In this document: piece after piece, positions 1 to 64,000 of the stretch | Layout: each line of letters starts with the position of its first letter | How positions within the stretch are numbered: position 1 is the stretch's first letter | DNA from: Candidatus Nanoarchaeia archaeon | Lineage (GTDB): Archaea > Nanobdellota > Nanobdellia > SCGC-AAA011-G17 > JAFCDX01 | Assembly (NCBI GenBank): GCA_041651575.1 | Contig: JBAZJB010000001.1 | Location: 639,286 to 703,285 of the forward strand | Reading direction: 5' to 3' | Length of the DNA: 64,000 nt | The notes under the pieces: model-generated | Told to the model about the DNA's origin: nothing | What the model saw: only the letters and a program-made list of their open reading frames with translations | Databases searched by the model: none | Program-made: the position numbers and the translations under genes

Positions 1-140
1 GCTTCTAAATTTTTATAATAAAGTTTATTTTCTTTTGCATCGGGTCTTAAATATTTTCCAGCACAAAAACCACAATTTCCATTACAACTTCCATTTCCAG
101 TTAAGGCAGATACACTGTAAATCTTTTCAATGCAAGCCAT
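1..140 (-). CDS. radical SAM enzyme, N-terminal 46 codons only (gene runs off the left edge)
   Basis: Not in the ORF track because it is partial. Minus-strand ATG at 140-138 follows a GGAGGTGA Shine-Dalgarno inside the end of the CYTH gene. Translation MACIEKIYSVSALTGNGSCNGNCGFCAGKYLRPDAKE carries a CX3CX2C cluster motif (CNGNCGFC). Confidence 0.45.
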   Translation of the reverse strand, partial: MACIEKIYSVSALTGNGSCNGNCGFCAGKYLRPDAKENKLYYKNLE

Positions 141-609
141 TTTCACCTCCTAACATTTCAAAATAAGATCTTTTTTCTATTGGATATTTTTCTAATCCTA
201 GGAAGTTTATTGTTTTTGAGATATCTTGTTCTTGACCTTCAATTTCTACATAATTTCCTATTGTAAGAATATCTAAGGAGACAGTACACCTATTTATTTT
301 ATAATCTGCCCTTTGTTTTTCATAAGTTAATAATTTCTTTAAACCAATTACTTCAAATAAAAGTTTTATTACTTCATGATTATAAGGTAGTTCTATTTCG
401 GTTTCTTCTCTTTTATTGAAATCACAAGGTTCATTTTTTCCTTTTATAGTTAATAAAATTCCGTTATCTAAAGTTCTATGCCTTATTATTTTATCTTCTA
501 AACCAAAGAAAACATTCTCTTGCTTGTAAAATTTGGGTTTACCTAATTTTTTAATTAAATTTTCTTTTTCTTCTTCAGATATTTTTATTTTGGCTTCTAT
601 TTCTTTCAT
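127..609 (-). CDS. CYTH-domain protein (triphosphate tunnel metalloenzyme / class IV adenylate cyclase-like)
   Basis: N-terminal EIEAKIKI matches the EXEXK signature of CYTH. Size is 160 aa. 4-nt overlap with the upstream ATPase gene. Confidence 0.75.
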   Translation of the reverse strand: MKEIEAKIKISEEEKENLIKKLGKPKFYKQENVFFGLEDKIIRHRTLDNGILLTIKGKNEPCDFNKREETEIELPYNHEVIKLLFEVIGLKKLLTYEKQRADYKINRCTVSLDILTIGNYVEIEGQEQDISKTINFLGLEKYPIEKRSYFEMLGGENGLH

Positions 610-1115
610 TTTATTTGCTCCAGAACATAATTTACTCTTTCTTCTATTGTTTTAAGAATAGGAATTCTTATTGGAGAATATCCGTGCTTTTCATATTGGT
701 TCCATATTTTTTGGTGTAGAATTACTGCTTCATCTTTACTTTTTTCTATTCTTTCTCCATCAAATACAAAAGGTAGCAAATCTGGGATTAATATTTTATC
801 ATATTTACAAAGACTTGCATAATATTCAAATTCTTCAGGTATATTTCCAAATATTTTTTCAGCATAAGCTAAAGTGTCTATAGAACCTCTATCTAAAAAT
901 ATAATTTTATTATTATCTAATCCTTCTTCCTGTTTAATTTGTCTTAATAATATTTCTTTTTCAAATTCAAAGTTTCCTATTGAAGAATCTGTATATCCTC
1001 TTTCCCTTATAATTTCTCTTGCTACTTCTCCCAATACAAAATGTCCTTTTTTCTTTAATTCATTAATTAATGTTGTTTTTCCAGAACACGAACCACCAGC
1101 TATCACACACTTCAT
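606..1115 (-). CDS. small P-loop ATPase / kinase-like protein (AAA_28, NadR-like)
   Basis: Walker A GGSCSGKTT near the N-terminus. Size 169 aa. Overall resemblance to NadR-type small nucleoside-kinase-like ATPases. Confidence 0.6.
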   Translation of the reverse strand: MKCVIAGGSCSGKTTLINELKKKGHFVLGEVAREIIRERGYTDSSIGNFEFEKEILLRQIKQEEGLDNNKIIFLDRGSIDTLAYAEKIFGNIPEEFEYYASLCKYDKILIPDLLPFVFDGERIEKSKDEAVILHQKIWNQYEKHGYSPIRIPILKTIEERVNYVLEQIK

Positions 1116-1218
1116 ACTATATAATGGACTTGTAATCTATATACTAATTTTTGTACAAAAGTTGTCCATAGTGTTGTATAAATAGAAACTCTTAAAAATA
1201 ATAAAATATTCATAAATT

Positions 1219-2058
1219 ATGCTTAGTTCAGAAGAAATTAAGAAAATAGAAGATTTTGTTTATTCTAAACCAAGATCTGTACAAGAAATAGCACAATTAC
1301 TCAATAAAAATTGGAGAACTGCAGATAGATATATACAAGAAATAGAAAAGAATTATGGAACTATTACTACAAGGATATTTAGAAAAGATACAAGGGGAGC
1401 ATTAAAAATAGTATATTGGGCTTCTGTAGAAAAGATAAGCAACTCTATTTTTCAAGAACAATTAGAACAAGAGGTAATGCAAGGCAAGGAAAAAGAAGAT
1501 TTTTCTGCTTTTGATATATACCAACATGTTTCAACCAAAAATAAAAAATTATATTCAAAAAAAGCAATAAATGAGGATGATGCAGGAAATTTAGATAAAT
1601 TTTTGGATATGCTAATGACAGCAAAAAAACAAGTTCTTTTCTTTTCTGGAAATCTTTCTTTTATACACACAAAAACAAAAACAAGAAGAATTTTTGATAT
1701 TATAGAACAATTAGTTAAAAAAGGAATTCCAATCAAAGTTATTTGCAGAATAGATATTTCTGGAAGAGATAATGTTGAGGAATTGCTTTCTTTGAATTTT
1801 AAATATAAAAAACAACTAATTGAAATAAGAAACAGGAAACAACCACTAAGAGCAACTATAATAGATAATGAAATAATTGATATAAAAGAAATAGTAGAAC
1901 CTACTGGAAAAGTTAAAGAAATAGATAAAAGATTATTTATATTTTATACTATCAGAGATAAGGAATGGGCAGAGTGGATGTCAAAAATATTTTGGAAAAT
2001 GTTTTCTCAATCCATAGGAGCAGAAAAAAGACTGGAAGAACTTAATAAGTTTAGATAG
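1219..2058 (+). CDS. winged-helix DNA-binding protein, TrmB-like architecture
   Basis: N-terminal HTH-like segment KPRSVQEIAQLLNKNWRTADRYIQEIEK followed by a larger C-terminal domain. Weak call. Confidence 0.35.
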   Translation: MLSSEEIKKIEDFVYSKPRSVQEIAQLLNKNWRTADRYIQEIEKNYGTITTRIFRKDTRGALKIVYWASVEKISNSIFQEQLEQEVMQGKEKEDFSAFDIYQHVSTKNKKLYSKKAINEDDAGNLDKFLDMLMTAKKQVLFFSGNLSFIHTKTKTRRIFDIIEQLVKKGIPIKVICRIDISGRDNVEELLSLNFKYKKQLIEIRNRKQPLRATIIDNEIIDIKEIVEPTGKVKEIDKRLFIFYTIRDKEWAEWMSKIFWKMFSQSIGAEKRLEELNKFR

Positions 2059-2091
2059 TTTTATATATCTTTCATTTTTTTAAACAACCTT

Positions 2092-4302
2092 ATGACAGAA
2101 TTAATACTAGCAGAAAAGCCAGATGCAGCTTCAAAAATAGCAGAAGCTTTGTCAGATGGAAAACCAGAAAAACATATTTATAAAAAAGTTCCTTATTATG
2201 AAATTACTCACAAAAAGAAAAAAATATTTGTTTGTTCTGCAGTAGGTCATTTGTTTGGATTATATGAAAAAGACAAAAAAGCTTGGACTTATCCAGTATT
2301 TAGTTATGAATGGGTCCCAATATACAAATCTTCTAAATTCGCAGCATTTACAAAACCTTATCTTGATTTATTAAAAAAATTAGGAAAAGAAGCAGATACT
2401 TTTGTAAATATGTGTGATGTAGATACCGAAGGAGAAGTTATTTTTAAAAATGTTAATAGATTTATTTTTGAAAAAGATGATGCTAAAAGAGCTTATTTCT
2501 CAACTTTAACAAAACAAGATTTAGTAAAAGCATATGAAGAAGCAAAACCACATCTAGATTTTAATTTAGCAGAAGCAGGAGAAGCAAGACATTGTTTAGA
2601 TTGGTTATATGGTATTAATTTATCAAGAGCATTAACACTTTCTATAAAAAATGCAACCAAATCTTTTAAAATTATGAGTTCTGGTAGAGTTCAAGGTCCT
2701 GCATTGTATTTATTATATCAAAGAGAACTAGAAATTAAAAAATTCAAGCCAGAACCTTATTGGGAAGTATCTCTTTGTGGTAAATTAAAAACTACTTTAA
2801 TAGAAGCCTTCCATAAAAAAGGAATTTTCAAAAATAAGAAAGATGCAGAAGAAATAATTAAAAAAACTAAAGGAAAAGAAGCATTTATTTCAAGTATAAC
2901 TAAAAGAGAAATTAAACAAGAACCATTATTACCTTTTGACTTGACAAGTTTACAATTAGAAGCGTATAAAACTCTTGGTTTAAGTCCAAAAACAACTTTA
3001 GAAATTGCCCAAAATCTTTATACAGGTTCTTATATTTCTTATCCTAGAACTTCTTCACAAAAATTACCAAAATCAATTGGTTATGAAGAAATTTTAAAGA
3101 ATTTAAAGAAAAGATTTCCAACAGAAGTCAATTTCTTATTAGCTAAAAAAGAATTAAAACCTACAGAAGGTAAAAAAGATGATCCAGCACACCCAGCAAT
3201 ATTTCCAACAGGAGAATTGCCTGGAAAATTAGATCCAAGAGCTGAAAATGTATATGAATTGATTGTAAGAAGATTTTTTGTTTGTTTTGGAGATCCTGCT
3301 ATAAGAGAATCAGTAACTTATGAAATAAATTGCAATGATGAATTATTTAGTTTATCTGGAACAACTACTAAAGTAAAAGGATGGCATGAATTATATGGAA
3401 AATTTGTTAAATTAAAAGAAGAAGAATTGCCTTTAGCTAAAGAAAAAGATGAAATTAAAACTCCTAAGACAAAAATCTATGATAAAGAAACTACCCCCCC
3501 TAATAGATACTCAGAAGCATCTTTAATTAAAGAATTAGAAAAAAGAAATCTAGGAACTAAGGCTACAAGAGCAGAAATTATCTCTACTTTATATGATAGA
3601 AATTATGCTAAAGAAAAATCCATTGAAGTTACTAATTTAGGAATGAAAACAGTAGAAACTCTTGAAAAATATTGTCCTGAAATATTAGATGAGAATTTAA
3701 CAAGACAATTTGAAGAGGAAATGGAAGAAATTCGTGAAGGAAAGATAAAAAAAGAAAAAGTTCTTGATGGAGCTAAAAAAGCTTTAACTAAAATATTAGA
3801 TCATTTCAAGGAAAATGAATTAAAAATTGGAAAATTACTTGCAGAAGCAAATATAGAAACAAGAATAGAAGAATCTACCTTAGGTCCTTGTCATGTATGT
3901 AAAAAAGGAAATTTAGAATTAAGAAAAGGTAAATTTGGTAATTTTGTTGCTTGTAATCAATATCCTGATTGTAAAACTACATTCTCTTTACCTTCTGGAT
4001 TTATTAAACCAGCAAAACAAACTTGTGTTAAATGTGGATTCCCAATGGTTATGATAATTAAAAAAGCTAAAAGACCTCAGATAATGTGCATTAATCCTGA
4101 ATGTGAAACAAGACAGGCAGACAAAGAAACAGAAAAGATAGTAAAAGATTATGAATCTGGAAAATTAAAAAAAGAATGTCCTAATTGTAAATCTCCATTA
4201 ATAGTTAGAAAAGGATTTTATGGTTATTTCTTGGCTTGTCCAAAATATCCTAAATGCAAGCATGCAGAATCCTTAATTGTTAAAATAAAAGAAGACAAAT
4301 AA
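2092..4302 (+). CDS. topA: type IA DNA topoisomerase (Topo I/III) with C-terminal zinc ribbons
   Basis: TOPRIM start LILAEKPDAA, active-site region YISYPRTSSQKL, and several C-terminal CxxC...CxxC zinc ribbons (CHVCKKG, CNQYPDC, CVKCGF, CPNCKS, CPKYPKC). Confidence 0.9.
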   Translation: MTELILAEKPDAASKIAEALSDGKPEKHIYKKVPYYEITHKKKKIFVCSAVGHLFGLYEKDKKAWTYPVFSYEWVPIYKSSKFAAFTKPYLDLLKKLGKEADTFVNMCDVDTEGEVIFKNVNRFIFEKDDAKRAYFSTLTKQDLVKAYEEAKPHLDFNLAEAGEARHCLDWLYGINLSRALTLSIKNATKSFKIMSSGRVQGPALYLLYQRELEIKKFKPEPYWEVSLCGKLKTTLIEAFHKKGIFKNKKDAEEIIKKTKGKEAFISSITKREIKQEPLLPFDLTSLQLEAYKTLGLSPKTTLEIAQNLYTGSYISYPRTSSQKLPKSIGYEEILKNLKKRFPTEVNFLLAKKELKPTEGKKDDPAHPAIFPTGELPGKLDPRAENVYELIVRRFFVCFGDPAIRESVTYEINCNDELFSLSGTTTKVKGWHELYGKFVKLKEEELPLAKEKDEIKTPKTKIYDKETTPPNRYSEASLIKELEKRNLGTKATRAEIISTLYDRNYAKEKSIEVTNLGMKTVETLEKYCPEILDENLTRQFEEEMEEIREGKIKKEKVLDGAKKALTKILDHFKENELKIGKLLAEANIETRIEESTLGPCHVCKKGNLELRKGKFGNFVACNQYPDCKTTFSLPSGFIKPAKQTCVKCGFPMVMIIKKAKRPQIMCINPECETRQADKETEKIVKDYESGKLKKECPNCKSPLIVRKGFYGYFLACPKYPKCKHAESLIVKIKEDK

Positions 4303-4378
4303 ATTTTATTAAATAAATGTTACTTCTTTGTAATAGTTACAAATAGTAAACTTTATAAACTTGTAGCCACCTTATTTT

Positions 4379-4948
4379 ATGTTTAAAATGGTAATACATA
4401 AGGAAATTATTATTGAACTGGAAAGAGTATTAAAAAGAAAATACCCTGCGCTTAAAAAATTAGATATAGAAAATGATCCATTTGGGGGGTTATTTGGGAT
4501 TTATCCAGGATTAACAGGCACCCAATATGAAGGAGAGATAAATCTTTCTCCTAAATTAAGTTTATATGATTTATTGACAAATACCGCTCATGAATTATTA
4601 CATACAGAACAAAAACATAAAGAAAATGATTTAAAAATTTATTATAGATATACGGATGAAATAGGAGCTAAACTATTAGAAAATAACAGGATGCTACAAA
4701 TCTTAAGGTATATAAGAAAAGAGGCTCCTGAGTTATATGAAAAAATAAATAGATCTTTCGGTTCTTTTAAAAAAGATTCAACTCTTTCTCAAAAAATAGG
4801 GATTATATTAAAGAGTAGATCTTGGATGACGAGTAGACCTTGTATTAATGATCATTTAAAAAATTATGGAAAAATAGGGGAACAAGGTTTATTGCCTGAT
4901 GGAAAAAATAAGCTAAGTGATTTTATTATCTTTAAAATAAAAGAATGA
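4379..4948 (+). CDS. hypothetical protein with HExxH-like motif (HELLH)
   Basis: 189-aa ORF with TAHELLHTEQ. 4-nt overlap with the next ORF. No family recognised. Confidence 0.35.
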   Translation: MFKMVIHKEIIIELERVLKRKYPALKKLDIENDPFGGLFGIYPGLTGTQYEGEINLSPKLSLYDLLTNTAHELLHTEQKHKENDLKIYYRYTDEIGAKLLENNRMLQILRYIRKEAPELYEKINRSFGSFKKDSTLSQKIGIILKSRSWMTSRPCINDHLKNYGKIGEQGLLPDGKNKLSDFIIFKIKE

Positions 4949-5316
4949 AATTTTTAGAAGAACTTAAAAAATTGAATTTGCCTAAGGATAAATATGCTAT
5001 TTTTGGTTCTGGTGTTTTAGCTGCTCATGGAATAAGAGAAAATAAAGATCTAGATATAATTGCTAAAAAAGATTTATTCAAAGAACTTAGTAAAAAATAT
5101 GAATTAAATGAAAAAGGTGCTGTTAAAATTGGAGAAATTGAGATTTTTATCTATTGGCCACCATTTAAGGAATTAGATTCATTGATTGATGATGCAGAGA
5201 TTATTAATGGAATAAGGTTTGTTAAATTAGATAAGGTTGTTGAATGGAAAAAATACAGAAATAATGAGAAAGACCAAAACGATATTAAATTAATAAATAA
5301 ATTTATAAAGGGATAA
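4945..5316 (+). CDS. minimal nucleotidyltransferase-fold protein (Pol-beta superfamily)
   Basis: FGSGVLAAHGIRENKDLDII matches the G-S...D-x-D NTase signature. 123 aa. Confidence 0.5.
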   Translation: MKFLEELKKLNLPKDKYAIFGSGVLAAHGIRENKDLDIIAKKDLFKELSKKYELNEKGAVKIGEIEIFIYWPPFKELDSLIDDAEIINGIRFVKLDKVVEWKKYRNNEKDQNDIKLINKFIKG

Positions 5317-5359
5317 TTTTCTGCGAAGGTTTTAAATATTTTTTTATTGTAACTTATTT

Positions 5360-5761
5360 ATGAGAGAGTTTCAATTTAAAGGATATTATTTATATTCAGG
5401 AAGGATTGGGGATTTAACTGGAAAACTAAATTTACATTCTAAAAACAATTTTAAAGGAATAATTACAGCTCATATGTCTGGATCCCCAGAACAACTAATT
5501 TTAGGAGAAATAGCAGTCGCAAAAGAAAAAACACATTTAGCCTTTTTTAAATTTCCACCCAATGAAGGTTTAGCAAATTTACTTTACGTTTTATCTAAAG
5601 AAGGAAATAAAACCTTTGAAGGAAAGTATACTGGTAGATGGAGTGCTTTACCCTATAAAATCCATATCCACAATGAAAAGATTGGATTAATCTTGGCTTC
5701 TGTAGATCCAAAAGTTATGGGTATAGGAGATTATGCAGAATTAACTCTTTCAACAAAATAA
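5360..5761 (+). CDS. hypothetical protein
   Basis: 133-aa ORF with a TATA-like box upstream. No recognisable motif. Confidence 0.4.
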   Translation: MREFQFKGYYLYSGRIGDLTGKLNLHSKNNFKGIITAHMSGSPEQLILGEIAVAKEKTHLAFFKFPPNEGLANLLYVLSKEGNKTFEGKYTGRWSALPYKIHIHNEKIGLILASVDPKVMGIGDYAELTLSTK

Positions 5762-5800
5762 TTAAATAGATTTATATATTTTTCTTATATAAGTAAATTA

Positions 5801-5834
5801 AGAGGTGTAAGGCCTCAGATTTAGTTCTGAGATA
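5801..5834 (+). promoter_or_regulatory. conserved leader element, copy A (AGAGGTGT + CTCAGA/TCTGAG hairpin), upstream of ORF 5842
   Basis: AGAGGTGTAAGGCCTCAGATTTAGTTCTGAGAT. Near-identical architecture at 47149-47180. Two mutually exclusive pairings are possible: GAGG:CCTC and CTCAGA:TCTGAG. Confidence 0.4.
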
Positions 5835-5841
5835 TTTAAAA

Positions 5842-6189
5842 ATGGTAAACTCTTATTTTGAAATTGAAGGCAAGGATAAAAGAGAAGAAGCTATTAAGAA
5901 ATTAATTCTTGATAATATGTGTCAAAAAGAAGCAGCAGGTCTGCAAGAAAGAATTTTTAAGATTGTAGAATGTTTTGAAGGAAGAGATTTAGATGCTTTA
6001 TCCGTTTTAATACATGCTGCTGAACAAGGAAAAACAGAAGAATTTCTAAAAGAATTAGAGTCTCACTACAAAGATAATTTACAATATATTCATCCAGAAG
6101 CTAGGAGAATGATTACAATCCCTGGAGCAGTGAGAGCAGAAAGATTTATTTTAGATCTTTATGAAAAATTAGGAGGTAAACCAAAATAA
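5842..6189 (+). CDS. hypothetical protein
   Basis: 115-aa ORF. Unusually for this window it has a leader of about 40 nt. Confidence 0.45.
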   Translation: MVNSYFEIEGKDKREEAIKKLILDNMCQKEAAGLQERIFKIVECFEGRDLDALSVLIHAAEQGKTEEFLKELESHYKDNLQYIHPEARRMITIPGAVRAERFILDLYEKLGGKPK

Positions 6190-6191
6190 AA

Positions 6192-6590
6192 ATGAACTAC
6201 TCTAAAAAAATAAAATTAGCAACTGCAGTAAGTTATATTGCTTTAGGCATAGGTTGTTTTTCTGTTTATGGTTCAATTAAATATGCTCCAAAAAAACCAG
6301 AAAGTGTATTAAAAGTACAAAAATTAGAGGCAGAATTAAATGCTCCTATTAAATCTGTTAAATTAAATGATTTCAATTCTCTTGCAAATAGAGTAGAACA
6401 ACTTAATGAGGAATTACAAACAACAAAAAATTCTCCAGTATATAAAGAACAATTAAAAGAATACGAAGATAAAAAAAATAAGAATGATATATTTTTTCCT
6501 TTGGCTATACTTGGTTTTGGTGGTGTGATGTTATCTGCGCTTTATAAAAACCTTTTAAAAATAAATAAAGAAGATTTAGAACGTATTTAA
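6192..6590 (+). CDS. membrane-anchored coiled-coil protein (two hydrophobic segments)
   Basis: Hydrophobic stretches ATAVSYIALGIGCFSVYG and FFPLAILGFGGVMLSALY flank a charged helical segment. Confidence 0.45.
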   Translation: MNYSKKIKLATAVSYIALGIGCFSVYGSIKYAPKKPESVLKVQKLEAELNAPIKSVKLNDFNSLANRVEQLNEELQTTKNSPVYKEQLKEYEDKKNKNDIFFPLAILGFGGVMLSALYKNLLKINKEDLERI

Positions 6591-6658
6591 GAAATTAAAA
6601 AAGAAAATGAAAAATTTAAAAAACTGTGTTCAGAAAAGCTTAAAGAATTAGAATAGTT

Positions 6659-7261
6659 CTAAATAACTCTAATACCTTCTTTCACAATATCATAAACAAC
6701 TTCTTTGTTAGAACTTTTAAAAATTAATTTCTTTGGTCCAGAAGGATTATATGGACTCATTTTTAATTCTATTAATTCATCTGCATATCTTGATTGTATC
6801 TCATGACCAACCATTTTTATTTCATTTGTTGCAGGATTTGCATAAACTTGGTTTAAAATTAAAATAGGAGTAATTTCTGATAGTCTTTTTATTGTATTTA
6901 ACTGATTTATTAACATTCTATGGGCTAAATCTGGTTTTGAATTTGTTAAAGATCTATAATGATTATTTAGACTATCAAATACTATTAATCCAAAATTATT
7001 TTTCATATTGTTTAATTCATTAATTTTAATTTGCTGATCTTTGAAATTAGCAACTTTTAATACAAATAAATTATCTAAATTAATGTCTTTTCCTCCAATT
7101 TGTTTTAATCTATCTATGGATAATGTTCTTTCTGTATCAATATACATTACTTTTTTACCTAATTTTAATTTGTTAATAACTTGATGTATAGCAAAAGTAG
7201 TTTTACCAGAACCAGCAGGACCGTAAGCTATTGTAATACCTCTATCTTTTATTATTTCCAT
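6659..7261 (-). CDS. RecA-superfamily ATPase (RadB / KaiC-like)
   Basis: Walker A GPAGSGKTT and Walker B-like LIVFDS. I prefer the internal ATG at 7261 (MEIIKDRG...), which has a TATA box (CTATTTAAAT) about 25 nt upstream, over the track start 7351, which overlaps the upstream gene. Confidence 0.55.
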   Translation of the reverse strand: MEIIKDRGITIAYGPAGSGKTTFAIHQVINKLKLGKKVMYIDTERTLSIDRLKQIGGKDINLDNLFVLKVANFKDQQIKINELNNMKNNFGLIVFDSLNNHYRSLTNSKPDLAHRMLINQLNTIKRLSEITPILILNQVYANPATNEIKMVGHEIQSRYADELIELKMSPYNPSGPKKLIFKSSNKEVVYDIVKEGIRVI

Positions 7262-7283
7262 AAAATAAGTGTAATTAGTAAAT

Positions 7284-7871
7284 TTAAATAGATTTTGATG
7301 GCATAATGTATAATATATCATCCCAAGTATTAACACGAAAAACTCTCTCATAATTTTCTGATTGTTTATTCCAAGGTTTATCCAATAATATTGAGATTAT
7401 TCCTTCTTTAGAACAGTCCAAAGCATAATGTAAATTATCTTCTATGATAATGTTTACACCTAGTTTTTTACAAATTTCAGATTTTTTTACATTTCCATTA
7501 TTTGCTGAAAAATCATTACTAAAATAAATTTCTGAAAAAGAGTTTGGATAATATTTATTAATCCATTTTTCTGTATGAGCACGAAGGTTATCCCATCTAG
7601 AAGTAACTATAATTAAATTGTGTTTATTTTTTAATATATTTATTGCTTGTTGTGCACCAGGAATAGGTTTTATGTCTTCAGAATAACCTTTTTTAAAAAA
7701 ATCATCTACAATTTGTATGGCTTCCTGTTTAGTTCCACCCCAAACTTCCCAAAAGTCATAACAATGAAATTGATCTATTTTTAAATCTTTATGATTTAAT
7801 TTATTATAATAAGTTAAGACAGGAAATAAAAATTCTCCAAGAACCTCGTCTAAATCTACAGCAATTTTCAT
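7284..7871 (-). CDS. HAD-superfamily 5'(3')-deoxyribonucleotidase-like protein
   Basis: MKIAVDLDEVL matches the DxDxV HAD motif I. Size and layout resemble the NT5C family. Confidence 0.6.
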   Translation of the reverse strand: MKIAVDLDEVLGEFLFPVLTYYNKLNHKDLKIDQFHCYDFWEVWGGTKQEAIQIVDDFFKKGYSEDIKPIPGAQQAINILKNKHNLIIVTSRWDNLRAHTEKWINKYYPNSFSEIYFSNDFSANNGNVKKSEICKKLGVNIIIEDNLHYALDCSKEGIISILLDKPWNKQSENYERVFRVNTWDDILYIMPSKSI

Positions 7872-7924
7872 ATCTTTTACTCTTACTATAAATTTAAATA
7901 GATTCTGAAGCTAAAACATATAGG

Positions 7925-8290
7925 ATGAAAGCATTATCTTTAAAACAACCTTGGGCTGAATTAATTTTACAAGGAAAGAAAACAATAGAACTTAGAAAAT
8001 GGAAGACCAAGTTTAGAGGAAAGTTTTACATTCACGCTTCTGGAAGTATAGATGATAAATCAATGGAAAGGTATAATTTTAAAGATTTGCCAAAAAAATC
8101 ACTAGTTGGAACAGCAGAACTTGTTGAGGTTATAACTTATACTAACAAAAAAGAATTTTTAAAAGATAAAAATAAACATTTGGCTTTAACAGATGAATGG
8201 GGAAAGTATGGTTTTGTATTAATTAATATAAAAAGAATAAAGCCTATTCCATATAAAGGACAACTTAATTTCTTTGAAGTAAAAGAGTAA
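7925..8290 (+). CDS. ASCH (PUA-like) domain protein
   Basis: MKALSLKQPWAELILQGKKTIELRKW is the typical ASCH N-terminus. 121 aa. Confidence 0.7.
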   Translation: MKALSLKQPWAELILQGKKTIELRKWKTKFRGKFYIHASGSIDDKSMERYNFKDLPKKSLVGTAELVEVITYTNKKEFLKDKNKHLALTDEWGKYGFVLINIKRIKPIPYKGQLNFFEVKE

Positions 8291-8339
8291 ACTTTCGCAA
8301 GATTTATATATAAGTTGTGTATACACAGAAGTGTATACC

Positions 8340-8873
8340 ATGAAAGATATATTTGATTCAAAGGTTTTGTGTGAAAAGTGTAATACTTTAACTACAAAGA
8401 AAACTATGGTTAAAGATGGTTTTCAAATTAGAATTCTAGAATGTCCTAAATGTGGTAATATATTATTCCATCCTGTTGATGTAGAAAAATACAACGAATT
8501 CAATAGAATAAAGAAAAAGCAATTCAATGTTAAATTAAGAATGGTTGGTAATTCTTATACAGTATCTATTCCTAAAGAAATTATAGATTTTTTCAATGAG
8601 GAAGAAGAGCAAAAAGATCCTTTTGAACAAATTCATAAGAAAATGAAGGAAGATATGGAAAGAATGAATAGAATGGTTACCTTAGCGTTTAAAGAAGCAA
8701 ATACTTTATCCTTGAATTTTGGTCCTGAAGGAAATTATGAAAGAACAATTGAAAAAGATGGAAACATTGTTACTGAAAAAGCAGAAACTAGAAAGCTACC
8801 AAATGGATTTATTACAAAAAAGATTAGATTAATAAAGTCAAACAAAAACAAAAAGGAACTTGAAAATGAGTGA
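8340..8873 (+). CDS. zinc-ribbon plus AbrB/SpoVT-like domain protein
   Basis: CEKC...CPKCG zinc ribbon followed by [19 protein letters not shown] (SpoVT/AbrB-like swapped hairpin). The ATG at 8340 sits about 30 nt after a TATA box; the track start 8331 is a GTG. Confidence 0.45.
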
Positions 8874-11142
8874 AGTCAAATTAAAAGTTATGGAAGCACT
8901 GCAGGAAGAAGCATACAAAGGTATTGTTAGAATTGATGCTCAAACCATGAAAGATATTGGAGTTCATGTAGGTGATATTATAGAAATTGAATCAGGAAAG
9001 AAAACAGTGGGTATTGTTGATAGAGCTTATCCTACTGATGTTGGTCAATCTGTTATTAGAATGGATGGTATTATAAGAAAAAATGCAAAAACTTCTATTG
9101 GAGAATTTGTTACAATAAGAAAAGCAGATGTTAAAGAAGCAAAAAGCATTACAATCGCTCCTGCACAGCAAGGAATTATGGTTCAAGCAGATCCTGAAGT
9201 TTTCAAAAATGGATTACTTGGAAGAGCTGTTGTAAAAGGAGATCAAATTTCTCTTGGTGGTGGAGCTAGGAGAAGAAGAACATTTAGTGGAAGTCCTTTT
9301 GAAGATATTTTTGATGTGTTTGAATCTAATTTTGGAAATTTTGGAATGGGTGGATTAAAATTTGTTGTAATTAATACTGCTCCTAAAGATGGAGTTATAA
9401 TTACTGAAAATACTCAGATAAAAGTTAATCCAAAAGCAATGGAAGTTGATGAAGAAACAAAAATTATTGATGTTACTTATGAAGATGTTGGTGGATTAGA
9501 AGAAGAAGTAAAAAAAGTTAGAGAAATGATAGAACTTCCTATGAGACATCCTGAATTATTTAAAGCTCTTGGTATTGATCCTCCAAAAGGAGTTTTATTA
9601 CACGGTCCACCTGGAACAGGAAAAACATTATTAGCTAAAGCTGTTGCATCAGAAACAGAAGCAAATTTTATGTTGATTAATGGTCCTGAAATCATGAATA
9701 AATTTTATGGTGAATCTGAGAAAAAAGTAAGAGCTATTTTTGAAGAAGCAGAAAAAAGTGCACCTTCTATTATATTCATTGATGAAATTGATGCTATTGC
9801 TCCAAAAAGAGAAGAAGTTCAAGGTGAAGTTGAACGTAGAGTTGTTTCACAATTATTAACAATGATGGATGGATTAAAAGGTAGAGGTAATGTAGTTGTT
9901 ATTGGAGCTACTAACAGACCAAATTCAATTGATCCTGCTTTAAGAAGACCTGGTAGATTTGATAGAGAAATACAAATTGGAATTCCAAATAAAATTGGAA
10001 GATTAAATATTTTAAAAATTCATACAAGAAACATGCCATTAACAGAAGATGTTAATTTAGAAAACTTGGCTGAAATTACTCATGGTTTTGTTGGTGCTGA
10101 TGTAGAAAGTTTATGTAAAGAAGCTGCTATGAGTGTATTAAGAAATATATTACCTTCAATAAAATTAAAAGAAAAAGAAGCTTTACCAAAAGAAGTTCTT
10201 AATAAATTAAAAATTACTATGGATGATTTCAAAAATGCTTTAAAAATTGTTAGACCTAGTGCTATGCGTGAAGTACTTGTTGAAATTCCAAATGTACACT
10301 GGTTTGATATTGGTGGATTAGAAGAATTAAAACAAGAATTAAAAGAAGCAGTTGAATTGCCATTGAAAAATCCTAAAGCTTTTTCCAAATTAGGAATAAA
10401 AGCTACAAAAGGAGTTTTGATTTATGGTCCTCCTGGAACAGGAAAAACTTTACTTGCTAAAGCTGTTGCTAATGAATCTCAAGCTAATTTTATTTTAGTT
10501 AGAGGTCCTGAATTGTTAGATAAGTTTGTTGGAGAATCTGAAAAAGGTGTTAGAAAAATATTTGAAAAAGCAAGACAAGCTAGTCCTGCTATTGTATTTT
10601 TTGATGAAATAGATTCTATTGCACCAAGAAGAGGTTCACAAGGAACAGATGCAGGTGTGACAGAAAGAGTTGTTAATACTATTTTGACTGAAATGGATGG
10701 ACTTGAAGAATTATCTGATATTGTTGTAATAGCTGCTACTAATAGACCTGATTTGATTGATCCTGCTTTACTTAGACCAGGAAGATTTGATAGAATTATA
10801 TTTACAGGAATGCCTGATAAAGAATCAAGATTGCAGATATTAAAATTACATACTGCTAAAATGCCTTTGGCTAAAGATGTTAAACTTGATAAATTAGCAG
10901 AATTGACAGAAGGATTTATGGGAGCAGATATTGAAGGTCTTTGCAGAGAGGCTGGATTATTGACTTTAAGAATGGATCTTAAGGCTAATGAAATTGGCAT
11001 GGAAATGTTTGAAAAAGCTCTTGAAAAAACCAAACCTTCTGTTTCAGAAGATGACTTGAAAAGGTATAAGGCAATTGAAGAGCAGTATTTGAAAAAAGCA
11101 AGAAGTGCTACTTTAGAGAATAGACAAGAGTATTTTGGATAA
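8866..11142 (+). CDS. cdc48: Cdc48/VCP-like double AAA+ ATPase
   Basis: Two AAA modules, each with [15 protein letters not shown] Walker A and IIFIDEID / IVFFDEID Walker B, plus an N-terminal double-psi barrel region. ATG at 8866; the track start 8860 is a TTG. Confidence 0.93.
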
Positions 11143-11143
11143 A

Positions 11144-11452
11144 ATGAAAACGTTATTGGAACTAAAGAAAGAACTGCAAGATCTCCAAAACAAACATAAA
11201 GATATATCTGATAGAATAGAAACACAAAATAAGATTGATAAATTAAAGGAACAAATTATATTATTAGAATTAAAAAAGATTAAACCTGCAAAAAAAGTTA
11301 ATAATCCTGTTTTGAAGGTTATTAAAACTATTTTTATAGGATTTGGTAAAACAGGAAAGTATATTTGGAATAATGGTTTGAAAGGAATGTTTGAACATTT
11401 AGGAAGAGCAGGGATTAAAATGCACAATCTTGATAATAAAAAAAAGAAATAA
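11144..11452 (+). CDS. small coiled-coil hypothetical protein
   Basis: ATG at 11144 directly follows the cdc48 stop. Charged heptad-like N-terminal half. Confidence 0.35.
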   Translation: MKTLLELKKELQDLQNKHKDISDRIETQNKIDKLKEQIILLELKKIKPAKKVNNPVLKVIKTIFIGFGKTGKYIWNNGLKGMFEHLGRAGIKMHNLDNKKKK

Positions 11453-11453
11453 A

Positions 11454-12101
11454 ATGAGCTTTAAACTATCCCCCAGTTCGTTATCTTTAATGGAAGATTG
11501 TCCTAGATGTTTTTGGCTTACACAACATAAAGTCTGGTCAAGACCTGCATCTATATTTCCTTCTTTACCTTCTGGAATGGATTCTATTTTAAAGAAACAT
11601 TTTGATAAATTTATGGAAAAAGGAGAATTACCTCCTGAATTGAATAAATCTGAGTGTAAAGGTAGTTGTAGCTTGTTTAATGATCAGGAAAAACTAAGTA
11701 TTTGGAGAAGCAATTTTAAAGGCATTTCTTTTACTGATAAAGAGGGAAATATATTACATGGGGCTATTGATAATATACTTGTTAAAGGAAAGAAATTGAT
11801 TGTTTTGGATTATAAGACTAGAGGATTTCCATTAAAAGAAGATACTCATGAACATTATCAGAATCAACTGGATATTTATAATTTTTTACTTAGAAAAAAT
11901 GGATATGAAACAGAAGATTATGGTTTTTTATTGTTTTATCATCCTAAAGAAGTTTTAGAAAATGGGGATGTTGTTTTTAATACTGATCTTAAGAAGATGA
12001 AAATTGATGTTGATAACGCTAAGAAAATATTTATTAAGGCTATTGAGTTGCTAAATAAGGATTGTCCTACTAAACATTGTGTTTGGTGCGAGGGGAAATA
12101 A
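11454..12101 (+). CDS. Cas4-like PD-(D/E)XK nuclease with cysteine cluster (stand-alone, no CRISPR nearby)
   Basis: N-terminal CPRCFWL. GAIDNILV...VLDYKT gives D...(D/E)xK. QLDIYNFLL is QxxxY-like. C-terminal CPTKHCVWC. ATG at 11454. Confidence 0.7.
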   Translation: MSFKLSPSSLSLMEDCPRCFWLTQHKVWSRPASIFPSLPSGMDSILKKHFDKFMEKGELPPELNKSECKGSCSLFNDQEKLSIWRSNFKGISFTDKEGNILHGAIDNILVKGKKLIVLDYKTRGFPLKEDTHEHYQNQLDIYNFLLRKNGYETEDYGFLLFYHPKEVLENGDVVFNTDLKKMKIDVDNAKKIFIKAIELLNKDCPTKHCVWCEGK

Positions 12102-12102
12102 G

Positions 12103-15100
12103 ATGGAAAATTTGTTTTTAACAGATCAGGATGTTATAAAGATTTTTAAAGAACATTTAAAAATAGAAAGCAGGGTTATTCCAATAGAAGAATTATTTAA
12201 GATTAGAAATAAAAATAAAATAGATTTTAAACCTTATTACCAGAGAAATTATGTTTGGAATAATGAAAAAGCATCATATTTTATCGAAAGTTTATTAATT
12301 GGAACAGAAATTCCCCCACTCATTTTTTTCCATGGAAACAATAATAATATTGAGATTATTGATGGTAGGCAAAGATTTGAAACAATATATAATTTTTTAG
12401 AAGATAAATTAACATTAAATGAAAAGGGTTTAATTATACTTAAAAGTTTAGATAAAATAAAGTATTCTAAATTGGCCCCAGAATTATTAACTAGATTTTT
12501 AGAATCTAAGATTAGGGTAATTGATTTTAAATTAATTAATGAACCTAAATTGGATATAAAAAAAGAAGATTTAATTAAAAAAGAAATTTTCAGAAGGTAT
12601 AATTCAGGAATAACTCCTTTGAGAAGGTCCGATGTAGATAAAGCCGTTTTCATAGACGATCCCATTACTAAAAAGCTAAAAGATAAATTTGTTGCAGATA
12701 AAGATTTTTATTTAAAAAATGTAGTGCTATTTTATCCCAAAAAAAGGGATTATAATAGTAAATCTACATTAGAAGAATTAATTTCTAAGATTAGATTATT
12801 ACTCGTTCTTCATTTAATACCTACTAAATATTATTCTACATTAAAAAATAGAAAAGATATAATGAATATGCTTTATAATAAATATTCCGAAGAGCAAGAA
12901 GATTTAACCTCTTTTTTAAATGAATATGAAAAAAAGATATCCTATATTAATAATATTAAAAATAGTTTCAGTACAGATAATTATAACCAATTAATGTCAG
13001 AATGTCTTTTTTGGGTTTTTAATGTTATTGAAAATGAAGGGTACTCATTAAAAGACATTTTAGATGTACCTTTTATAGAAAGTATATCTAAGAGTTTAGA
13101 AAATAATTGTGATATTTATAGTGAAAAAAATTCACATTTTTTTAAAGAATTTAATCAAAGATATAGATTTACTTTAGAGATATTTGAAAAAAAATTAATG
13201 AAAGATTTTAAAATTTATTTAGACTTATATAATGCTAAAGAAGTGAGGGATAACATTGACTTATCCAAAACTGATGAAAAGGCAGGAATTTTAGAAAATT
13301 CATTTATTACAAAACCTGCTCCAATGGATATGACCATAGAATCTATAATTATTAAGATGGAAAGGAATAATTTTAAGGTTAGGCCTATCTATCAAAGAAG
13401 CGAAGTTATGAACATAAGCAAAGCTTCCTCTTTAATTGAAAGTATTTTATTGGATATAAAATTACCTCCTATATTTATTTATAAAAATAAAAATTCTGTT
13501 TCGGAAGTAGTTGATGGACAACAAAGAATTTTAGCTATTTTAGGTTTTATTGGAAAAAGTTATAAAGATGAAAATGGAAATATAGTTAAATCTAATAAAA
13601 ATGATTTTAAATTAAAAAATTTAACCATTTTAAAAGAATTAAATGGTCTTAAATTTAGTCAACTAGAAGAAAAATATCAAAATAGGATATTAGATTTTAA
13701 TTTATTCATTGTTGAAATTGATTCTTCAATTAATGAAAACTTTAATCCAATAGATTTATTTATAAGACTTAATTCTAAACCTTACCCTATTAAAGAAAAT
13801 ACTTTTGAAATGTGGAATTCATATGTGGATATAGAGATAATTAAAAAAATAAAGGAAAATACTAAAAAAATAGAAAATTGGTTTTATATTAAAAAACCCG
13901 AAAGTGATAAAAGGATGGAAAATGAAGAGTTGTATACCACCTTAGTTTATATAAATTATATGCAAGAGTATCAATCTGAGAAATTTTCTAAGATAGTTGA
14001 TATTCATAAAAGGGATGATAGAATTAATTGTAGGATTTCTGATAAAAAGGATATTTCAAAGGTATTAAATTATTCTTCTATAGATGAAAATGAAAAAGAA
14101 AAATTTATTGCTTCTATAAAAAATATTGAAGCAATTATGTTAAAAATCAAGACTTTATTAATAAGATCAAATATAGAAGAAGGAAAATTAGATAATTATC
14201 TAGAAAGTGAATTGGATAAATTATTCTATTTAAAAGCTAGGAGAAGATTACAAAATTTTTATCTTTTATACCCATTGATTAAAAGTATTAATTTAGAAAG
14301 AGTTAGAGAAAAAAGAGAAGAACTTTTTAATGATATTCTTGAGACTTATAAAAGAACCTCGAACCTTAAAGAAAATGAGGATGAGGAAGTTTATTTTGAA
14401 AAAATATCTTTATTGGATGATAAATGGACGCGTGACAAAAGGAAAATAATATTAACTTTAGAAGAAAAGAAACAAATATTATTAAATCAAAAAAATTTCT
14501 GTCCACTTTGTAATTCAGTTCTTTTCCATGGGGAAGATATCGAAGTAGACCATATAATTCCCATTTCCATGGGGGGAAAAGATAAAATAGAGAATTTACA
14601 AATTACTCATAAGGATTGTAACAGGAAAAAAGGAACTAAAAACATTAAAAAATATTTATATGAACCCATTAATTTAGAGGATATTGAAGTATACTTATCT
14701 AAGCACGAAAATGAAAATTTAGAATTTAAATCTACTTTATCCTGGAATATTAAAGGTAAATTAAGAGATACTGAAATTGAAAATTCGGTATTAAAAACTA
14801 TAGCTGCTTTTAATAACTTTGATGGGGGGGTATTACTAATAGGAATTGATGATAATAAGAATATATTGGGATTAGATTATGATTTTAAGGAAGGAAATTT
14901 AAAAGATGTAGACAAATTTGAGAATCATTTAAGGAATATTATCAAAGAAAGATTAATAGCAGAACAATGGTATATATCAAAAAACTTCAAAATTTCTTTT
15001 GAAAACATTGAAAATAAAATAGTTTGTATAATTAAAATTGATAAGGGCACAAAACCAATATATACTAAAGATAACAAATTTTTCATAAGAAACGGAAATA

Positions 15101-15162
15101 GAACTATTCAGTTAGAACTCAGCGAAATTGTACAATATGTAAAAAATAATTTTGAAGAGTGA
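12103..15162 (+). CDS. 1019-aa multidomain protein: DUF262 (ParB-like) x2 + HNH nuclease + AlbA_2/Schlafen-type domain
   Basis: Module 1: YYQRNYVWNNEKASYFIESLL...IIDGRQRFETI. Module 2, from about codon 425: IYQRSEVMNISKASSLIESILL...VVDGQQRILAI. HNH: CPLCNS...EVDHIIPISMGGKDKIENLQITHKDCNRKKG. C-terminus: NLEFKSTL...IAAFNNFDGGVLLIGIDDNKNILGLD. ATG at 12103 lies 1 nt after the Cas4-like stop. Confidence 0.8.
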   Translation: MENLFLTDQDVIKIFKEHLKIESRVIPIEELFKIRNKNKIDFKPYYQRNYVWNNEKASYFIESLLIGTEIPPLIFFHGNNNNIEIIDGRQRFETIYNFLEDKLTLNEKGLIILKSLDKIKYSKLAPELLTRFLESKIRVIDFKLINEPKLDIKKEDLIKKEIFRRYNSGITPLRRSDVDKAVFIDDPITKKLKDKFVADKDFYLKNVVLFYPKKRDYNSKSTLEELISKIRLLLVLHLIPTKYYSTLKNRKDIMNMLYNKYSEEQEDLTSFLNEYEKKISYINNIKNSFSTDNYNQLMSECLFWVFNVIENEGYSLKDILDVPFIESISKSLENNCDIYSEKNSHFFKEFNQRYRFTLEIFEKKLMKDFKIYLDLYNAKEVRDNIDLSKTDEKAGILENSFITKPAPMDMTIESIIIKMERNNFKVRPIYQRSEVMNISKASSLIESILLDIKLPPIFIYKNKNSVSEVVDGQQRILAILGFIGKSYKDENGNIVKSNKNDFKLKNLTILKELNGLKFSQLEEKYQNRILDFNLFIVEIDSSINENFNPIDLFIRLNSKPYPIKENTFEMWNSYVDIEIIKKIKENTKKIENWFYIKKPESDKRMENEELYTTLVYINYMQEYQSEKFSKIVDIHKRDDRINCRISDKKDISKVLNYSSIDENEKEKFIASIKNIEAIMLKIKTLLIRSNIEEGKLDNYLESELDKLFYLKARRRLQNFYLLYPLIKSINLERVREKREELFNDILETYKRTSNLKENEDEEVYFEKISLLDDKWTRDKRKIILTLEEKKQILLNQKNFCPLCNSVLFHGEDIEVDHIIPISMGGKDKIENLQITHKDCNRKKGTKNIKKYLYEPINLEDIEVYLSKHENENLEFKSTLSWNIKGKLRDTEIENSVLKTIAAFNNFDGGVLLIGIDDNKNILGLDYDFKEGNLKDVDKFENHLRNIIKERLIAEQWYISKNFKISFENIENKIVCIIKIDKGTKPIYTKDNKFFIRNGNRTIQLELSEIVQYVKNNFEE

Positions 15163-15217
15163 GTTATTAACTCAAGATTGCCCAAAGAAAACCTGGGAAT
15201 GGCGTGAAGGGAAATGA
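15158..15217 (+). pseudogene. decayed duplicate of the Cas4-like gene 3' end
   Basis: Ungapped alignment to 12042-12101 gives about 39 of 60 nt identical (hand count). Translation SELLTQDCPKKTWEWREGK* versus IELLNKDCPTKHCVWCEGK*. The cluster cysteines are replaced by W and R. Confidence 0.55.
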
Positions 15218-15375
15218 AAAAATTAAAAAAACCAATAAAATTAGAAGATTTATATTATAATACAAAAGGTCCAATTAAAACAATAACTTTTAACACTTTC
15301 AAAACAGTAACTTTTGGTAAACTAAAGAGCGCTATAACTGGAAAAGAAATAACTCTAAGAAAAAAGAAAAAATGA
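15214..15375 (+). CDS. possible 53-aa basic ORF (below the track length cutoff)
   Basis: ATGA overlap with the remnant stop. Translation MKKLKKPIKLEDLYYNTKGPIKTITFNTFKTVTFGKLKSAITGKEITLRKKKK. No family recognised and it may be non-coding. Confidence 0.2.
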   Translation: MKKLKKPIKLEDLYYNTKGPIKTITFNTFKTVTFGKLKSAITGKEITLRKKKK

Positions 15376-15478
15376 GAATTAAAATGATATCCCCTATTTA
15401 TAGGCCTTATAACCTTTGTTTTTAAGCATAATAAACAATCATTAAGTTAAAAATAATAGACTTAATGAATTAACAACC

Positions 15479-15489
15479 TTTATATATAA
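15479..15489 (+). promoter_or_regulatory. TATA box of the hsd operon
   Basis: TTTATATATAA lies 25 nt before the hsdM ATG, the same spacing as other leaderless genes in this window. Confidence 0.5.
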
Positions 15490-15503
15490 GTTCTACATTT
15501 CTA

Positions 15504-17276
15504 ATGAGTATGATATCTAACAAGAAGGATTGGTTAGAGAAAAGATATTACCTTTTATTAGAAGAATTTAAAGATAGAGAATTTGATAGAGAAGAAGTAA
15601 TAAAGGTTTTAACTGAAAAAAGCCATGACTATAAAGACAGTGTACCTGTAATACTGACAGAATTAAAAAATGAGGGTTATCTTAATGTTAGATTAGACCC
15701 AAAAGATTCTAGAAAAAGGCTTTATACTTTAAAATCAAACAATGAAATAATAAAAGAAAAATTAAATTTAAATAAAGAAGTCTTAACAAGACAAGATATT
15801 GATAGAATATTAAAAAAAGCAGCCGATTTAATTAGAACAAGGGTGGATTATAAATTTATACTTATATTACTTTTTTTAAAAAGAATTTCTGATAAATGGG
15901 AAGAAGAATTTGAACATGTATTAAAAGATATAGAAAAAGAGGGTTTATCTGGAGATGCAGCAATTAATGAAGCTAAACGTACAGAATATCATAAATTTGA
16001 TTTACCTGAAGAATACTTATGGGATAATTTAAGGAAAGAGGTTGAAAAACTTCCTGAAAAATTTTCTGAAGCATTGAAAAATATTGCTGAAAGAAATCCC
16101 GAATTGCGAGATGCTTTAGAAAATACTGATTTTATTCAATTTACATCAAATAATGAAAATGCTGAATTATTAAGACAGCTTGTTGAATTATTTTCAGAAA
16201 AGAAATTACATCATGTATCTCCCGATATATTAGGGGATGCCTATGAATGGATTTTGAGATATTTTGCACCAGATAAAGCCAAAGAAGGAGAGGTATATAC
16301 TCCCAGAGAAGTTATTCAACTTATTGTTGAAATCTTAAAACCTTTGGCAAAGGAAAGTGTTTATGATCCGACCTGCGGAAGTTCTGGAATGTTGATTTCT
16401 TCATATAAGTATGTTGAAGAAAAACAAGGAAAAGAAGGAGCAAGAAAATTATTTTTATTTGGACAAGAGTATAATCCTAAGACTTTGGCTTTAGGAAGAA
16501 TGAATATGTATATTCATGATATTAGAGACTTTAATCTACAAGGTGGTGATACTTTGATATATCCAAGATTAAAGCAAGGTGATGAACTACAAAAATTTAA
16601 CATTGTAATCGCAAATCCCCCCTGGAATCAAGATGGTTATGATGAATCAAGACTAAAGCAAGGAGAATTTTGGAAAACCCGTTTTAAATACGGTTTTGTT
16701 CCAGGACAATCAGCAGACTGGGCATGGATTCAGCATATGTTAGCTTCTTCTAAAGATGATACTGGGAGAATTGGGGTTGTCATGGATAATGGTTGTTTAT
16801 TCAGAAGTGGAAAAGAAAAAGCGATTAGGCAAAGAGTAATTGAAGAAGATTTAATAGAAGCAGTCCTTCTTTTGCCAGAAAAATTATTCTATAACACGGG
16901 AGCTCCTGGAGCAATCATTATTTTAAGGAAAAATAAACCTAAAGAAAGAAAAGGGAAGATTCTTTTCATCAATGCTTCAAATGAATATGAAAAACATCCT
17001 GATGTTAGAAAGCTGAATACTCTTACAAAAGAGAATATGAAGAACATAGTTCATGCCTATGACAAGTTTGAATATAAGGAAGGATTCTCAAGGGTGGTTG
17101 ATAAAAAAGAGCTTAAAGAAAATGATTTTAACTTGAATGTTTCATTATATATATATCCAGAAGAGGAACATGAAAATATTGATGTTCATAAAGAATGGTC
17201 TGAACTGAAAACATTAGAAAAAGAGAGAGGCGAATTAGACAAGAAGATTGAATTATTCTTGAAGGAGATAAAGTAA
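15504..17276 (+). CDS. hsdM: type I restriction-modification methyltransferase subunit HsdM with extra N-terminal winged-helix domain
   Basis: Motif I VYDPTCGSSGML. Motif IV IANPPWNQ (NPPW, N6-adenine). HsdM_N-like LFLKRISDKWEEE. The first ~95 aa look wHTH-like (LTELKNEGYLNVRLDPKDSRKRLYTL). Confidence 0.92.
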   Translation: MSMISNKKDWLEKRYYLLLEEFKDREFDREEVIKVLTEKSHDYKDSVPVILTELKNEGYLNVRLDPKDSRKRLYTLKSNNEIIKEKLNLNKEVLTRQDIDRILKKAADLIRTRVDYKFILILLFLKRISDKWEEEFEHVLKDIEKEGLSGDAAINEAKRTEYHKFDLPEEYLWDNLRKEVEKLPEKFSEALKNIAERNPELRDALENTDFIQFTSNNENAELLRQLVELFSEKKLHHVSPDILGDAYEWILRYFAPDKAKEGEVYTPREVIQLIVEILKPLAKESVYDPTCGSSGMLISSYKYVEEKQGKEGARKLFLFGQEYNPKTLALGRMNMYIHDIRDFNLQGGDTLIYPRLKQGDELQKFNIVIANPPWNQDGYDESRLKQGEFWKTRFKYGFVPGQSADWAWIQHMLASSKDDTGRIGVVMDNGCLFRSGKEKAIRQRVIEEDLIEAVLLLPEKLFYNTGAPGAIIILRKNKPKERKGKILFINASNEYEKHPDVRKLNTLTKENMKNIVHAYDKFEYKEGFSRVVDKKELKENDFNLNVSLYIYPEEEHENIDVHKEWSELKTLEKERGELDKKIELFLKEIK

Positions 17277-17277
17277 G

Positions 17278-17577
17278 ATGGAAGTAAAACGAGCTTTCCA
17301 AATTTTAGTTTATGGTATAGTCTTAATTGCCCTAATTGGAACTCTTATTGGGCTTTCCACCAAGGTAGTAGATAATATTATTAATCTATTTATTTCAGCA
17401 GGTTTGGGTTTAGTTTTTGCTGCAATTTCTGGAAAAGTTATTGAATTATTCTCAGATGATACTCTGAAAGAAATATTTTGGACAGTTGAATTTGAACTGT
17501 GGGGCTATGAGATTGAAATACCAATTTCCTTGTTTACTATATTCACAATAATAATTAGATTATGGTGGTTTGGATAA
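17278..17577 (+). CDS. 99-aa three-TM membrane protein embedded in the hsd operon
   Basis: Hydrophobic segments ILVYGIVLIALIGTLIGL, LFISAGLGLVFAAISG and ISLFTIFTIIIRLWWF. Starts 1 nt after the hsdM stop. Confidence 0.55.
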   Translation: MEVKRAFQILVYGIVLIALIGTLIGLSTKVVDNIINLFISAGLGLVFAAISGKVIELFSDDTLKEIFWTVEFELWGYEIEIPISLFTIFTIIIRLWWFG

Positions 17578-17578
17578 A

Positions 17579-18577
17579 ATGGCTAAAAACAAAAACAGAA
17601 AAACTTTAAGAAAACCATTATTGAACCCCGAGTATTATAAGGAATTAGAATCTGATGAAATTTATTCAGATAATACAAGATTGGGAAAAGTTTTTGGAGC
17701 AAAAAATAAGTTAAATAATCAAAAGTTTATTAGGGCAATTTCCGAGTCAAAAAGACCTTATGGATGGAGAAAAAACTATGGGTTTGATTTATTTGATTCA
17801 TTACATTTAGACAAGCTTATAAATTCCTTGAAAAAAATTGCAAGAAAATTTGGATGGAAATTTAAAGATGTTGAAGAAGACTTTTCAAAGCTAAAAGAGG
17901 GTATAAGGCAACAACAAGAAATAATCTCAAATTTAAGTAAAGCAAATAAGGATGCAAAAGTTAATTATGAAATATTACTTAAAAAATATAAGGAACAGGA
18001 AGAAAAGGAGATTATAAGCAGGGCTAGCGAATTTAATACAGCAATAGAAAATTTAAGAAGCAAAATCCTGGAAGTAGAAAGTAGGCGTATAGCAGAAAGC
18101 GAACTACAAGAATTTTTATATAAAAACAGTTGGATGTTGGGAACAGAATATATTAGCTCAGAGCCTCAAAAGATGAGGGGTGCAAGGAGTAGATTTGATT
18201 TTTATCTGGAAAGATTTAACAAAACTAATGATGTTGTTGAAATTAAATTATTATCTGACAAGATAATAAATCAAGATGAGAGCATAAGTGCAAAAGTAAT
18301 TCAAGCAGTAGATCAATTAATTGACTATTTAGAAAAAACAATTAGCGTTGCACATAGTACAACGGAATCTGAAGAAGAAGGAATAAAAGAATTAAGACCG
18401 AGAGGAATTTTGATAATAGGAAAGGACAATTCTTTAGAAGCGAAAAAAAAGTTAAATAAATGGAATTATCAATTTGTCCATATTCATATTTATACTTACC
18501 AAGATATTTTAGAAAAAGCAGAAGCATTAATGAAACATATTGAAAAGAGAAAACATAAAAATGAAACAACAAACTAA
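17579..18577 (+). CDS. Shedu-like (DUF4263) PD-(D/E)xK nuclease-domain protein with coiled-coil N-terminal half
   Basis: C-terminal half reads ESELQEFLYKNSWMLGTEY...SRFDFYL...DVVEIKLL...AVDQLIDYLEK...PRGILIIGK...IHIYTYQDILEKAE. This follows the DUF4263/SduA nuclease pattern (D...ExK, Q..Y, viG, tYd.ll). ATG at 17579. Confidence 0.65.
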   Translation: MAKNKNRKTLRKPLLNPEYYKELESDEIYSDNTRLGKVFGAKNKLNNQKFIRAISESKRPYGWRKNYGFDLFDSLHLDKLINSLKKIARKFGWKFKDVEEDFSKLKEGIRQQQEIISNLSKANKDAKVNYEILLKKYKEQEEKEIISRASEFNTAIENLRSKILEVESRRIAESELQEFLYKNSWMLGTEYISSEPQKMRGARSRFDFYLERFNKTNDVVEIKLLSDKIINQDESISAKVIQAVDQLIDYLEKTISVAHSTTESEEEGIKELRPRGILIIGKDNSLEAKKKLNKWNYQFVHIHIYTYQDILEKAEALMKHIEKRKHKNETTN

Positions 18578-19757
18578 AATCCCTGAAAATTGGAAATTGA
18601 AAGAAATAAAAGAAATCTTTAGTGTTGAGACCGGAACAACGCCCCCAACCAAAGAAAAGATTTACTGGGAAAATGCTACAATAAACTGGGCAACTCCTGC
18701 TGATCTTGGAAAACTAAATGGAAATATACATTTTCAAGAGAGTGAAAGGAAGATTTCTAAAACTGCATTGAATGACATAAATTTAACATTGATGCCCAAG
18801 AATACTATTATTGTTTCGACAAGAGCCCCAGTGGGATATGCAGTTGTCATAAAAAAAGAGAGTACATTTAACCAGGGATGCAAGGGTCTCATTCCTAAAA
18901 AAGAAAATGATGCTGATCCATATTTCTATTGTTATTATTTAATAAATAAAAAGTATGAATTACAAAATCGAGCTGGGCAAAGCACATTTAAGGAGCTGTC
19001 TAAAGATATGTTTGAAAGTTTTGAGGTATTACATCCTCCATTTGAAGAACAAAAAGCAATTTCTAAGATTTTTTCAGAAGTTGATTTAGAATTAGATAGT
19101 ATAGAGAGAGAGAGACAAGCAACAGAGCGACTCAAGAGGGGTATTATGGTAAGGTTGCTCGAAGGGAAAAAATGGAAGGTTGTTAAATTGGGAGAGATAG
19201 TAGAATTTGCGAAGGGCAAAAAACCCCAACTAATGATTGATGAACAAAAAGAAGATTATCTGCCTTATTTGTCTACGGACTATTTAAGAGAAAACTTAGG
19301 AACTAAATATGTTTCCCCTTCAGAAGATGTGGTCTTAGTTAAAAATGGAGAAATAATACTATTGTGGGACGGCTCAAATGCCGGAGAATTTTTTGAAGGA
19401 AAAGAAGGAGTTTTATCAACCACAATGGTTAAATTTGATCTTAAAACGGACATTCATCAAAAATATCTTTTATATCTGTTAAAGTCTAAACAATTTTATC
19501 TACAAGGACAAACAAATGGAACAGGGATACCTCATGTTGATAGAAAAGTTTTGATGAATTTAGATATTTCTTTGCCTCTAATTGAAGAACAAAAACATAT
19601 CGCTGAAATATTAAACACCCTAGATCAAAAACTTGAGCTTGAACTAAAAAGAAAAGATAAACTTGAAAGAATCAAGAAAGGTTTAATGAATGATCTCCTA
19701 GCTGGAAATAAAAGAGTCAATATTGAAAAGGTCTTGAAAATTGGGGGCGGAAAATGA
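18561..19757 (+). CDS. hsdS: type I R-M specificity subunit HsdS (two target-recognition domains)
   Basis: IPENWKLKEIKEIFSVETGTTPP and WKVVKLGEIVEFAKGKKP start two TRDs. Conserved helical spacers are EEQKAISKIFSEVD and EEQKHIAEILNTLD. Confidence 0.85.
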   Translation: MKQQTKIPENWKLKEIKEIFSVETGTTPPTKEKIYWENATINWATPADLGKLNGNIHFQESERKISKTALNDINLTLMPKNTIIVSTRAPVGYAVVIKKESTFNQGCKGLIPKKENDADPYFYCYYLINKKYELQNRAGQSTFKELSKDMFESFEVLHPPFEEQKAISKIFSEVDLELDSIERERQATERLKRGIMVRLLEGKKWKVVKLGEIVEFAKGKKPQLMIDEQKEDYLPYLSTDYLRENLGTKYVSPSEDVVLVKNGEIILLWDGSNAGEFFEGKEGVLSTTMVKFDLKTDIHQKYLLYLLKSKQFYLQGQTNGTGIPHVDRKVLMNLDISLPLIEEQKHIAEILNTLDQKLELELKRKDKLERIKKGLMNDLLAGNKRVNIEKVLKIGGGK

Positions 19758-20494
19758 CTTTTGATGATGAAACAAAACAGAGAATCTTTCAACAGGCTAT
19801 TGATATTTTTGTAATCCCTGAAATAGAAAGGAGAAAAAAGATAAATAAATTACCTTCAGATTTTAAATTAGATAAAATCCAAATTATATTTTCTTCCAAG
19901 AGTGGAAGAAATTATGTAAGACTAAATAAGGAAGTTGATGTAATTATTAAATGCAAGGTAAATAAGCCTATCAAAAAAGGGGATATAGTTTATGAGAACG
20001 ATATAGATCAAATTGAGTCAGTTGAACTAACAAAAGGAGATTTAAATTATGGGCATATTACTTTATTAGCTTTTAAGGGGAATTGGATAGTTTCATTTAA
20101 TTTTATTTATAATAAAGAAGAAATTAAGAAGCATATTGAAGCATCTAAAGAGTTCTATGAAAGTGCAAAAGATAATTTAGAAAAGAAAAGATTAAGACCT
20201 TTTTTTGAGAATGCTTTTGCTTGTGCTGAATTATTTACTAAAAGTGTATTATTATCTTTGCCAAATAAAAAGTTCTTTGAAGGAAAAGACCATCGAAAAA
20301 AAAAGGAGTTTCTTAAAAATTGGGCAAATTTAGGAAATGTTAAAATTGAGTTTAGCACGACCTTGTCTAAACTATACTCTCTGAGAAGTTCAGCGAGGTA
20401 TCTTTCTTCTGATAACTACAAAAAAGAAAATGCTAAAGGAATACTTTCAATATTAGATGAGATGATTAAATCTTCGGAGGACCTAACAAAATGA
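19754..20494 (+). CDS. protein with C-terminal classical HEPN-like domain, embedded between hsdS and hsdR
   Basis: AFACAELFTKSVLL...GKDHRKKKEFL...LSKLYSLRSSARYLSSD follows the HEPN helical pattern (KavLl..H..l...L..lR..a.Y). The N-terminal ~120 aa are unassigned. ATGA overlaps on both sides. Confidence 0.45.
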   Translation: MTFDDETKQRIFQQAIDIFVIPEIERRKKINKLPSDFKLDKIQIIFSSKSGRNYVRLNKEVDVIIKCKVNKPIKKGDIVYENDIDQIESVELTKGDLNYGHITLLAFKGNWIVSFNFIYNKEEIKKHIEASKEFYESAKDNLEKKRLRPFFENAFACAELFTKSVLLSLPNKKFFEGKDHRKKKEFLKNWANLGNVKIEFSTTLSKLYSLRSSARYLSSDNYKKENAKGILSILDEMIKSSEDLTK

Positions 20495-23400
20495 CACAAC
20501 AAAATGAAAAGAAACTGGTAGAGAATTATATGATTGATAAGTTTGTTAATCAGAATAAATGGACTTACATTCCTGGAGGCAAACTTGAAAGAGAAAGCAA
20601 TGAAGAGCCTCTTTTAATTAAGAATCTTGTTTCTGCTATAAAGAAGATAAATGATACTAATTTATCTGAAGAAGATATTCAAGAAGTTTTGAAACAACTT
20701 AGATTAAGAGGCGTTGGGGTTGATGATTCTAAAAAGATTTTAGGATTCTTTAAGTTTGGAGTTTCAGTAAAACTCTCTAAGACTAAAGAGCTTGTTAGAG
20801 TCAAGTTATTTGATTATGATCATGTTGATAACAACGAGTTTATTGTAACTAATCAAATTCATTATGAATCTTCAGCTGGGGAAATTATTCCAGACATTGT
20901 TTTGTATGTTAATGGTATACCTTTAGTTATAATCGAATGTAAAGATATGACTTCTTCGTCTACAAGTTGGAAAGATGCTTATAATGATATTGTTGGAATT
21001 TATAGAAATAAGGTTAGAGAACCCTTCAAGTATTTTCAAATTGGAGTTGCAGCAGAACAAAAAGTAAAATATTTTCCAATAGTTTCGTGGGCTGAGGATA
21101 TTAAAGTTTGTGAGTGGAGAGATGAAAATAGAATAGAATTAGGAACAGATAGTTCTATGACTGGAATATTTGAGATGCTAACTAAAGAAGGCTTATTAAA
21201 TCTTATTAGAGATTTCATTTTTGTAAGAGAAGAGGGGGGAGAGAAAACAAAAGTAATTACAAGATATATGCAATATAGGGCAGTTAATAAAATCGTGGAT
21301 AGGGTTAAAACCAACATAGAAGGAAAAGAAAAAAAGAACAAAGGTTTAGTTTGGCATTGGCAAGGATCAGGAAAAACATTGACAATGGCTTTTGCAGCGC
21401 ACAAATTGTATTATCTTAAAGAATTAGAAAATCCAACCCTCTTTTTTATTTTAGATAGAACCGAACTTGAAGAACAGATGTATAATGAATTAAATGCTTT
21501 AGAGATGCCAAAAGTAGAGTCTATAGGATCAATTCAAGAATTAAAAAGAATATTAGAATATGATGAAGGAAAAGGTAAAAGAGGATTATTTACAATACTT
21601 ATCCATAAGTTTAGACCTGGAGACTTTGAAGATTTAAGAAAAGAATTAGAAAATAAGGATGTAGATAAACAAACCTTTTTGACAAGAAAAAATGTTATCG
21701 CTTTTATTGATGAAAGTCATAGATCTCAATATGGTCTACTTGCTTCTCAGATGAAAGCACTTTTAAAAAATGCTTTCTTTTTTGCATTTACTGGAACACC
21801 AATAAACAAAAAAGATAATAAAAATACATATCTTGAATTTGCTTATCCCCCCACCGAATTATATCTTGATAAATATTTTATTAAAGATGCCATTAGTGAT
21901 GGATTTACTTTAAAAATAGCTTATCAACCAAGACTTGAAAAAGAAGTTCATCTAAAAACAGACCAACTTACAATTTTGTTAGAAGCTGAAGATGTAGAAC
22001 TACCAGATGAAAAAAGAAAAGAATTTCAAGAAAGAGTAAAGAAAAATATTACAATACAAAAAGCTTATTATAAAAATAGGGAAAGAATAAAGAGGATTAG
22101 CGAAGATATAACAAAACACTTCAAAGAAAATCTCGATGGAAGATTTAAAGCGATGATAGTTGCAGTTGATAGAGAAGCTTGCGTTCATTATAAAGAAGAA
22201 TTAGACAAATTATTGCCGGGATATTCAGAAATTGTAATGACTTTTACCTCTGATGAGAGATCTAAAGATATTCAAGAATATCTGAATAAACTTCATGAAA
22301 GATTCCCAAATAAAGAACTTTCTGAAATAATGAAAGAAATTACTGGAAAATTCAAAGAAGAAGAGAATCCAAAAATACTAATTGTTACAGATATGTTACT
22401 TACTGGTTTTGATGCTCCTATTTTGCAAACAATGTATTTAGATAAACCCCTAAGAGAACATAGGTTATTACAAGCAATAGCAAGAACTAATCGTCCATTT
22501 AAAAATGTTAAAGAAGCAGGTTTAATTGTAGATTATTTAGGAATATTAAAAGAATTTAAGAAAGCTTTTGAAATTTATACAAAAGAGGATATCAAAGGAG
22601 CTCTTTATGATCTGAATGAAATTAAGAAAGAGTTTGAAGATTTACTTAAAGAAACTTTAGATTTATTTAAAGATTATCCTGAAAGAAAATTGGATAGCAG
22701 GGTATATTTATTGGAAATAGTGAGAAGTTTATTAGCTGATTCTCTTAAATTAAGGAAATTTATAGATAATATTAAAGAGTTAAGAAAAAAGTTTGAACTT
22801 CTTGGATCAGATGAATCCAAAGTAATTTATTATAAAGAATTGATTTGGCTTGAGGCAATATATGAAACCTATAAAAAAGAAGTATATCAAGAGACAGAAG
22901 ATGAAACTGATACTTATTTAAGAAAATATTTTGCTAAAACAATTAGATTTATTCACAAAAGCACAGAAATTGAGAATCTTAAAGAAAACTTACCTGTTAT
23001 AGATTTTGATGAGAATTATATTAAAAAATTAGAAGAAAAATATAAAACTAAAGAAGAAAGAGCCGCAAACATTGTATTTACATTAAATAGGTATATACTT
23101 GTGGATAGAGATGACAAAAAACTTTATGAAACTTTAATTGATAAAGTACAAAGATTATTTGATTCTTGGAGAACTAAAACAAAAGATTTTGAAACAATTT
23201 ATAAGGAAGGAATAAAAATCATTCAAGAAAGAAATAAACTTCTTCAAAGGAAGAAAGATCTTAAATTAAGTAATTTTGAATTTTCATCATTAATCCTTTT
23301 AGAAAAAAAGATAGGGGAAGAAAAAGTTCTTATAGAAGATATTAAAGAATTAGCAAAAGAGCTTTTCAGTGAGAAATATATATTCACAAATTGGACATCT

Positions 23401-23547
23401 CAAATTTTTACTAAAAAAGAAATTCAAAAAGTAATAAGGAAGTTATTACTAGGTTATATTAAAAAATATAATCTATCTATAGAAGATGTTAATGAGCTAA
23501 GCTTAAAAATATTTGAAAACTTGAAACAATATGAAAAAAGAGGTTAA
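20491..23547 (+). CDS. hsdR: type I restriction enzyme subunit HsdR
   Basis: N-terminal nuclease IPDIVLYVNGIPLVIIECK. Helicase motif I WHWQGSGKTLTMAF, motif II FIDESHRSQ, and QAIARTNRP. 1018 aa. Confidence 0.92.
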   Translation: MTQQNEKKLVENYMIDKFVNQNKWTYIPGGKLERESNEEPLLIKNLVSAIKKINDTNLSEEDIQEVLKQLRLRGVGVDDSKKILGFFKFGVSVKLSKTKELVRVKLFDYDHVDNNEFIVTNQIHYESSAGEIIPDIVLYVNGIPLVIIECKDMTSSSTSWKDAYNDIVGIYRNKVREPFKYFQIGVAAEQKVKYFPIVSWAEDIKVCEWRDENRIELGTDSSMTGIFEMLTKEGLLNLIRDFIFVREEGGEKTKVITRYMQYRAVNKIVDRVKTNIEGKEKKNKGLVWHWQGSGKTLTMAFAAHKLYYLKELENPTLFFILDRTELEEQMYNELNALEMPKVESIGSIQELKRILEYDEGKGKRGLFTILIHKFRPGDFEDLRKELENKDVDKQTFLTRKNVIAFIDESHRSQYGLLASQMKALLKNAFFFAFTGTPINKKDNKNTYLEFAYPPTELYLDKYFIKDAISDGFTLKIAYQPRLEKEVHLKTDQLTILLEAEDVELPDEKRKEFQERVKKNITIQKAYYKNRERIKRISEDITKHFKENLDGRFKAMIVAVDREACVHYKEELDKLLPGYSEIVMTFTSDERSKDIQEYLNKLHERFPNKELSEIMKEITGKFKEEENPKILIVTDMLLTGFDAPILQTMYLDKPLREHRLLQAIARTNRPFKNVKEAGLIVDYLGILKEFKKAFEIYTKEDIKGALYDLNEIKKEFEDLLKETLDLFKDYPERKLDSRVYLLEIVRSLLADSLKLRKFIDNIKELRKKFELLGSDESKVIYYKELIWLEAIYETYKKEVYQETEDETDTYLRKYFAKTIRFIHKSTEIENLKENLPVIDFDENYIKKLEEKYKTKEERAANIVFTLNRYILVDRDDKKLYETLIDKVQRLFDSWRTKTKDFETIYKEGIKIIQERNKLLQRKKDLKLSNFEFSSLILLEKKIGEEKVLIEDIKELAKELFSEKYIFTNWTSQIFTKKEIQKVIRKLLLGYIKKYNLSIEDVNELSLKIFENLKQYEKRG

Positions 23548-24106
23548 AATATTTAATTCAAGCATACAATATTGTATAGATTATCGTAGTGTGAAATATC
23601 CTAGATTAGAATTTAGAACAGGAATGTTAAATATCATACTTCCCTATGATTATGAAAATGAGCATAATCTATTAAATATACATAAAAATTGGATAATAAA
23701 AAAACAGAGAGCTATTAATTTTGCATTAAATAAATCAAAGGACAAACAATTAATAAATAGAAATTTAAATAACTTAAAAAAGATTGTTTTAGATTATTAT
23801 AACAAAAATTCCAATAATTTTAAAGCTAAAAAAATACAATTTAGACATATGAAATCAAAATGGGGGAGTTGTAGTTCAGATAAAGTTTTGACCTTTAATT
23901 CACTTTTAAGATTTTTACCTCTAAATCTTATTCAATATGTTGTTTATCATGAAATGTTACATCTCAAAGAAAAAAAACACAATAAAACCTTTTGGAATAT
24001 CATTTCTAAAAAGTTTACGAATTATCCATTAAAAGAAAAAGATTTATTTATATATTGGTTTTTAATACAAAAAAATTATAATTTAAATTTTTCTTTAAAA
24101 CTATAA
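23531..24106 (+). CDS. DUF45/YgjP-type zinc metallopeptidase-fold protein
   Basis: VVYHEMLHLKEKKHNKTFW (HExxH...H) and the N-terminal Y.l.rs.r pattern (CIDYRSVKYPRLEF). 17-nt overlap with the hsdR end. Confidence 0.72.
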   Translation: MKKEVKIFNSSIQYCIDYRSVKYPRLEFRTGMLNIILPYDYENEHNLLNIHKNWIIKKQRAINFALNKSKDKQLINRNLNNLKKIVLDYYNKNSNNFKAKKIQFRHMKSKWGSCSSDKVLTFNSLLRFLPLNLIQYVVYHEMLHLKEKKHNKTFWNIISKKFTNYPLKEKDLFIYWFLIQKNYNLNFSLKL

Positions 24107-24750
24107 TAATTATCCTTTCCCAAAATAATATGATCTAATAAAGGTATATTTAAAATTTCTCCTACTTCTTTTATTTTAACTGTAGTAAATATGTCTCCTT
24201 CACTAGGATTACAATCTCCAGAAGGATGATTATGGACTAAAATAATAGATTTAGCACTTTCTCTAATAGCTTCCTTAAAAATTTCTCTTGGATGTGCTAA
24301 AGAACTATCCAAAGTACCAATACTAACAACAGTTCTTTTAATAATCTTATTTTTAACATCTAAATACAAACAAATAAAATATTCTTTTTTCTCATTTCCA
24401 TATTCATCAACTAATAAATCATAAACATCCTTAGCACAACTAATACTATTTTTAAAACCTTCACGTTTTAATTTATTATATCTTTTAAAAAGTTCAATTA
24501 AGCTTAAAACCTTTAAAACTTTAACTTTATCACCTTTAAACTCTCTTAAAAGTTCATTAAAACCAAGATCTTCAAGTTTATTCAAGTTATATTTCTTTAA
24601 TAGTCTATTACTCATCTCTAAAGCACTTTCTCTATAACTTCCTTCCCAAAAGAGAATAGATAATAACTCTGCTTCATCTAAATTTTTAGCTCCTTTTCTA
24701 ATTAATTTAGAATCGGGTCTATTAAACGAAGGAAGATCAAAGATTCTCAT
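24076..24750 (-). CDS. radC: RadC-like JAB/MPN domain protein
   Basis: ILVHNHPSGDCNPSEGD (JAMM-like HxHPSG) and an N-terminal HhH-like region AELLSILF. Converges on the DUF45 gene with a 31-nt overlap. Confidence 0.85.
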   Translation of the reverse strand: MRIFDLPSFNRPDSKLIRKGAKNLDEAELLSILFWEGSYRESALEMSNRLLKKYNLNKLEDLGFNELLREFKGDKVKVLKVLSLIELFKRYNKLKREGFKNSISCAKDVYDLLVDEYGNEKKEYFICLYLDVKNKIIKRTVVSIGTLDSSLAHPREIFKEAIRESAKSIILVHNHPSGDCNPSEGDIFTTVKIKEVGEILNIPLLDHIILGKDNYYSFKEKFKL

Positions 24751-24837
24751 ATAAAAAACATAACTAAAACCTAATTATAAGCATTATTAGAAAGGAATAT
24801 ATAGAAAGTTTTATATAATAAGTAGTAATACAAGTCT

Positions 24838-24917
24838 TGTATCCCAGCTAGTGAGTTCGTCTGGTTAAAGTCCAGGGGGGCAATCTAGGTCCCGACTTGA
24901 AAAAGTCCACGGATACA
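24838..24917 (+). ncRNA. GC-rich structured-RNA candidate of unknown class
   Basis: An island much richer in G+C than the flanking AT-rich spacer. TTTTATATAA box at 24809-24818 lies about 25 nt upstream, and a T6 run at 24921-24926 follows directly. Closing stem GTATCC/GGATAC, GACTT-GAAA-AAGTC tetraloop hairpin, CTGG-TTAAAGT-CCAG hairpin. Strand is uncertain; it could instead be the 3' UTR of the minus-strand ORF 24918-25412. Confidence 0.3.
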
Positions 24918-25412
24918 TTATTTTTTAATAAGATATTTTTCTATGTCTTCTAAACTAATTTTAACATATCCTTTCACAATATTTTTTGTATCTCTTCTCA
25001 TTATATAAGCATATTTGTCTGCATTAGAACCTTCAGGTAATTTGACATAATTAATTAAAATATTTAATCCTAATTTATCTTTTAAAAATGATTTTAGGTT
25101 AGAAGTAATATCTTTTTCGTGACCTTGAAAATCTCTGCATATTTCTAATTTAATTTCTTCTTTTTTATTGAAAATATTAATTTCTTTAAAAATATAATAA
25201 ATAATTATACAATATAATCTTACTCTGAAAAATGCCTTTCCTTGTTTAGAAAGGTTATATCTGTATTTACCTTCTCCTTTTCTAGAATTTAAAATTTCTA
25301 TTAATTCTTTAGTAAATTTAAAACCTCTTATCAAATTATTTTTATCTGCTACAACAATAGAATAATTACTATTTAAAATATCCTCACCACTTACATCTAT
25401 TTCGAATATCAT
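24918..25412 (-). CDS. hypothetical protein
   Basis: 164-aa ORF with no recognisable motif. Confidence 0.45.
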   Translation of the reverse strand: MIFEIDVSGEDILNSNYSIVVADKNNLIRGFKFTKELIEILNSRKGEGKYRYNLSKQGKAFFRVRLYCIIIYYIFKEINIFNKKEEIKLEICRDFQGHEKDITSNLKSFLKDKLGLNILINYVKLPEGSNADKYAYIMRRDTKNIVKGYVKISLEDIEKYLIKK

Positions 25413-25450
25413 TAAACTGTATATAGGAATATAACTATAAAAATTTAATC

Positions 25451-25493
25451 TTTTGTGAGACTTTTCCTAAAAGTTCCAAACGCTAACAAACTC
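25451..25493. repeat. direct repeat R2, copy a
   Basis: TTTTGTGAGACTTTTCCTAAAAGTTCCAAACGCTAACAAACTC. A 32-nt perfect core is shared with 26710-26753. Confidence 0.85.
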
Positions 25494-25497
25494 CATC

Positions 25498-25680
25498 TTA
25501 ATTAAAACTATTCAAATTATACTTAAAAACCAACCTATTAGCCAATTCCAAAGCACTTTCCTGCATAGAACCTCTTCCAAAAATAATAGCTAATAATTCA
25601 GCACTATCCAAAGAACTTGCTCCATTTTTCTCTAATTTATAGCCAGGACGATTAAACCAAGGTAATTCTTTAATGTGCAT
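25498..25680 (-). pseudogene. 5' fragment of a second radC paralogue (60 codons, no JAB domain)
   Basis: MHIKELPWFNRPGYKLEKNGASSLDSAELLAIIF... aligns to the RadC N-terminus MRIFDLPSFNRPDSKLIRKGAKNLDEAELLSILF. The ORF runs into repeat R2a and stops. Confidence 0.6.
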
Positions 25681-25788
25681 AAAAAACTCAATAAAAACCT
25701 AATTATAAGCATTATTAAAAAAGAATATACATTATTGTAACATTTAAGTTCCATATATAATAAAAAGCATCCAAAAAGGGTTTAAATG

Positions 25789-25869
25789 GGTGACTACAAA
25801 ATATGCAAAATGTAGACACCTGAGGAAAAATTTGTTAAAAATGTAGACACCCATAAAGTGTACGTCTAC
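25789..25869 (+). promoter_or_regulatory. cluster of GGTGACTAC / GTAGACACC inverted and direct repeats upstream of the MNT gene
   Basis: GGTGACTAC (25789-25797), 14-nt spacer, GTAGACACC (25812-25820). Second GTAGACACC at 25843-25851. GTGTACGTCTAC at 25858-25869. TATA (GATTTATATAG) follows, about 25-30 nt before the ATG at 25907. Confidence 0.45.
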
Positions 25870-25906
25870 AGAAAGATTTATATAGTATTGTGCCCGTACA
25901 TTATCT

Positions 25907-26371
25907 ATGGTATATACAGAAATTAAAAATAGAAATGGAAATCAGTACTTTTACAGAGTATTATCTATAAGAAATAAAGATAAAATTTCTAAAAAAAGAA
26001 TATATCTAGGTAAAAATCTAAACAAAGAAGAATTATTAACAAAAGAGTTACAAATTAACCAAGAATTTAATTTAATAAAGAAAGATATTACTATAGAAAA
26101 ATTAAAACCAAAAATAATAAAAATATTAAAAAAATATAAGGTAGTAAAAGCAGGAATCTTTGGTAGTTATGCTAGGGGAGAACAAAAAAGAAATAGCGAT
26201 ATTGATATAGCTGTTAAAATACAAGATAAAAAAATGAGTTTGATTGGTTTTGTCAATTTAAAATTAAAATTAGAAGGAGTTATTAAAAAGAAAGTAGATT
26301 TAGTAGAATATTCTGCTATTAAACCTTTAATAAAAGATAATATTTTAAAAGAGGAGGTTAGAATACTATGA
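25907..26371 (+). CDS. mntA: MNT-type nucleotidyltransferase (antitoxin-like) with ~55-aa N-terminal extension
   Basis: GIFGSYARGEQKRNSDIDIAV is the minimal NTase signature. The N-terminal extension is homologous to the N-terminus of the Fic ORF. Confidence 0.8.
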   Translation: MVYTEIKNRNGNQYFYRVLSIRNKDKISKKRIYLGKNLNKEELLTKELQINQEFNLIKKDITIEKLKPKIIKILKKYKVVKAGIFGSYARGEQKRNSDIDIAVKIQDKKMSLIGFVNLKLKLEGVIKKKVDLVEYSAIKPLIKDNILKEEVRIL

Positions 26372-26709
26372 AAAGAGATATGAATTTATTTATAGATGAT
26401 ATCTTAAAAAGTATAAAAAATATAGAAGAATTTACAAAAGGATTAACCAAAGAAAAATTTTCTAAAGATAATTTAAGGCAGAGTGCAACCATAAGAGAAT
26501 TAGAGATCATAGGAGAAGCATCCAAAAATATTTCTCCATCAATAAAAGAAAAATATTCAAATACACCTTGGAAAGATATAGCTGGATTTAGAGATATACT
26601 AAGTCACGCTTATTTTGGTGTAAATATAGATAGAGTATGGCGTATAATTAAAGAAGATTTACCTTTATTAGAAAAACAAATTAATAAAATAAAAGAAGAA
26701 TTAAATTAG
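26368..26709 (+). CDS. hepT: HepT-type HEPN (DUF86) toxin-like protein
   Basis: FRDILSHAYFGV carries the Rx4HxY motif. 4-nt overlap with the MNT gene. Confidence 0.85.
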   Translation: MKRDMNLFIDDILKSIKNIEEFTKGLTKEKFSKDNLRQSATIRELEIIGEASKNISPSIKEKYSNTPWKDIAGFRDILSHAYFGVNIDRVWRIIKEDLPLLEKQINKIKEELN

Positions 26710-26753
26710 TTTTTGAGACACTTTTCCTAAAAGTTCCAAACGCTAACAAACTC
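26710..26753. repeat. direct repeat R2, copy b
   Basis: TTTTTGAGACACTTTTCCTAAAAGTTCCAAACGCTAACAAACTC. Lies between the hepT stop and the map stop. Confidence 0.85.
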
Positions 26754-27636
26754 ACTTTGTAACAACAACAGGTTTTTCATCAACGATTATAGTATGTTCT
26801 GTCTGAGCAACCAAACCTTTTGACCTTTCAACCAATATATTATACTGCTGTATTATTCCTTCTCTTTCTAAATTATTCAAAGCCAAAGTTAATTTTAATA
26901 TATTAAATTTTTTACTCAAATCTCTTTTAGAAAAAGGTAATGTCTTATACTTTTCTTTAATATACTTTAAAACTTCTCTAGAACCAGAATCTCTAATAGG
27001 TTTATCAGGATCTTCAAGAGAATAAACTTCAGAATTTTTCCCATCCATAACAATTCCATCTCCATATGTTGTAAAAGGTTCACAAGCAAAGACCATTCCT
27101 TTTTCAAGAACAGTTTGATTGTTATTATCATAATTAGGAATGTTAATTCCTGTATGTATCTCATAAACACCAACACCATGACCAGCAAGATTCCTAATAG
27201 GGCTTAAATTATATTTTTTAATTGTAGTTTCAATAACTTTACCTATTTCACAGACTTTTGTTCCAGGAGTAAATAACTTAATAGCATTATCAAGAGCTTC
27301 TTCAGAGGCTTTAATCAAGTCTTTATTTTTAGTACTATTAACTTCTACAGTGCAGGCAGTATCTGTAACACAACCATTTACCTGTGCTCCAAGATCAATC
27401 TTGACAATATCTCCTTTTTTCAAGGTTCTTTCATCTTTTATTTTAGGAGAATCATGAGCTGCAATGAAATTAATAGAAACATCACAAGGAAAAGACAATT
27501 CTCCACCAAGACTTCTTATTTTAGCTTCAATTTTTTCAGCAATTTCTAAAACAGAAGCATTTTCTTTAATCAAACTTCTACCATATTCTCTTGCTTGTGA
27601 AGCAATTTTTCCTGCTTTTATGAAATCTTGATTCAT
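26752..27636 (-). CDS. map: methionine aminopeptidase, type 2 (archaeal)
   Basis: Pita-bread fold with the archaeal insertion. Motifs DIVKIDLGAQVNG, AGHGVG, FACEPF. 294 aa. Confidence 0.9.
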   Translation of the reverse strand: MNQDFIKAGKIASQAREYGRSLIKENASVLEIAEKIEAKIRSLGGELSFPCDVSINFIAAHDSPKIKDERTLKKGDIVKIDLGAQVNGCVTDTACTVEVNSTKNKDLIKASEEALDNAIKLFTPGTKVCEIGKVIETTIKKYNLSPIRNLAGHGVGVYEIHTGINIPNYDNNNQTVLEKGMVFACEPFTTYGDGIVMDGKNSEVYSLEDPDKPIRDSGSREVLKYIKEKYKTLPFSKRDLSKKFNILKLTLALNNLEREGIIQQYNILVERSKGLVAQTEHTIIVDEKPVVVTK

Positions 27637-27688
27637 ATAATAAAAACCGTGAAAGAATTAATAAAACTATCGCATAAAAGGATTATGG

Positions 27689-27727
27689 GGTGACCACAAA
27701 ATAGGAAGGTTTATAAATGTGGTCACC
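27689..27727 (+). promoter_or_regulatory. perfect 9-bp inverted repeat bracketing the fic TATA box (operator candidate)
   Basis: GGTGACCAC (27689-27697), 21-nt spacer, GTGGTCACC (27719-27727). The spacer contains GGTTTATAAAT. ATG at 27739. Confidence 0.55.
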
Positions 27728-27738
27728 TTATATAATAT

Positions 27739-28662
27739 ATGTTCATAGAAAAAAGAAAAGATGGAAAGAAAGTAAAATATTATCTTGTTTATTCTTATAG
27801 ACAAAAATCTCAAGTTAATAAAATTAGAAAGTATTTGGGGTTTAACCTTTCACATGAAGAATTACAAAAGAAAAAAGCTGTGGAAGAAAAACAGATAGAA
27901 AAAGAATTAGAAAAATTAAATACAAAAGTATTCAACTTTTCCTTATCAAAAAAACAATTAAGACAACTAAACGAATATGATAAACAAATAAAGATTCATC
28001 ATTTGAATTACAAACAATGGGAGAAATTTACAGAAGAATTTACTTATAACACAAATGCAATAGAAGGATCTTTAGTTTCCTTAAATGAAGTTCCTGAAAT
28101 TTTGTATAAACCAAAAGCAGAAGATAGTGAAGAAATTGAAACCAAAGGTGTGGCAAAGGCAGTAGAATTTATAAGAACCACTAAAGAAGATTTATCCTTA
28201 GAATTATTAAAAAAATTACATAAATTATGCTTTGAAGGATCAAAATCTTTTGCTGGAGAATTTAGAAATGTAGAAGTAGTTATTCAAAATGGAAGAGGAG
28301 AAATAATTCATGCAGGAGTTCCTGTTAAAAAACTTAAAAATGCCTTAAATGATTTAGTTAGTTGGTATAAACAAAATAAAAATAAATTTAAACCTCTTGT
28401 TTTGGCAGCAATAATTCATAATCAATTTGAACATATACACCCCTTCCAAGATGGGAATGGTAGAGTTGGAAGATTGTTGTTAAATTTTATATTATTAAAA
28501 AACAAATATCCTCCAATAAATATCTCTTTTGAAGATAGAAGGGAATATTACCTTACTTTAGAACAATATTCAAAACATAGAAGTTTAAGAGAAACAATGT
28601 CTTTTTTAATTAAACAATACAATAAAACTTTAAAACAGGTGTCCACAAAACCTAAAAAATAA
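27739..28662 (+). CDS. fic: Fic-domain protein with ~40-aa N-terminal extension
   Basis: HPFQDGNGRVGRLL matches the Fic motif HxFx(D/E)GNGRxxR. Confidence 0.9.
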   Translation: MFIEKRKDGKKVKYYLVYSYRQKSQVNKIRKYLGFNLSHEELQKKKAVEEKQIEKELEKLNTKVFNFSLSKKQLRQLNEYDKQIKIHHLNYKQWEKFTEEFTYNTNAIEGSLVSLNEVPEILYKPKAEDSEEIETKGVAKAVEFIRTTKEDLSLELLKKLHKLCFEGSKSFAGEFRNVEVVIQNGRGEIIHAGVPVKKLKNALNDLVSWYKQNKNKFKPLVLAAIIHNQFEHIHPFQDGNGRVGRLLLNFILLKNKYPPINISFEDRREYYLTLEQYSKHRSLRETMSFLIKQYNKTLKQVSTKPKK

Positions 28663-28725
28663 GAAAAAGTGGTCACCTCGAATCTTACCCTCTACATTTA
28701 TTTTTTTAATTGTAGTGGGTAAAAC
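28638..28725. repeat. direct repeat R3, copy a (includes last 8 fic codons, an inverted repeat and a hairpin)
   Basis: 88 nt, roughly 90 percent identical (hand alignment) to 29544-29631. Confidence 0.9.
28685..28722. terminator. 12-bp stem hairpin with T-rich loop downstream of fic
   Basis: TTACCCTCTACA / TGTAGTGGGTAA with one T-T mismatch and a 14-nt T-rich loop. Confidence 0.55.
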
Positions 28726-29002
28726 TCTCTAGAATAAAGATATCATCTAATTCTATTAGTTTTTTCACTTTTTGATCTTTTATATTTAATTTATATAATT
28801 TATTCTTGCCTAATTTTCTATTAAAGACAATTATTTTATTTTTAATTAAATCATTCCAAATTTTACGAAGTTTTATTTTTCTTACGTTTACATTTTTAGA
28901 TATATCTATAATTGAAAAATCTATTTCTCTTTCTGTCAACAAGTAATCCAATACTCTATTTACTGGATAGTTTCCCATAAAATCAATAAATATTGATGGC
29001 AT
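28706..29002 (-). CDS. small winged-helix-like protein
   Basis: 98-aa ORF. The segment NRVLDYLLTEREIDFSIIDISKNVNVRKIKLRKIWNDLIKNKIIV looks HTH-like. Weak call. Confidence 0.35.
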   Translation of the reverse strand: MPSIFIDFMGNYPVNRVLDYLLTEREIDFSIIDISKNVNVRKIKLRKIWNDLIKNKIIVFNRKLGKNKLYKLNIKDQKVKKLIELDDIFILESFTHYN

Positions 29003-29011
29003 TTTTCCTCC

Positions 29012-29263
29012 TTAATCTTTATAAAATTTCTTTCTAGGACCTACTTTAAGAACAATAAGTCTTTTCTCTTTAAAGTCAACATCTATTTCTGCTCTATATT
29101 TTCCAATCTTCAGCTTAAATCCCCTAATTTCAATTAAAGGTTCTAAATATCTAAAAGGCTCTTCTTTGCAATCTTGTATTTTATTCCAGATTCTTTCTTT
29201 TATTTGTCTATCTAACTTATTCAGTTCTTCTAAAGCCCTCTTTTCAAATATTACAGTATACAT
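29012..29263 (-). CDS. relE: RelE/ParE-superfamily toxin
   Basis: 83 aa. MYTVIFEKRALEELNKLDRQIKERIWNKI...FKLKIGKYRAEIDVDFKEKRLIVLKVGPRKKFY is the typical archaeal RelE layout. Confidence 0.72.
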   Translation of the reverse strand: MYTVIFEKRALEELNKLDRQIKERIWNKIQDCKEEPFRYLEPLIEIRGFKLKIGKYRAEIDVDFKEKRLIVLKVGPRKKFYKD

Positions 29264-29500
29264 TTAGATACCTAAAATTTTCTTTGCTTCGTCTTCAGTA
29301 TAGAATTCTCCTTTTTTCACTCTTTCTCTGGCTTCTTTTATCTCTTGTATTGTTTTTTGACTTAATTTTGGTTGTTTTTCACAAGTTTTTATGATATAAA
29401 CTATCTTTCTAATTACTTCGTCATAACTTTCGTTTTTGTATTCTCTAAATCTGTCTAATTCTACTTTTGTTCCTTGATCTAGTTTGATTGTAGTTTGCAT
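29264..29500 (-). CDS. cognate antitoxin candidate
   Basis: 78-aa ORF abutting relE with no spacer. C-terminal EIKEARERVKKGEFYTEDEAKKILGI is typical of small antitoxins. Confidence 0.5.
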   Translation of the reverse strand: MQTTIKLDQGTKVELDRFREYKNESYDEVIRKIVYIIKTCEKQPKLSQKTIQEIKEARERVKKGEFYTEDEAKKILGI

Positions 29501-29543
29501 ATACTTAGGTATACCAAGGTATATTTAAATCTTTCTATTAAGG

Positions 29544-29631
29544 GGTGTCCACAAAACATAAAAAATAAGAAAAAGTGGTCATCTCGAATCTTACCCTTTA
29601 CATTTAGTTTTTTAATTTGTAAAGGGTAAAC
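29544..29631. repeat. direct repeat R3, copy b
   Basis: Retains a fic-tail-like frame (VSTKHKK*), the inverted repeat GGTGTCCAC...GTGGTCATC, and a perfect 12-bp hairpin. Lies between the antitoxin promoter and the polB stop. Confidence 0.9.
29591..29629. terminator. perfect 12-bp hairpin downstream of polB (minus strand)
   Basis: TTACCCTTTACA / TGTAAAGGGTAA. One C-G to T-A compensatory change relative to copy a. Confidence 0.55.
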
Positions 29632-29642
29632 ATTAATTTATT

Positions 29643-32045
29643 TTATTTGAAATCTTGTAAAGTAGATTGTTCTTGTATTAATATTTGTTCCTTTTTCACT
29701 CCAAATACTTCAAATATCTTTTCTACACAAGGAAGAACTTGGTTATTTATATAATAATCTGTATCATATTCTTTTTCTCTGCATTCAGATGGTATTTTAG
29801 ATCTGTCTCTTATCATTCCTTTTCCTTCTGTAACAATAAACCAGATAGGGCTTCCAATTGATATTTTCTTTCCTTGTTCCTGCATTTTTCTTGCAACAGC
29901 AACATGAGGACCTATTTGTTCATAATCTTCTAGATTTTTCTTTAATTGTGTTTGAATTATTAACTCTTTTAATAAAACTTCTTTGTCTTTTATTTTTTTA
30001 AGTATATTTTTTGTATATTCTAGTGCTTCTGTAGGATTTCCTTTTTCTAATATCAAAGTTAGAACTTGTTTTTGTGTTTCTCTTGCTATTTTACTCCAAT
30101 CTCTTCTAACAGTTTCAAATCCAGTTAATTTAATATTTCCACATTCATCAATCAAAGCATATTTTTTCTTTGCACCCTGCATTGTTGTTTTTTTAGAGAC
30201 AAAAATTCCTAAGGGATAAAAATCATCAAACTCAAGCTCCATTAAACTAGGTAATTCTCTATTAATTTCTTCTACAACAGCAAAAGCTTCATCTTTGGTT
30301 TTGTTTTGTAGTTCTACTGCAACAGAATCTGTATCAGAATATAAAACATTAAATCCTTCTTTCTTAAATTTAGTTATTGTTTCTTTTATATATTCTCTTG
30401 CCCAAGCAGTAATAGAAGAAGCACACTCTCTGCAATACCATCTTGCTCCGAAAAATCCCATATAACCATAACAGGAATTTGCTACTGTCTTTAATGCATA
30501 AGATCTTGCTTCTAGCACTGGGTTTGTCTCTTGTCTTATTAGTTCTTTTACTCTATTTCTTCTTAAAATCAAATCTTTAATAACAGATGGAATAAAAGCT
30601 TCTTTTTTATTGCTAAAGAAATAAGTTTTCATTGTTCCTTGTTCATTTATTTCAGGAGATTCATAACCTTCTGATTTATTTAACATAGAAGGACAGACAT
30701 TTTTAGAAACAATTATACTAGGATATAAACTCATGAAGTCAAATACAATTATATTTTTATAAAATCCAGGAACAGGTTCCATTACAGAAGCCCCTTGATA
30801 AGTGTACATTCTTCTATCATGAATATCTGCATGTCCTGGTTGATTTGGAATTAATTCATTTAAATCAAGAGCACATTTAATTAAATAATTTTCAACAAGT
30901 TTACCGTAGGACATTCTGCAGATATCAAATAGAGGTAATCCAATTAATTTTACTAATTCTTGTAAGTTAGGTAAGATTTTTTTATAAACATCATAAGTTA
31001 ATTTAGAATCATGCAAATTATATTCACAAATTTGTTTTATATCTTCTAAATCTTCCTTAGACCACATATCATCTAGTTTGTCCATTCCAATATCTAATTT
31101 TTTATCTTTCAATAATTCATAAGCAACATTATTCAAGCTGTAAGAATCAAATTTTAAAGAACCTGCCATTATTTTCTTGATAAACTGCATAATATCTAGA
31201 TGAATAATACCTTTTATTTTTGCAGCAGGATACATCCCACGAGAAATTTTAACTTGTGTTCCATCTAAACCCATATCTAAAGGAATTCCTAAGTCTCTTG
31301 CTCTTTGTACTAAGAAAGGAAAATCAAATCCATCAGAATTATAACCGATTATGCAGTCTGGCTTGTATTCATTTAAAATTTCCTTGAATCTCTCTAATAA
31401 ATCAGCTTCACTATTTACAAATTCTATATCTTCATGCTGATTGAATTTTTTCCAGGTAATAACTTTCTTAAAATTATCTCCATAACATGATAAAGAAATA
31501 ATTTCAGAGTCTTCTGTATTAAAGGAATAAACTTCTATATCAAATGCAAGGGCTTTTAGATTAACAATTTCATCTTGAGCTACTTCAGAAACTTTTCCTT
31601 CAACAATTACTCCAAATTCATTCTGTTTTAAATCGCCTTCAACTTCACAAAGAGTTAAAGGAGTTATTTTTCTATCTCTTAAATATTTTTTATAGAATTT
31701 TATATCATATTCTAATAATTTAGTAATTCCTAATTCCTTTAACATATCTTTTATTACAGGCAAGGCATCAGAACTATTAACAGAAACTTTAATTGTTTTT
31801 ATAGGATTGTCTAAATATAATTTATCTTCAATTTCTGCTTTGATAACATAACTATCTTCATGTTTAATTGCTTCAATTTTAGCTTTTAGTTTGTTAAAAT
31901 CCTCTTTTTCATTAGGTACTGCATAGAAATATGGCTTTAGAGAATGATCTAGTACGATTATTTTCCTATTATCTTCTGTTTTTCCAAATATCCTTATCCC
32001 AGATTTATAGTCTATATCTAAAGGATAGAACCTTATCTTAGCCAT
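29643..32045 (-). CDS. polB: family B DNA polymerase
   Basis: Exo I LAFDIEVYS. Motif A DFMSLYPSIIV. Motif C VLYSDTDSVAV. 800 aa with no intein-sized insertion. Confidence 0.95.
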   Translation of the reverse strand: MAKIRFYPLDIDYKSGIRIFGKTEDNRKIIVLDHSLKPYFYAVPNEKEDFNKLKAKIEAIKHEDSYVIKAEIEDKLYLDNPIKTIKVSVNSSDALPVIKDMLKELGITKLLEYDIKFYKKYLRDRKITPLTLCEVEGDLKQNEFGVIVEGKVSEVAQDEIVNLKALAFDIEVYSFNTEDSEIISLSCYGDNFKKVITWKKFNQHEDIEFVNSEADLLERFKEILNEYKPDCIIGYNSDGFDFPFLVQRARDLGIPLDMGLDGTQVKISRGMYPAAKIKGIIHLDIMQFIKKIMAGSLKFDSYSLNNVAYELLKDKKLDIGMDKLDDMWSKEDLEDIKQICEYNLHDSKLTYDVYKKILPNLQELVKLIGLPLFDICRMSYGKLVENYLIKCALDLNELIPNQPGHADIHDRRMYTYQGASVMEPVPGFYKNIIVFDFMSLYPSIIVSKNVCPSMLNKSEGYESPEINEQGTMKTYFFSNKKEAFIPSVIKDLILRRNRVKELIRQETNPVLEARSYALKTVANSCYGYMGFFGARWYCRECASSITAWAREYIKETITKFKKEGFNVLYSDTDSVAVELQNKTKDEAFAVVEEINRELPSLMELEFDDFYPLGIFVSKKTTMQGAKKKYALIDECGNIKLTGFETVRRDWSKIARETQKQVLTLILEKGNPTEALEYTKNILKKIKDKEVLLKELIIQTQLKKNLEDYEQIGPHVAVARKMQEQGKKISIGSPIWFIVTEGKGMIRDRSKIPSECREKEYDTDYYINNQVLPCVEKIFEVFGVKKEQILIQEQSTLQDFK

Positions 32046-32133
32046 CTATAAAAGGGCATAAAAAGGCTTATTAAGCTTGTTAAAATTAGGTCTTATATAA
32101 TGATGTAACTTTAAAGTAGTAAAGATAGAAAGG

Positions 32134-32142
32134 TTTATAAAT
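32134..32142 (+). promoter_or_regulatory. representative TATA box (AGGTTTATAAAT) 28 nt before the ATG at 32162
   Basis: The same GGTTTATAAAT-like box recurs 25-30 nt upstream of many start codons here, for example before 27739, 53223 and 54079. Confidence 0.5.
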
Positions 32143-32161
32143 ATAAAACCCTTCTTAAATT

Positions 32162-32587
32162 ATGCCACATTTAACACCAGAACAAATTCGTGAAAAGAAA
32201 ATAAAACAATATTTAGTTAAAAATTACTATCAAGATTTACCACAAAATTCAGAAGTTCAAAGAAAATTAGTTTCATTTTTCTATCCAAGATTATATGCTC
32301 AAGGAAAAGGAAACAAAGTTCCTACTCAAAATGCATGTAGAGAAAGAGTTTTTCAAGTAGCAAGAAAAATATGGAAAGAAGTTAAAATTGCTGATTTTTC
32401 TGATTTTAGTTTAGATGAAAAATTACTTTTAGATACTGAAGCAAAATCAATAATGGATCAAAATACTGATCTTGGAGAAACTGTAGGAAAATATATGGAA
32501 TTAAACTGGAGAAATGAAGAATTTATAACTGCTTTCAAGAAAGTAATTCATAATCCTAATTATTTTGGTTATAGACCTGGAGAATAA
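32162..32587 (+). CDS. hypothetical protein
   Basis: 141-aa ORF between polB and fen1. No motif recognised. Confidence 0.4.
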   Translation: MPHLTPEQIREKKIKQYLVKNYYQDLPQNSEVQRKLVSFFYPRLYAQGKGNKVPTQNACRERVFQVARKIWKEVKIADFSDFSLDEKLLLDTEAKSIMDQNTDLGETVGKYMELNWRNEEFITAFKKVIHNPNYFGYRPGE

Positions 32588-32624
32588 TCAAAACTTATAT
32601 AAATTTGATTTCTTTATTTTATTA

Positions 32625-33644
32625 ATGGGAGTTAAGCTCGGAGATTTAGTTTTAAAGCAAGATATTACTTTTGAAGAATTAAAAGGAAAAGTAATTGCTA
32701 TAGATGCTTCTAATGTTATTTATCAATTCTTATCTTCTATTAGACAACAAGATGGAACACCTTTGATGGATTCCAAAGGCAATGTAACTTCACATTTAGT
32801 TGGATTATTTTCAAGAACTTGCAATTTAATGGAAAAAGGATTAAAGATTTGTTATGTTTTTGATGGAAAACCTCCTTTACTAAAATTAAATACAAATACA
32901 TTAAGAGCTGCAAGAAAAGAATTAGCTCAGGAAAAATATGAAAAAGCAAAAGCAGAAGATAATATTGAAGAAATGTCCAAATATTCTAAACAAAATATAA
33001 AAGTAAATGCAAAAATAATTGAAGAAGCTAAAGAATTAGTGACTTATTTGGGTTTGCCTGTTATTCAAGCTCCAAGCGAAGCAGAAGCACAAGCATCTTT
33101 CATGTGTGAGCAAGGAGATGTTTATGGAGTAGGTTCACAAGATTTTGATTCTTTACTTTTTAATGCTCCAAGATTAATACAAAATTTAACTTTATCTAAT
33201 AAAAGAAGATTGCCTTCTGGTTCTTTTATTTGGATTAAGCCTCAAGTTATTAATTTAAAAGAAAATTTAAAACATTTAGAAATAAATCAAGATCAATTGA
33301 TTATTATGTGTATTTTATGTGGAACAGATTACAATCCTGGTGGTGTAAAAGGTATTGGTCCTAAGACTGCATTAAAATTAGTTCAACAACACAAAGATTT
33401 TGATGAAATATTTAAAGAAGTGAAAGCAGATTTTAACTGGAAAGAGATTTATGCTACGTTCAAGTCAATGCCTATAATGAAAAATTATCAATTAAAATGG
33501 AATGATATTGATGAATATAAATTAAAAAAATTATTAATTGATGAGCATGAGTTTTCAGAAGAAAGAATTAATAATACTTTAGATAAATTAAAACACGTTA
33601 AGAAAGAAAAAGAACAGAAAGATTTAGATAAATGGTTTAAGTAG
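32625..33644 (+). CDS. fen1: flap endonuclease 1
   Basis: MGVKLGDLV start. AIDASNVIYQFL, YVFDGKPP, APSEAEAQ, GTDYNPGGVKGIGPKTA. The ATG at 32625 has a TATA box about 25 nt upstream; the track start 32565 overlaps the previous ORF. Confidence 0.92.
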   Translation: MGVKLGDLVLKQDITFEELKGKVIAIDASNVIYQFLSSIRQQDGTPLMDSKGNVTSHLVGLFSRTCNLMEKGLKICYVFDGKPPLLKLNTNTLRAARKELAQEKYEKAKAEDNIEEMSKYSKQNIKVNAKIIEEAKELVTYLGLPVIQAPSEAEAQASFMCEQGDVYGVGSQDFDSLLFNAPRLIQNLTLSNKRRLPSGSFIWIKPQVINLKENLKHLEINQDQLIIMCILCGTDYNPGGVKGIGPKTALKLVQQHKDFDEIFKEVKADFNWKEIYATFKSMPIMKNYQLKWNDIDEYKLKKLLIDEHEFSEERINNTLDKLKHVKKEKEQKDLDKWFK

Positions 33645-33646
33645 GA

Positions 33647-35554
33647 TTATTTCTTAACTGATACTTTTGCGAGAGTTTCATTTGCTATTCTCTGCAAATT
33701 ATTAGCCCCAAACTTTTGTTCCATTTGATTTCTGTCTCCTAAGTTTTGTTGTTTAAGAAAACCGATAAAATAAGAATAATTTCTAAATTGATTAGGTATC
33801 CTTCCAGTTTTACATTCTGTTATAAATTTATTTGCTGCCAATTCTAATTCTCTTATATCTGCTTTTGCTCCAACTTCTTTTTTCTTTTTGCTTTCTTTTA
33901 TTTTAGTTTCTGCTTTAACTTCAGCTCCTTGAACTCTTTCTAATATTTGTTTAAGGGTTTTTTGAATTGCCCCTATTTGATCTATTTTTTGAAGCATGAT
34001 TTCTAAATCTTCAATTTCTTTTTTTGTAATTGCTAAATCTTGATTTACATTTACATTATTTCCATCTCCTATTACTTGTACTACATTTTTACAACCAGAT
34101 ATAGCTCCCCTAAGATCATCTGCAGTTCCGTTTCCAGCAGTAATCTTATTTAATAATGCAATTATTGCAGTAAATTGACCATCTAAGTTCTTTTTTAAAG
34201 TTCTAAATTTCTGATTTGTATTTCCATTAATTTTTACAATAGAATTATTTAATGCAGTAATTATTTTGGTCATATCTGCAGGTTGAAGATTTGATAAAAA
34301 GGTAAGTATATTTCCTACATCTTTTTTTAATGGATCTAATTCTTTTTGTATATCTTGCATATCTGGTTTACTTTTAAGTTCTTTTTCTACACGGTCTATA
34401 GAATCTTTTGCCGCATTAACATTTGTTCTAATACTTGATAATTCGCTAATAACATTATTCATTTTTGGGCTTAAGTCATTTATTTTATCAGTTAATTTTT
34501 TTATTTCTGTTTCAAATATATTTACAAAATTGGTAAATGCAGTTCCGAATTTTTTACAGTTTTCAGATATCGAATTAAGTATAGTTTTATTTTCATTTCC
34601 TATATCTATACCTTGTTGTACCATTCCTTGTAATCCGCCCAAAGAATTTATAATCCTTGCAAAATAGCCTTCCCAATTTGTTAAAAAATTAGAAAGATTT
34701 TCTAATGTTTCTTGCATATCTGTAACCATACCTCTTACATCTTCTATTACAGTTCTTACTCCGCCCACATCTGATCTTAATTCATTAAATCTTCTATCTA
34801 TTCCTGTTTCTAAATTATCCATTCTATTTATTATTGGACCTAAATCAACATTTCCATTTCCGCCATCTCCACCACCATCATCTCCGTCTCCACCATCGCT
34901 TCCACCATCATGACCTCCATCTCTTCCAGAGGTAATTCCACTCATTGTTTTCCAAATATTATAAAACATTAATATTAAAGCTAACAAAGCAAATAAAGAA
35001 TTAACTATAGCTAAAATTCCTTCGTTTCCAAATACAATAGAAACTGCTCCAAAACTGTATAATAAAGCAAGATAACCAACAAATTTACCAAAATGACTTA
35101 CTCTTGATTTTCCTTTAAAAATTGTTAATATTAAAGCGGCTACAATAAATCCAAAGAACACAGTTACATTTTGGAAAATCATTTCTACAAAAGCATCTGG
35201 CATTCCTATCGCACTAATTAATCCTATAAGCACCGCAATTATTCCTGCTTTTTTAGAAGATCCTTCTTGACCTTTAAGCATAGGAGTTTGTTTTAAAGCA
35301 TCATAAAGTATAATTGCAGCTAAAATTGATAAAAATATTTTTCCATACATTGGACTTTGTTGTAATAAAGAAATTAATTTTTCTGTGATTCCTTTTACAA
35401 GACCAAAAGCTAAACCTAAGACATCTCCAATCATATTAACCATATTATCTGTCATACCTGTAAAAGCAGCATTTACCATAGGAATAAAAATTAAGATATT
35501 AAGAAATACAATAAGCCTCTTTTTAAGCATACTAAACATGATTAAATATCCCAA
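33647..35554 (-). CDS. large polytopic membrane protein with Gly/Asp-rich linker and long coiled-coil C-terminal region
   Basis: About 6 hydrophobic segments in the first ~200 aa, then GRDGGHDGGSDGGDGDDGGGDGGNGN, then ~400 aa of helical, heptad-like sequence. Confidence 0.55.
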   Translation of the reverse strand: MGYLIMFSMLKKRLIVFLNILIFIPMVNAAFTGMTDNMVNMIGDVLGLAFGLVKGITEKLISLLQQSPMYGKIFLSILAAIILYDALKQTPMLKGQEGSSKKAGIIAVLIGLISAIGMPDAFVEMIFQNVTVFFGFIVAALILTIFKGKSRVSHFGKFVGYLALLYSFGAVSIVFGNEGILAIVNSLFALLALILMFYNIWKTMSGITSGRDGGHDGGSDGGDGDDGGGDGGNGNVDLGPIINRMDNLETGIDRRFNELRSDVGGVRTVIEDVRGMVTDMQETLENLSNFLTNWEGYFARIINSLGGLQGMVQQGIDIGNENKTILNSISENCKKFGTAFTNFVNIFETEIKKLTDKINDLSPKMNNVISELSSIRTNVNAAKDSIDRVEKELKSKPDMQDIQKELDPLKKDVGNILTFLSNLQPADMTKIITALNNSIVKINGNTNQKFRTLKKNLDGQFTAIIALLNKITAGNGTADDLRGAISGCKNVVQVIGDGNNVNVNQDLAITKKEIEDLEIMLQKIDQIGAIQKTLKQILERVQGAEVKAETKIKESKKKKEVGAKADIRELELAANKFITECKTGRIPNQFRNYSYFIGFLKQQNLGDRNQMEQKFGANNLQRIANETLAKVSVKK

Positions 35555-35591
35555 TAAAAGTATTTAAATATTTCTGTATGTAATATAAACT

Positions 35592-36350
35592 ATGAAATCA
35601 CCAAAATTGCCTCATTCTTATGATATTATAGGAGATATACTGATATTTGAAGTAAAAGAGAAATTAAATTCAAAACAAGAAAAACAAATAGCAGAAGCAT
35701 TGTTAAAACAAAATAAAAATGTTAAAGTTGTAGCAAAACGTTCTAGTATTCATGAAGGAAAGTATAGATTAAGAAAGATTAAGATTCTTTCTGGAGAAAA
35801 AAGAAAAGAAACTTTACATAAAGAATCTGGTTTGAATTTTAAATTAGATGTTGAAAAATGTTATTTCTCTGAAAGATCTTCTAATGAAAGATTAAGAATA
35901 GCTAATTTAGTTAAAAAAGATGAAATGGTTTTAGTTATGTTTTCAGGTGTAGCTCCTTTTCCTTTAGTAATTTCAAAATATTCAAAAGCAAAAGAAATTT
36001 ACGGAATTGAATTAAATCCTTTAGCTCATAAATATGCTTTAGATAATGTAAGAATAAATAAAAGAATTAATATTTCCTTATATAAAGGAGACGTTAAAAA
36101 AGTATTACCTAATTTAAAAATAAAATTTGATAGGATTATAATGCCTTTACCAAGAACTGCAGAAAAATATCTAGATTTGGCTTTGAAATATCTAAAACCC
36201 AAAGGAACAATCCATTTATATAAATTTGAACACGAAAATAATTTCAATGATTTAATTAAAAAATATTCTAAATTTAAAGTTAATCTAGTAAAAGCAGGGG
36301 TTTTTGGACCTGGAATTTTTAGGGTTTGTTTAGATTTAAAGAAGAAATAG
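35592..36350 (+). CDS. trm5: Trm5/Taw22-like tRNA (m1G37) methyltransferase (Met-10+ family)
   Basis: SYDIIGDILIFE. SAM-binding region MVLVMFSGVAPFPLVISK...IYGIELNP. IIMPLP motif. Confidence 0.72.
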   Translation: MKSPKLPHSYDIIGDILIFEVKEKLNSKQEKQIAEALLKQNKNVKVVAKRSSIHEGKYRLRKIKILSGEKRKETLHKESGLNFKLDVEKCYFSERSSNERLRIANLVKKDEMVLVMFSGVAPFPLVISKYSKAKEIYGIELNPLAHKYALDNVRINKRINISLYKGDVKKVLPNLKIKFDRIIMPLPRTAEKYLDLALKYLKPKGTIHLYKFEHENNFNDLIKKYSKFKVNLVKAGVFGPGIFRVCLDLKKK

Positions 36351-36398
36351 ACAGATTTATTAGAAAGCCTTATAAAGTATATTCTACAGTATATATTT

Positions 36399-36462
36399 GG
36401 GGAATGATTGAGTGAACACCCGTTGAGGAAACTATGAAAGAGTGGAAGTAGCTGCTGACCCC
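36399..36462 (+). ncRNA. C/D-box sRNA candidate
   Basis: GGGG-A-ATGATTGA(C)-GTGAACACCCG-TTGA(D')-GGAAACT-ATGAAAGA(C')-GTGGAAGTAGCTG-CTGA(D)-CCCC. Terminal GGGG/CCCC stem. TATA box (CCTTATAAAG, 36368-36377) lies about 25 nt upstream. The C and C' boxes deviate from the RUGAUGA consensus. Confidence 0.45.
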
Positions 36463-36497
36463 AAAAATTTATATATAATATAATTTTATAATATAAA

Positions 36498-37022
36498 ATG
36501 AAAAAGAGGAAATATTCTAATTCAGATAAAATAACTGAAAAACTGAAAAGATTATCAAAACCAAAACATCATGAAGTGGAATTTGATCAGGATGAACTGG
36601 ATATAATAGAAAAAAGATTAAGAGTAGGATTACATGATAAACCTTTAACAAAGAATTTTTATAAAAATATCATAAAAGGAATCTCAGGAGCTTTTATTTC
36701 TTTAATAGTTTTTTATATCTTTTTTAATAAACTAGAGTTATATATAAATTTTAATATAGTTAAAATATTTGTTTTATTAATTACTTCATTTTTAATTTGT
36801 AATGCTTTAATTTATTTGAAAAGGGACATTTACGTGCATGTTAAATTTTTAATATTTCCCAAAAAAGCAATTATCATTTACCTTAGTTCATTATTCTTTT
36901 TAGTTTTAGCAGGTTTAATTATAGAGAAAAATTTTATTCTGGTTTTAAAACAAACTGCATTAGTTTCAATACTTGCTTCAGTATTCTCAGGAATATTTAA
37001 TTTTATAATACAAGAAGAATAA
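36498..37022 (+). CDS. membrane protein (about 4 TM) with basic N-terminal tail
   Basis: Hydrophobic segments after residue 60. No family recognised. Confidence 0.45.
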   Translation: MKKRKYSNSDKITEKLKRLSKPKHHEVEFDQDELDIIEKRLRVGLHDKPLTKNFYKNIIKGISGAFISLIVFYIFFNKLELYINFNIVKIFVLLITSFLICNALIYLKRDIYVHVKFLIFPKKAIIIYLSSLFFLVLAGLIIEKNFILVLKQTALVSILASVFSGIFNFIIQEE

Positions 37023-38354
37023 TTACAATCCTAAATCTATTAATTCTTGTCTTTTTTGTTTTATAGCAGAAGGTGAATCTCCTCCATGCCAGGAAAATTT
37101 AGGTCTTACTTGAATTGGATAAACTCTTTCTGAATTATCATCTAAAATTAATGCACAACCTTTCATCCTAGGTAAATCATTCAAATATCTTAAAATATCT
37201 GCAGATAAATAAGTCTGCATAATTTCATTTAGAGCAGAAATATCTTTTTTAGCAGTAATTCTATGGCTAACTACAATATCTGATTGAGTTATAACATCTG
37301 TATGAATTTCTCCTGGTTGTTGTGTTGCCATTATCATGGAAATTCCAGGTTGTCTTCCTTCTCTTAATAATTGAACTAAAGCATCTGTTGCAGGAGTAAC
37401 TCTATCTTTTGGTAAATATTCATGCATTTCATCGAATAACATCCAAACCAAAGGCATTTCTTCTTTTTGTTCTTGATCAAGTTCATTGAAACCAAAATAA
37501 GAATATCCTTTTTTAATGTCTTCAAATTCTTCTAATTTTCTTGAAACCATTCTTTCCAAAAATAGTTTTTTACATATTAAACTTGTAACTAAACATTTTA
37601 TATTCCAATTTTGGTACATACTAATATCAATAATACTAACTTTGCCCCTATCTACAATATCTTTAATTAAAGTTGCTTGTTTACTAAAAATACCATAAGA
37701 TTTTGCTGAAGTAAATAAATTTTCTGCTGCATCTTTTTCTCTTTTTTCAGATTTGAAATCATTTCTTACTTCAAAAATTATATCATCTAAATCGTAGTTC
37801 ATTCCTTTTGTTTTTTGTAGTTTATTTATTACTCTATCAACCAAAATTCCAACAGGATTTATTAATTTTATTTCAAAAATAGAACACCAATCAAAAGAAG
37901 TTAATTCAGAAGCTTTTATTGTAAAGGGTTTATCTACTGGAAAACTTTCTGATTTTAATTTTTTATAATAACCTTCTGGAACAAAAACTTTTAATTTTTC
38001 TATTGAAGCAGGTTTTAAATCCCATTCCTTTAGTAAACCTTCTTGTCTTTCATTTGGATATTTCATTGTCCAAAAAATACCCATTGTATCAAACATTACT
38101 ACTGAAATATTATTTGCAATATTTTCTGGAAGATTACAAATTTCTTCTGCTATTACAGATAAAGAATAAGATTTTCCTCCACCTCTCTTTCCGCAAACTA
38201 AAACAACGTGCGGTTTTACTACATCTAGAAGAACTTTATTAGATAAAGAAGTGGTTGCACCCATTTTAACATATAATTTACCCAAGAAAATAGTTCCTTC
38301 AAGACCATACTTCTTTTTTTCAGATTCACTTCTACCTATTACAATTTCGTACAT
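37023..38354 (-). CDS. HerA/DUF87-like P-loop ATPase
   Basis: Barrel-like N-terminus IVIGRSE...GTIFLGKLYV. Walker A CGKRGGGKS. Walker B WMLFDEMHEY. Arginine-finger region REGRQPGISM. Confidence 0.62.
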   Translation of the reverse strand: MYEIVIGRSESEKKKYGLEGTIFLGKLYVKMGATTSLSNKVLLDVVKPHVVLVCGKRGGGKSYSLSVIAEEICNLPENIANNISVVMFDTMGIFWTMKYPNERQEGLLKEWDLKPASIEKLKVFVPEGYYKKLKSESFPVDKPFTIKASELTSFDWCSIFEIKLINPVGILVDRVINKLQKTKGMNYDLDDIIFEVRNDFKSEKREKDAAENLFTSAKSYGIFSKQATLIKDIVDRGKVSIIDISMYQNWNIKCLVTSLICKKLFLERMVSRKLEEFEDIKKGYSYFGFNELDQEQKEEMPLVWMLFDEMHEYLPKDRVTPATDALVQLLREGRQPGISMIMATQQPGEIHTDVITQSDIVVSHRITAKKDISALNEIMQTYLSADILRYLNDLPRMKGCALILDDNSERVYPIQVRPKFSWHGGDSPSAIKQKRQELIDLGL

Positions 38355-38420
38355 TTTACCTCTTTTTCTACTAAACCTTTAGATAAATAGGTTTAAATAT
38401 TTTTTTATATTACTAATAAT

Positions 38421-38843
38421 ATGGGGTTGGTTAAAACAGAAAGGCAAATCATTAATTCTGTAGATTTAAAATATAAAATAATAATGAATTGTTATGATCT
38501 AGAAGAAGGTTCTATTTTAGATTTAGGTTTATTTAGTTTTAATTTAAATGGTTCAAAAATTAATTTTGAATTACCATTAGATGAAGATTTGGCTGCTTTT
38601 GTTGGGAAAAATATAAAACTTAGTGGATATTATGATTCTTTAATTTGTAAATTATCTAATAAAAAAGTTCTTTCTAAATTGTTTGGTTGTATTCATCATT
38701 TAGAGGATTCATATAATCTAGAAATAGTAGATTTTTGTCCAGATTGTTATAAAGGTCTAAAAAATTTAGAAATAGAAAATATACATTTCGATTTATCTAA
38801 TTTTAGGCAGACAAATATTCTTGGTTTAGTCTATGTTAATTAA
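38421..38843 (+). CDS. hypothetical protein
   Basis: 140-aa ORF with no motif recognised. Confidence 0.35.
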   Translation: MGLVKTERQIINSVDLKYKIIMNCYDLEEGSILDLGLFSFNLNGSKINFELPLDEDLAAFVGKNIKLSGYYDSLICKLSNKKVLSKLFGCIHHLEDSYNLEIVDFCPDCYKGLKNLEIENIHFDLSNFRQTNILGLVYVN

Positions 38844-39728
38844 TTACATTTTAGATAATATTGCTATTCTTTTTTCTAAAGGAGGATGAGTACTCATTAA
38901 ATTGTCTAGATTTTTTTTTAAAGGATCTGAAATAAACAAACTTGAAACTACCTTGTTTGTTTTCATTGGCTTGTCTCCTTTTATTTTTTCTAAAGCTCCG
39001 ATTAAACCTGTAGGGGATCTAGTAAATTTAACAGCAGAAGCATCTGCAGAATATTCTCTTTTTCTTGAAATTGCTAATTGTGTTAGTTGAACAAATATTG
39101 GTGCTAAAATAGCAAGCAAAATTCCAATTATTAAAAAAATAGCATTATTATTTTTATTATCGCTATTTGAACTATTAAACCATAAACTTCTTAAAAACAT
39201 TTGAGAAATAATTGCAATCATTCCTACTAAAACTGCAGTAAGAGTCATAAATCTTATATCATAATTTGCTACGTGACTTAATTCATGTGCTAGAACTCCT
39301 TCAAGTTCTTGTTTATTTAATTTATTTAAAGCACCAGTTGTTACACATATAACTGCGTGTTTTGGATCTCTACCGGTTGCAAAGGCATTTATTTGTTCAT
39401 TTTGCATAACATATAATTTAGGCATTGGTAGTCCAGAGGCTAAAGTTAAACCTTCAACAGAATTGTAAAATTGTCTAAATTGTTCTCTTGGAGCTTCTTT
39501 TGCATTTACACTTGCTAAAGCAATCTTATCAGAATTATAATAACTAATTAATATGTAAGAAAGTGAAATTATTATAGAAAATATCATTACAATGAATATT
39601 GAACCTTGACCCCAGACTTGCCCTATCACATAACCTAATAATAAAAATACTAAAAATATAATTGTAATTAATATAACAGAATTTCTTTTATTCTTTGCAA
39701 TCTGGTCATAAAAACTTATTCTTTCCAT
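38844..39728 (-). CDS. htpX: HtpX-type M48 membrane zinc protease
   Basis: HELSHV zinc motif, downstream EYSAD, four TM segments. Confidence 0.9.
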   Translation of the reverse strand: MERISFYDQIAKNKRNSVILITIIFLVFLLLGYVIGQVWGQGSIFIVMIFSIIISLSYILISYYNSDKIALASVNAKEAPREQFRQFYNSVEGLTLASGLPMPKLYVMQNEQINAFATGRDPKHAVICVTTGALNKLNKQELEGVLAHELSHVANYDIRFMTLTAVLVGMIAIISQMFLRSLWFNSSNSDNKNNNAIFLIIGILLAILAPIFVQLTQLAISRKREYSADASAVKFTRSPTGLIGALEKIKGDKPMKTNKVVSSLFISDPLKKNLDNLMSTHPPLEKRIAILSKM

Positions 39729-39736
39729 TTTGAGAA

Positions 39737-40291
39737 TTAAAATTGAACTTTAGGAACTGCTTTTTCTGCAGTGGTTATTTGTAAAAATTGTTTTTTACTT
39801 TTACCAAATATACTTGCAAATAATTTTCCTGGGAATACTTCTACTGAATTATTATAACTTAAAATATTATCATTGTAATATTGTCTTGAATAAGCAACTT
39901 TATCTTCAATTGAACTTAATTCTTCTTGTAATTGTAAGAAATTTGTATTAGCTTTTAAATCTGGATAATTTTCTGCTAAAGCAAATATTGTTTTTAATGC
40001 TCCTTGTAATTTATCTCCTGCTTTAACTTTTGAACTAATATCTTTTGCTGACAGTAATGCTTTTCTTGATTCTGTAACCTTTTCTATCATTGCTTTTTCA
40101 TGCTTTACATAACCTTTAACAATGTTAACTAAATTAGGAACTAAATCTGCTCTTTTCTTTAATTGAACATCAATCTGAGCCAAAGAATTATCAATTCTGT
40201 TACTTAAAAGAACAAACCTATTATAATAACTTATAAACATGATTACAATTATTACTGCTACTATTATTAATGCCCAAATTAAGATTGACAT
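39737..40291 (-). CDS. lemA: LemA family membrane protein
   Basis: N-terminal TM followed by [34 protein letters not shown]-type LemA sequence. Sits directly upstream of htpX. Confidence 0.88.
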   Translation of the reverse strand: [184 protein letters not shown]

Positions 40292-40322
40292 ATTTAGATT
40301 ATAGATAAGTTACTTATAAAGT

Positions 40323-41429
40323 TTACTGTAAGAATCTCATATAAGGCATTTCTTTGATAGTTCTTTTAATGGATAAGTGTAAGTCTTTAGAAATTTCTAT
40401 AGCTTTATCTTTATTTTCTTTATTACTCATATTAAATCTCCAAATATTCAGGAATCTTTCAGGTCTTTTGTATTTAATAAATCCAGTATTTGGTTCTTTC
40501 TTAGAAATTGCAATTCCAGCAGTTAATAATTCATTAATATAAACTAAAAATCTCCAATGTTGCCATCTCATGATTCTTCCCATGAATACATCTGCTTTGG
40601 ATAAGGTATCATAAGCTTTTGCTAAATCTTCTTTGTTTCTGTATTCTAAAGCAATGTTTTCATCTAACCAAGATTTTAATTCTTCATAATCTAAATTATA
40701 ATTTTCTAATAAATTTAAAGCTGTATGAGGATCTTTAGTTTTTAGAATTAATTGAATCATACTAAAAATAGTTTCTTCACGTTCTCTTGGACTATCTCTT
40801 AATAATTCTAAATCTTCATTTTTTATGATTTTATTTCCAGATAATAATTCTAAATCTATTAAAGAAGCACGAATATCATTATTATTTATTGCCGTAATTT
40901 CAGTTAATGTTTTTTCATCAACTTTTATTCCTTCTATTAAACATATTTTTTTAAGAACTTTACAGATAACAGAACCAACCTTTTTTATTTCAATCATTTT
41001 TGATTTTTGTCTAATTAAAGTAAATTTTTTATCCCAAGGATCATTTGCAGTCATAATTATTGGATAATTTGTTTTTTGCATTAAAGCTAGTAAAGCAGGA
41101 ACTCCTCCATAATCTTCTCTTCCAGAGATTCCATCAACTTCATCTATAAGAATTATTTTTCCTTTCTTGAATAAACTTCTTTGATTAAGAGCTTCTCCAA
41201 CAATTGTATTTATTTGTTCTTTATTTCTAAAATCAGAAGCATTTAATTCTATTAATTCATAATTTAAATCATCAGCCAAACATTGAACTAAAGTTGTTTT
41301 TCCTGTTCCTGTTGCTCCATATAATAAAATTGGTTTTTTTCTTAAGAAATCAACTACTTCTCTTACTTCTTTTTCATAACCCTCAATTTCTTTCAAGGAT
41401 TTTGGTTTGTATTTATCTGTGAAGTTCAT
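40323..41429 (-). CDS. rfcL: replication factor C large subunit (short form)
   Basis: FTDKYKPKSLKEIEG, Walker A GATGTGKTT, Walker B LIDEVDG. ATG at 41429. Confidence 0.8.
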   Translation of the reverse strand: MNFTDKYKPKSLKEIEGYEKEVREVVDFLRKKPILLYGATGTGKTTLVQCLADDLNYELIELNASDFRNKEQINTIVGEALNQRSLFKKGKIILIDEVDGISGREDYGGVPALLALMQKTNYPIIMTANDPWDKKFTLIRQKSKMIEIKKVGSVICKVLKKICLIEGIKVDEKTLTEITAINNNDIRASLIDLELLSGNKIIKNEDLELLRDSPREREETIFSMIQLILKTKDPHTALNLLENYNLDYEELKSWLDENIALEYRNKEDLAKAYDTLSKADVFMGRIMRWQHWRFLVYINELLTAGIAISKKEPNTGFIKYKRPERFLNIWRFNMSNKENKDKAIEISKDLHLSIKRTIKEMPYMRFLQ

Positions 41430-41979
41430 TTTTCTCCATTTCAATCATTTTTATTACCAATAAATTTGGGTTTGGTTCAAAAATAACTTTTGATCCTCTA
41501 GACTTTTTAATTTCTTTAAGATAAGAAGGGATTAATTTATTAGTTATACCTCCACTCTTTTCTAAAACTCCTATATTTCTCCCAAAAGTATAAGCTTCAT
41601 TAAATTCCCCCATTGTCCCAACTTGTCCTCCTAAAACTATTACAAAATTGCTTTCATATACCATAACTAAACTTCTAACTTGTAAACTTAATAATTTATC
41701 ATCTTTGTAATTTTCTGGCATAAATTGATATTCTGTTCCTTTATACTCTTTAAAATTAAAATCTTTAATATGGGATTCTAAATTAATGGCTGGAGAATAA
41801 ACAATAATTTTTCCATTTACTTCTTCTGCTCCACAAGCGGCTTCATGAGGAAGTCCACCACATCCACCAGTAAGCAAAATACATTTATTTTTAGCAATCT
41901 CTTTACCTATTTCTTTAGCATAAATATTAATACTGGGATCTAATTTTCCTTCTCCTGAACCACATATTGCTATTTTCAT
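41413..41979 (-). CDS. LOG/TIGR00725-type Rossmann-fold (SLOG) protein
   Basis: MKIAICGSG...LLTGGCGGLPHEA...VLGGQVGTMGEFNEA, a variant of the PGGxGTxxE motif. Confidence 0.65.
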   Translation of the reverse strand: MKIAICGSGEGKLDPSINIYAKEIGKEIAKNKCILLTGGCGGLPHEAACGAEEVNGKIIVYSPAINLESHIKDFNFKEYKGTEYQFMPENYKDDKLLSLQVRSLVMVYESNFVIVLGGQVGTMGEFNEAYTFGRNIGVLEKSGGITNKLIPSYLKEIKKSRGSKVIFEPNPNLLVIKMIEMEKNELHR

Positions 41980-42833
41980 TTTAGTTTGTTTAATATCTCT
42001 TTTACAACTCTTTTTTTATTTTTTATATATATCCTACACCCACCAATTACACTATGGCCTCCACCACCATATTTTTTAAGTATTTCTCCTATGTTGGAAT
42101 GGTTTTTGTTAGGATAAAATTTGTTAAATATTAATAATATTCCCAATTTATCTCCTCTTTTGGTTATAATCATCATATATTTACAATCTAAATATTTTGT
42201 ATAAATATAAAATGGGTTAAATATTCTTTCTTTGTCAGAAGAATCTATAATTAAAGTTTTTTTATTAATTCTCCCATACTTTTTTATAAATTCTAAAGAT
42301 TTTTTATCTATTTTTTTAACTCTATCTATAAATTTTTTTATGTCTTTGTTTTTTAACAAATCTTTAATAGGTTTTTGTTCTTTAAAATGGGTAAACATGG
42401 TTTTTAGGTAAAGTTGCCTTTCTTTTTCATTATTAAAAGGACTAAGAAAACCAATTCTATCTAATAAATAAATAAAATTGTAAGTTTTTATATCTTTTAA
42501 CGAATAATCTCCTGAATCTGCTTTATCAGTTTGTACAACTAATTCTTCATAGTATTTTGGAAACTTTTTATTATAATAATCGTAAATTACCCTTGCACAA
42601 CTTTTTTCTAGAGCAAATTTTCCTTTAAACTTTTGATTAGTCTTATGGCTTATATGATGATCAAACCAAAGAAATGTTCCTTTTTCATAAGGTAAATCTG
42701 AAATAATAGTATTTTTATTTGCTTTAAAACTTTTATTTGAATCTTGAAAGTGTATGTTATTGGTTTTAAACTTTAAACTTAATAGAACTGCGCTTACTAC
42801 TCCATCCAAATCATCGTGACTGATTAATTTCAT
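41976..42833 (-). CDS. DHH/DHHA1-family phosphoesterase (short, 285 aa)
   Basis: SHDDLDGVVSAVLL (motif I), WFDHHISH (DHH), YGGGGHSVIGG (DHHA1 GGGH). Confidence 0.6.
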   Translation of the reverse strand: MKLISHDDLDGVVSAVLLSLKFKTNNIHFQDSNKSFKANKNTIISDLPYEKGTFLWFDHHISHKTNQKFKGKFALEKSCARVIYDYYNKKFPKYYEELVVQTDKADSGDYSLKDIKTYNFIYLLDRIGFLSPFNNEKERQLYLKTMFTHFKEQKPIKDLLKNKDIKKFIDRVKKIDKKSLEFIKKYGRINKKTLIIDSSDKERIFNPFYIYTKYLDCKYMMIITKRGDKLGILLIFNKFYPNKNHSNIGEILKKYGGGGHSVIGGCRIYIKNKKRVVKEILNKLK

Positions 42834-43777
42834 TTACCATAAAGAGCAAATTGACTTAATAATGCTTCTAATTGAACATATTCATCTGAACCTTCTACTA
42901 ATCTGAATTCAATCTCTCCACATTTTTCAACCATTTTCAATTTATTTTCGTCTTTTATATTTAAATTCCAAATCTCTCTTTGAATTTGTTTTATTATATC
43001 TAGTCCAGATAGTCCATGTTTTAACATAACTTCTAATAATTTTTCTCTTGCTCCAATGAAATTTCCAGAAGTAGCTACTTCAACAATTTCTTTAACTTCC
43101 TTAGGATGTGCTGCTGCAACAATATCATAAATTAAATTTTCAGTGATTTCTTTTGAAATAGAAGCACAACTTTGTAATATGTTTGTTAATCTTCTTACAT
43201 CTCCAGAAGAAACTTCAATAATCAAATCAATTGTCTTGTCATTTATTTTTATTCCTTCAGTTTTAACAACGTTTTCTACAATTTGTTTAAGTTCTTCTTT
43301 GTTTAAAGGTTTAAATCTAAAAATAGCACATCTTGATTGTATTGGTTCAATAATTTTTGAAGAATAGTTAGCTAGTAAACAAAATCTACAAGAATTTGAG
43401 TAAACTTCCATTGTTCTTCTTAATGCCTGTTGTGCTTCTTTTGTTAAAGAATCAGCTTCATCTAAAATACAAATCTTAGGAATATCAGAAAAGGCTTTTG
43501 TTCTTGCAAAGTTTTTAACTTCATTTCTTATAACATCAATTCCTCTTGCATCAGAAGCATTTAATTCAAGAACACTTTCTCTCCAATTTTCTCCAAATAA
43601 TTCTTTAGCAACTATTAATATTAAAGAAGTTTTACCAACACCTGCAGGACCTGCGTATAACTGGTGAGGTAAGTTTTTATTTTCTACCATAGACCTTATT
43701 TTATCAACTATATGCTTTTGACCTATAAAGTCTTTAAATGACTTAGGTCTAAATTTTTCTGCCCAAACCTGATTCAT
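42830..43777 (-). CDS. rfcS: replication factor C small subunit
   Basis: WAEKFRPKSFKDFIGQ, GPAGVGKTS, ILDEADSLT, SRC motif (QSRCAIFRF). Confidence 0.93.
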   Translation of the reverse strand: MNQVWAEKFRPKSFKDFIGQKHIVDKIRSMVENKNLPHQLYAGPAGVGKTSLILIVAKELFGENWRESVLELNASDARGIDVIRNEVKNFARTKAFSDIPKICILDEADSLTKEAQQALRRTMEVYSNSCRFCLLANYSSKIIEPIQSRCAIFRFKPLNKEELKQIVENVVKTEGIKINDKTIDLIIEVSSGDVRRLTNILQSCASISKEITENLIYDIVAAAHPKEVKEIVEVATSGNFIGAREKLLEVMLKHGLSGLDIIKQIQREIWNLNIKDENKLKMVEKCGEIEFRLVEGSDEYVQLEALLSQFALYGK

Positions 43778-43900
43778 TTTCTTTTACAAGAATTTAGGGT
43801 TTATATATTTTTATATGATAAAAGAGTAATTATCAAAACTTATAAGAAGGTTTATATAGAAGATTATTAATAAAATTTAAATATTTATGGGGGTTGGAGA

Positions 43901-44134
43901 ATGAGTTTCGAACATACATATAATATTTTTAATAAAAATTCTAGACTTCTTTGTTGTGGGTGCGATCTAAGTCATTTGAAAGAAATTTTGTCAGAACAAG
44001 AATACAAAAAGGCGTGTGAGCTTAAGATAGATGAAAGTATGAGGGTTGATAGTTTGAAAGTAGATAGACAAGGAATTCATCCCTGGACTGGAGAATATTA
44101 CACTATAGAGCACAAGCTTTTTGCAGAAGGATAA
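43901..44134 (+). CDS. hypothetical small protein
   Basis: 77-aa ORF preceded by a GGGGTTGGAGA SD-like sequence. Confidence 0.35.
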   Translation: MSFEHTYNIFNKNSRLLCCGCDLSHLKEILSEQEYKKACELKIDESMRVDSLKVDRQGIHPWTGEYYTIEHKLFAEG

Positions 44135-44215
44135 GAGATTTAATAAGTCATTCACTAAAAATAGAGGTATTTATTAATAATAACCTTTTTAAATAAATCT
44201 TCTTAATCTATTAGT

Positions 44216-47107
44216 ATGTATAGCTTCACTGAAATAGAACCTAGAATAAGAGCTTATTGGAGAAAGATTAATCTTTTACAATTACTTAACAAACAAAATA
44301 AAGGTAAAAAGCCTTATTTTTTACTAGATGGACCTCCTTACGCTAATGATATTCCTCATGTAGGTCATATAAGAAATACTGTTTACAAAGATCTTAATAT
44401 AAGATTGGCATTTTCAAAAGGTTTTGATGTATTATTCCAGCCAGGATTTGATACTCACGGATTGCCTGTTGAAAACAAAGTAGAAAAAAAATTAAATATT
44501 ACTTCTAAAAAAGATATAGAAAAATTAGGAATTAAAACCTTTACAAGTTTTTGCAAAGCTTCTGCAACAGATAATAAAAATATTTGGTTGGATGTTTATG
44601 ACAAACTTGGTTCTTGGTATTCTTGGAAAGATCCTTATTTAACTTATGATAATACTTATATCGAATCAGGATGGTGGGCTTTCAAACAAATCTGGGATAA
44701 GAAATTAGTTTATGAAGGAAAAAAACCAGTATTTTGGTGTCCTAAATGTGAAACTGCTTTAGCAGGATATGAAGTTACAGATTCTTATGCTATGATGAAA
44801 GATCCTTATATCTTAATTAAATTTAAAATTAAAAAAACAGAAAATGATTTTTTACTTGTATTTACCACCACACCTTGGACTTTAGTTGCTAATACTGCAA
44901 TCGCTGCAAAAGACGAGGCAGATTATGTTAAAGTTGAAACATTAAAAGGAAATTTAATTTTAGCTAAAGAAAGATTAAATGTTTTAGAAGATAATAGTAT
45001 CGGATATAAAATTTTGGAAGAATTCAAGGGAAAAGATCTTGAAGGTATGGAATATGAATCAATTTTAGATGTTCCACAACAACATGAATTAGCTAAAAAT
45101 AAAAAATCTCACAAAGTTTACATGTCAATTCCAATTTTAAAGGAAAGAGTTTCTGCTAAAATGAGAACAAAGAAAGGCACTACAGGAAATGATGTTTTTG
45201 AAGATTTTGTAACAACCACGGATGGAACAGGACTAGTACATGTTGCTCCAGGACATGGTAAAACTGATAATGAACTTGGAAAACATTATGGATTACCTGA
45301 AGTTTCTCCTTTAGATGATTCTTGTAGATTTACAAAACAAGCAGGAGAATTTGTAGGAACATTTGTTAAAGATGCAGATAAAAATATTCTTGAAGTTCTA
45401 GAGAAAACAGGAAATTTACTTTATAGTACAAGAGTTGAACACAAATATCCTTTATGTTGGAGATGTAAATCACCATTAATATTTAGAATGAGTAATCAAT
45501 GGTTTATAAAAATTGATCCAATTAAGAAAAAAATGCTTTCTGAAGATGCTAAAGTACAATGGTATCCTGAATTTGCAAGAGAGAAATTTGAAAATTGGAT
45601 ATTAAATGCAGAAGATTGGAATATTTCAAGACAAAGATATTGGGGAATTCCAATGCCAATATGGAAATGTTCTTGTGGAACTACAAAAGTCATTAGTTCT
45701 TTAAAAGAATTGCAAGAAAATGCAACAACTAAATTTTCAAAGGATATTGATTTACATACTGTTTTAGATATTAAATTAAAATGTAAAAAATGCAAGAAAG
45801 AAATGCAGAAAATCAATGATATCTTCGATGTTTGGTATGATTCTGGAATTGCACCATGGGCTTCTCTACATGCTCCATTTGAAAATAAAAAATTATTTGA
45901 TAGTCATTATCCTGTAAGCAGAATTAATGAATCTCAAGATCAAGTAAGAGGGTGGTTCTATTCGTTAATGTTCTGCGGAGTTGCTACTTTTAACAAAGCT
46001 CCTTATCAAGAAGTTTCAATGCCTGGTTGGGTATTAGATCCTAAAGGAGAAAAGATGTCTAAGTCTCTTGGTAATGTTATTTGGGCTAAAGAAGCTCTTG
46101 AAGAACTTGGTGCAGATGGAATAAGATTCTATTATTTATGGGATACTGCTCCTTATGAAACTCAAATGTTTAACAAAGAAACAATTAAGAAAGAAGTCTG
46201 GAAAATTTTCAATATCTTACAAAATATACAAACTTATTTGTTAACTATGGATAAAGTTAACAAAGCGACAATTAAAAATGTAGAAGATAAATGGATGTTA
46301 TCAAAATTAAATAGTTTAATTAAAAATTATTCAGAAAATCTAGATAAATTTGAATACAGAACCGCAGCAAGAGACATAGAAGATTTTATTTTAAATACCT
46401 TAAGCAGAGGGTATATTCAAATGATAAGAGATAGAGTAGATGCTAATGACAAAGCAGTTTCTTTTGTTTTGTATTCTACTTTAATGAATTTATTAATATT
46501 GCTTAGTCCTGTAACTCCACATTTGACAGAAGATTTATATTTACAATTAAAAGAAAAACATAAATTAAAAGAAGAATCTATTCAATTATTCAAATGGCCA
46601 AAGTTTGATAAAAAATTAATTGATGGAAAATTAGAACAAGATTTTAATTTAGTAAAAGAAATTTTATCTATAATATCTTCTGAAAGAGAAAAAGTTGGAT
46701 ATGGAATAAGATGGCCATTAGCTAGTGTAACAATTTCTTGTGAAAAAGATTTGAAGAAATTTGAAGACATAATAAAAAAACAAGGTAACTTTAAAAAAGT
46801 TGAATGGAAAAAAGGAAATTTAAAAGTTGAAATTGATTCTGTAATGAGTCTAGCTTTAGAACAAGAAGGATTTTCAAGAGAACTAGTAAGATTAACACAA
46901 GACTTTAGAAAGAAATTAGGATTAAAAAAACAAGATAAAATAAATATTCACATTACTACAGATTATGATTTAGAAAAATTCAAAAAAGAGATAAAAGAAA
47001 AGGTAAATGCAGACAAATTTGAGCTAAATAACAAAGAACCTAAGAATTTCAAGGAATCCATAGAGAAACTGGTTAAAAACAAGAAATTCAAGGTTTTCAA
47101 GATTTAG
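44216..47107 (+). CDS. ileS: isoleucyl-tRNA synthetase
   Basis: HIGH-type PHVGHIRN, KMSKS (GEKMSKSLGN), editing-domain insertion. 963 aa. Confidence 0.95.
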   Translation: MYSFTEIEPRIRAYWRKINLLQLLNKQNKGKKPYFLLDGPPYANDIPHVGHIRNTVYKDLNIRLAFSKGFDVLFQPGFDTHGLPVENKVEKKLNITSKKDIEKLGIKTFTSFCKASATDNKNIWLDVYDKLGSWYSWKDPYLTYDNTYIESGWWAFKQIWDKKLVYEGKKPVFWCPKCETALAGYEVTDSYAMMKDPYILIKFKIKKTENDFLLVFTTTPWTLVANTAIAAKDEADYVKVETLKGNLILAKERLNVLEDNSIGYKILEEFKGKDLEGMEYESILDVPQQHELAKNKKSHKVYMSIPILKERVSAKMRTKKGTTGNDVFEDFVTTTDGTGLVHVAPGHGKTDNELGKHYGLPEVSPLDDSCRFTKQAGEFVGTFVKDADKNILEVLEKTGNLLYSTRVEHKYPLCWRCKSPLIFRMSNQWFIKIDPIKKKMLSEDAKVQWYPEFAREKFENWILNAEDWNISRQRYWGIPMPIWKCSCGTTKVISSLKELQENATTKFSKDIDLHTVLDIKLKCKKCKKEMQKINDIFDVWYDSGIAPWASLHAPFENKKLFDSHYPVSRINESQDQVRGWFYSLMFCGVATFNKAPYQEVSMPGWVLDPKGEKMSKSLGNVIWAKEALEELGADGIRFYYLWDTAPYETQMFNKETIKKEVWKIFNILQNIQTYLLTMDKVNKATIKNVEDKWMLSKLNSLIKNYSENLDKFEYRTAARDIEDFILNTLSRGYIQMIRDRVDANDKAVSFVLYSTLMNLLILLSPVTPHLTEDLYLQLKEKHKLKEESIQLFKWPKFDKKLIDGKLEQDFNLVKEILSIISSEREKVGYGIRWPLASVTISCEKDLKKFEDIIKKQGNFKKVEWKKGNLKVEIDSVMSLALEQEGFSRELVRLTQDFRKKLGLKKQDKINIHITTDYDLEKFKKEIKEKVNADKFELNNKEPKNFKESIEKLVKNKKFKVFKI

Positions 47108-47148
47108 GCCTTAGAAAGATTTTTAAATCAATTGATTAAATATAAATG

Positions 47149-47180
47149 AGAGGTGTTCAGGACCTCAGCTGTTTCTGAGA
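47149..47180 (+). promoter_or_regulatory. conserved leader element, copy B, upstream of ORF 47188
   Basis: AGAGGTGTTCAGGACCTCAGCTGTTTCTGAGA. Same AGAGGTGT box and CTCAG/CTGAG hairpin as 5801-5834. Confidence 0.4.
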
Positions 47181-47187
47181 AACATTT

Positions 47188-47484
47188 ATGGTAAGGAATA
47201 TCTTATTATCAAAAGATAAAGTTTTTTATCTAGTCGAAGGTAACTCTCACGTTGTAGTCTGGAAACAAAGTGGAGATGTAGTCATAGAAACTCCAGAAAT
47301 GAGTTTACGTGGTGGGATAGAATCTAAGGCAATTAAGGGATTCGCTTTGGATGAATTAACAAATGAGTTATCTATACAACTTTTACGGCCTGGAAAGTCT
47401 AGTAAAATCAATATAGGTATAGTTGAGAATTACAATAAATCTTTAGAATGGGTAAATTCTGTTAATAAATTATATGAACTTTAA
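47188..47484 (+). CDS. hypothetical protein
   Basis: 98-aa ORF with no motif recognised. Confidence 0.4.
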   Translation: MVRNILLSKDKVFYLVEGNSHVVVWKQSGDVVIETPEMSLRGGIESKAIKGFALDELTNELSIQLLRPGKSSKINIGIVENYNKSLEWVNSVNKLYEL

Positions 47485-47565
47485 GGCCGAGACCTTTATA
47501 AATAGCTTTAAATATTTTTCTATATATTTAAATAGGTATATTAAAAGGGTGAGGTGTTACATAAA

Positions 47566-48114
47566 ATGGCAAAGATTAGTAAAAAGGATCTAAAAATTCA
47601 AAATATTGTTGCTTCTACTTGGCTAGGTCAAGATATTCCATTAATCAAATTAGCAGAAACATTACCTAATACAGAATATAATCCTGAACAATTTCCAGGT
47701 TTGGTTATGAGAATAAAAGAGCCAAAAACTTCTGCTTTAATTTTCAGTTCTGGTAAAGTTGTATGTACTGGTGCTAAATCAATGGCTAAAGTTAAAGAGT
47801 CTGTTAATCAAATTATAAAAAACATAGCAAGAATAAATATTAGAATTAAAATAAAACCAAAAATAAAAGTTCAAAATATGGTTGCTTCTGGTACTATCAA
47901 TATGGATTTAAATTTAAACAAATTAACTATGAAATTAGATAATACAGAATATGAACCAGAACAATTTCCAGGTTTAGTTTACAAATTAGCAGGAACAAGA
48001 GCAACTTTCTTATTATTTAGTAATGGAAAGATTGTTTGTACAGGAACTACTTCAGAAGCTAAACTAAAAGAAGCTGTTTTAAAATTAATAGTTGTTTTGA
48101 AGAAAATTAGATAA
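47566..48114 (+). CDS. tbp: TATA-box binding protein
   Basis: Two direct repeats: IQNIVAS...EYNPEQFPGLVMR...SGKVVCTGAKS and VQNMVAS...EYEPEQFPGLVYK...NGKIVCTGTTS. The ATG at 47566 follows GGTGAGGTG (SD) by about 10 nt; the track start 47554 is a GTG. Confidence 0.92.
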   Translation: MAKISKKDLKIQNIVASTWLGQDIPLIKLAETLPNTEYNPEQFPGLVMRIKEPKTSALIFSSGKVVCTGAKSMAKVKESVNQIIKNIARINIRIKIKPKIKVQNMVASGTINMDLNLNKLTMKLDNTEYEPEQFPGLVYKLAGTRATFLLFSNGKIVCTGTTSEAKLKEAVLKLIVVLKKIR

Positions 48115-48210
48115 TTCTTTACTTTTTCTTATAAATTACCTGTAAACTACAAATAGCTTAGAAATATTTATATAATCAAAATACATATTAGTCTAGTTCT
48201 GGTTTACAAA

Positions 48211-50235
48211 ATGAAAATAGATGCTCCCAAACAAATAGCCTTATTCAAAGAATTACTTGAATCTACTTATAAAAAAGAATTGCATAAAACAGTACAAGAA
48301 GGTAAAGATTCTATAACTCTTGATTTCAAAGATTTAGCAGCTTTTGATTTAGACTTATCAGAACAATTAATCGAAGAACCAGAAGAATCACTTAAAGCAG
48401 CAGAATTTGCTATAGAACAATTTGATTTACCTAAATCTAAAAAATTAATAGTAAGATTCAAGAATTTACCAGAATCACAAAAAGTTTTTATAAGAAATAT
48501 TAGAAGTGCACACTTAAATAAATTTTTAGTTGTAGATGGAATAGTGCGTCAAGCTTCAGATGTAAGACCTCAAGTTACAAATGCAAGATTTGAATGTCCT
48601 TCTTGTGGAAATATAATTTCAATTTTGCAATTAGAGCAAGCTTTTAGAGAACCTTCAAGATGTTCCTGCGGACGTCGTGGAAAGTTTAGATTATTAAGTA
48701 AAGATTTAGTTGATGCTCAAAGATTAGTTATAGAAGAAATTCCAGAAGCTTTAGAAGGAGGAGAACAACCAAAAAGAATTTCTGTTTTTTTAAAATCTGA
48801 TTTAGTAGAACCAAAAATGGAGAAAAAAACAACTCCAGGTTCTAAAATAAGAGTTAATGGGATAGTAAGAGAAGTACCTCTACCATTAAAGACAGGAACT
48901 AATTCTACAAGATATGATATTTCTTTAGATACAAATCATATAGAATCGTTGCAAGAGACTTATGAAGAAGTTATAATTAATGAAGAAGATGAAAAAGAAA
49001 TTATTAAATTATCAAATGATCCAAAAATATTAAGCAAATTAATTAGCACTGTTGCTCCTTCAATTTATGGTTATGAAGAAGTAAAAACTGCTTTAATTTT
49101 ACAATTATTTGGTGGAGTAAGAAAACAAAGAAAAGATGGAACAAAAACAAGAGGAGATATACACGTTTTATTGGTTGGAGAACCTGGAATTGGAAAATCA
49201 GAATTATTAAAATTTATTTCTACTATTGCTCCAAAAGGAAGATATATTTCAGGAAAAGGTGCAACTTCTGCAGGTCTTACAGCAACTGTCGTTAAAGATG
49301 AATTTTTAAGGGGATGGGCTTTAGAAGCAGGAGCATTAGTTTTAGCTAATAATGGTTTATGTTGTCTTGATGAATTAGATAAAATGGGTAAAGAAGATTC
49401 TGTAGCAATGCACGAAGCATTAGAACAACAAACAATTACAATCGCTAAAGCAAATATCCAAGCTACTTTAAGAGCACAAACTACAGTATTAGCTGCAGCA
49501 AATCCAAAATTAGGAAGATTTGATCCTTACCAACCAATTGCTTCTCAAATTGAATTACCTTCAACTTTAATTAACAGATTTGATTTAATTTTCCCAATAA
49601 AAGATACCCCTTCTAAAGAAAAAGATGAAAAAATTGCTTCACACATGTTAGATTTACAAAAATCTCCTGAATTATTAAAATATGAAATTCCTTTGGATTT
49701 ATTAAGAAAATATATTGCTTATGCAAGACAGAGAATAAATCCTAAATTAAGTGAAGCTGCTTTAAATGAATTAAAAAATTTCTATGTTGGATTAAGAAAT
49801 TCTGGAGTAGGACCTGAAACTGCTCAAAGACCAATTCCAATTACTGCAAGACAACTAGAAGCTTTAGTAAGATTAGCAGAAGGTGCAGCAAAATTAAAAT
49901 TATCAAAAACAGTAACTAAAGAAGATGCGAAAATGGCAATTAACATTTTAAAATATTGTTTAATGGCTGTTGGATTTGATTATGAAACACAAACCTTTGA
50001 TATTGACAAAATGAGCACTGGAATAACAAGTTCACAAAGATCAAGAATATCTATACTTACAGATATAATAAACCAATTAACTGCAAAAGGTATGAAATCA
50101 ATACCTTTGAATGATTTGATGGGAGAAGCAGTTGCTAGAGGTATTACAGAAGATAAGGTAGAAGAAGCATTAGATAGATTAAGAAGAGATGGTCAAATTT
50201 TCGAACCAAAACGTGGATTTATTCAAAAAATTTAA
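48211..50235 (+). CDS. mcm: MCM replicative helicase
   Basis: Zinc motif CPSCGN...CSCG. Walker A GEPGIGKSE. Walker B CCLDELDKM. Arginine finger SRFDLIF-type (NRFDLIF). 674 aa with no intein. Confidence 0.95.
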   Translation: MKIDAPKQIALFKELLESTYKKELHKTVQEGKDSITLDFKDLAAFDLDLSEQLIEEPEESLKAAEFAIEQFDLPKSKKLIVRFKNLPESQKVFIRNIRSAHLNKFLVVDGIVRQASDVRPQVTNARFECPSCGNIISILQLEQAFREPSRCSCGRRGKFRLLSKDLVDAQRLVIEEIPEALEGGEQPKRISVFLKSDLVEPKMEKKTTPGSKIRVNGIVREVPLPLKTGTNSTRYDISLDTNHIESLQETYEEVIINEEDEKEIIKLSNDPKILSKLISTVAPSIYGYEEVKTALILQLFGGVRKQRKDGTKTRGDIHVLLVGEPGIGKSELLKFISTIAPKGRYISGKGATSAGLTATVVKDEFLRGWALEAGALVLANNGLCCLDELDKMGKEDSVAMHEALEQQTITIAKANIQATLRAQTTVLAAANPKLGRFDPYQPIASQIELPSTLINRFDLIFPIKDTPSKEKDEKIASHMLDLQKSPELLKYEIPLDLLRKYIAYARQRINPKLSEAALNELKNFYVGLRNSGVGPETAQRPIPITARQLEALVRLAEGAAKLKLSKTVTKEDAKMAINILKYCLMAVGFDYETQTFDIDKMSTGITSSQRSRISILTDIINQLTAKGMKSIPLNDLMGEAVARGITEDKVEEALDRLRRDGQIFEPKRGFIQKI

Positions 50236-50288
50236 TATATATTTTTTAGAATAGAAATCTTTTATAAGTATTAAACTTTTTAATTTTT

Positions 50289-50759
50289 ATGGCAGATTTC
50301 ATAAGGCAAGTGGCATATAAAGTATGGATAAGAGATTTAGTAAATTGCCCTTATTACCTTGGAGAATTAGAATCTAGTTATAGCTTAATTAATAATAAAA
50401 GAGTTTCAAGAGCACATGTTGTAGCAACAGTAATACAAAAATTTGAATCTGAAAACAAAGAATATTTAACAGTAACTATAGATGATGGGTCTGGAGATAT
50501 TAGATTAAAAACTTGGAAAGAGGATATAAAATTAATTTCTAATTTAGAAGTAGGAGATTTAATTTTAGTAATAGGTAAAGTAAAAAAATACAATGATGAA
50601 GTTTATTTGGTTCCAGAAATAGTTAAAAAAGTAGATCCTAATTATGAAATAGTACATAAAGCAGAATTATTAAGTTTGTATAAAGACTTTAAAACTCCTG
50701 AAAAAGCACCAGAACAAGAGGTTTTGGGTATAGTAGAAGAAAAGATAATTGATGAGTAA
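50289..50759 (+). CDS. OB-fold protein, RPA32/Stn1-like
   Basis: AHVVATVIQKF...LTVTIDDGSGDIRLKTW...VGDLILVIGKVKKYNDEVYLVPEIV is the classical OB pattern. Lies immediately downstream of mcm. Confidence 0.5.
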   Translation: MADFIRQVAYKVWIRDLVNCPYYLGELESSYSLINNKRVSRAHVVATVIQKFESENKEYLTVTIDDGSGDIRLKTWKEDIKLISNLEVGDLILVIGKVKKYNDEVYLVPEIVKKVDPNYEIVHKAELLSLYKDFKTPEKAPEQEVLGIVEEKIIDE

Positions 50760-50791
50760 AGCTTTAAATACCATCTTTATTTCTAAGATTT

Positions 50792-51202
50792 ATGGAAGAT
50801 TATGAAAAGTTATTGGATAGTGCATTAAAAGATATGCCTGCATCTAGCGTAAATGTGACTAGAACAGAAATTCCAAAAGCTACAGGAAGAGTAGAAGGAA
50901 ATAAAACTATAATTACAAATTTCAATCAATTAGTTAAATTCTTTAACAGAGATCCTCAACATTTTTTAAAATTCTTATTAAGAGAATTAGCTTCTCCTGG
51001 AAAATTAGAAGAAAATAGATTAATCATAGGAAGAAAATTAAATCCTACTTTTATCAATCAAAAAGTTGCAGAATATGCAGAAATTTATGTTTTATGTCCA
51101 GAATGCAAGAAACCAGATACAAAATTGATAGAAGAGAATGGAAAATTGTATTTAAAATGTACTGCTTGTGGTGCAAGAAACATAGTTAAAGAAAAAGTAT
51201 GA
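50792..51202 (+). CDS. eif2b: translation initiation factor aIF2 beta subunit
   Basis: C-terminal zinc ribbon CPECKKPDT...CTACGA, and the N-terminal region typical of aIF2-beta. Confidence 0.88.
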   Translation: MEDYEKLLDSALKDMPASSVNVTRTEIPKATGRVEGNKTIITNFNQLVKFFNRDPQHFLKFLLRELASPGKLEENRLIIGRKLNPTFINQKVAEYAEIYVLCPECKKPDTKLIEENGKLYLKCTACGARNIVKEKV

Positions 51203-51492
51203 AAACCTTTTATCTAAAAGTTCATGAATCTGTAAAAGGAAGAATAGTTTCTATTTGTGATAAAGATATTTTAGGAAAAGTTTTTGAAGAAAATGAAGTA
51301 GAACTAAATGTTTCAGAAAAATTTTATAAAGGAAATTTAGTTGATGAAGAAGAAATTATTAAAATTATAAAAAATGAAAGAAATATTAATTTGGTTGGAG
51401 AAAATACAATAAAAATTGCTGAGAAATTAGATTTAGCTGAAAATATTAAAACAATAAAAAATATACCTTATATGGAGATATTTGAAGTTTAA
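51199..51492 (+). CDS. DUF424-like small protein
   Basis: IVSICDKDILGKVFEE...LNVSEKFYKG pattern. Position after aIF2-beta is typical in archaea. Confidence 0.4.
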   Translation: MKTFYLKVHESVKGRIVSICDKDILGKVFEENEVELNVSEKFYKGNLVDEEEIIKIIKNERNINLVGENTIKIAEKLDLAENIKTIKNIPYMEIFEV

Positions 51493-51493
51493 A

Positions 51494-51808
51494 ATGGAAA
51501 ATTTAGTTTATACAAAAGAACAGAGATGTGAAGCAATAGTGCAATTGAGACCTTATAATAAAGAACTCATAAATTTTGTTAAAAATCAAATAGCAAAGAA
51601 GCCAGGAGTTTTTATTTCAAAAGAAGTTCCTTTAAAAGAGGGAATAGATTTTCATATAACTTCTCATAATATAATAAGAAATCTTGGAACTCAATTAAAA
51701 AAACAATTTAAAGGCGAAGTAAAACTATCTAAAAAATTAGTAACTTTTGATAGGGCTGGAGGAAAAAGAATCCATAGGGTTACTTTGTTGTTTAGGCTAA
51801 AAGAGTAA
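51494..51808 (+). CDS. small NMD3-related protein (tentative)
   Basis: EAIVQLRP...HRVTLLFRL loosely resembles the NMD3 core. ATG at 51494; the track start is a TTG. Confidence 0.3.
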   Translation: MENLVYTKEQRCEAIVQLRPYNKELINFVKNQIAKKPGVFISKEVPLKEGIDFHITSHNIIRNLGTQLKKQFKGEVKLSKKLVTFDRAGGKRIHRVTLLFRLKE

Positions 51809-51839
51809 ATTTTAAAAGCTACAAAATTCTAGATAAATT

Positions 51840-53192
51840 ATGAAAAGAGGGTTATTAATTTTATTTTTAATATTACTAACAATTAATGTAAATGCAGCTA
51901 TAAAAACAGATGCTTCTATAATTTCATTTAGTAATGAGAATGGAAATATAATAAAATTAGATAAATCAGGTGGAACTTATAATTATACTCTATTAAAAAC
52001 AACTGCATTTGGTGATTGGGTTGATTCTGTTATTGTTGATACAGATGGAGATGGAAATAACGAAATTGCTGGATTAAGAGATATAGGAAAAATGGATATT
52101 TACTTATTTGAATATAAAGATAATGAAGTAGTTGAAAAGTTAAGTCCTTTAGATATTTCTAATTTTCCTTCCGAAATGAATTGGATAGGTATGGCTACAG
52201 CAGATACAGATAATAATAAAAAAGATGAATTAATTTTAGGAACAAGTAAATTAGGAAGATTTTATTCAATATCTTATCAAGGAAATTCTTTTTATACAAC
52301 GGTTATGGGAGAAACAAGATTAAAAGTTTGGGATGCTTTTGATGTAGGGGATATAGACGGAGATAAAATACAAGAATTAGTATTAATAAGGCAAGCAGAT
52401 TTAGGAAATTCTCTTTATTTATATAAAATAAAAGATAATAAATTAGGAGAAGAATTAAATTATGGCAATTTTGGAAAAGTTTCTTTTATTTCTTTAAAAA
52501 TTGTGGATATAGATGACGATGGTATTAATGAAATAATTTCTTTGGATAAAAATGGACAATTCTATAGTTCAAAGATAAAAAATGGAGAATATTCTCAAAC
52601 CATCCTTACAAATACTGGATTTTCTGATTGGATAGATATGGATTATGGAGATGTAGATCAAGATTCAAAAAATGAATTAGTAGCTCTAGCAAGACAAGAA
52701 AATCCTTTTTATATTTTTAAATATAATTCAAACACAAATAGTTTGGTTTTTTCTTTATTAAAAGATTATACTCATTATTTAAAATGGAATTCAATATCTG
52801 TTGGAAAATTCACTCCAAGTATAAAACAAGAAATAGTTGCTCCAGAACCAAAAATAGAAGAAATCAATGAAACAATTCAACAACCAGAACCAAAAATAGA
52901 AGAACCTATACCTGAAATAAAACCAGAAGTAAAAGAATCAAGTCATTCGGTTTTGTATATCTTATTAATTATTATTGCATTATTTTTATTTTTAATAATT
53001 TTAATATTTTTAACAACAAAATATGAATTTCAATCCTTTAAAAATATATTTAAGAGAAAAGAACAAAAACAAGATTTTAAAAAAATAGAACAAAAAGAAG
53101 AAATACAAGAAGATATATGGCCAGAAACCAGAAAATCTAAAGATTTAAGAGATATGAAAGAATTCATCAAGGCCAAAAAATCAAATAAATAG
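51840..53192 (+). CDS. secreted FG-GAP/VCBS-like beta-propeller protein with C-terminal TM anchor
   Basis: Signal peptide LLILFLILLTINVNA. Repeated Ca-binding-like DxDxDGxxE motifs (DTDGDGNNEI, DTDNNKKDEL, DIDGDKIQEL, DIDDDGINEI, DVDQDSKNEL). PEPKIEE stalk repeats. TM segment LYILLIIIALFLFLIILIFL. Confidence 0.65.
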   Translation: MKRGLLILFLILLTINVNAAIKTDASIISFSNENGNIIKLDKSGGTYNYTLLKTTAFGDWVDSVIVDTDGDGNNEIAGLRDIGKMDIYLFEYKDNEVVEKLSPLDISNFPSEMNWIGMATADTDNNKKDELILGTSKLGRFYSISYQGNSFYTTVMGETRLKVWDAFDVGDIDGDKIQELVLIRQADLGNSLYLYKIKDNKLGEELNYGNFGKVSFISLKIVDIDDDGINEIISLDKNGQFYSSKIKNGEYSQTILTNTGFSDWIDMDYGDVDQDSKNELVALARQENPFYIFKYNSNTNSLVFSLLKDYTHYLKWNSISVGKFTPSIKQEIVAPEPKIEEINETIQQPEPKIEEPIPEIKPEVKESSHSVLYILLIIIALFLFLIILIFLTTKYEFQSFKNIFKRKEQKQDFKKIEQKEEIQEDIWPETRKSKDLRDMKEFIKAKKSNK

Positions 53193-53222
53193 GTTTATAA
53201 ATTATTCTTAATTTATTCAATC

Positions 53223-53534
53223 ATGGTAGAAGAACAACAGCCAGAAGTAAGAGTAAGAATTCCTAGGGGTAAAGAAGTTTTAGGTATTTTAGAACAGAGA
53301 CTTGGAGCTTCTAGAACTAGAATAAGATGTTTAGATGGTAAAACAAGAATATGTAGAATTCCTGGGAGATTAAAGAGATATTTATGGGTTAAAGAAGGAG
53401 ATATTGTATTAATAGAACCATGGGAAGATACTCCTGATAAAGGAGATATTATTTTCAAATATAATAGAAATCAAGTTGAAGTTTTAAAGAAAAAAGGATT
53501 CTTGAAAGAAGTAGAAGAATTCCAAGAATTTTAA
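53223..53534 (+). CDS. eif1a: translation initiation factor aIF1A
   Basis: S1-like OB: [34 protein letters not shown]. Confidence 0.9.
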
Positions 53535-53535
53535 A

Positions 53536-54054
53536 ATGGAATTTATACAAGAAATTAAAGTGCCTGCAGAAAGAATAGCTGTTCTTATAGGGAAAAAAGG
53601 ATCTACAAAAAGAAAATTATGTAAGGAATTAAATATAAGAATAATTATTGATACAGAAGAACAGTTAGTTACTTTAAAAGGAGAAGATAATTTAAATCTA
53701 TTAGTTGGAAAACAAGTTGTTCAAGCAATTGCTCGTGGTTTTAATCCAGAAGTTGCACTTTCTTTATTAGACGATGAAAATTCTTGTGAAATTATTGATA
53801 TTACAGATTTTTCTGGAAATTCAAAACAAAAATTATTTAGATTAAGAGCAAGAGTTATAGGTAGAGAAGGGAAAGCAAGAGAAAATATAGAGCAACTTAC
53901 ACACACCCATATATCTATATTTGGAAAAACAGTAACAATTATAGGAAATCTTGACGATGTTCTTAAAGCAAAGCATGCAATTGAGACTTTATTAAGAGGA
54001 AGTAAGCATGCAACAGTATATTCTTGGTTAGAGAAGCAAGAAAAAAGTTTATAA
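53536..54054 (+). CDS. KH-domain RNA-binding protein (Dim2/Pno1-like)
   Basis: Two KH-like segments: IAVLIGKKGSTKRKL and VIGREGKARENIEQL. Confidence 0.72.
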   Translation: MEFIQEIKVPAERIAVLIGKKGSTKRKLCKELNIRIIIDTEEQLVTLKGEDNLNLLVGKQVVQAIARGFNPEVALSLLDDENSCEIIDITDFSGNSKQKLFRLRARVIGREGKARENIEQLTHTHISIFGKTVTIIGNLDDVLKAKHAIETLLRGSKHATVYSWLEKQEKSL

Positions 54055-54078
54055 ATAGATAATCAGGCATAAAAAAAG

Positions 54079-55668
54079 ATGAGTGAGAAAACAAAAGCCC
54101 ATGAAATGGCTGAAAAACAAAAAGAGATATCAATTTCAGAGTTTTTTACAAAGAATAGACATCTTTTAGGATTTGATAATCCAACAAGAGCATTATTAAT
54201 GGCTGTAAAAGAAGCAGTAGATAATTCTTTAGATGCTTGTGATGAAGCTACGATATTACCTGAATTAAATATAGAAATTAAGAAATTATCTGAAGAGAGA
54301 TTTATAGTTATAGTAGAAGATAATGGTCCTGGAATTTTAAAAGCTAACTTACCTAATGTTTTTGGTAAATTATTATACGGAAGCAAGTTCCATAGATACA
54401 GGCAATCAAGAGGACAACAAGGTATTGGTATTTCTGCCGTAGTTTTATATTCGCAGTTAACAACAGGAAAACCAATTAAAGTTATATCAAGAATTTCTGA
54501 AAAAAGGCCTGCGATGTACTATGAATTACATATTGATACTGCAAAGAATGAACCTAAGATTTTAAAAGAAAATGAAATAGAATGGAAAAAAGCTCATGGA
54601 ACTAAAATAGAGATAGAATTAGAAGGAAGATATCTAAAAGGAAAGCAATCTGTTGATGAATATATTAAACAAGTTGCTATTGTTAATCCTCACGCTCAAA
54701 TAACTTATATTGATCCTGATAAAGAAAAAATAAATTTTTCAAGAGCAACAGATAAATTACCAAAATTAGCAGAAGAAATAAAACCACATCCTCATGGATT
54801 AGAGTTAGGAACTTTAATGTCTATGTTGACTATTACAAAAGCAAGATCTGTTTCAGGATTTTTTACAGGAGATTTTTCAAGAGTTGGTCCTACAACTGCA
54901 AAGGAAATTTGTGACAAAGCTAAAGTTAAGGCAGATATTTCTCCAAAAACAGTAACTAGGGATCAAGCTGAGGCTTTATTAAAAGCAATCAAAGAAACAA
55001 AAATATCAGCACCATCAGCAGATTCTTTAAGTCCTATCGGCGCAGAATTATTAGAAAAAAGTTTAAGAAAAGAATTTAATGCAGAATATTTTGTAACAAC
55101 AACAAGACCTGCAGAAGTTTACAGAGGTTTTCCATTTATAATAGAAGCAGCAATTGCATTTGGTGGAGATCTGCCTAAAGAAGAACAAGTTAAATTATTA
55201 AGATTTGCAAATAGAGTTCCATTATTATATCAACAAGGAGCTTGTTCTGTAACAGAATCATTTACAGATACTAACTGGAAGCCTTATGGTTTAGAACAAA
55301 AAGGAGCTAATTTTCCATTTGGTCCTGCAGTAGTTATAGTTCATATTTCATCTGTATGGGTTCCTTTTACTTCAGAAGCAAAAGAAGCAGTTGCTCATTA
55401 TCCTGAAATCATTAAAGAAATAAAATTGGCATTGCAAGAATGCGGAAGAAAACTTGGAATTTATATAAGGAAACACGTAAGAGCAAATGAACAGAGAGAT
55501 AAAGTTGATTTATTTGAAAAGTATATTCCAGAATTAGCAAATTCATTATATAATTTATCCGGAGAATCTAAAACTAAATTAGAAGAAAATTTAAGAAAAA
55601 TATTAAAGAAAAATATGAAAGATATACTTGGAGAAATAGAAGATGGCGGAGAAAAAGATAAAAGCTGA
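54079..55668 (+). CDS. top6B: DNA topoisomerase VI subunit B
   Basis: GHKL ATPase: VKEAVDNSLDA, VEDNGPGI, GQQGIGIS. Confidence 0.92.
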   Translation: MSEKTKAHEMAEKQKEISISEFFTKNRHLLGFDNPTRALLMAVKEAVDNSLDACDEATILPELNIEIKKLSEERFIVIVEDNGPGILKANLPNVFGKLLYGSKFHRYRQSRGQQGIGISAVVLYSQLTTGKPIKVISRISEKRPAMYYELHIDTAKNEPKILKENEIEWKKAHGTKIEIELEGRYLKGKQSVDEYIKQVAIVNPHAQITYIDPDKEKINFSRATDKLPKLAEEIKPHPHGLELGTLMSMLTITKARSVSGFFTGDFSRVGPTTAKEICDKAKVKADISPKTVTRDQAEALLKAIKETKISAPSADSLSPIGAELLEKSLRKEFNAEYFVTTTRPAEVYRGFPFIIEAAIAFGGDLPKEEQVKLLRFANRVPLLYQQGACSVTESFTDTNWKPYGLEQKGANFPFGPAVVIVHISSVWVPFTSEAKEAVAHYPEIIKEIKLALQECGRKLGIYIRKHVRANEQRDKVDLFEKYIPELANSLYNLSGESKTKLEENLRKILKKNMKDILGEIEDGGEKDKS

Positions 55669-56731
55669 TAAAGCATTAAAGGATTTTGGAGACGAGATTG
55701 TCACTCAAGTAAATAAAGGCAAGAATCCAGAATTAGTTTTTACTTTAAGAGGTTTATCTAATATTGTCTTTGATCAAAAAGCAAGATCTTTAAGATTAGG
55801 AGATAAAACCGCATCAAGAGCATTTTTTAATGTAGCACATACAAAAAAATTCTTACAAACTGTTGAAGTAGCCTCTATTTCTAAAGATTTAATAAAAGAA
55901 GATAAACACGCTAGCTTAAGAGACGCATTTTACCAAATTAAAAGAACTCTTCCAGGAACAAAAATAAATATTGTTGATGAACAGACAGAATCCGATAAAG
56001 CAATAGAAGATTTAGAAGTTATTACTGGGGTTTCAAGAGAACAATTACATTTCAATGCAAATAAAAATGGTTCTATTGCAGGAAAAGTTGTTATTTTGGA
56101 TAAAGGAGATACAATTGATTGGTCTAAATTAGGTTCAGGAGGATGGAGTATTCCTTCAAATGTAGAAGATATAACTTTTAAAAAAGTAAATGCAAAATAT
56201 ATTCTTTACATGGAAAAAGCAGCAGTATGGGAAAGATTGCACGAAGATAAATATTGGGACAAACAAAATTGTATAATTATTTCTTCACAAGGTCAAACAA
56301 CAAGAGGAATAAGAAGATTATTACAAAGATTATCAGAAGAACATAAATTACCAATTTATATTTTAACAGATTATGATCCTTGGGGATTTTACATTTATTC
56401 AGTTATAAAATATGGTTCAATTGCTCTAGCTCATTTAGGTGCTAGCATGACAATACCAAATGTTAAATTTTTAGGAATAACTGCACAAGATATTGAAAAA
56501 TATGGTCTTCAAAAACACTTAATTAAATTAAATGAAAATGATATTTCAAGAATAAAACAAATAATGGATTATGAGTGGTTTAAAGATAATAAAGTATGGC
56601 AATCTCAATTCAAAGAAATGAAAAAACTTGGTTCTAAGGCAGAAATTCAAGCTTTAAGTTCTAGAGGAATAAGTTTTATTTCTGATAAATATCTGCCTGA
56701 AAAGATAAAGAATAAAGACTTTATTGATTAA
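55643..56731 (+). CDS. top6A: DNA topoisomerase VI subunit A (Spo11-like)
   Basis: LRDAFYQIK region and Toprim ILYMEKAAVWERL...LTDYDPWG. 26-nt overlap with top6B. Confidence 0.92.
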   Translation: MAEKKIKADKALKDFGDEIVTQVNKGKNPELVFTLRGLSNIVFDQKARSLRLGDKTASRAFFNVAHTKKFLQTVEVASISKDLIKEDKHASLRDAFYQIKRTLPGTKINIVDEQTESDKAIEDLEVITGVSREQLHFNANKNGSIAGKVVILDKGDTIDWSKLGSGGWSIPSNVEDITFKKVNAKYILYMEKAAVWERLHEDKYWDKQNCIIISSQGQTTRGIRRLLQRLSEEHKLPIYILTDYDPWGFYIYSVIKYGSIALAHLGASMTIPNVKFLGITAQDIEKYGLQKHLIKLNENDISRIKQIMDYEWFKDNKVWQSQFKEMKKLGSKAEIQALSSRGISFISDKYLPEKIKNKDFID

Positions 56732-57805
56732 ATTTAAAGATATTTAAACTAGAATCTCCTTGATTTACTACCCATACTTCTTTTGTTTTATCATTGTAGG
56801 ATATTCCAACAGGGTGATAAGAAGATTTTACTTTTTCAATAACTTTCCATTGTTTTGTATCTACTAAAGCAACTTGATTATTACTAAAAGAATCTGCAAA
56901 AATATAATCAAAATTTTTATCAGCACTTATACTTCTTACTTGTCCGCCAATATATAATTCTTTTAATTTATTATTTTTTATATCTAATCTTCTTAGATAA
57001 CCATCTCCATGAAAACTTATGTATAAAAATTGATTATCTGGACTAATTAAAAGATGTCTCGGATTAGTACCTATTCTTTCTAAAGTATTTAAATTTTTAA
57101 TATTATATGGATCAAAACAAGTTAAAGAATTCCCAGAAAAATTAGCTACAAATCCTAATTTTGAATCAGAAGTGTAAGCAATTCCTCTTGGAACAGAACC
57201 TACTTTAATAGAACCATAATTTTTTCCAGTTTCAGAATCAATTACTGAAATAGAAGCTGAATGCCAATTAGCAACACATACTCTTTCTTGATTAGGGGTT
57301 GCTCTTAATATTTTTGGAGTCATTTCGGTTTTAATAAAAGGAATTTCTAAATTTTTTATATTTTTATTTAATTTATCTTCTATAGAAACTTTTTTAATTC
57401 TATTTTGATATTTTAATTCTAATGGATTATGATTTGTATCTTGAACAGTTATTCCAAAGGCATTGTGTAAAGATGTCCATAATCTTTTTCCATTATGCGT
57501 AAACAAGTTTCTACTGGTTTTTCTTCAAAAGAGTTATAGTTTCCTCTTGTTTTATTTGTAAATGTTCTTTGATATTTAATTATAGTTTCAAGGGAATAAT
57601 CTTTTGTATTAAATACATAAATAGAACCATCTTCCAAATTATTTATATAGGCTTTAGTTTTTTCTGGATTGAATTCAACTGATTTAGGAGAAGAATTTGT
57701 ATTAATCCTTTTAACTAATGTTAAATTTACATTTTCATAACCTTTCATTTTATGTGGAATTGTTGAAAGTAGGGCTAGTTCCAGGAATTGTCTTCTATTT
57801 ACCAT
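56721..57805 (-). pseudogene. YVTN-type beta-propeller protein with Tat-like signal, split by a frame change
   Basis: The two overlapping minus-strand ORFs, 57449-57805 (MVNRRQFLELALL...) and 56721-57506, carry the same repeat type (DGSIYVFN / NGKRLWTS / SDSKLGFVAN / PDNQFLYIS). The downstream frame is open only from 57524, so the shift lies in 57449-57524. Adding one A to the A5 run (plus-strand T5 at 57518-57522) fuses them. Confidence 0.6.
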
Positions 57806-57900
57806 ACGAAAGGGGTAAAAATAGAATTTATATACCTTTTTATTTAAATCGCTTTGGATATAGAAATGTTTTTAAATGAAGTATAAGTCTTTTAAGTCAT

Positions 57901-57973
57901 GCCTCAGTAGCTCAGCAGGTAGAGCTCTTGACTGTTAATCAAGAGGTCGAAGGTTCGAGTCCTTCCTGAGGCG
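57901..57973 (+). tRNA. tRNA-Asn (GTT)
   Basis: Cloverleaf by hand. Acceptor GCCTCAG/CTGAGGC, D stem GCTC/GAGC, anticodon stem CTTGA/TCAAG with loop CTGTTAA, T arm GAAGG-TTCGAGT-CCTTC. No encoded CCA. TATA box about 25 nt upstream. Confidence 0.9.
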
Positions 57974-58080
57974 CTTTTCTTTTTATTTAAAATATATTCT
58001 ACAAAATATATATTCTAACAAATTGCAACTTGCAAAGTGTGCGCGCCAGATTTATAAAGTAAATTTACTTAAATGAGAAG

Positions 58081-58866
58081 ATGAGGTTTGATTTATCTAA
58101 AGTTTCTTATAGTAAAAAAGATTTAAAAGAAAATGTAAAAATTCCTAAAAAATTGGATAAAGATTTGGCTTATTTTTTAGGTATACATTATGGAGACGGA
58201 ACTTTAGGATTTTATAAAAGGTATTACTATTACATTGGTTATAGTGGTCATCTTAACGACGAATATATTTTTTATACACTTTATTTTAAAAGATTATTTA
58301 AAAAATTATTTAATAAGAATTTAAGAATCTTTGAAGATTTAAGAGAAAATAAAGAGAGCATAAAATTAAATACTCAATCTAAAGCTATTTTTACTTTTTT
58401 AAATAAGGTTATTGGAGTAAAATATGGGCCTAAAATAAATGTAAAAGTTCCAAAGGTTTTGAAAAATTCGAGATATTTAAGTTATTTTATAAGAGGAATT
58501 GCTGATACAGATTTTTCTATAAGTTTTAAAAATAAAGATTCATATAAACATTCTTATCCAGTTATAAGTTTTTGTACAAAAGATAAACTTTTAGTTAAAG
58601 AATTAAATATTTTATTAAAAAAATTTGGTTTTAATACTTTTGTTTTATATGATTATCCAAAAAAGAGATACAAAAAAGTTTATATTTCTAATTTATTACA
58701 AATTAATGGGAAAGAGCAATTACAAAAATGGATGGACTTAATAGGATTTAATTCTCCAAAACATCTTACTAAATATGAAATATGGAAAAAATATGGTTTT
58801 TGCCCACCACATACCACTTTAAATGAAAGAATTAAAATTTTAAAAGAAGGAATAAATAATTCTTAA
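58081..58866 (+). CDS. free-standing double-motif LAGLIDADG homing-endonuclease-like protein
   Basis: LAYFLGIHYGDGTL and LSYFIRGIADTDFSI are two LAGLIDADG motifs. 261 aa. Not embedded in an intron or intein. Confidence 0.68.
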   Translation: MRFDLSKVSYSKKDLKENVKIPKKLDKDLAYFLGIHYGDGTLGFYKRYYYYIGYSGHLNDEYIFYTLYFKRLFKKLFNKNLRIFEDLRENKESIKLNTQSKAIFTFLNKVIGVKYGPKINVKVPKVLKNSRYLSYFIRGIADTDFSISFKNKDSYKHSYPVISFCTKDKLLVKELNILLKKFGFNTFVLYDYPKKRYKKVYISNLLQINGKEQLQKWMDLIGFNSPKHLTKYEIWKKYGFCPPHTTLNERIKILKEGINNS

Positions 58867-59876
58867 ATCTGCGCTTTTAATAAATATTCTCTTATAGCTT
58901 TAGCTTTTTTATTTCCTATAGATTTGATAGCAGCTAATTCTTCTTCTTGGGCAGAAATCAATTCTTTTAAACTTGGGAAAGTTTCCATTAATATTTTTAT
59001 GTTTTCTTCTGTTAATATAGGAATATTTTTCAATATTCTATACCCTTTAGGTATTAATGTATCTTCTTTTTTTCTATTATCTAAGAATATTTTAAAAATG
59101 TTTTCTTTAACTACAATTTCATCACGTTTTAAGTCTTTTAATTCTTCAATTATTTTATCAAAATTAAAATAATCATGATAATCTGCCATAATTGCTGCTA
59201 ATTCTGCATGAACATAAGTTATAATTTCTTTTAATTGTAATTCTGTTAATTCTCCTTCATCACCTAATTCACTTAAATAAACAGAGATTATATCTGCAAC
59301 AGAATCCATTATTTTTTCTCTTTGGAATATAGAAGCAAGGTCTTCTAATGTAACCATTTCTAATAATTCAAAAGTATCAAACTTTTTTATTAAAACTTTA
59401 AATAATTCTCTGTGTTTTTCAATAATTCTTAGTGCTTCTCCAGTCTTTGTGAATATTTTACCTAAATTATTTAATTTTAATTTACCGCTTCCATGATATA
59501 TCATTGCAGTTCCTGTTTTTGCAGAAATAGCAAGAACCATTGTATCTAATTGTTTTGCAGTTCTTTCTGCTGCTTGATGTCTTGTACCTGTTTCCGTGCT
59601 AGGAATTTTTATACTTGGATTTAATAAGACATTAGCACTAATAATTTTTTGTAATTTATGATCTACCAATATTGCTCCGTCTAATTTTGCTAATTCTGCA
59701 AGTCTTTCTTCAGAAAAATCTTCATTAATTTTAAAACCACCAACACTTATTTTTTTAATACCCTTATCTTTAACAAAAACAACTAAAACTCCACGATTAG
59801 CATTAGTTATTTTTTCTATTGCATTTCTTATAGCACTACCATAACTAAAATGAGTAAATATTTCTTTTTTTTCCAT
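58863..59876 (-). CDS. disA: DisA-like diadenylate cyclase (DAC domain + linker + HhH)
   Basis: LDGAILVD...TGTRHQAAERTAKQLDTMVLAISAKTGTAMIY is the DAC pattern. C-terminal HhH: EELAAIKSIGNKKAKAIREYL. Confidence 0.85.
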   Translation of the reverse strand: MEKKEIFTHFSYGSAIRNAIEKITNANRGVLVVFVKDKGIKKISVGGFKINEDFSEERLAELAKLDGAILVDHKLQKIISANVLLNPSIKIPSTETGTRHQAAERTAKQLDTMVLAISAKTGTAMIYHGSGKLKLNNLGKIFTKTGEALRIIEKHRELFKVLIKKFDTFELLEMVTLEDLASIFQREKIMDSVADIISVYLSELGDEGELTELQLKEIITYVHAELAAIMADYHDYFNFDKIIEELKDLKRDEIVVKENIFKIFLDNRKKEDTLIPKGYRILKNIPILTEENIKILMETFPSLKELISAQEEELAAIKSIGNKKAKAIREYLLKAQI

Positions 59877-59918
59877 TTTTATTTAAAATTTTACGGTGGT
59901 TGTTAACTGCCCCTTCTT

Positions 59919-60587
59919 TTAAATCTTTCTCTTTTTATGATGAGAAGGCCTTTCAAAGAAGACAATTATTTTTACTACATGTTGATATAATTTTACAAAG
60001 AAAGATTCTTCTTTTTTTACTACTTTCTTTTCTTCTTTTTCTATAAATTTAATATCTTTTTTAAATTCTTTTTTTGTATCTTTATCTGTTAAATGTAAAA
60101 ATCTTGGAGCCCTTGCGAAAGGTCTTAAAAATCTTGCAAATCTTTCTGTTCTTGATAATTTTCCTGCTGCTTCTGCTTCTTTAATTAATTTAGCTGTACC
60201 TTCTTCTATTATTATAACTTCTTTACCTATCTCTGTTCCAGCATGAACTACTTTTTGTGCAGGAGTAAAATACTCACTTACTACAGTAATTAATTCTCCA
60301 ATTCCTTCTAAAGCTCTAAAAACTAAGAAAAATGGGAATATTGCTAGTATATCTAACCAATATTTTTTTAGGAATTTTGGAATATTCCTTACTCTGAACC
60401 ATTTAAAAGTTAAATCTATAACAAATAAACCTATTATACCCCAATCTGCTATTGTTACAAAAGTTAAATAAGGATGTATTTGTTCTTTATAGAATAATTC
60501 TCCAATGATTAAACCTATTAAAACAATTAAAGAAATAGGGATTAATTTATCTACCCAATGTTCTAATTTATGTAGCCACCTCTGCAT
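59919..60587 (-). CDS. membrane protein with ion-transport / voltage-sensor-like N-terminal TM bundle, no pore motif seen
   Basis: Three TM segments, including YWLDILAIFPFFLVF. Later a periodic arginine segment ERFARFLRPFARAPRFL. No GYG-type selectivity filter. Confidence 0.35.
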   Translation of the reverse strand: MQRWLHKLEHWVDKLIPISLIVLIGLIIGELFYKEQIHPYLTFVTIADWGIIGLFVIDLTFKWFRVRNIPKFLKKYWLDILAIFPFFLVFRALEGIGELITVVSEYFTPAQKVVHAGTEIGKEVIIIEEGTAKLIKEAEAAGKLSRTERFARFLRPFARAPRFLHLTDKDTKKEFKKDIKFIEKEEKKVVKKEESFFVKLYQHVVKIIVFFERPSHHKKRKI

Positions 60588-60667
60588 AAGATAGTTAAAA
60601 TTTAATATTATTTAAACTTTATCAATTCAAAAACCTTATAAATTATCTTTTAACTTTATAATTCAAT

Positions 60668-60741
60668 GAGCCCGTGGCGCAGCCTGGTAGCGCACTACTC
60701 TGATAAGGTAGGGGTCCGGAGTTCAAATCTCCGCGGGCTCA
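60668..60741 (+). tRNA. tRNA-Ile (GAT)
   Basis: Acceptor GAGCCCG/CGGGCTC, D stem GCGC/GCGC, anticodon stem CTACT/GGTAG with loop CTGATAA, T arm CGGAG-TTCAAAT-CTCCG. Confidence 0.9.
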
Positions 60742-60843
60742 CTTTATTATTAAACGACCATAAATATATTTATAAACCTAAAAGTCTATATTTTTATAGC
60801 CTTTGAGAATCATTTTTCTCATAAATTAAAAGGAGGGAAATAT

Positions 60844-61014
60844 ATGGCAAAACTAACAGCTTGGTTAGTAACTATAATTGGTTTATGGTTATTATTAGCA
60901 CAACTAAATGTGTTACCTGCTTCTTTACTTGCTTTGCAAGGTTGGATTATAGCAATTGTAGTAACCGTTATAGGTGTAGCTAAACTTATAAGAAATTATA
61001 AGTTAATGAAATAA
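60844..61014 (+). CDS. 56-aa two-TM hydrophobic peptide (below the track length cutoff)
   Basis: AGGAGGGAAATAT-ATG Shine-Dalgarno. Translation MAKLTAWLVTIIGLWLLLAQLNVLPASLLALQGWIIAIVVTVIGVAKLIRNYKLMK. Confidence 0.4.
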   Translation: MAKLTAWLVTIIGLWLLLAQLNVLPASLLALQGWIIAIVVTVIGVAKLIRNYKLMK

Positions 61015-61018
61015 GAAA

Positions 61019-61201
61019 ATGGCAAAAGAAATAGGGATGTGCAAACATTCTAAACCAATGATTGTAGTTGGTGGACTAATTTTAATAGCAATTGGTCTTT
61101 GGGCTTGGATTAAACAACCAACCATAGTACAATTATTTGCTGTTTTAATAATTTTGATGGGACTACACAAATTAATGTGGGCATCAAAATGTTGTAAATA
61201 A
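61019..61201 (+). CDS. 60-aa two-TM hydrophobic peptide with C-terminal KCCK
   Basis: MAKEIGMCKHSKPMIVVGGLILIAIGLWAWIK...LIILMGLHKLMWASKCCK. Tandem to the previous small ORF and shares its MAK start and IGLW motif. Confidence 0.42.
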   Translation: MAKEIGMCKHSKPMIVVGGLILIAIGLWAWIKQPTIVQLFAVLIILMGLHKLMWASKCCK

Positions 61202-61219
61202 ATTTATTTTTTTCTTTTT

Positions 61220-61957
61220 TTATTTACTAATTTTCCATAGAAATTGGAAATATTGCTTAAAACTCTCTGCAATTCTTTGATTTTTAATCATAAATACGAA
61301 AGGTTTTTCTTCCCATAAGAAAATATAAACATAATCCTCAAAAATATCTATAGCTGAAGGACTGATATAACCTTTAGGCATATATTTTACTTCAGTATAC
61401 TTTTCTTTTTCTCTATCTTTTCCTAAATTATCTTTAACAGCGCTATCTAATAATATTTTTAATTTTTGTTTTTTCTGTGCACTTTTAAGATTCATATTCT
61501 TTAAAAATAATCTCAATGATTCTTCTTTGTATAATTGCTCTGAAAAACCTATGATGAAAATTTCTTCGTTATTTGGGCAATCTTCTATTATTCTTCTAAA
61601 TGCAGTCTTAAAACCTTCAAAATCTTCATAAACTGCAGTAGTTGTTCCTGATTTTTTTAAATTTTTTAAATTGGCTAATTCTGGAATTAAAGATTGTATT
61701 TTCTTTTTACGTTCTTCTTCTTTTTCTATGAATATTTTTGGATCAGAAGCCTGGAAATGCTTTCCGTCTTTTTGAATATTGTAAGAAACTAAACCTTTAG
61801 AGATTAATGAGTTTAAAGATTCATAAACTCTAGAATTAGAAATACCTGTTTCTTTTATAATTAAACCAGTAGTAGTTTCTCCATTTTTTAATAAAAATAA
61901 ATAGATTGAAATTTCATTTTTAGTTAATCCGAGCTCTTCTAAAACCTTTATTTCCAT
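61220..61957 (-). CDS. TrmB-family transcriptional regulator
   Basis: LEELGLTKNEISIYLFLLKNGETTTGLIIKETGISNSRVYESLNSLISKGLVSY is the typical TrmB wHTH. Confidence 0.75.
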   Translation of the reverse strand: MEIKVLEELGLTKNEISIYLFLLKNGETTTGLIIKETGISNSRVYESLNSLISKGLVSYNIQKDGKHFQASDPKIFIEKEEERKKKIQSLIPELANLKNLKKSGTTTAVYEDFEGFKTAFRRIIEDCPNNEEIFIIGFSEQLYKEESLRLFLKNMNLKSAQKKQKLKILLDSAVKDNLGKDREKEKYTEVKYMPKGYISPSAIDIFEDYVYIFLWEEKPFVFMIKNQRIAESFKQYFQFLWKISK

Positions 61958-62081
61958 GGTTTTTCTATAAGTTTTATTCTTATAAATGTTTCTCCTCTTT
62001 GGGAGAAATAAGATATAAATATACTTTAATTGTTATTACTTTTAAGTTGTTATAAAACAACTAAACAAGGAGGAAAATAAA

Positions 62082-62861
62082 ATGGAAAAAATATTCGAGG
62101 TTCAAGATGAATTTGAAAGAAAAAGAAAACAAGAAGATGAAAGGCACGATAATACCGTAAATTTCAGTAAAGAAATAATAGAAAAAATGTCTAAATTGTT
62201 TGAAGAATATAATAAGGGATTAAGAAAAGATTGTTATATAACTCGTACAGATTATGCAGATCCATTAAGGGGTTTTTTTGATATCAGACATCTAAATGCA
62301 AAATCTTATCTTCTTGAAAAATATGAGGAATTTAAAAAAGGTATAAAGGATAGTGCTGAGACTAATTATAATGAACTAATATACCAACTTTTAGAAACTT
62401 CTCGTAAGACCTTTGGTACTAAGAATCATCTTATTAGTGATTCTGAAAATAATAATTATATAAATGAAAGAATAAATGACATAACTAAAAATTATCCTTT
62501 ATATATTTATATAAAAATGAAATCTAAAAAGTTTGAAAATCAGGATAGGTTTAAAAAGCAGGATATAAGAATTATGAATAAGGAAGAATTTGAAAATTGT
62601 TTTAATTCTGTAAAAGAGGATAAATATTTGCCAGACAATTACTTTAATGATATAAACTTATGGGATAATGAATTAAAAAATACTCCTTACAATGGTTCTG
62701 TATATCCAGAAAAACAAAAGTATGAGAAAAAAGAATTAACAGAAAAAGAGTGGGATGAATATAAGGAAAACCATTTGAATCCAAATCCTATATTAGAAAA
62801 ACCAACTTGTTTAAAAGGATTAATAAACAAATTAATAAACTACTCTGGAAAAAAAGAATAA
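62082..62861 (+). CDS. hypothetical protein
   Basis: 259-aa charged ORF with an AAGGAGG SD. No motif recognised. Confidence 0.4.
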   Translation: MEKIFEVQDEFERKRKQEDERHDNTVNFSKEIIEKMSKLFEEYNKGLRKDCYITRTDYADPLRGFFDIRHLNAKSYLLEKYEEFKKGIKDSAETNYNELIYQLLETSRKTFGTKNHLISDSENNNYINERINDITKNYPLYIYIKMKSKKFENQDRFKKQDIRIMNKEEFENCFNSVKEDKYLPDNYFNDINLWDNELKNTPYNGSVYPEKQKYEKKELTEKEWDEYKENHLNPNPILEKPTCLKGLINKLINYSGKKE

Positions 62862-62869
62862 TTCTTTTT

Positions 62870-63235
62870 TTATTTAATTTTAGCACCAGTTTCTATATCT
62901 TTATCAACTGTTAAAAGAACTATTTTTCCTTTGAATTCTGCAGCCAATAACATACCTTCACTTTCTACTCCCCTTAATACTGCAGGTTCTAAGTTTCTAA
63001 CCATTATAATTTTCTTTCCAATTAATTCATCTTCGGTATAAGCTTGTCTTATTCCTGCTACAATTTGAACATCGTGTTCTCCTTTGCCTAAACTTACATC
63101 AAGAATATATAATTTGTCTGCGTTAGGATGATTTTTTACTGCTTTTATCTGAGCAACTCTTAAATCTACTTTTCCAAATTCATCTATAGTTATTTTATCC
63201 CCACAATGTTCTGCTTTTTTTATTCCTTCTACCAT
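62870..63235 (-). CDS. stand-alone tRNA-binding domain protein (Trbp111 / MetRS C-terminal domain type)
   Basis: DLRVAQIKAVKNHPNADKLYILDVSLG...VQIVAGIRQAYTEDELIGKKIIMVRNLEPAVLRGVESEGMLLAA. Confidence 0.85.
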   Translation of the reverse strand: MVEGIKKAEHCGDKITIDEFGKVDLRVAQIKAVKNHPNADKLYILDVSLGKGEHDVQIVAGIRQAYTEDELIGKKIIMVRNLEPAVLRGVESEGMLLAAEFKGKIVLLTVDKDIETGAKIK

Positions 63236-63705
63236 TTTGTTTCAGTTAACTCGTGTTTTTCTACTTTATGTCCGTCTTTTCCAAAAGTAATATTTCCTTT
63301 TATATGTTTCCCTTTTAAAACTAAAGGTAGCCAATACTGATCATCATCCCAAGATTTATGATAAGGAAATTTATCAAATTCAAACCATTCATATCCCATT
63401 TCGTCTGATTCTTTTGGAAGTCCTTCCCAATTATATAAAAAATATACATGAACTACTTGATCCCATCCTTTTTCTGGAAGATGAGGAAAATAAAAGTTTA
63501 ATTCTGCTACTTTTTTAAGATGTTCTGGTTTTGCTTTAAGTGAAATTTCTTCAAAAAGTTCTCTTACGGCAGCTTGTTCTATGGTTTCTCCTTTTTCTAC
63601 TTTGCCACCAAAACCATTAATTTTTCCTTCTCCAAAACCTTTCTTTTTCATCCCAACTAACATTTTATTATCTTTGATTGGATAAACAAGTGTTGCAGTT
63701 TTCAT
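63229..63705 (-). CDS. NUDIX hydrolase (MutT-like)
   Basis: Nudix box GGKVEKGETIEQAAVRELFEEISL. Confidence 0.85.
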   Translation of the reverse strand: MKTATLVYPIKDNKMLVGMKKKGFGEGKINGFGGKVEKGETIEQAAVRELFEEISLKAKPEHLKKVAELNFYFPHLPEKGWDQVVHVYFLYNWEGLPKESDEMGYEWFEFDKFPYHKSWDDDQYWLPLVLKGKHIKGNITFGKDGHKVEKHELTETKW

Positions 63706-64000
63706 ATTTTTTTAAACAAGGTTTCTCCTTTTTTTATACCTTTTGATTTTGCATTACCCCATTTCAAGTCAAAACTATCTCTTAATTTAAATCCAAGCTG
63801 TTCATTTATTTTTTCTGCAGTTTCTGGCATAAAAGAATAAATTAATTGAGAAATTATTCTTAATGATTCTGCTAAATTAAATAAAACTTTTTCAAGTTCA
63901 TCTTCTTTTTGATTTTTAGCTAAATTCCAAGGTTCTTTTTCATTTACGTATTTATTACATTGATCTACAAAGTAAAATATCTCTGCCAAAGCTTCGTGTA
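63702..64000 (-). CDS. metG: methionyl-tRNA synthetase, C-terminal (anticodon-binding) part; gene continues beyond the right edge
   Basis: FVDQCNKYVNEKEPWNLAKN...LFNLAESLRIISQLIYSFMPETAEKI is typical of the MetRS anticodon-binding helical domain. The frame is open to the window end. Confidence 0.8.
   Translation of the reverse strand, partial: HEALAEIFYFVDQCNKYVNEKEPWNLAKNQKEDELEKVLFNLAESLRIISQLIYSFMPETAEKINEQLGFKLRDSFDLKWGNAKSKGIKKGETLFKKI

What the first reader, a model, noticed from the sequence alone, without database searches (positions are those of the whole stretch)
15504..24106. Type I R-M operon with three embedded non-R-M genes (3-TM peptide, Shedu-like nuclease, HEPN protein) and a trailing DUF45 metallopeptidase
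Seen: seven same-strand ORFs with essentially no spacing. The order is hsdM 15504-17276, 1-nt gap, 3-TM ORF 17278-17577, 1-nt gap, DUF4263-like ORF 17579-18577, 17-nt overlap, hsdS 18561-19757, ATGA overlap, HEPN-like ORF 19754-20494, ATGA overlap, hsdR 20491-23547, 17-nt overlap, HEMLH protein 23531-24106. One TATA box (15479-15489) precedes hsdM and there is no room for internal promoters. Established: canonical type I loci contain only hsdR/M/S. The classical exception is the prr locus, where the anticodon nuclease PrrC sits inside the hsd genes and is held latent by the R-M complex. DUF45/YgjP-type proteins are frequent hsdR neighbours. Inference: two different predicted nucleases are co-transcribed and translationally coupled with the R-M subunits, suggesting a layered defence in which R-M status gates backup effectors. 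I do not recognise the order M-TM-Shedu-S-HEPN-R as a described system. This is the best candidate in the window for a novel composite system.
Basis: partly seen in the sequence, partly recalled or inferred. Interest (0 to 1): 0.8.

Follow-up and report, generated by a model that had tools for sequence, protein, structure and literature searches.

The report
Restriction operon carrying embedded defence genes
An archaeal type I restriction-modification operon carries three extra genes (a Shedu DNA nuclease, a HEPN protein and a small membrane protein) packed between its subunit genes; this kind of nesting is already documented, so the locus is a new example of it, but two of the nested gene families are uncatalogued.

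Summary
Seven same-strand ORFs (15504-24106) have gaps of +1, +1, -17, -4, -4 and -17 nt. Profile and fold searches confirm every domain call: HsdM, HsdS, HsdR, SduA_C/Shedu, HEPN and YgjP/DUF45.

The inserts are recurrent R-M cargo, not chance neighbours.
- **Shedu-like gene.** It lies just upstream of hsdS in 17 distinct loci, mostly DPANN archaea. One derived clade is standalone.
- **99-aa 3-TM protein.** It sits inside a type I operon in 9 of 9 close-homologue loci, across two unrelated Hsd families and several phyla.
- **HEPN family.** It is nested in type I (two families), II, IIG and III R-M loci.

The cargo is modular. The closest Shedu relatives (75-80% identity) flank HsdM proteins only 25-31% identical. 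Sister operons carry other known defence genes in the same slots (a second Shedu, Cap15 next to a weakly CD-NTase-like gene, YhcG, AlbA_2, NYN).

Embedding of defence genes in type I R-M is already described: PrrC; Payne 2024 "guilt-by-embedding"; Gu 2023 (602 Shedu genes inside R-M); Anantharaman 2013 (HEPN-R-M linkage).

Verdict: a compact, co-transcribed layered-defence operon, and a new member of a known kind. PrrC-like gating by R-M status is untested and disfavoured for Shedu. The TM and HEPN families have no PADLOC model and are the residual novelty.

The parts
15479..15486 (+). TTTATATA, candidate archaeal TATA box 18 nt upstream of the hsdM ATG (leaderless-type promoter)
   Evidence: The motif is over-represented in the window (35 hits against 20.5 expected), and several copies lie about 25-45 nt upstream of ORF starts. 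Promoter function is inferred, not shown.
15504..17276 (+). hsdM, type I m6A methyltransferase subunit, with an extra N-terminal region of about 95 aa (weak winged-helix match)
   Evidence: Pfam N6_Mtase 7.9e-107 and HsdM_N 1.2e-15. PADLOC MTase_I 3.5e-111. NPPW and DPTCGSSG motifs read in the translation. MsvR-like match to residues 19-80, E 1.2e-4.
17278..17577 (+). 99-aa three-TM membrane protein, embedded cargo (slot 1)
   Evidence: 16 close homologues, all 98-99 aa, 63-86% identical. 67 representative clusters, nearly all 89-125 aa, with invariant Glu56. Codon positions 1+2 are about 0.8 identical against about 0.5 at position 3. 9 of 9 close-homologue loci lie inside type I operons. No Pfam match above the curated cut-off; no PADLOC, NCBIfam or PHROG hit.
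17579..18577 (+). Shedu (SduA) PD-(D/E)XK nuclease with a beta-beta-beta-beta-alpha N-terminal domain and a helical linker, embedded cargo (slot 1)
   Evidence: SduA_C 2.4e-13. PADLOC SduA 4.5e-20. Invariant E173, D207, E221, K223 and Q246, which align with B. cereus SduA motifs I-IV. AF2 model pLDDT 84.9. Best Foldseek hits 8ti9 and 8ti8 Shedu, E 1.3e-5.
18561..19757 (+). hsdS, specificity subunit with two target-recognition domains
   Evidence: Methylase_S, two stretches, 1.8e-60. PADLOC Specificity_I 1.6e-58.
19754..20494 (+). 246-aa protein: an N-terminal helix plus six-strand beta domain with no structural match (1-120), then a HEPN-T (AF_0298-like) domain (121-246). Embedded cargo (slot 2).
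   Evidence: HEPN PF05168 2.4e-7. 173 homologues of about 244 aa. Invariant H180, R211, R215 and Y216, with no Rx4-6H histidine. AF2 pLDDT 88.6. Best Foldseek hit 2hsb, TM-score normalised to the target 0.72.
20491..23547 (+). hsdR, restriction/translocase subunit
   Evidence: HSDR_N 8.7e-32, SWI2_SNF2 1.4e-56, T1R_D3-like 6.3e-26. TIGR00348 hsdR 6.3e-199. GSGKT, DESH and D...ECK motifs read in the translation.
23531..24106 (+). DUF45/YgjP-like zincin (HEMLH), a conserved downstream partner of this HsdR family
   Evidence: YgjP-like 4.3e-25. The same hsdR-DUF45 overlap is seen in L002, L004, L009, L030, L047 and L050.
11430..15162 (+). Flanking defence genes of the same island: a Cas4-like PD-(D/E)XK protein (11430-12101) and a 1027-aa GmrSD_N x2 + HNH + Schlafen/AlbA_2 protein (12079-15162)
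   Evidence: Homologues of the Cas4-like protein (60-78% identity over the aligned parts) sit next to type I/HEPN loci L016, L025, L026, L030/31 and L033.

Best explanation
This is an intact type I R-M operon (hsdM-hsdS-hsdR plus its usual DUF45 partner) in a DPANN-type archaeon. It has been used as a docking site for three independently mobile defence genes, so that one promoter expresses a compact, layered defence island.

**Slot 1 (between hsdM and hsdS)** holds two genes.
- A small three-TM protein.
- A Shedu nuclease. Its architecture (beta-rich sensor-like N-domain, helical linker, DUF4263 PD-(D/E)XK core with all four catalytic motifs) matches autoinhibited, self-contained Type 1A Shedu enzymes. 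I infer that it senses single-stranded DNA or DNA ends and cuts DNA on its own. It may also finish off the linear fragments made by HsdR.

**Slot 2 (between hsdS and hsdR)** holds a HEPN-T protein.
- It lacks the canonical Rx4-6H histidine but keeps an invariant upstream His180 plus Arg211 and Arg215. This is the AF_0298-type alternative site.
- I infer that it is an RNase or RNA-binding toxin, regulated by its N-terminal domain, that acts as a second line of defence when restriction fails.

The three-TM protein is a dedicated type I R-M accessory whose mechanism is not established. It could be a membrane effector or an anchor.

**What is shown:** gene layout, folds, conserved catalytic residues, recurrent nesting of each family in R-M operons, and modular exchange of the cargo.

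**What is inferred:** co-transcription, enzymatic activity, triggers, and any synergy with restriction.
For: **Layout and coupling.**

**Archaeal host.** MCM with the archaeal winged helix, Topo VI-B, PolB and CDC48 are encoded in the window.

**Shedu-like protein.**
- Fold and motifs.
- Its beta-beta-beta-beta-alpha N-domain plus helical linker has the same layout as B. cereus Type 1A Shedu as described by Gu et al..
- It sits directly upstream of hsdS in 17 distinct loci, including all deep branches of the family tree.

**TM protein.**
- 9 of 9 close-homologue loci lie in type I operons of two Hsd families, from Woesearchaeota and Pacearchaeota genome bins and from homologues annotated as Parcubacteria and Caldisericia.
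- Selection acts at the protein level.

**HEPN family.** It is nested in window-type type I (L030-32), EcoEI-like type I (L016, L018, L019, L033-35), type IIG (L013, L020), type III between mod and res (L015; L017 retains the HEPN-res junction, its upstream side being at the contig end), and a type II MTase + HNH pair (L012).

**Modularity.**
- Sdu identity against HsdM identity gives rho 0.24. The 75-80% Sdu relatives flank HsdM proteins only 25-31% identical.
- Sister operons carry a second SduA_C, YhcG, AlbA_2, Cap15 next to a weakly CD-NTase-like gene, NYN or DUF4145 in the same slots.
- Most cargo families are singletons.

**Literature on embedding.**
Against: - No transcript data exist. 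One + strand TTTATATA lies inside the operon at 18115, so internal starts are not excluded.
- The persistence of Shedu at one position through deep divergence, and the 9 of 9 embedding of the TM protein, are tighter than a neutral 'genomic sink' would predict. They could reflect a direct functional tie to the R-M complex.
- The HEPN domain lacks the canonical catalytic His, so RNase activity is uncertain.
- The N-terminal sPC4/Whirly assignment rests on secondary-structure topology only. Foldseek returned no PC4/Whirly hit.
- The loci were found through the cargo genes, so how often type I operons carry cargo overall was not measured.
Confidence: 0.6

Rival explanations
1. PrrC-like guard. The HEPN protein, the Shedu nuclease or both are held inactive by physical contact with the HsdM/S/R complex. 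They are released when a viral anti-restriction factor disables it, which triggers abortive infection.
For: - PrrC precedent, and Anantharaman's proposal that R-M-linked HEPN proteins work this way.
- The HEPN family is nested in at least five kinds of R-M locus.
- The Shedu position upstream of hsdS is conserved through deep divergence.
- Stop/start overlaps suggest coupled synthesis.
Against: - The same HEPN family sits in type I, II, IIG and III systems, which share no common subunit to bind.
- Some HEPN homologues have no R-M neighbour (L023; L027, next to AbiEii).
- Shedu swaps between HsdM partners that are only 25-31% identical, has its own sensor-like domain, and has a standalone clade.
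- The HEPN protein has no ABC ATPase domain and no Rx4-6H histidine, unlike PrrC.
Confidence: 0.2
2. The inserts are auxiliary parts of the restriction machine itself. The TM protein would tether the R-M complex to the membrane where foreign DNA enters. The Shedu nuclease would be the post-restriction degradase that archaea, which lack RecBCD, need to destroy HsdR-cut DNA.
For: - The TM protein is found only in type I operons among its close homologues (9 of 9) and always upstream of hsdS.
- Shedu is always inside the hsdM-hsdS unit.
- Published Shedu enzymes sense DNA ends (title and abstract).
Against: - Several of the fetched type I operons that carry Shedu or HEPN lack a detectable TM homologue (for example L072 is M-Sdu-S-R only).
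- Two TM-bearing operons have no Shedu (L045, L069).
- A distant TM homologue pairs with a TIR-TM protein and a resolvase, with no hsd genes nearby.
- The standalone Shedu clade.
Confidence: 0.12
3. Neutral hitch-hiking. The inserts are selfish or decaying passengers that landed in a permissive locus and contribute nothing to defence.
For: - The genomic-sink argument discussed by Payne et al..
- Cargo diversity is extreme, and most families are singletons.
Against: - All three ORFs are intact, with invariant catalytic or motif residues, and show strong protein-level purifying selection.
- Two of them belong to fold families with proven defence roles.
- Tight packing is retained across many lineages.
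Confidence: 0.08

Closest known systems
Defence genes embedded in type I R-M systems ('guilt-by-embedding', Payne et al. 2024, bioRxiv 10.1101/2024.01.29.577857); TgvAB in Vibrio cholerae VPI-2
   Same: Co-oriented genes nested between hsd genes. The cargo includes known defence systems and many unknowns. Co-regulation and backup roles have been proposed.
   Different: - The host here is a DPANN-type archaeon with very tight (overlapping) packing.
- Two of the three cargo families (the TM protein and the N-domain + HEPN-T protein) have no PADLOC model, although that database includes the PDC candidates.
Shedu (SduA), Type 1A, e.g. Bacillus cereus B4264 (PDB 8ti8/8ti9); Shedu genes inside R-M loci (Gu et al.)
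   Same: - DUF4263 nuclease core with motifs I-IV, and a Foldseek match.
- N-domain, linker and nuclease layout.
- Gu et al. already counted 602 Shedu genes within type I-IV R-M loci.
   Different: - Only about 16% identity to the solved enzyme.
- This subfamily keeps one fixed position (just upstream of hsdS) through deep divergence.
- The N-domain fold assignment is not verified.
PrrC / EcoprrI (an anticodon nuclease held latent by a type Ic R-M system)
   Same: A HEPN-superfamily protein encoded between hsd genes of a type I system.
   Different: - No ABC ATPase domain and no Rx4-6H histidine. The HEPN branch is different (HEPN-T, AF_0298-like) and carries an N-terminal beta domain with no structural match.
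- The same family also occurs in type II, IIG and III loci.
- Gating is untested.
HEPN-T (PF05168) family typified by AF_0298 (PDB 2hsb)
   Same: - Best structural match.
- The motif His is absent, but a conserved His lies N-terminal to a retained Arg, exactly as Anantharaman et al. describe.
[quoted passage not shown]
   Different: - It has an extra conserved 120-aa N-terminal domain.
- There is no adjacent minimal nucleotidyltransferase (MNT) partner.

Membership tests
Type I restriction-modification system | HsdM with an N6-adenine MTase domain and the HsdM N-domain; AdoMet and NPPW motifs | tested here: met
   Pfam N6_Mtase 7.9e-107 and HsdM_N 1.2e-15. 'DPTCGSSG' and 'NPPW' read in the translation.
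Type I restriction-modification system | HsdS with two target-recognition domains | tested here: met
   Methylase_S, two stretches, 1.8e-60.
Type I restriction-modification system | HsdR with an N-terminal PD-(D/E)XK nuclease and an SF2 translocase | tested here: met
   HSDR_N, SWI2_SNF2, ResIII and T1R_D3-like. TIGR00348 6.3e-199, above the cut-off. GSGKT and DESH motifs.
Type I restriction-modification system | Methylation-dependent restriction activity | not testable with these tools
   Needs methylome or restriction assays.
Shedu (SduA) | C-terminal DUF4263/SduA_C PD-(D/E)XK domain with motifs I (E), II (D), III (ExK) and IV (Q) | tested here: met
   SduA_C 51 bits against a cut-off of 27. 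E173, D207, E221, K223 and Q246 are invariant in 27 sequences and align to B. cereus SduA.
Shedu (SduA) | Structural similarity to solved Shedu nucleases | tested here: met
   Foldseek 8ti9_A E 1.3e-5, probability 1.00; 8ti8 chains follow.
Shedu (SduA) | Type 1A: sPC4/Whirly-fold N-terminal sensor domain | tested here: inconclusive
   The AF2 model gives a beta-beta-beta-beta-alpha element (strands 20-65, helix 74-91) followed by a helical linker, as Gu et al. describe. No PC4/Whirly structure appeared in the Foldseek list.
Shedu (SduA) | Autonomous single-gene anti-phage activity; homotetramer | not testable with these tools
   Requires expression or phage assays and biochemistry.
HEPN superfamily (HEPN-T, PF05168) | HEPN four-helix fold / profile match | tested here: met
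   PF05168 31.3 bits against a cut-off of 22. The top Foldseek hits are HEPN structures (2hsb, 4nqf, 3o10, 1o3u, 1wol), though the best E-value is only 4.7e-3.
HEPN superfamily (HEPN-T, PF05168) | Rx4-6H endoRNase motif | tested here: not met
   The family consensus is L-R211-S-S-A-R215-Y216, with no His 4-6 residues after Arg. An invariant H180 lies upstream. This is the AF_0298-type deviation, for which Anantharaman et al. propose an alternative active site.
HEPN-MNT toxin-antitoxin | Adjacent minimal nucleotidyltransferase partner | tested here: not met
   The neighbours are hsdS and hsdR in the window. No NTase is adjacent in the loci inspected.
PrrC-type R-M-gated anticodon nuclease | N-terminal ABC ATPase fused to a HEPN ACNase with Rx4-6H | tested here: not met
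   No ATPase domain and no motif His.
PrrC-type R-M-gated anticodon nuclease | Encoded between the hsd genes of a type I system | tested here: met
   It recurs in L016, L018, L019 and L030-35.
PrrC-type R-M-gated anticodon nuclease | Kept latent by binding the R-M complex; released by anti-restriction | not testable with these tools
   No multimer prediction or experiment is available. Indirect evidence is against a specific Hsd partner.
Embedded defence cargo (Payne et al. definition) | Nested between genes of a multi-gene defence system, in the same orientation, with homologues recurrently embedded | tested here: met
   Definition.
DUF45 / YgjP-like zincin | PF01863 profile and an HExxH motif | tested here: met
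   89.4 bits against a cut-off of 26. 'HEMLH' read in the translation.

The most novel reading that the evidence does not exclude
The 99-aa three-TM protein, with its invariant Glu in an (I/V)E-x-(F/V)-x-(G/D)-(D/N)-x-(L/F)K loop, may be a previously unrecognised dedicated partner of type I R-M systems. It could be either a membrane-acting effector or adaptor, or a membrane tether for restriction complexes.

Three observations point that way.
- Among close homologues it is found only inside type I operons (9 of 9), across two unrelated Hsd families and both archaea and bacteria.
- It is usually followed, with no more than a 3-nt gap or a short overlap, by a swappable effector-like gene: Shedu here, an 'RDIFAH'-containing protein in L044 and L068, and TIR-TM after a distant homologue in L074.
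- The HEPN-T family with its N-terminal domain could likewise be a general 'R-M failure' sensor, since it is nested in type I, II, IIG and III systems.
Probability: 0.3. Interest if true: 0.6.

Novelty: new member of a known kind. Interest (0 to 1): 0.38.

Why it matters
The finding shows that DPANN archaea, and candidate-phyla bacteria that carry the same cargo families, pack known and unknown defence genes directly inside R-M operons, with overlapping reading frames. The same few cargo families are then shuffled between unrelated R-M backbones.

That gives two concrete, uncatalogued candidates for experimental defence screens: a 99-aa membrane protein and an N-domain + HEPN-T protein. It also gives a natural test case for whether embedding implies functional coupling (PrrC-like) or only co-expression.

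It does not reveal a new kind of system.

Tried and rejected
- **Plain tblastn with the window's Hsd proteins.** This missed the divergent EcoEI-like type I family and made the HEPN family look unlinked to R-M. I replaced it with precomputed Pfam context and jackhmmer with two Hsd seed sets.
- **Sequence search of PDB with the HEPN profile.** It found nothing. Only the fold search placed the protein.
- **NCBIfam and PHROGs.** Neither gave a hit for the three inserts, so a phage-gene origin has no support.
- **The sigma-70 promoter/terminator scan.** It was at or below shuffle expectation and does not apply to an archaeon, so I disregarded it.
- **Broad TM-family alignments A4 and A5.** They were too divergent for locus retrieval. 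A 3-sequence subset retrieved two loci, one of which was informative.
- **DNA-level conservation of the TM gene as a recombination site.** I rejected this because third codon positions are near saturation.
- **Co-evolution of Shedu with HsdM or HsdS.** I rejected this: rho is 0.24 and 0.09 respectively.
- **Source genome.** I did not try to identify it. Taxonomy is inferred from homologues and from archaeal replication genes.

Full report
**1. The observation**

A direct read of the junctions gives these gaps.

| Junction | Gap (nt) |
|---|---|
| hsdM/TM | +1 |
| TM/Shedu | +1 |
| Shedu/hsdS | -17 |
| hsdS/HEPN | -4 (ATGA) |
| HEPN/hsdR | -4 (ATGA) |
| hsdR/DUF45 | -17 |

All seven genes start with ATG. 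Four of the six internal genes are preceded by purine-rich SD-like motifs: AGGAG before TM, GGTGG before the Shedu gene, GGGGGCGG before HEPN and GGAGG before hsdR. hsdS and DUF45 have none. hsdM has none either, and it sits 18 nt after TTTATATA (15479-15486).

That octamer is over-represented in the window (35 hits against 20.5 +/- 5 expected). Several copies lie about 25-45 nt upstream of ORF starts. This fits leaderless archaeal promoters but is weak evidence in a 27% G+C genome. One + strand copy lies inside the Shedu gene (18115) and another inside the DUF45 gene (24047); neither is placed just upstream of a gene start.

The window is archaeal. It encodes MCM with the archaeal winged helix, Topo VI-B, family B polymerase and CDC48. 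The homologues retrieved are mostly from DPANN bins.

**2. What the genes are**

Pfam, PADLOC and NCBIfam confirm a complete type I R-M system.
- HsdM has N6_Mtase and HsdM_N. The NPPW and AdoMet motifs are visible in the translation.
- HsdS has two TRDs.
- HsdR has HSDR_N, SWI2_SNF2 and T1R_D3, and matches TIGR00348 at 6.3e-199.
- A YgjP/DUF45 zincin (HEMLH) follows.

The hsdR-DUF45 overlap recurs in L002, L004, L009, L030, L047 and L050. DUF45 is therefore a core companion of this Hsd family, not cargo.

*Insert 2 is a bona fide Shedu nuclease.*
- SduA_C scores 2.4e-13 and PADLOC SduA scores 4.5e-20.
- Motifs I-IV (E173, D207, E221/K223, Q246) are invariant in 27 relatives and align with B. 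cereus SduA.
- The AF2 model (pLDDT 84.9) has 8ti9 and 8ti8 as best hits (E 1.3e-5).
- The N-terminus is predicted as beta-beta-beta-beta-alpha (residues 20-91), followed by a long helical linker (99-167). This is the layout Gu et al. give for Type 1A (sPC4/Whirly) Shedu. The fold assignment is by topology only.

*Insert 3 is a HEPN protein.*
- It has a PF05168 HEPN domain (31.3 bits against a cut-off of 22).
- The model (pLDDT 88.6) best matches AF_0298 (2hsb) and other HEPN structures.
- The family (173 hits, about 244 aa) lacks the Rx4-6H histidine. Its consensus is L-R211-S-S-A-R215-Y, and it has an invariant H180 upstream. Anantharaman et al. describe exactly this deviation for the AF_0298 branch and propose an alternative active site.
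- Residues 1-120 form a conserved helix plus six-strand domain with no structural match.

*Insert 1 is a real gene.*
- It has 16 close homologues, all 98-99 aa, with mean column identity 79%.
- There are 67 representative clusters in 1.84 billion proteins, nearly all 89-125 aa, and one Glu is invariant.
- Identity at codon positions 1+2 is about 0.8 against about 0.5 at position 3. This indicates protein-level selection.

**3. Are the inserts tied to R-M operons?**

*Shedu subfamily.*
- In genome and metagenome loci I mapped Hsd genes by jackhmmer with two Hsd seed sets.
- The gene lies inside a type I operon in 17 distinct loci. It is almost always immediately upstream of hsdS with an overlap.
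- An NJ tree places the embedded state in every deep branch. A single derived clade (L005, L051-L059) is standalone.
- The association is not with one Hsd lineage. The closest relatives (75-80% identical: L001, L046, L070, L072) flank HsdM proteins only 25-31% identical to the window's. L046 sits in an EcoEI-like R...S...M operon. The closest HsdM proteins (62-63%) flank Shedu at 52-55%. Across all pairs, rho is 0.24.

*TM protein.*
- Every close-homologue locus examined lies in a type I operon, upstream of hsdS with zero to three genes between. These are the window, L036, L038, L042, L044, L045, L067, L068 and L069.
- The loci cover both Hsd families. The genome bins are Woesearchaeota and Pacearchaeota, and two homologues carry Parcubacteria and Caldisericia source names.
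- A distant homologue in a Thermoplasmata bin (L074, in the 27-38% identity range of the distant set) is instead followed by a TIR-TM protein and a resolvase.

*HEPN family.* It is nested in these kinds of locus.

| R-M context | Loci |
|---|---|
| Window-type type I | L030-32 |
| EcoEI-like type I | L016, L018, L019, L033-35 |
| Directly after MmeI-like type IIG enzymes | L013, L020 |
| Type III, between mod and res (L017 keeps only the HEPN-res junction; its upstream side is at the contig end) | L015, L017 |
| Type II, between an MTase and an HNH gene | L012 |

Other copies lie elsewhere (L023; L027, next to AbiEii).

**4. What the sister operons show**

The same two slots carry other defence genes in related operons.

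| Locus | Cargo |
|---|---|
| L001 | A second SduA_C protein |
| L004 | YhcG PD-(D/E)XK and Schlafen/AlbA_2 |
| L047 | Cap15 (1e-25) next to a gene with only sub-threshold CD-NTase-like matches, between Shedu and hsdS |
| L036 | NYN |
| L070 | DUF4145 (a faint match) |
| L038-41 (homologue named Parcubacteria by NCBI) | More than 15 nested genes between hsdR and hsdM |

Cargo families are mostly singletons. No locus fetched repeats the full M-TM-Shedu-S-HEPN-R-DUF45 order. The nearest is L030: divergent Shedu, S, a 190-aa ORF, HEPN at 92% identity, R, DUF45, then a Cas4-like gene.

**5. Interpretation**

The most economical reading is a compact, co-transcribed defence island built on a type I R-M backbone, with interchangeable cargo.
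- Shedu has the architecture of self-contained, autoinhibited enzymes, so it most likely senses and cuts DNA on its own.
- Its constant placement in the hsdM-hsdS unit suggests selection for co-expression. It may also suggest synergy through degradation of HsdR-generated ends. Both points are inferences.
- The HEPN protein's occurrence across R-M types argues for a generic link to restriction, such as backup when it fails. It argues against binding to a particular Hsd subunit.

**6. Comparison with the literature and novelty**

Nesting of defence genes in type I R-M is established.
- PrrC/EcoprrI, and at least 16 R-M-linked HEPN clades including HEPN-T.
- 602 of 5,499 Shedu genes lie within R-M loci.
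- The 'guilt-by-embedding' survey reports 17,432 genes embedded in BREX, DISARM or type I R-M systems and 96.7% co-orientation of embedded genes with the flanking system.

The locus is therefore a new member of a known kind. The residual novelty is that the TM family and the N-domain + HEPN-T family have no PADLOC model, although the PDC candidates are in that database. The strict type I embedding of the TM protein among its close homologues parallels what is said of PrrC.

**7. Limits**

- There is no transcript, interaction or phenotype data.
- Loci were ascertained through the cargo genes, so cargo frequency among all type I operons is unknown.
- Counts come from a few dozen loci.
- The Whirly-fold assignment and the HEPN active site are inferred.

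Noticed in passing
window 11430-12101 (+): A 223-aa Cas4-like PD-(D/E)XK protein with a C-terminal Cys cluster (PDDEXK_1 9.8e-10; phrog_31195 1.3e-36). Homologues 60-78% identical over the aligned parts lie next to type I/HEPN loci L016, L025, L026, L030/31 and L033. It looks like another recurrent R-M companion.
   Followed up: partly
window 12079-15162 (+): A 1027-aa protein with two GmrSD_N (DUF262) domains, an HNH domain and a Schlafen/AlbA_2 domain (PADLOC NsnA 2.8e-55). It is a type IV-like enzyme overlapping the Cas4-like gene by 23 nt, directly upstream of the R-M operon. The defence island therefore spans at least 11430-24106.
   Followed up: partly
window 15504-15790 (HsdM residues 1-95): HsdM carries an extra N-terminal region of about 95 aa with a weak winged-helix (MsvR-like) match (E 1.2e-4). 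L002, L036 and L047 have similarly long HsdM proteins (about 588 aa), whereas many other relatives are about 480-510 aa. It could be an autoregulatory DNA-binding domain.
   Followed up: no
window 24076-24750 (-): A RadC/JAB gene convergent with DUF45, overlapping its 3' end by 31 nt. In L072 a RadC gene sits directly upstream of hsdM in an M-Shedu-S-R operon.
   Followed up: no
window 15214-15375 (+): A Lys-rich 53-aa ORF in the 341-nt spacer between the GmrSD-like gene and hsdM. Not examined.
   Followed up: no
L047 7980-9441: Two genes nested between Shedu and hsdS inside a type I operon: a Cap15 effector (Cap15_CD_rec 1e-25) preceded by a gene with only sub-threshold CD-NTase-like/SMODS matches. 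This would be a CBASS-like pair.
   Followed up: partly
L038-L041 (same contig family; the TM homologue P0210 is named Parcubacteria by NCBI): A type I operon stretched to about 13 kb between hsdR and hsdM, with more than 15 co-oriented nested genes (SWIM, UvrD helicase, DUF3800, SEC-C, Bro-N and many unknowns).
   Followed up: no
L018, L019, L033, L038, L042, L044, L046 (just downstream of hsdR): EcoEI-like type I operons share a conserved ORF of about 60-86 aa immediately after hsdR (an 11-member cluster in the cargo clustering). In L042 and L044 it overlaps the TM gene start.
   Followed up: no
L074 7905-9158: A distant homologue of the TM protein in a Thermoplasmata bin is followed by a TIR-TM protein (PADLOC 1.8e-53) and a resolvase, with no hsd genes. 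In L044 and L068 the gene after TM contains an 'RDIFAH' (Rx4H-like) motif. This hints that the TM protein pairs with varied effectors.
   Followed up: partly
L003 918-1253: An apparently unrelated 111-aa multi-TM ORF occupies the same hsdM-Shedu position as the window's TM gene. It did not cluster with other cargo, and the TM-seeded jackhmmer search did not pick it up.
   Followed up: no

What the first reader, a model, noticed from the sequence alone, without database searches (positions are those of the whole stretch)
17278..18577. Shedu-type (DUF4263) nuclease paired with a dedicated 3-TM mini-protein
The C-terminal half of the 332-aa ORF follows the SduA/DUF4263 PD-(D/E)xK pattern: ELQEFLYKNSWMLGTEY, RFDFYL, VVEIK, QLIDY, GILIIGK, IYTYQDIL. 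The N-terminal half is a basic, coiled-coil region with no obvious sensor domain. Immediately upstream, 1 nt apart, is a 99-aa protein with three hydrophobic helices. Described Shedu systems are single-gene with variable N-terminal sensor domains. A separate membrane partner inside an R-M operon would be a new configuration, for example membrane tethering or envelope sensing.
Basis: partly seen in the sequence, partly recalled or inferred. Interest (0 to 1): 0.62.

Follow-up and report, generated by a model that had tools for sequence, protein, structure and literature searches.

The report
Shedu nuclease inside type I R-M operon
A genuine Shedu anti-phage nuclease sits inside an archaeal type I restriction-modification operon, but the small membrane protein in front of it is not its dedicated partner: that protein belongs to an undescribed family that travels with type I R-M operons whatever gene follows it.

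Summary
Both ORFs are real. The 332-aa ORF (17579-18577) is a bona fide Shedu/DUF4263 nuclease: Pfam SduA_C above threshold, all four PD-(D/E)xK motifs invariant, and B. cereus Shedu as best fold match. The 99-aa ORF (17278-17577) is a real three-helix membrane protein under strong purifying selection (dN/dS 0.05-0.2).

The proposed dedicated pairing is not supported.
- Of 13 distinct loci carrying a close TM99 homologue, only the window has Shedu after it. The next gene is otherwise an unrelated protein, or hsdS itself.
- Of 5 distinct loci carrying this Shedu subfamily, only the window has TM99.
- On one R-M backbone, three of the four combinations occur: TM99+Shedu, TM99 alone, Shedu alone.

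What is constant is the type I R-M operon. TM99 always heads the variable slot upstream of hsdS (9 of 9 informative loci). Shedu embedded in R-M systems is already published (602 cases), and two-component Shedu exists.

So this is an ordinary Shedu used as cargo in a type I R-M operon of a DPANN-like archaeon. The residual novelty is TM99: a rare, tightly conserved family with no match in four family libraries and no known function, specifically linked to type I R-M operons.

The parts
15504..17276 (+). hsdM, type I R-M methyltransferase subunit (590 aa). First gene of the operon.
   Evidence: Pfam N6_Mtase E=8e-107 and HsdM_N E=1e-15. NCBIfam hsdM TIGR00497 E=4e-57, which is below the curated cut-off.
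17278..17577 (+). TM99: 99-aa membrane protein with three hydrophobic helices and an acidic, aromatic-rich loop (residues 55-82, net charge -7). It is an undescribed family and heads the variable slot upstream of hsdS.
   Evidence: No match in Pfam, NCBIfam, PADLOC or PHROGs. No fold match.
17579..18577 (+). Shedu (SduA) nuclease, 332 aa. N-terminal beta4-alpha domain at residues 20-91, helical linker at 99-167, DUF4263 PD-(D/E)xK domain at 173-331. Catalytic residues are E173, D207, E221, K223 and Q246.
18561..19757 (+). hsdS, specificity subunit with two target-recognition domains. The likely start is ATG 18561 (MKQQTK...), as in homologues; the mechanical ORF starts at TTG 18540. It overlaps the end of Shedu.
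   Evidence: Pfam Methylase_S E=2e-60, two stretches. N-termini of hsdS in related loci.
19754..20494 (+). HEPN-domain protein (246 aa). Cargo in the second slot, between hsdS and hsdR.
   Evidence: Pfam HEPN E=2.4e-7, 31 bits against a cut-off of 22.
20491..23547 (+). hsdR, restriction/translocase subunit (1018 aa).
   Evidence: NCBIfam hsdR TIGR00348, 663 bits against a cut-off of 285. Pfam HSDR_N, SWI2_SNF2 and T1R_D3-like.
23531..24106 (+). YgjP-like metallopeptidase (191 aa). Last gene of the operon; conserved after hsdR in the related locus L024.
   Evidence: Pfam YgjP-like E=4e-25. 49% identical protein in the same position in L024.

Best explanation
The region is one co-directional operon in the chromosome of a low-GC, DPANN-like archaeon: hsdM - TM99 - Shedu - hsdS - HEPN - hsdR - YgjP peptidase. 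It is a type I restriction-modification system whose two internal gaps (M-to-S and S-to-R) serve as slots for exchangeable defence cargo.

Shedu is one such cargo. It is a self-sufficient DUF4263 PD-(D/E)xK nuclease with a complete active site. By analogy with solved Shedu enzymes, it probably forms a tetramer whose N-terminal domains sense free or unusual DNA ends and license nicking or cleavage. I infer, but have not shown, that it complements the R-M system: type I cleavage of unmethylated invader DNA creates exactly the linear ends that Shedu acts on.

TM99 is not a Shedu subunit. It is an optional but strongly conserved small membrane protein belonging to the R-M operon backbone. It always sits at the head of the slot before hsdS, whatever follows. 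My committed guess for its role, at low confidence, is a membrane-embedded oligomer whose acidic loop contacts the R-M complex or incoming DNA at the membrane. That would place or control restriction where foreign DNA enters.

Shown here: gene identities, active-site conservation, purifying selection, and independence of TM99 and Shedu. Inferred: Shedu/R-M synergy and any TM99 mechanism.
For: Shedu identity:
- Pfam SduA_C at 51 bits against a cut-off of 27; nine PADLOC SduA models, best E=4e-20.
- E173, D207, E221, K223 and Q246 are invariant in 37 homologues. They align with motifs I-IV of B. cereus Shedu 8ti9 (motif definition in Gu et al.).
- The AF2 model (pLDDT 86) has 8ti9 and 8ti8 as its best fold matches, E=2.6e-5, probability 1.00.

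TM99 is a real gene:
- 32 invariant columns in 16 sequences.
- dN/dS 0.05-0.2 with dS above 1 in most pairs.

Independence of TM99 and Shedu:
- The gene directly after TM99 differs between loci: Shedu (window); an unrelated 215-aa protein (L001); 193 aa (L005); 223 aa (L008); 290 aa (L018); 193 aa (L012); and hsdS itself (L011, L020). Five of these are mutually unrelated by BLASTP.
- Shedu homologues at 80%, 78%, 52% and 50% identity (L021, L023, L024, L030) have no TM99, also by family HMM.
- On one R-M backbone: the window has TM99+Shedu; L018 (hsdM 76% identical) has TM99 without Shedu; L024 (hsdM 62%, hsdR 52%) has Shedu plus CBASS without TM99.

TM99 is linked to the R-M operon:
- All 9 close-family loci with enough flank have hsdS downstream on the same strand within 0-4 genes.
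- This holds across at least three hsdM types, at 23-76% identity, while TM99 stays 55-85% identical.
- TM99 subclades track operon architecture (plus the contexts).

Literature: Shedu within R-M systems and proposed complementation; DNA-end sensing; defence genes embedded in a type I R-M operon, TgvAB.
Against: - Nothing here tests any activity.
- Contexts come from 13 TM99 loci and 5 Shedu loci, many on short metagenomic contigs. The nearest relatives, TM99 at 86% (P0003) and Shedu at 83% (P0018), lie on 3-kb contigs I could not inspect. A sister genome may repeat the pair.
- TM99 as R-M backbone is weakened in several ways. R-M operons of the same backbone work without it in their gene set (L024). 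One lineage keeps TM99 beside an orphan hsdS that is split in one population (L001-L003). Two of three remote relatives sit outside R-M, next to a TIR protein or an integrase.
- TM99 is far better conserved than any R-M subunit. That is hard to reconcile with a specific protein-protein contact with those subunits.
- The AF2 model of TM99 is weak (pLDDT 66).
Confidence: 0.8

Rival explanations
1. TM99 is a dedicated partner of this Shedu, tethering the nuclease to the membrane or sensing envelope damage, and so forms a new two-gene Shedu system.
For: The genes are 1 nt apart, on the same strand, and probably translationally coupled. Two-component Shedu systems exist (KELShedu).
Against: - The pairing is seen in 1 of 13 TM99 loci and 1 of 5 Shedu loci.
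- Shedu homologues at 78-80% identity function in their loci without TM99.
- TM99 at 80-85% identity precedes unrelated genes.
- Tight spacing holds for whatever gene follows TM99 and is general in these compact genomes.
- Shedu has no hydrophobic segment or special N-terminus compared with its TM99-less homologues.
Confidence: 0.04
2. TM99 is a generic membrane sensor or adaptor that pairs with whichever effector is encoded directly downstream: Shedu, TIR, HEPN-like, OLD-like and others. That would be a conserved sensor with swappable effectors.
For: - TM99 or a remote relative is always immediately upstream of a variable gene, and some of these look like effectors. Examples are Shedu (window), a TIR_2 protein (L027), a weak OLD-TOPRIM hit (L028) and a possible Rx4H motif in the L008 223-aa protein (by eye).
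- Spacing to the next gene ranges from a 4-nt overlap to a 3-nt gap in the close family.
Against: - In L011 and L020 the next gene is hsdS, with no effector in the slot.
- The downstream proteins share no common domain, motif or membrane segment that could serve as a docking site.
- The same effector, Shedu, works in other loci without it.
Confidence: 0.12
3. TM99 is a stand-alone membrane-level defence or exclusion gene, for example superinfection-exclusion-like or an abortive-infection pore. It merely co-localises with R-M in defence islands.
For: - Very strong conservation independent of all neighbours suggests a self-contained function such as homo-oligomerisation.
- Remote relatives lie in other defence or mobile contexts: AbiTii and an integrase in L026, TIR and a resolvase in L027.
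- It persists beside a decaying hsdS (L003).
Against: - The close family is never found outside a type I R-M or hsdS cluster, and always at the same position: first in the slot before hsdS, 9 of 9.
- Shedu behaves differently. It occupies either slot or lies outside R-M.
- TM99 has no relatives in phage, plasmid or viral-contig collections, where exclusion genes are common.
Confidence: 0.25

Closest known systems
Shedu (SduA, DUF4263) anti-phage nuclease: B. cereus Shedu (PDB 8ti8/8ti9) and E. coli SduA (8ps4)
   Same: - C-terminal DUF4263 PD-(D/E)xK domain with motifs I-IV (E, D, ExK, Q).
- An N-terminal regulatory domain joined by a helical linker.
- Best structural match.
- Located in a defence island or R-M context, as for 602 published cases.
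   Different: - Only about 16-17% identical to the solved enzymes.
- It belongs to a subfamily of 81 clusters, seemingly confined to uncultured DPANN archaea and CPR bacteria. Gu et al. had only 11 DPANN examples.
- The class of its N-terminal beta4-alpha domain was not resolved here.
Defence genes embedded in type I R-M operons: TgvAB in V. cholerae VPI-2 (bioRxiv 10.1101/2024.04.04.588119). From my own knowledge, also PrrC in the EcoprrI hsd locus and the 'rlo' genes of Campylobacter hsd loci.
   Same: Unrelated defence genes are inserted between hsd genes and co-transcribed, giving layered defence. The window and its relatives carry Shedu, HEPN, NYN and CBASS genes in these slots.
   Different: The cargo differs: a DNA-end nuclease rather than a GmrSD-like or anticodon nuclease. 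None of the described cases has a conserved small membrane protein heading the slot.
KELShedu two-component Shedu (PMC12577705)
   Same: A DUF4263 nuclease encoded directly after a second gene.
   Different: KELA is a soluble dsDNA-binding protein that complexes with KELB. TM99 is a membrane protein that does not co-occur with Shedu homologues. Sequence similarity between TM99 and KELA was not tested.
Small-membrane-protein components of defence systems, recalled from memory as leads only: Kiwa KwaA, the Rst Hydrolase-3TM system, retron 2TM effectors, CBASS Cap15
   Same: A short multi-helix membrane protein encoded in a defence operon.
   Different: TM99 matches none of the 5027 PADLOC models, nor Pfam, NCBIfam or PHROGs. 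It has no fixed partner gene.

Membership tests
Shedu / SduA (DUF4263) | SduA_C (PF14082) domain above Pfam's gathering score | tested here: met
   51 bits against a cut-off of 27, E=2.5e-13, covering profile positions 4-158 of 159. PADLOC SduA E=4.4e-20.
Shedu / SduA (DUF4263) | PD-(D/E)xK catalytic motifs I-IV (E; D; ExK; Q) as defined for B. cereus Shedu: E204, D249, E264/K266, Q295 | tested here: met
   E173, D207, E221, K223 and Q246 are invariant in 37 homologues. They align to the corresponding positions of 8ti9. Motif definition from Gu et al..
Shedu / SduA (DUF4263) | Nuclease-domain fold like solved Shedu structures | tested here: met
   Foldseek top hits are 8ti9_A (E=2.6e-5) and 8ti8_B (E=1e-4), both probability 1.00. 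The AF2 model has pLDDT 86.
Shedu / SduA (DUF4263) | N-terminal regulatory domain of a described class, e.g. Type 1A sPC4/Whirly | tested here: inconclusive
   AF2 predicts four strands (20-65) plus a helix (74-91), a topology compatible with a PC4-like fold. However, there is no Pfam hit for residues 1-105 and no PC4/Whirly hit among the top 50 Foldseek matches.
Shedu / SduA (DUF4263) | Homotetramer; DNA-end-dependent nicking or cleavage; anti-phage protection | not testable with these tools
   Needs biochemistry and phage assays.
   None of 4 other distinct Shedu loci has TM99, also by family HMM. None of 12 other distinct TM99 loci has Shedu.
Type I restriction-modification system | hsdM, hsdS and hsdR genes together in one cluster | tested here: met
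   N6_Mtase plus HsdM_N; Methylase_S twice; HSDR_N plus SWI2_SNF2, with TIGR00348 at 663 bits against a cut-off of 285.
Any described protein family, for TM99 | Significant match to a curated profile or a solved fold | tested here: not met
   Pfam's best hit is Flavi_NS2B at 16.7 bits, below its 23.5 cut-off and probably hydrophobic noise. PADLOC, NCBIfam and PHROGs give 0 families. Foldseek against the PDB gives no hit with E<5.

The most novel reading that the evidence does not exclude
TM99 and its roughly 67-cluster superfamily of 90-125-aa proteins may be a previously unrecognised membrane component of type I R-M operons in DPANN archaea and CPR bacteria. It would couple restriction, and the defence cargo co-encoded in the slot behind it, to the cell membrane where foreign DNA enters. 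It could act as an anchor, as a gate through its acidic loop, or as a guard effector released when the R-M complex is inhibited. That would give type I R-M a membrane-bound fourth subunit in these ultra-small cells.
Probability: 0.3. Interest if true: 0.65.

Novelty: new member of a known kind. Interest (0 to 1): 0.36.

Why it matters
For Shedu, little changes. This is one more example, from a poorly sampled archaeal group, of a known nuclease used as cargo inside a type I R-M operon. It fits the published idea that Shedu complements R-M systems.

Two comparative results are more useful.
- The hsdM-hsdS and hsdS-hsdR gaps of these DPANN/CPR operons are hot slots. They hold Shedu, CBASS, HEPN and NYN genes and many orphan genes. 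That makes them a cheap place to look for new defence genes in organisms that cannot be cultured.
- A tiny, extremely conserved membrane protein is specifically tied to these operons. If it links restriction to the membrane, it would bear on an old open question: how type I enzymes tell incoming DNA from the resident chromosome.

Tried and rejected
Searches that found nothing useful:
- Single-sequence phmmer of Shedu against PDB sequences gave no Shedu hit. A 37-sequence profile gave only marginal E-values of about 0.05 to 8ti9 and 8ps4, though with correct motif register. The fold search was decisive instead.
- Foldseek with the TM99 model gave nothing meaningful, as expected at pLDDT 66.
- TM99 and the Shedu subfamily have no relatives in IMG/VR viral contigs. 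TM99 also has none in GenBank phages or PLSDB plasmids, so a viral or plasmid origin has no support.
- A degenerate-pattern scan with the broad TM alignment failed because no stretch was conserved enough.
- A literature search for membrane localisation of type I enzymes found nothing citable in the held library. My memory of reports that EcoKI associates with the membrane is therefore only a lead.

Tests that came back negative:
- BLASTP among the proteins encoded after TM99 found no similarity. Pfam on these and other cargo proteins gave mostly nothing: a weak DUF4145/HEPN_Swt1 hit, one marginal M48 hit, TIR_2, and a weak OLD-TOPRIM hit.
- Laying public metagenome contigs on the locus looked for population variants with other cargo. 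The locus is contiguous at about 204x in one landfill run and shows no credible structural variant; the listed joints are 20-nt chance matches.

Ideas rejected:
- TM99 as a DNA-level recombination anchor. Synonymous sites are saturated, so conservation is at the protein level.
- The TM ORF as spurious.

Full report
**Observation.**
The finding's coordinates hold two co-directional ORFs. The first, 17278-17577, encodes 99 aa. The second is 332 aa from ATG 17579 to 18577. They are separated by a single base after the TAA stop. Plausible GGAG and GGTGG ribosome-binding sites lie about 13 nt upstream of each start. Upstream is hsdM (15504-17276). Downstream are hsdS, a HEPN-domain protein, hsdR and a YgjP-like peptidase, all on the + strand and abutting or overlapping.

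The window is archaeal chromosome. It carries archaeal-type topoisomerase I, CDC48, family-B polymerase, MCM, Topo VI-B and the RFC large subunit. GC content is 23-31%. It is abundant in a landfill metagenome. Relatives of both proteins are annotated in Woesearchaeota, Pacearchaeota and Aenigmatarchaeota bins and in CPR bacteria, so a DPANN-type host is likely.

**The nuclease.**
The 332-aa protein is a member of the Shedu family by every test I could run.
- Pfam SduA_C scores 51 bits against a cut-off of 27, and nine PADLOC SduA models hit, best E=4e-20.
- It has 81 homologous clusters, nearly all carrying PF14082.
- E173, D207, E221, K223 and Q246 are invariant across 37 homologues. In a profile alignment to PDB 8ti9 they fall on motifs I-IV, which Gu et al. 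define for B. cereus Shedu as E204, D249, E264/K266 and Q295.
- The AF2 model (pLDDT 86) finds the two B. cereus Shedu structures as its only significant fold matches.

That is only half right. Residues 99-167 are long helices, but residues 20-91 form a conserved four-strand plus helix domain. Its class I could not assign.

**The membrane protein.**
TM99 is a real gene.
- It has 20 clusters in 5.8 billion proteins, all 98-101 aa and 55-100% identical, with 32 invariant columns in the 16-sequence alignment.
- Pairwise dN/dS is 0.05-0.2, while synonymous sites are near saturation. Conservation is therefore at the protein level and old.
- An exhaustive profile search adds a wider family of 67 representatives, all 78-188 aa and mostly 90-125 aa, sharing a G-x-[LI]-[IV]-E-x-F-[ST]-G-D-x-L-K motif and an [FI]-S-I-S-x-F motif.
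- The model shows two long helices, a short helix, a hairpin and a C-terminal hydrophobic helix. The only polar stretch, residues 55-82, has net charge -7.
- It matches no family in Pfam, NCBIfam, PADLOC or PHROGs, and no solved fold.

**Is TM99 dedicated to Shedu?**
No. I recovered 13 distinct loci with a close TM99. The window is one; the other twelve are the L001 group, the L005 group, L008, L009, L010, L011, L012, L013, L015, L016, the L018 group and L020. The gene directly after TM99 varies.

| Locus | Gene(s) directly after TM99 |
|---|---|
| window | Shedu |
| L001 | 215-aa protein with an N-terminal hydrophobic helix |
| L005 | 193-aa and 266-aa orphans |
| L008 | 223-aa protein |
| L010 | three small proteins |
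| L012 | four small proteins |
| L018 | 290-, 227- and 198-aa orphans |
| L011, L020 | hsdS itself, one base after the TM99 stop |

The proteins I compared (window, L001, L005, L008) are mutually unrelated by BLASTP, and the cargo proteins I scanned mostly lack Pfam domains.

The converse also holds. Shedu homologues sit in four other distinct loci, L021 (80% identity), L023 (78%), L024 (52%) and L030 (50%). None has TM99, even when all ORFs are searched with an HMM of the wider TM family.

The clearest case is a comparison on one R-M backbone.

| Locus | Identity to the window | TM99 | Shedu |
|---|---|---|---|
| window | reference | yes | yes |
| L018 | hsdM 76% | yes | no |
| L024 | hsdM 62%, hsdR 52%, YgjP 49% | no | yes (plus CD-NTase and Cap15) |

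**What is constant.**
All nine close-family TM99 loci with enough downstream sequence have hsdS on the same strand within 0-4 genes. Eight of the nine also have hsdM or hsdR nearby.
- TM99 always comes first in the slot, directly after hsdM, or after hsdR plus a small RHH-like gene. The variable genes lie between it and hsdS.
- The linkage spans different R-M families. hsdM identity to the window is 23-76%, while TM99 identity is 55-85%.
- By eye, the TM99 sequences fall into three subclades that track operon architecture: hsdM-first, hsdR(EcoEI_R_C)-first, and an orphan-hsdS group (with the contexts).

Shedu behaves like ordinary cargo. It appears in the first slot (window, L021, L024), in both slots (L023), or outside any R-M system (L030). 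So TM99 looks like an optional backbone element of these operons, and Shedu like one of many inserts.

Caveats:
- Two of three remote TM relatives are outside R-M. One is next to a TIR_2 protein and a resolvase (L027). One is next to an integrase and near AbiTii (L026). The third is again before hsdS (L028).
- The L001 lineage keeps TM99 beside an hsdS with no hsdM or hsdR in reach, and that hsdS is split in L003.

**Mechanism.**
For Shedu I adopt the published mechanism. The enzyme is a tetrameric PD-(D/E)xK nuclease. Its N-terminal domains recognise free DNA ends and position DNA for nicking (Loeff et al.). Conformational activation is controlled by the N-terminal domain (Gu et al.).

That Shedu acts on the ends produced when the type I enzyme cuts unmethylated DNA is my inference. 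It is consistent with Gu et al.'s suggestion that Shedu complements R-M systems. It also fits TgvAB, a demonstrated case of an independent defence system embedded in a type I operon.

For TM99 there is no direct evidence. I favour an R-M-linked membrane role, about 0.45 of my belief about TM99. A stand-alone exclusion or abortive protein gets about 0.25, a generic adaptor for the downstream effector about 0.12, and a Shedu-specific partner about 0.04.

**Comparison and novelty.**
Shedu within type I, II, III and IV R-M systems is published, with 602 of 5,499 loci. So are two-component and kinase-linked Shedu variants. The Shedu here is a new member of a known kind, from a lineage with few described examples (11 DPANN cases in Gu et al.).

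Two things are, to my knowledge and by the library searches I ran, not described. One is the TM99 family and its strict placement in type I R-M operons. The other is the use of the two intra-operon gaps in DPANN/CPR R-M operons as rich cargo slots.

**Verdict.**

Noticed in passing
window 12079-15162 (+): A 1027-aa protein directly upstream of the R-M operon carries two GmrSD_N (DUF262) regions, an HNH nuclease and a C-terminal Schlafen/AlbA_2 domain. Its best PADLOC hit is NsnA of the Menshen system (E=2.8e-55). It looks like a type IV-restriction-like enzyme with an unusual domain stack.
   Followed up: partly
window 11430-12101 (+): A Cas4-like PD-(D/E)xK nuclease (223 aa; PDDEXK_1 E=1e-9, PADLOC Cas4 E=4e-8) overlaps the start of the GmrSD-like gene. 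No CRISPR array or other cas genes were noticed nearby. Together with the R-M operon, this makes a defence island of about 13 kb between CDC48 and RadC.
   Followed up: no
window 19754-20494 (+): A HEPN-domain protein (246 aa) occupies the second slot, between hsdS and hsdR. Related operons carry other genes there: NYN, a second Shedu, small membrane proteins and orphans.
   Followed up: partly
window 24076-24750 (-) and 25498-25680 (-): A full-length RadC gene converges on the end of the operon. A second, truncated RadC N-terminus (60 aa, 59% identical, UPF0758_N) lies 750 bp further on, with an orphan 164-aa ORF between them. RadC also abuts the R-M operon in L021, L023, L024 and L028, across different R-M families, and lies just upstream of it in L011. 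RadC may mark a conserved insertion hotspot or be part of the module.
   Followed up: partly
L024 7980-9441 (locus coordinates): In a related operon (hsdM 62% identical to the window), the slot after Shedu holds a CBASS pair, a CD-NTase and a Cap15-like effector, before hsdS. That puts three defence systems in one transcription unit.
   Followed up: no
L023 7001-7987 and 10082-11053: An Aenigmatarchaeota operon carries two different SduA_C genes, one in each slot: hsdM-Shedu-274aa-hsdS-Shedu2-hsdR.
   Followed up: no
L005 5832-6011, L008 5829-6011, L016 388-570, L021 6151-7008: A conserved 59-60-aa gene, probably ribbon-helix-helix by eye (...RLYKSEFLFFKKLCDQEGKT...REMIRKE), follows hsdR and overlaps the TM99 start in hsdR-first operons. 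In L021 the same motif forms the N-terminus of a 285-aa protein upstream of Shedu. It may be an operon regulator.
   Followed up: no
L001 4585-5928 and L028 4697-6004: An AlbA_2 + HATPase_c_4 + wHTH protein (435-447 aa) directly precedes TM99 in one close-family locus and one remote-family locus. The window also has an AlbA_2 domain, on the GmrSD-like protein upstream of hsdM.
   Followed up: no
L003 7008-8262: In one population, the hsdS downstream of TM99 is split into 241-aa and 130-aa ORFs, while it is intact (414 aa) in sister contigs L001 and L002. No hsdM or hsdR is within reach. This is either a decaying orphan hsdS or a variant one.
   Followed up: no
L005 9363-10094, L008 8159-8524, L010 11287-12064, L011 9363-10196: The second slot (hsdS to hsdM) of hsdR-first operons repeatedly holds other proteins with hydrophobic helices (121-277 aa, no Pfam). 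These operons seem generally rich in membrane proteins, not just TM99.
   Followed up: no
window 25907-26371 (+) and 27739-28662 (+): Just past the island lie a nucleotidyltransferase (Polbeta/NTP_transf_2, MNT-like, 154 aa) and a Fic/DOC-domain protein (307 aa). A Fic gene also lies upstream of the related operon in L024.
   Followed up: no

Follow-up and report, generated by a model that had tools for sequence, protein, structure and literature searches.

Within the 64-kb window (the whole stretch of DNA analysed here, from a DPANN archaeon with a tiny genome or cell), two enzymes that are otherwise unrelated, an MntA-like nucleotidyltransferase (MNT) and a Fic protein, begin with one common, predicted beta-sheet domain of about 45 residues (hereinafter, N-domain). 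Across hundreds of related archaeal genes, a given N-domain subtype is accompanied by a palindrome of its own that clamps the TATA box of the gene, so that the N-domain most likely is a DNA-binding module that is portable and self-regulating. Specifically, we consider it probable that this domain binds DNA in a sequence-specific manner and autoregulates its own gene via the half-sites that bracket the TATA box.

The original prediction regarded the N-terminal extensions of MNT and Fic as homologous, and this conclusion holds. Residues 3-43 of MNT align with residues 2-42 of Fic without gaps and with 16 of 41 positions identical, BLASTP detects the core of this similarity (15/29 identities, E 9e-6), and profile-profile comparison of 115 Fic with 105 MNT N-termini yields a significant match (97.4% probability, E 1.6e-11, 44 columns). 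In a six-frame phmmer search of the whole window, the two N-termini match only each other (E 4e-5 and 1e-5), the next-ranked match being at 0.036 or worse; no further N-domain genes were found by this search, and the regions flanking about 100 loci contained none besides the target genes.

For the Fic N-domain, AF2 predicts three strands (residues 2-8, 11-22 and 25-35) and a helix (39-45) with a pLDDT of 94; in the model of the full-length MNT, strands 2-9, 12-23 and 26-36 are followed by a 37-residue helix (40-76) that enters the MNT fold, so that the topology is beta-beta-beta-alpha in both cases. Each N-domain contains 11 K/R against 4 D/E residues, for a net charge of +7. As modelled, the N-domain (42-45 residues) is a small, basic, independently folding unit of three antiparallel strands and a helix which, being common to unrelated enzymes, bears out the earlier view of the extension as a discrete, portable module.

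Comparison of the N-domain with Pfam (E <= 10), NCBIfam and PDB sequences matched no family, and Foldseek retrieved no significant neighbor of the model (best E 1.0 in PDB and 0.11 in BFVD), so that no known DNA-binding fold can be assigned; literature searches did not find a description of this domain. The original prediction had raised the question of an arm-type or AP2-like fold. The predicted order of the secondary structure elements agrees: the AP2/ERF domain and the arm-binding domains of the Tn916 and lambda/HPI integrases likewise are basic and fit beta-beta-beta-alpha into about 45 residues, and the three antiparallel strands packed on a C-terminal helix that characterize these domains are present in the N-domain model. 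However, the Pfam arm and AP2 models do not match the N-domain, and the HPI integrase arm domain (3jtz) only ranks 34th in Foldseek (E 3.3, TM 0.36). Thus, with no significant match in sequence or structure, we rejected an assignment to either family, although homology might still exist because a 46-residue Foldseek query has little power. A possible resemblance to the N-termini of IS1634-type transposases is not supported by the profile search, in which there are no transposases among the best 150 matches, and is at most a tentative lead.

Homologs were collected with full-length queries and by comparing a profile with 1.84e9 representative proteins, among which the N-domain heads approximately 274 clusters at E <= 1e-3. 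Many of these are fragments from short contigs, and single-member "fusions" may in part be assembly or gene-calling artefacts. DPANN archaea predominate among these clusters; Methanolobus psychrotolerans is a cultured carrier. The attached partners are MNT, Fic (at least two subfamilies), HepT, a class II aminoacyl-tRNA synthetase core (ProRS-like), PEP-utilizing enzymes and a methyltransferase.

The two enzymes in the window are readily recognized (Table 1). MNT displays the GSx(n)RG…DxD motif of the MNT fold as GSYARGE…DIDI and scores 57.2 bits against the NCBIfam MntA_antitoxin equivalog, slightly below the cut-off of 60. Its stop codon overlaps by 4 nt the start of the co-oriented gene for HepT, which contains the Rx4-6H motif (RDILSH), and HepT follows MNT in 79 of the 83 MNT-matching loci. 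By these features, the pair appears to be a HEPN-MNT (HepT/MntA, type VII) toxin-antitoxin system, with neutralization putatively by (poly)adenylylation. Fic carries the active-site motif HxFx(D/E)GNGRxxR (HPFQDGNGRVGR) and, N-terminal to the core, the inhibitory-type motif (S/T)xxxE(G/N), namely, TNAIEG within FTYNTNAIEGS, which is kept in homologs. Accordingly, it is class II-like by motifs, with putative inhibition by TNAIEG. More than 100 full-length Fic homologs with 64-74% identity come from Woesearchaeota, Aenigmatarchaeota, Hadarchaeota and Methanosarcinales bins; despite this level of identity, the neighbors of fic vary between loci, and synteny with MetAP or PolB was not found in other loci.

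Table 1. Features of the N-domain genes, their putative operators and the adjacent cassette
Feature	Coordinates	Strand	Details
Distal Fic-type sites	25789..25851	.	GGTGACTAC 25789-97, N14, GTAGACACC 25812-20, N22, GTAGACACC 25843-51; no TATA box
MNT operator (putative)	25860..25899	.	GTACGTCTAC 25860-69, TATA TTTATATA 25877-84, GTGCCCGTAC 25890-99
MNT gene with N-domain (MntA-like nucleotidyltransferase)	25907..26371	+	Pfam Polbeta 5.7e-19, NTP_transf_2 2.5e-13 (residues 69-153)
MNT N-domain coding region	25907..26035	+	aa 1-43, MNT-type MVYTEIKNRN…KRIYLG, homologous to Fic N-terminus
HepT (HEPN RNase) toxin gene	26368..26709	+	Pfam HepT-like 1.8e-30
fic promoter operator (putative)	27689..27727	.	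perfect GGTGACCAC-N21-GTGGTCACC around TATA
fic gene, class II-like	27739..28662	+	Pfam Fic 4.8e-22, residues 152-252
Fic N-domain coding region	27739..27864	+	aa 1-42, Fic-type MFIEKRK…KYYLVYSYR…RKYLG
fic 3' palindrome, part of R3a	28638..28677	.	GGTGTCCAC-N22-GTGGTCACC across stop codon 28660-62
R3a hairpin	28685..28722	.	TTACCCTCTACA…TGTAGTGGGTAA
Inserted relBE-type 3-gene cassette	28706..29500	-	Pfam; bracketed by R3a and R3b
98-aa possible wHTH protein, cassette	28706-29002	-	cassette gene
ParE/RelE toxin, cassette	29012-29263	-	Pfam
DUF7557 antitoxin, cassette	29264-29500	-	Pfam
R3b	29544..29629	.	palindrome GGTGTCCAC-N22-GTGGTCATC (29544-83) and hairpin (29591-29629)

The perfect inverted repeat that had been reported around the fic TATA box is confirmed: the box itself, TTTATAAA (27710-27717), lies inside the N21 spacer, and the ATG is located 11 nt downstream of the right half, which implies a leaderless mRNA. 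Upstream of MNT, three to four related half-sites had been claimed. These sites exist, but three of them, the distal ones, align with Fic-type sites, whereas the fourth is the left half (GTACGTCTAC) of the MNT operator, the right half of which (GTGCCCGTAC), 7 nt upstream of the ATG, had been missed. The closest relative of this MNT (L108), in another genomic context, has an identical core operator and lacks the distal sites, and the same operator architecture recurs throughout the 75 MNT loci. The distal cluster consists of degenerate Fic-type sites.

Exact GGTGWCYAC occurs eight times in the 64 kb, compared with 0.19 expected, at 25789+, 25812-, 25843-, 27689+, 27719-, 28638+, 28669- and 29544+, that is, entirely within 25789-29552, and this count was reached in none of 100 shuffles. 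The promoter palindromes are conserved upstream of homologs: 86 of 90 distinct upstream regions contain a TATA-flanking, subtype-specific half-site pair with the ATG about 11 nt past the right half. All loci of the Fic subfamily (L001-L012 and L018, from several archaeal lineages, for the operator found in the window) follow the order GGTG[AC]CCACAAAAT, TATA box, TGTGG[TAG]CACC and ATG some 11 nt on, and the 75 MNT loci the order TGTGTCTACA or TACGTCTACA, TTTATAAA, and TGTAGACATA or GTA. Two of the 90 genes (L064 and L075) lack a recognizable site, and in L103 and L105 (two partners) the half-sites are direct rather than inverted. Chance similarity and chance repeats in a genome of 27% G+C with lysine-rich proteins would be the simplest alternative, given that AT-rich DNA yields inverted repeats: 18% of the 369 control ORFs have an upstream repeat with at least 8/9 matches, compared with 81% of the N-domain genes. 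However, the motif count, the profile-profile E value and the conservation of the operators, with a G+C-rich motif kept in genomes of differing composition, refute a chance origin, the probability of which we consider negligible.

The palindromes track the subtype of the N-domain rather than the fused enzyme, as expected of an autoregulatory DNA reader. Fic-type N-domains pair with GGTGACCAC, and MNT-type ones with TGTGTCTACA or TACGTCTACA regardless of the attached enzyme. In particular, MNT-type sites accompany the MNT-type domains of a ProRS-like fusion (L099, with two putative palindromic operators in the promoter), of the second Fic subfamily (L102) and of a HepT fusion (L101). Likewise, GTAGTCACC sites are found with the Fic-type domain of a protein of 502 aa, and divergent N-domains carry palindromes of their own (L013-L017, including L016). 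Fic-type half-sites are found essentially nowhere else across 467 kb of loci. The suggestion that position 7 of the half-site sets the specificity, C for Fic and T for MNT, fails because the three distal sites upstream of MNT are Fic-type; moreover, Fic-type sites of homologs often carry T (GGTGACTAC, GTAGACACC), and MNT-type sites often carry C (GTCCACA). The base positions that distinguish the two types are the outer ones. On the protein side, residue 7 of the N-domain tracks a site base, R occurring with T in 43/43 cases and K with C in 24/27, and residue 9 does likewise; with kinship ignored in these counts, the correlation could alternatively stem from common descent within two clades and not from contact.

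Conceivably, a conventional transcription factor, distinct from the N-domain proteins, recognizes the palindromes, or these represent a lineage-specific promoter element, and they simply co-occur with an N-domain that functions elsewhere, in RNA or tRNA binding, oligomerization or substrate recruitment. The partners handle nucleotides or RNA (ProRS, HepT RNase, MNT, Fic), an RNA-binding role would fit the ProRS and HepT fusions, structure searches recovered no known DNA-binding fold, and the Fic-type sites in R3a, R3b and 25789-25851 are not at the starts of N-domain genes. However, the half-site does not vary by host lineage any more than by fused enzyme, the gene-plus-operator unit recurs in unrelated contexts, so that a factor acting in trans would have to travel along, and the N-domain is strongly basic. 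We consider such a separate factor unlikely; the match between domain subtype and half-site points strongly to autoregulation through direct DNA binding by the N-domain.

At the 3' end of fic, a homologous copy of the palindrome is located over or beside the stop codon in each of the 13 subfamily loci (13 of 13), all of which have a palindrome on both sides of the gene. The conserved QVTTK at the C-terminus is encoded by the left half of this 3' copy. The 3' copy was rejected as a second promoter because its spacer contains the stop codon, with no TATA consensus in any locus. The fic-type inverted repeat is contained, as originally described, in both R3 copies (28638-28711 and 29544-29617, 95% identity), with a single mismatch to GGTGWCYAC in the right arm of R3b (GATGACCAC, 29575-29583), and R3b, which is downstream of PolB, indeed directly precedes, on the minus strand, the TATA box of the relE operon (TTTAAATATA, 29520-29529); the antitoxin ATG follows at 29500. 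The R3a hairpin (MFE -16.1 on the plus and -20.7 on the minus strand; z -5.1 and -7.2) is likely a bidirectional terminator, and it differs from that of R3b by compensatory changes. The relBE-type cassette, with a weak NCBIfam match to HypR, is missing beside fic in other loci; in the window, R3 was duplicated along with the insertion of the cassette. Of the notion that the repeats mark cassette borders, this duplication stands, whereas the R3 palindrome itself is the conserved 3' site of fic.

The presence of palindromes on both sides of fic, the lack of conserved neighbors across archaeal lineages, the duplication of R3 around the cassette and the location of the Methanolobus methyltransferase gene between two palindromes would also be compatible with Fic-type palindromes being mainly recombination or mobility sites of a mobile fic and neighboring cassettes, with the N-domain binding the ends or sites. 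Yet no recombinase is present within or beside the fic unit, MNT-type genes carry palindromes only at the promoter (no 3' palindrome was found at MNT-HepT operons), and the exact TATA bracketing with fixed ATG spacing in about 86/90 genes points to promoter control. The two roles can coexist; mobility as the main one seems quite improbable.

For promoter control by the N-domain, we propose the following mechanism. Tethered by a helical linker to dimerizing enzymes, two N-domain copies would read two inverted half-sites of 9-10 bp with centers about 30 bp (three helical turns) apart, one just upstream of BRE/TATA and the other downstream of the TATA box, before the leaderless mRNA begins. Occupancy of both would hinder the assembly of TBP, TFB and RNA polymerase, and the enzyme would therefore repress its own gene. 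Specificity would be set by the subtype, with the Fic type reading GGTGAC(C/T)AC, the MNT type with Arg at residue 7 in strand 1 reading T(G/A)TGTC(T/C)ACA, and that with Lys in this position reading TACG(T/G)(C/G)C(T/C)ACA-like sites. The TATA-less 3' palindrome of fic could be an auxiliary operator that serves as a roadblock or promotes looping. What the sequences show is the homology, the predicted fold, the fusion partners, the conservation of the operators and the correlation between reader and operator, whereas binding to DNA, repression (or conceivably activation) and looping by N-domain proteins are predictions.

A broader version of this proposal is tentative. The N-domain might represent an unrecognized class of archaeal DNA-binding domains, a plug-in "self-operator" kit, with Fic additionally forming loops or a small regulon on nearby toxin-antitoxin cassettes. 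A head of about 45 residues together with a TATA-bracketing palindrome would then turn a gene into a one-component autoregulated unit, possibly responsive to substrate, which could stand in for dedicated transcription factors in gene-poor DPANN genomes, for toxins, antitoxins and core enzymes (ProRS, PEP-utilizing enzymes) alike. Fic would bind its own 3' site and the sites near MNT-HepT, relBE and the Methanolobus methyltransferase, coupling AMPylation status to the expression of neighboring toxin-antitoxin cassettes.

If N-domain autoregulation is real, a new, very small DNA-binding family would enlarge the sparse catalogue of archaeal regulators, with operators, spacing and candidate specificity residues already legible in the sequence, and would give rare access to transcription control in uncultured DPANN lineages. 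A single portable head would connect Fic AMPylases, toxin-antitoxin enzymes, ProRS and PEP-utilizing enzymes. Short and well defined, the half-sites differ by subtype, so that this reading is open to test by swaps. Canonical MNT/MntA antitoxins are described as devoid of a DNA-binding domain (PMC7641770). The N-domain would provide MNT-HepT with the promoter binding that ordinary MNT antitoxins are without, and would account for the autoregulation of these operons in DPANN.

We rate the N-domain as a new family with an already known working principle. Type II antitoxins (RHH, AbrB/SpoVT, HTH, Phd/YefM) use N-terminal domains to autorepress their operons at promoter palindromes, and MNT is similar in combining a small N-terminal reader, a core-promoter palindrome and an immediately following toxin gene. 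Unlike these antitoxins, the N-domain is a three-stranded beta meander with a helix, not RHH, AbrB or HTH, and is also found on the toxin-type HepT, on Fic and on housekeeping enzymes. BirA, PutA and NadR are bifunctional enzyme-repressors ("trigger enzymes"), and E. coli AlaRS binds a palindrome at its own promoter. As in these cases, an enzyme and a putative repressor of its own gene are united in one polypeptide, but in the N-domain set, numerous unrelated enzymes share a single family of short domains, and the archaeal TATA/BRE promoter is bracketed on both sides. Finally, there are bacterial Fic proteins that carry a winged-helix domain at the C-terminus. For the Coxiella burnetii Fic, (de)AMPylation is reported to be induced by DNA binding (PMC10628234). 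The Fic in the window is comparable in that an AMPylase is joined to a putative nucleic-acid-binding module, and therefore DNA binding could gate catalysis here too; it differs in that the module, all-beta as predicted, lies at the N-terminus and has no sequence relationship to wHTH, and in that fic has conserved sites at its own promoter and 3' end.

The N-terminal segments of the MNT and Fic proteins align as originally noted: residues 3-43 of MNT pair without gaps with 2-42 of Fic, and 16 of the 41 are shared. BLASTP aligned the core of the two segments at E 9e-6, and when each N-terminus was compared with all six-frame segments of the window, its sole match besides itself was the other. 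The similarity is significant in profile comparison as well: hhalign, run on the N-terminal family alignments of the Fic and MNT homologues, gave 97.4% probability (E 1.6e-11, 44 aligned columns). All of the best 120 Fic homologues (64-74% identity, ~307 aa) start with M[YF][ILV]EKRK.GK..KYYLV[HY]SYRE..KV.KIR.YLG, and all of the best 120 MNT homologues (~156 aa) with M.[YF]TE[IV][RK]..N..KYYYRV.S.R.G.K[VI]SKKR.YLG; E4, R6, Y14, Y15, V17, S19, R21, K28, R30, Y32, L33, G34, and L37 are invariant or nearly so in both families. The two N-termini (hereafter, the N-domain) are homologous, and each of the two fusions is a widespread family.

AlphaFold2, applied to a 107-sequence alignment, predicts for the N-domain (pLDDT 94) strands at 2-8, 11-22, and 25-35 and a helix at 39-45; the full-length MNT model shows the same beta meander, then a 37-residue helix leading into the nucleotidyltransferase fold. 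The domain carries 11 K/R against 4 D/E residues. It has no match among Pfam, NCBIfam, and PDB sequences, and a Foldseek search with the model returned no significant neighbour, the integrase arm-type domain 3jtz appearing at rank 34 (E 3.3). The predicted topology resembles that of AP2 and arm-type beta-sheet DNA readers, a likeness that does not establish family membership.

The N-domain is portable, in agreement with the original prediction. Searching 1.84 billion representative proteins with the domain's profile retrieved 274 clusters at E <= 1e-3 (115 at <= 1e-10), with the domain starting at residue 1 in almost all of them, and Pfam scans of the clusters identified unrelated enzymes as partners: MNT (10 clusters), Fic (at least two subfamilies), a ProRS-like class II aaRS core (3 clusters plus fragments), PEP-utilising enzymes of ~540 aa (2 clusters plus fragments), HepT, and SAM methyltransferase. 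The partners found in single cases (RNA_pol_N, DALR, DsrE, and HisKA) are possibly artefacts produced by short metagenomic contigs.

Palindromes are conserved upstream of both Fic-type and MNT-type homologues. Each of 13 Fic-type genes, from Nanoarchaeia, Woesearchaeota, Aenigmatarchaeota, Hadarchaeota, and Methanosarcinales bins and the cultured Methanolobus psychrotolerans, is preceded by GGTG[AC]CCACAAAAT, TATA, and TGTGG[TAG]CACC, with the ATG 10-12 nt past the right half. At ~75 MNT loci, the palindrome surrounds TTTATAAA and comes in the variants TGTGTCTACA…TGTAGACATA, TACGTCTACA…TGTAGACGTA, and TACGTCCACA…TGTGCCCGTA. The TATA-to-ATG distance of ~26 nt implies leaderless mRNAs, which would place the half-sites at roughly -50 to -42 and -20 to -12. 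Inverted repeats with at least 8/9 matches precede 81% of the N-domain genes vs 18% of 369 control ORFs in the same DNA, and the 467 kb of loci contain hardly any other Fic-type half-sites.

The operator follows the N-domain subtype, not the attached enzyme. MNT-type heads on the ProRS fusion and on the HepT fusion both go with TACGTC(T/C)ACA…TGTAGACGTA; the second Fic subfamily, which has an MNT-type head, shows GTACGGGCACA…TGTGCCCCCAT twice; a protein of 502 aa whose head is Fic-type has GTAGTCACC sites; and more divergent heads, such as that of locus L016, have palindromes of their own. Within the MNT family, strand-1 residue 7 is R where base T precedes GTCTAC (43/43) and K where the base is C (24/27), and residue 9 follows the same pattern, although these counts are uncorrected for phylogeny. 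The Fic family fits this pattern: its corresponding residue is an invariant R and its corresponding base a T.

The window contains 8 GGTGWCYAC sites, all within 25789-29552 (0.19 expected; 0 of 100 shuffles), and allowing one mismatch recovered the absent arm of R3b, one of two copies (R3a and R3b) of a palindrome-hairpin element, at 29575-29583. The fic promoter repeat is indeed perfect and encloses TTTATAAA at 27710-27717. The repeats originally assigned to the MNT gene exist, but the three upstream ones (25789, 25812, and 25843) have GGTG…CACC ends and align with Fic-type sites, though with no TATA box and with a shorter spacer; the MNT operator lies at 25860-25899 and consists of GTACGTCTAC (25860-69), TTTATATA (25877-84), and GTGCCCGTAC (25890-99). 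The closest MNT relative (71% identical), in another genomic context, has exactly this operator and no upstream GGTG sites. The proposed rule that position 7 of the half-site is C for Fic and T for MNT does not discriminate, as many Fic-type sites have T and many MNT-type sites have C. Two tandem palindromic operators, the distal one without a TATA box and the proximal one around TATA, occur at the ProRS-like fusion (L099, 474-568) and at the second Fic subfamily (L102, 1370-1500); the window MNT gene likewise has distal sites, but these are Fic-type.

A second palindrome lies over or next to the stop codon in 13 of 13 genes of the window's Fic subfamily, which makes R3a a conserved component of the fic unit. 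The left half of this palindrome codes for the C-terminal QVTTK that these Fic proteins conserve (QVSTK in the window), and the right half falls in non-coding DNA with no other similarity from locus to locus. The fic gene is flanked by the same palindrome at promoter and stop, ~950 bp apart, in L001-L012 (e.g., L001 3900-3939) and in the window (28638-28677), amid unrelated neighbourhoods. This pair points to looping or a mobile unit; given the lack of neighbourhood conservation, fic with its palindromes is probably horizontally mobile. R3a and R3b lie on either side of a relBE-type cassette of three genes. Over 74 nt they are 95% identical, and their alignment extends over ~88 nt, taking in both the palindrome and a hairpin of high predicted stability (z -5 to -7) whose copies differ by compensatory changes. 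The cassette is absent next to fic in the other loci, and an insertion that duplicated R3 is the simplest history. Because the R3b palindrome abuts the cassette BRE/TATA, cross-regulation by Fic is possible, if unproven. The cultured methanogen Methanolobus psychrotolerans YSF-03 (L010), a possible experimental host, carries an N-domain fic gene (54% identity) and three Fic-type palindromes (2254-2288, 2951-2985, and 3905-3939), two of which bracket a SAM-dependent methyltransferase gene in opposite orientation.

Genes around the N-domain fusions in the window
Feature	Position	Strand	Match
RadC	24076-24750	-	
164-aa ORF	24918-25412	-	
RadC N-terminal fragment, 60-aa ORF	25498-25680	-	UPF0758_N 1.6e-13
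MNT	25907-26371	+	
HepT	26368-26709	+	
MetAP	26752-27636	-	
Fic	27739-28662	+	
98-aa ORF	28706-29002	-	
ParE/RelE toxin	29012-29263	-	
DUF7557 antitoxin	29264-29500	-	
Family B DNA polymerase	29643-32045	-	

The window, part of a 766-kb contig, has 27% G+C, and the best relatives of its proteins are from MAGs of Woesearchaeota, Pacearchaeota, and Nanoarchaeota. With its HsdR-like protein, hydrolase ORF, RadC, MNT-HepT, Fic, and relBE, the region has the look of an island of defence and toxin-antitoxin genes; the first two, labelled from translation, are a 1018-aa type I restriction HsdR-like helicase and, overlapping it, an ORF of 191 aa that contains an HEMLH metal-hydrolase motif (20491-24106). 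The radC 5' end and promoter region is present twice (24579-24801 and 25509-25729, spaced by ~929 nt), a duplication that left the RadC fragment immediately upstream of the MNT promoter, in divergent orientation. Two nearly identical direct-repeat copies of ~42 nt (…CTTTTCCTAAAAGTTCCAAACGCTAACAAACTC; 25452-25493 and 26713-26753, the second adjoining the MetAP stop codon) enclose this fragment and MNT-HepT, which suggests that the MNT-HepT block, too, was inserted or duplicated as a cassette. A G+C-rich island of ~80 nt (24838-24918, plus strand; closing stem GUAUCC/GGAUAC; MFE -27.9 kcal/mol, z -2.5), with TTTTATATAA ~20 nt on its 5' side and ACA and a T-run on its 3' side, has no Rfam match at gathering score or E <= 1 and is a candidate unannotated small RNA.

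The best supported interpretation is that the N-domain acts as a sequence-specific DNA reader. Going beyond the observed operator-reader correlation, we infer binding, the sign of regulation, and looping: dimeric enzymes would set two heads on half-sites ~30 bp apart, either side of BRE/TATA, and so repress their own leaderless genes, the Fic head being expected to prefer GGTGACCAC and the MNT head TACGTCTAC/GTGCCCGTA, and the 3' site of fic may be an auxiliary operator that acts via looping. Canonical MNT antitoxins, described as having no DNA-binding domain (PMC7641770), cannot supply autoregulation; the N-domain would give MNT-HepT this capacity.

Neither the N-domain family nor the TATA-bracketing operator layout, the partner range, or the double fic palindrome was found in Pfam, NCBIfam, PDB, or the literature searched. 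What appears to be new is the domain family; the principle behind it is already known from DNA-binding antitoxins, from enzyme-repressors, and from Fic proteins that carry DNA-binding domains (PMC10628234).
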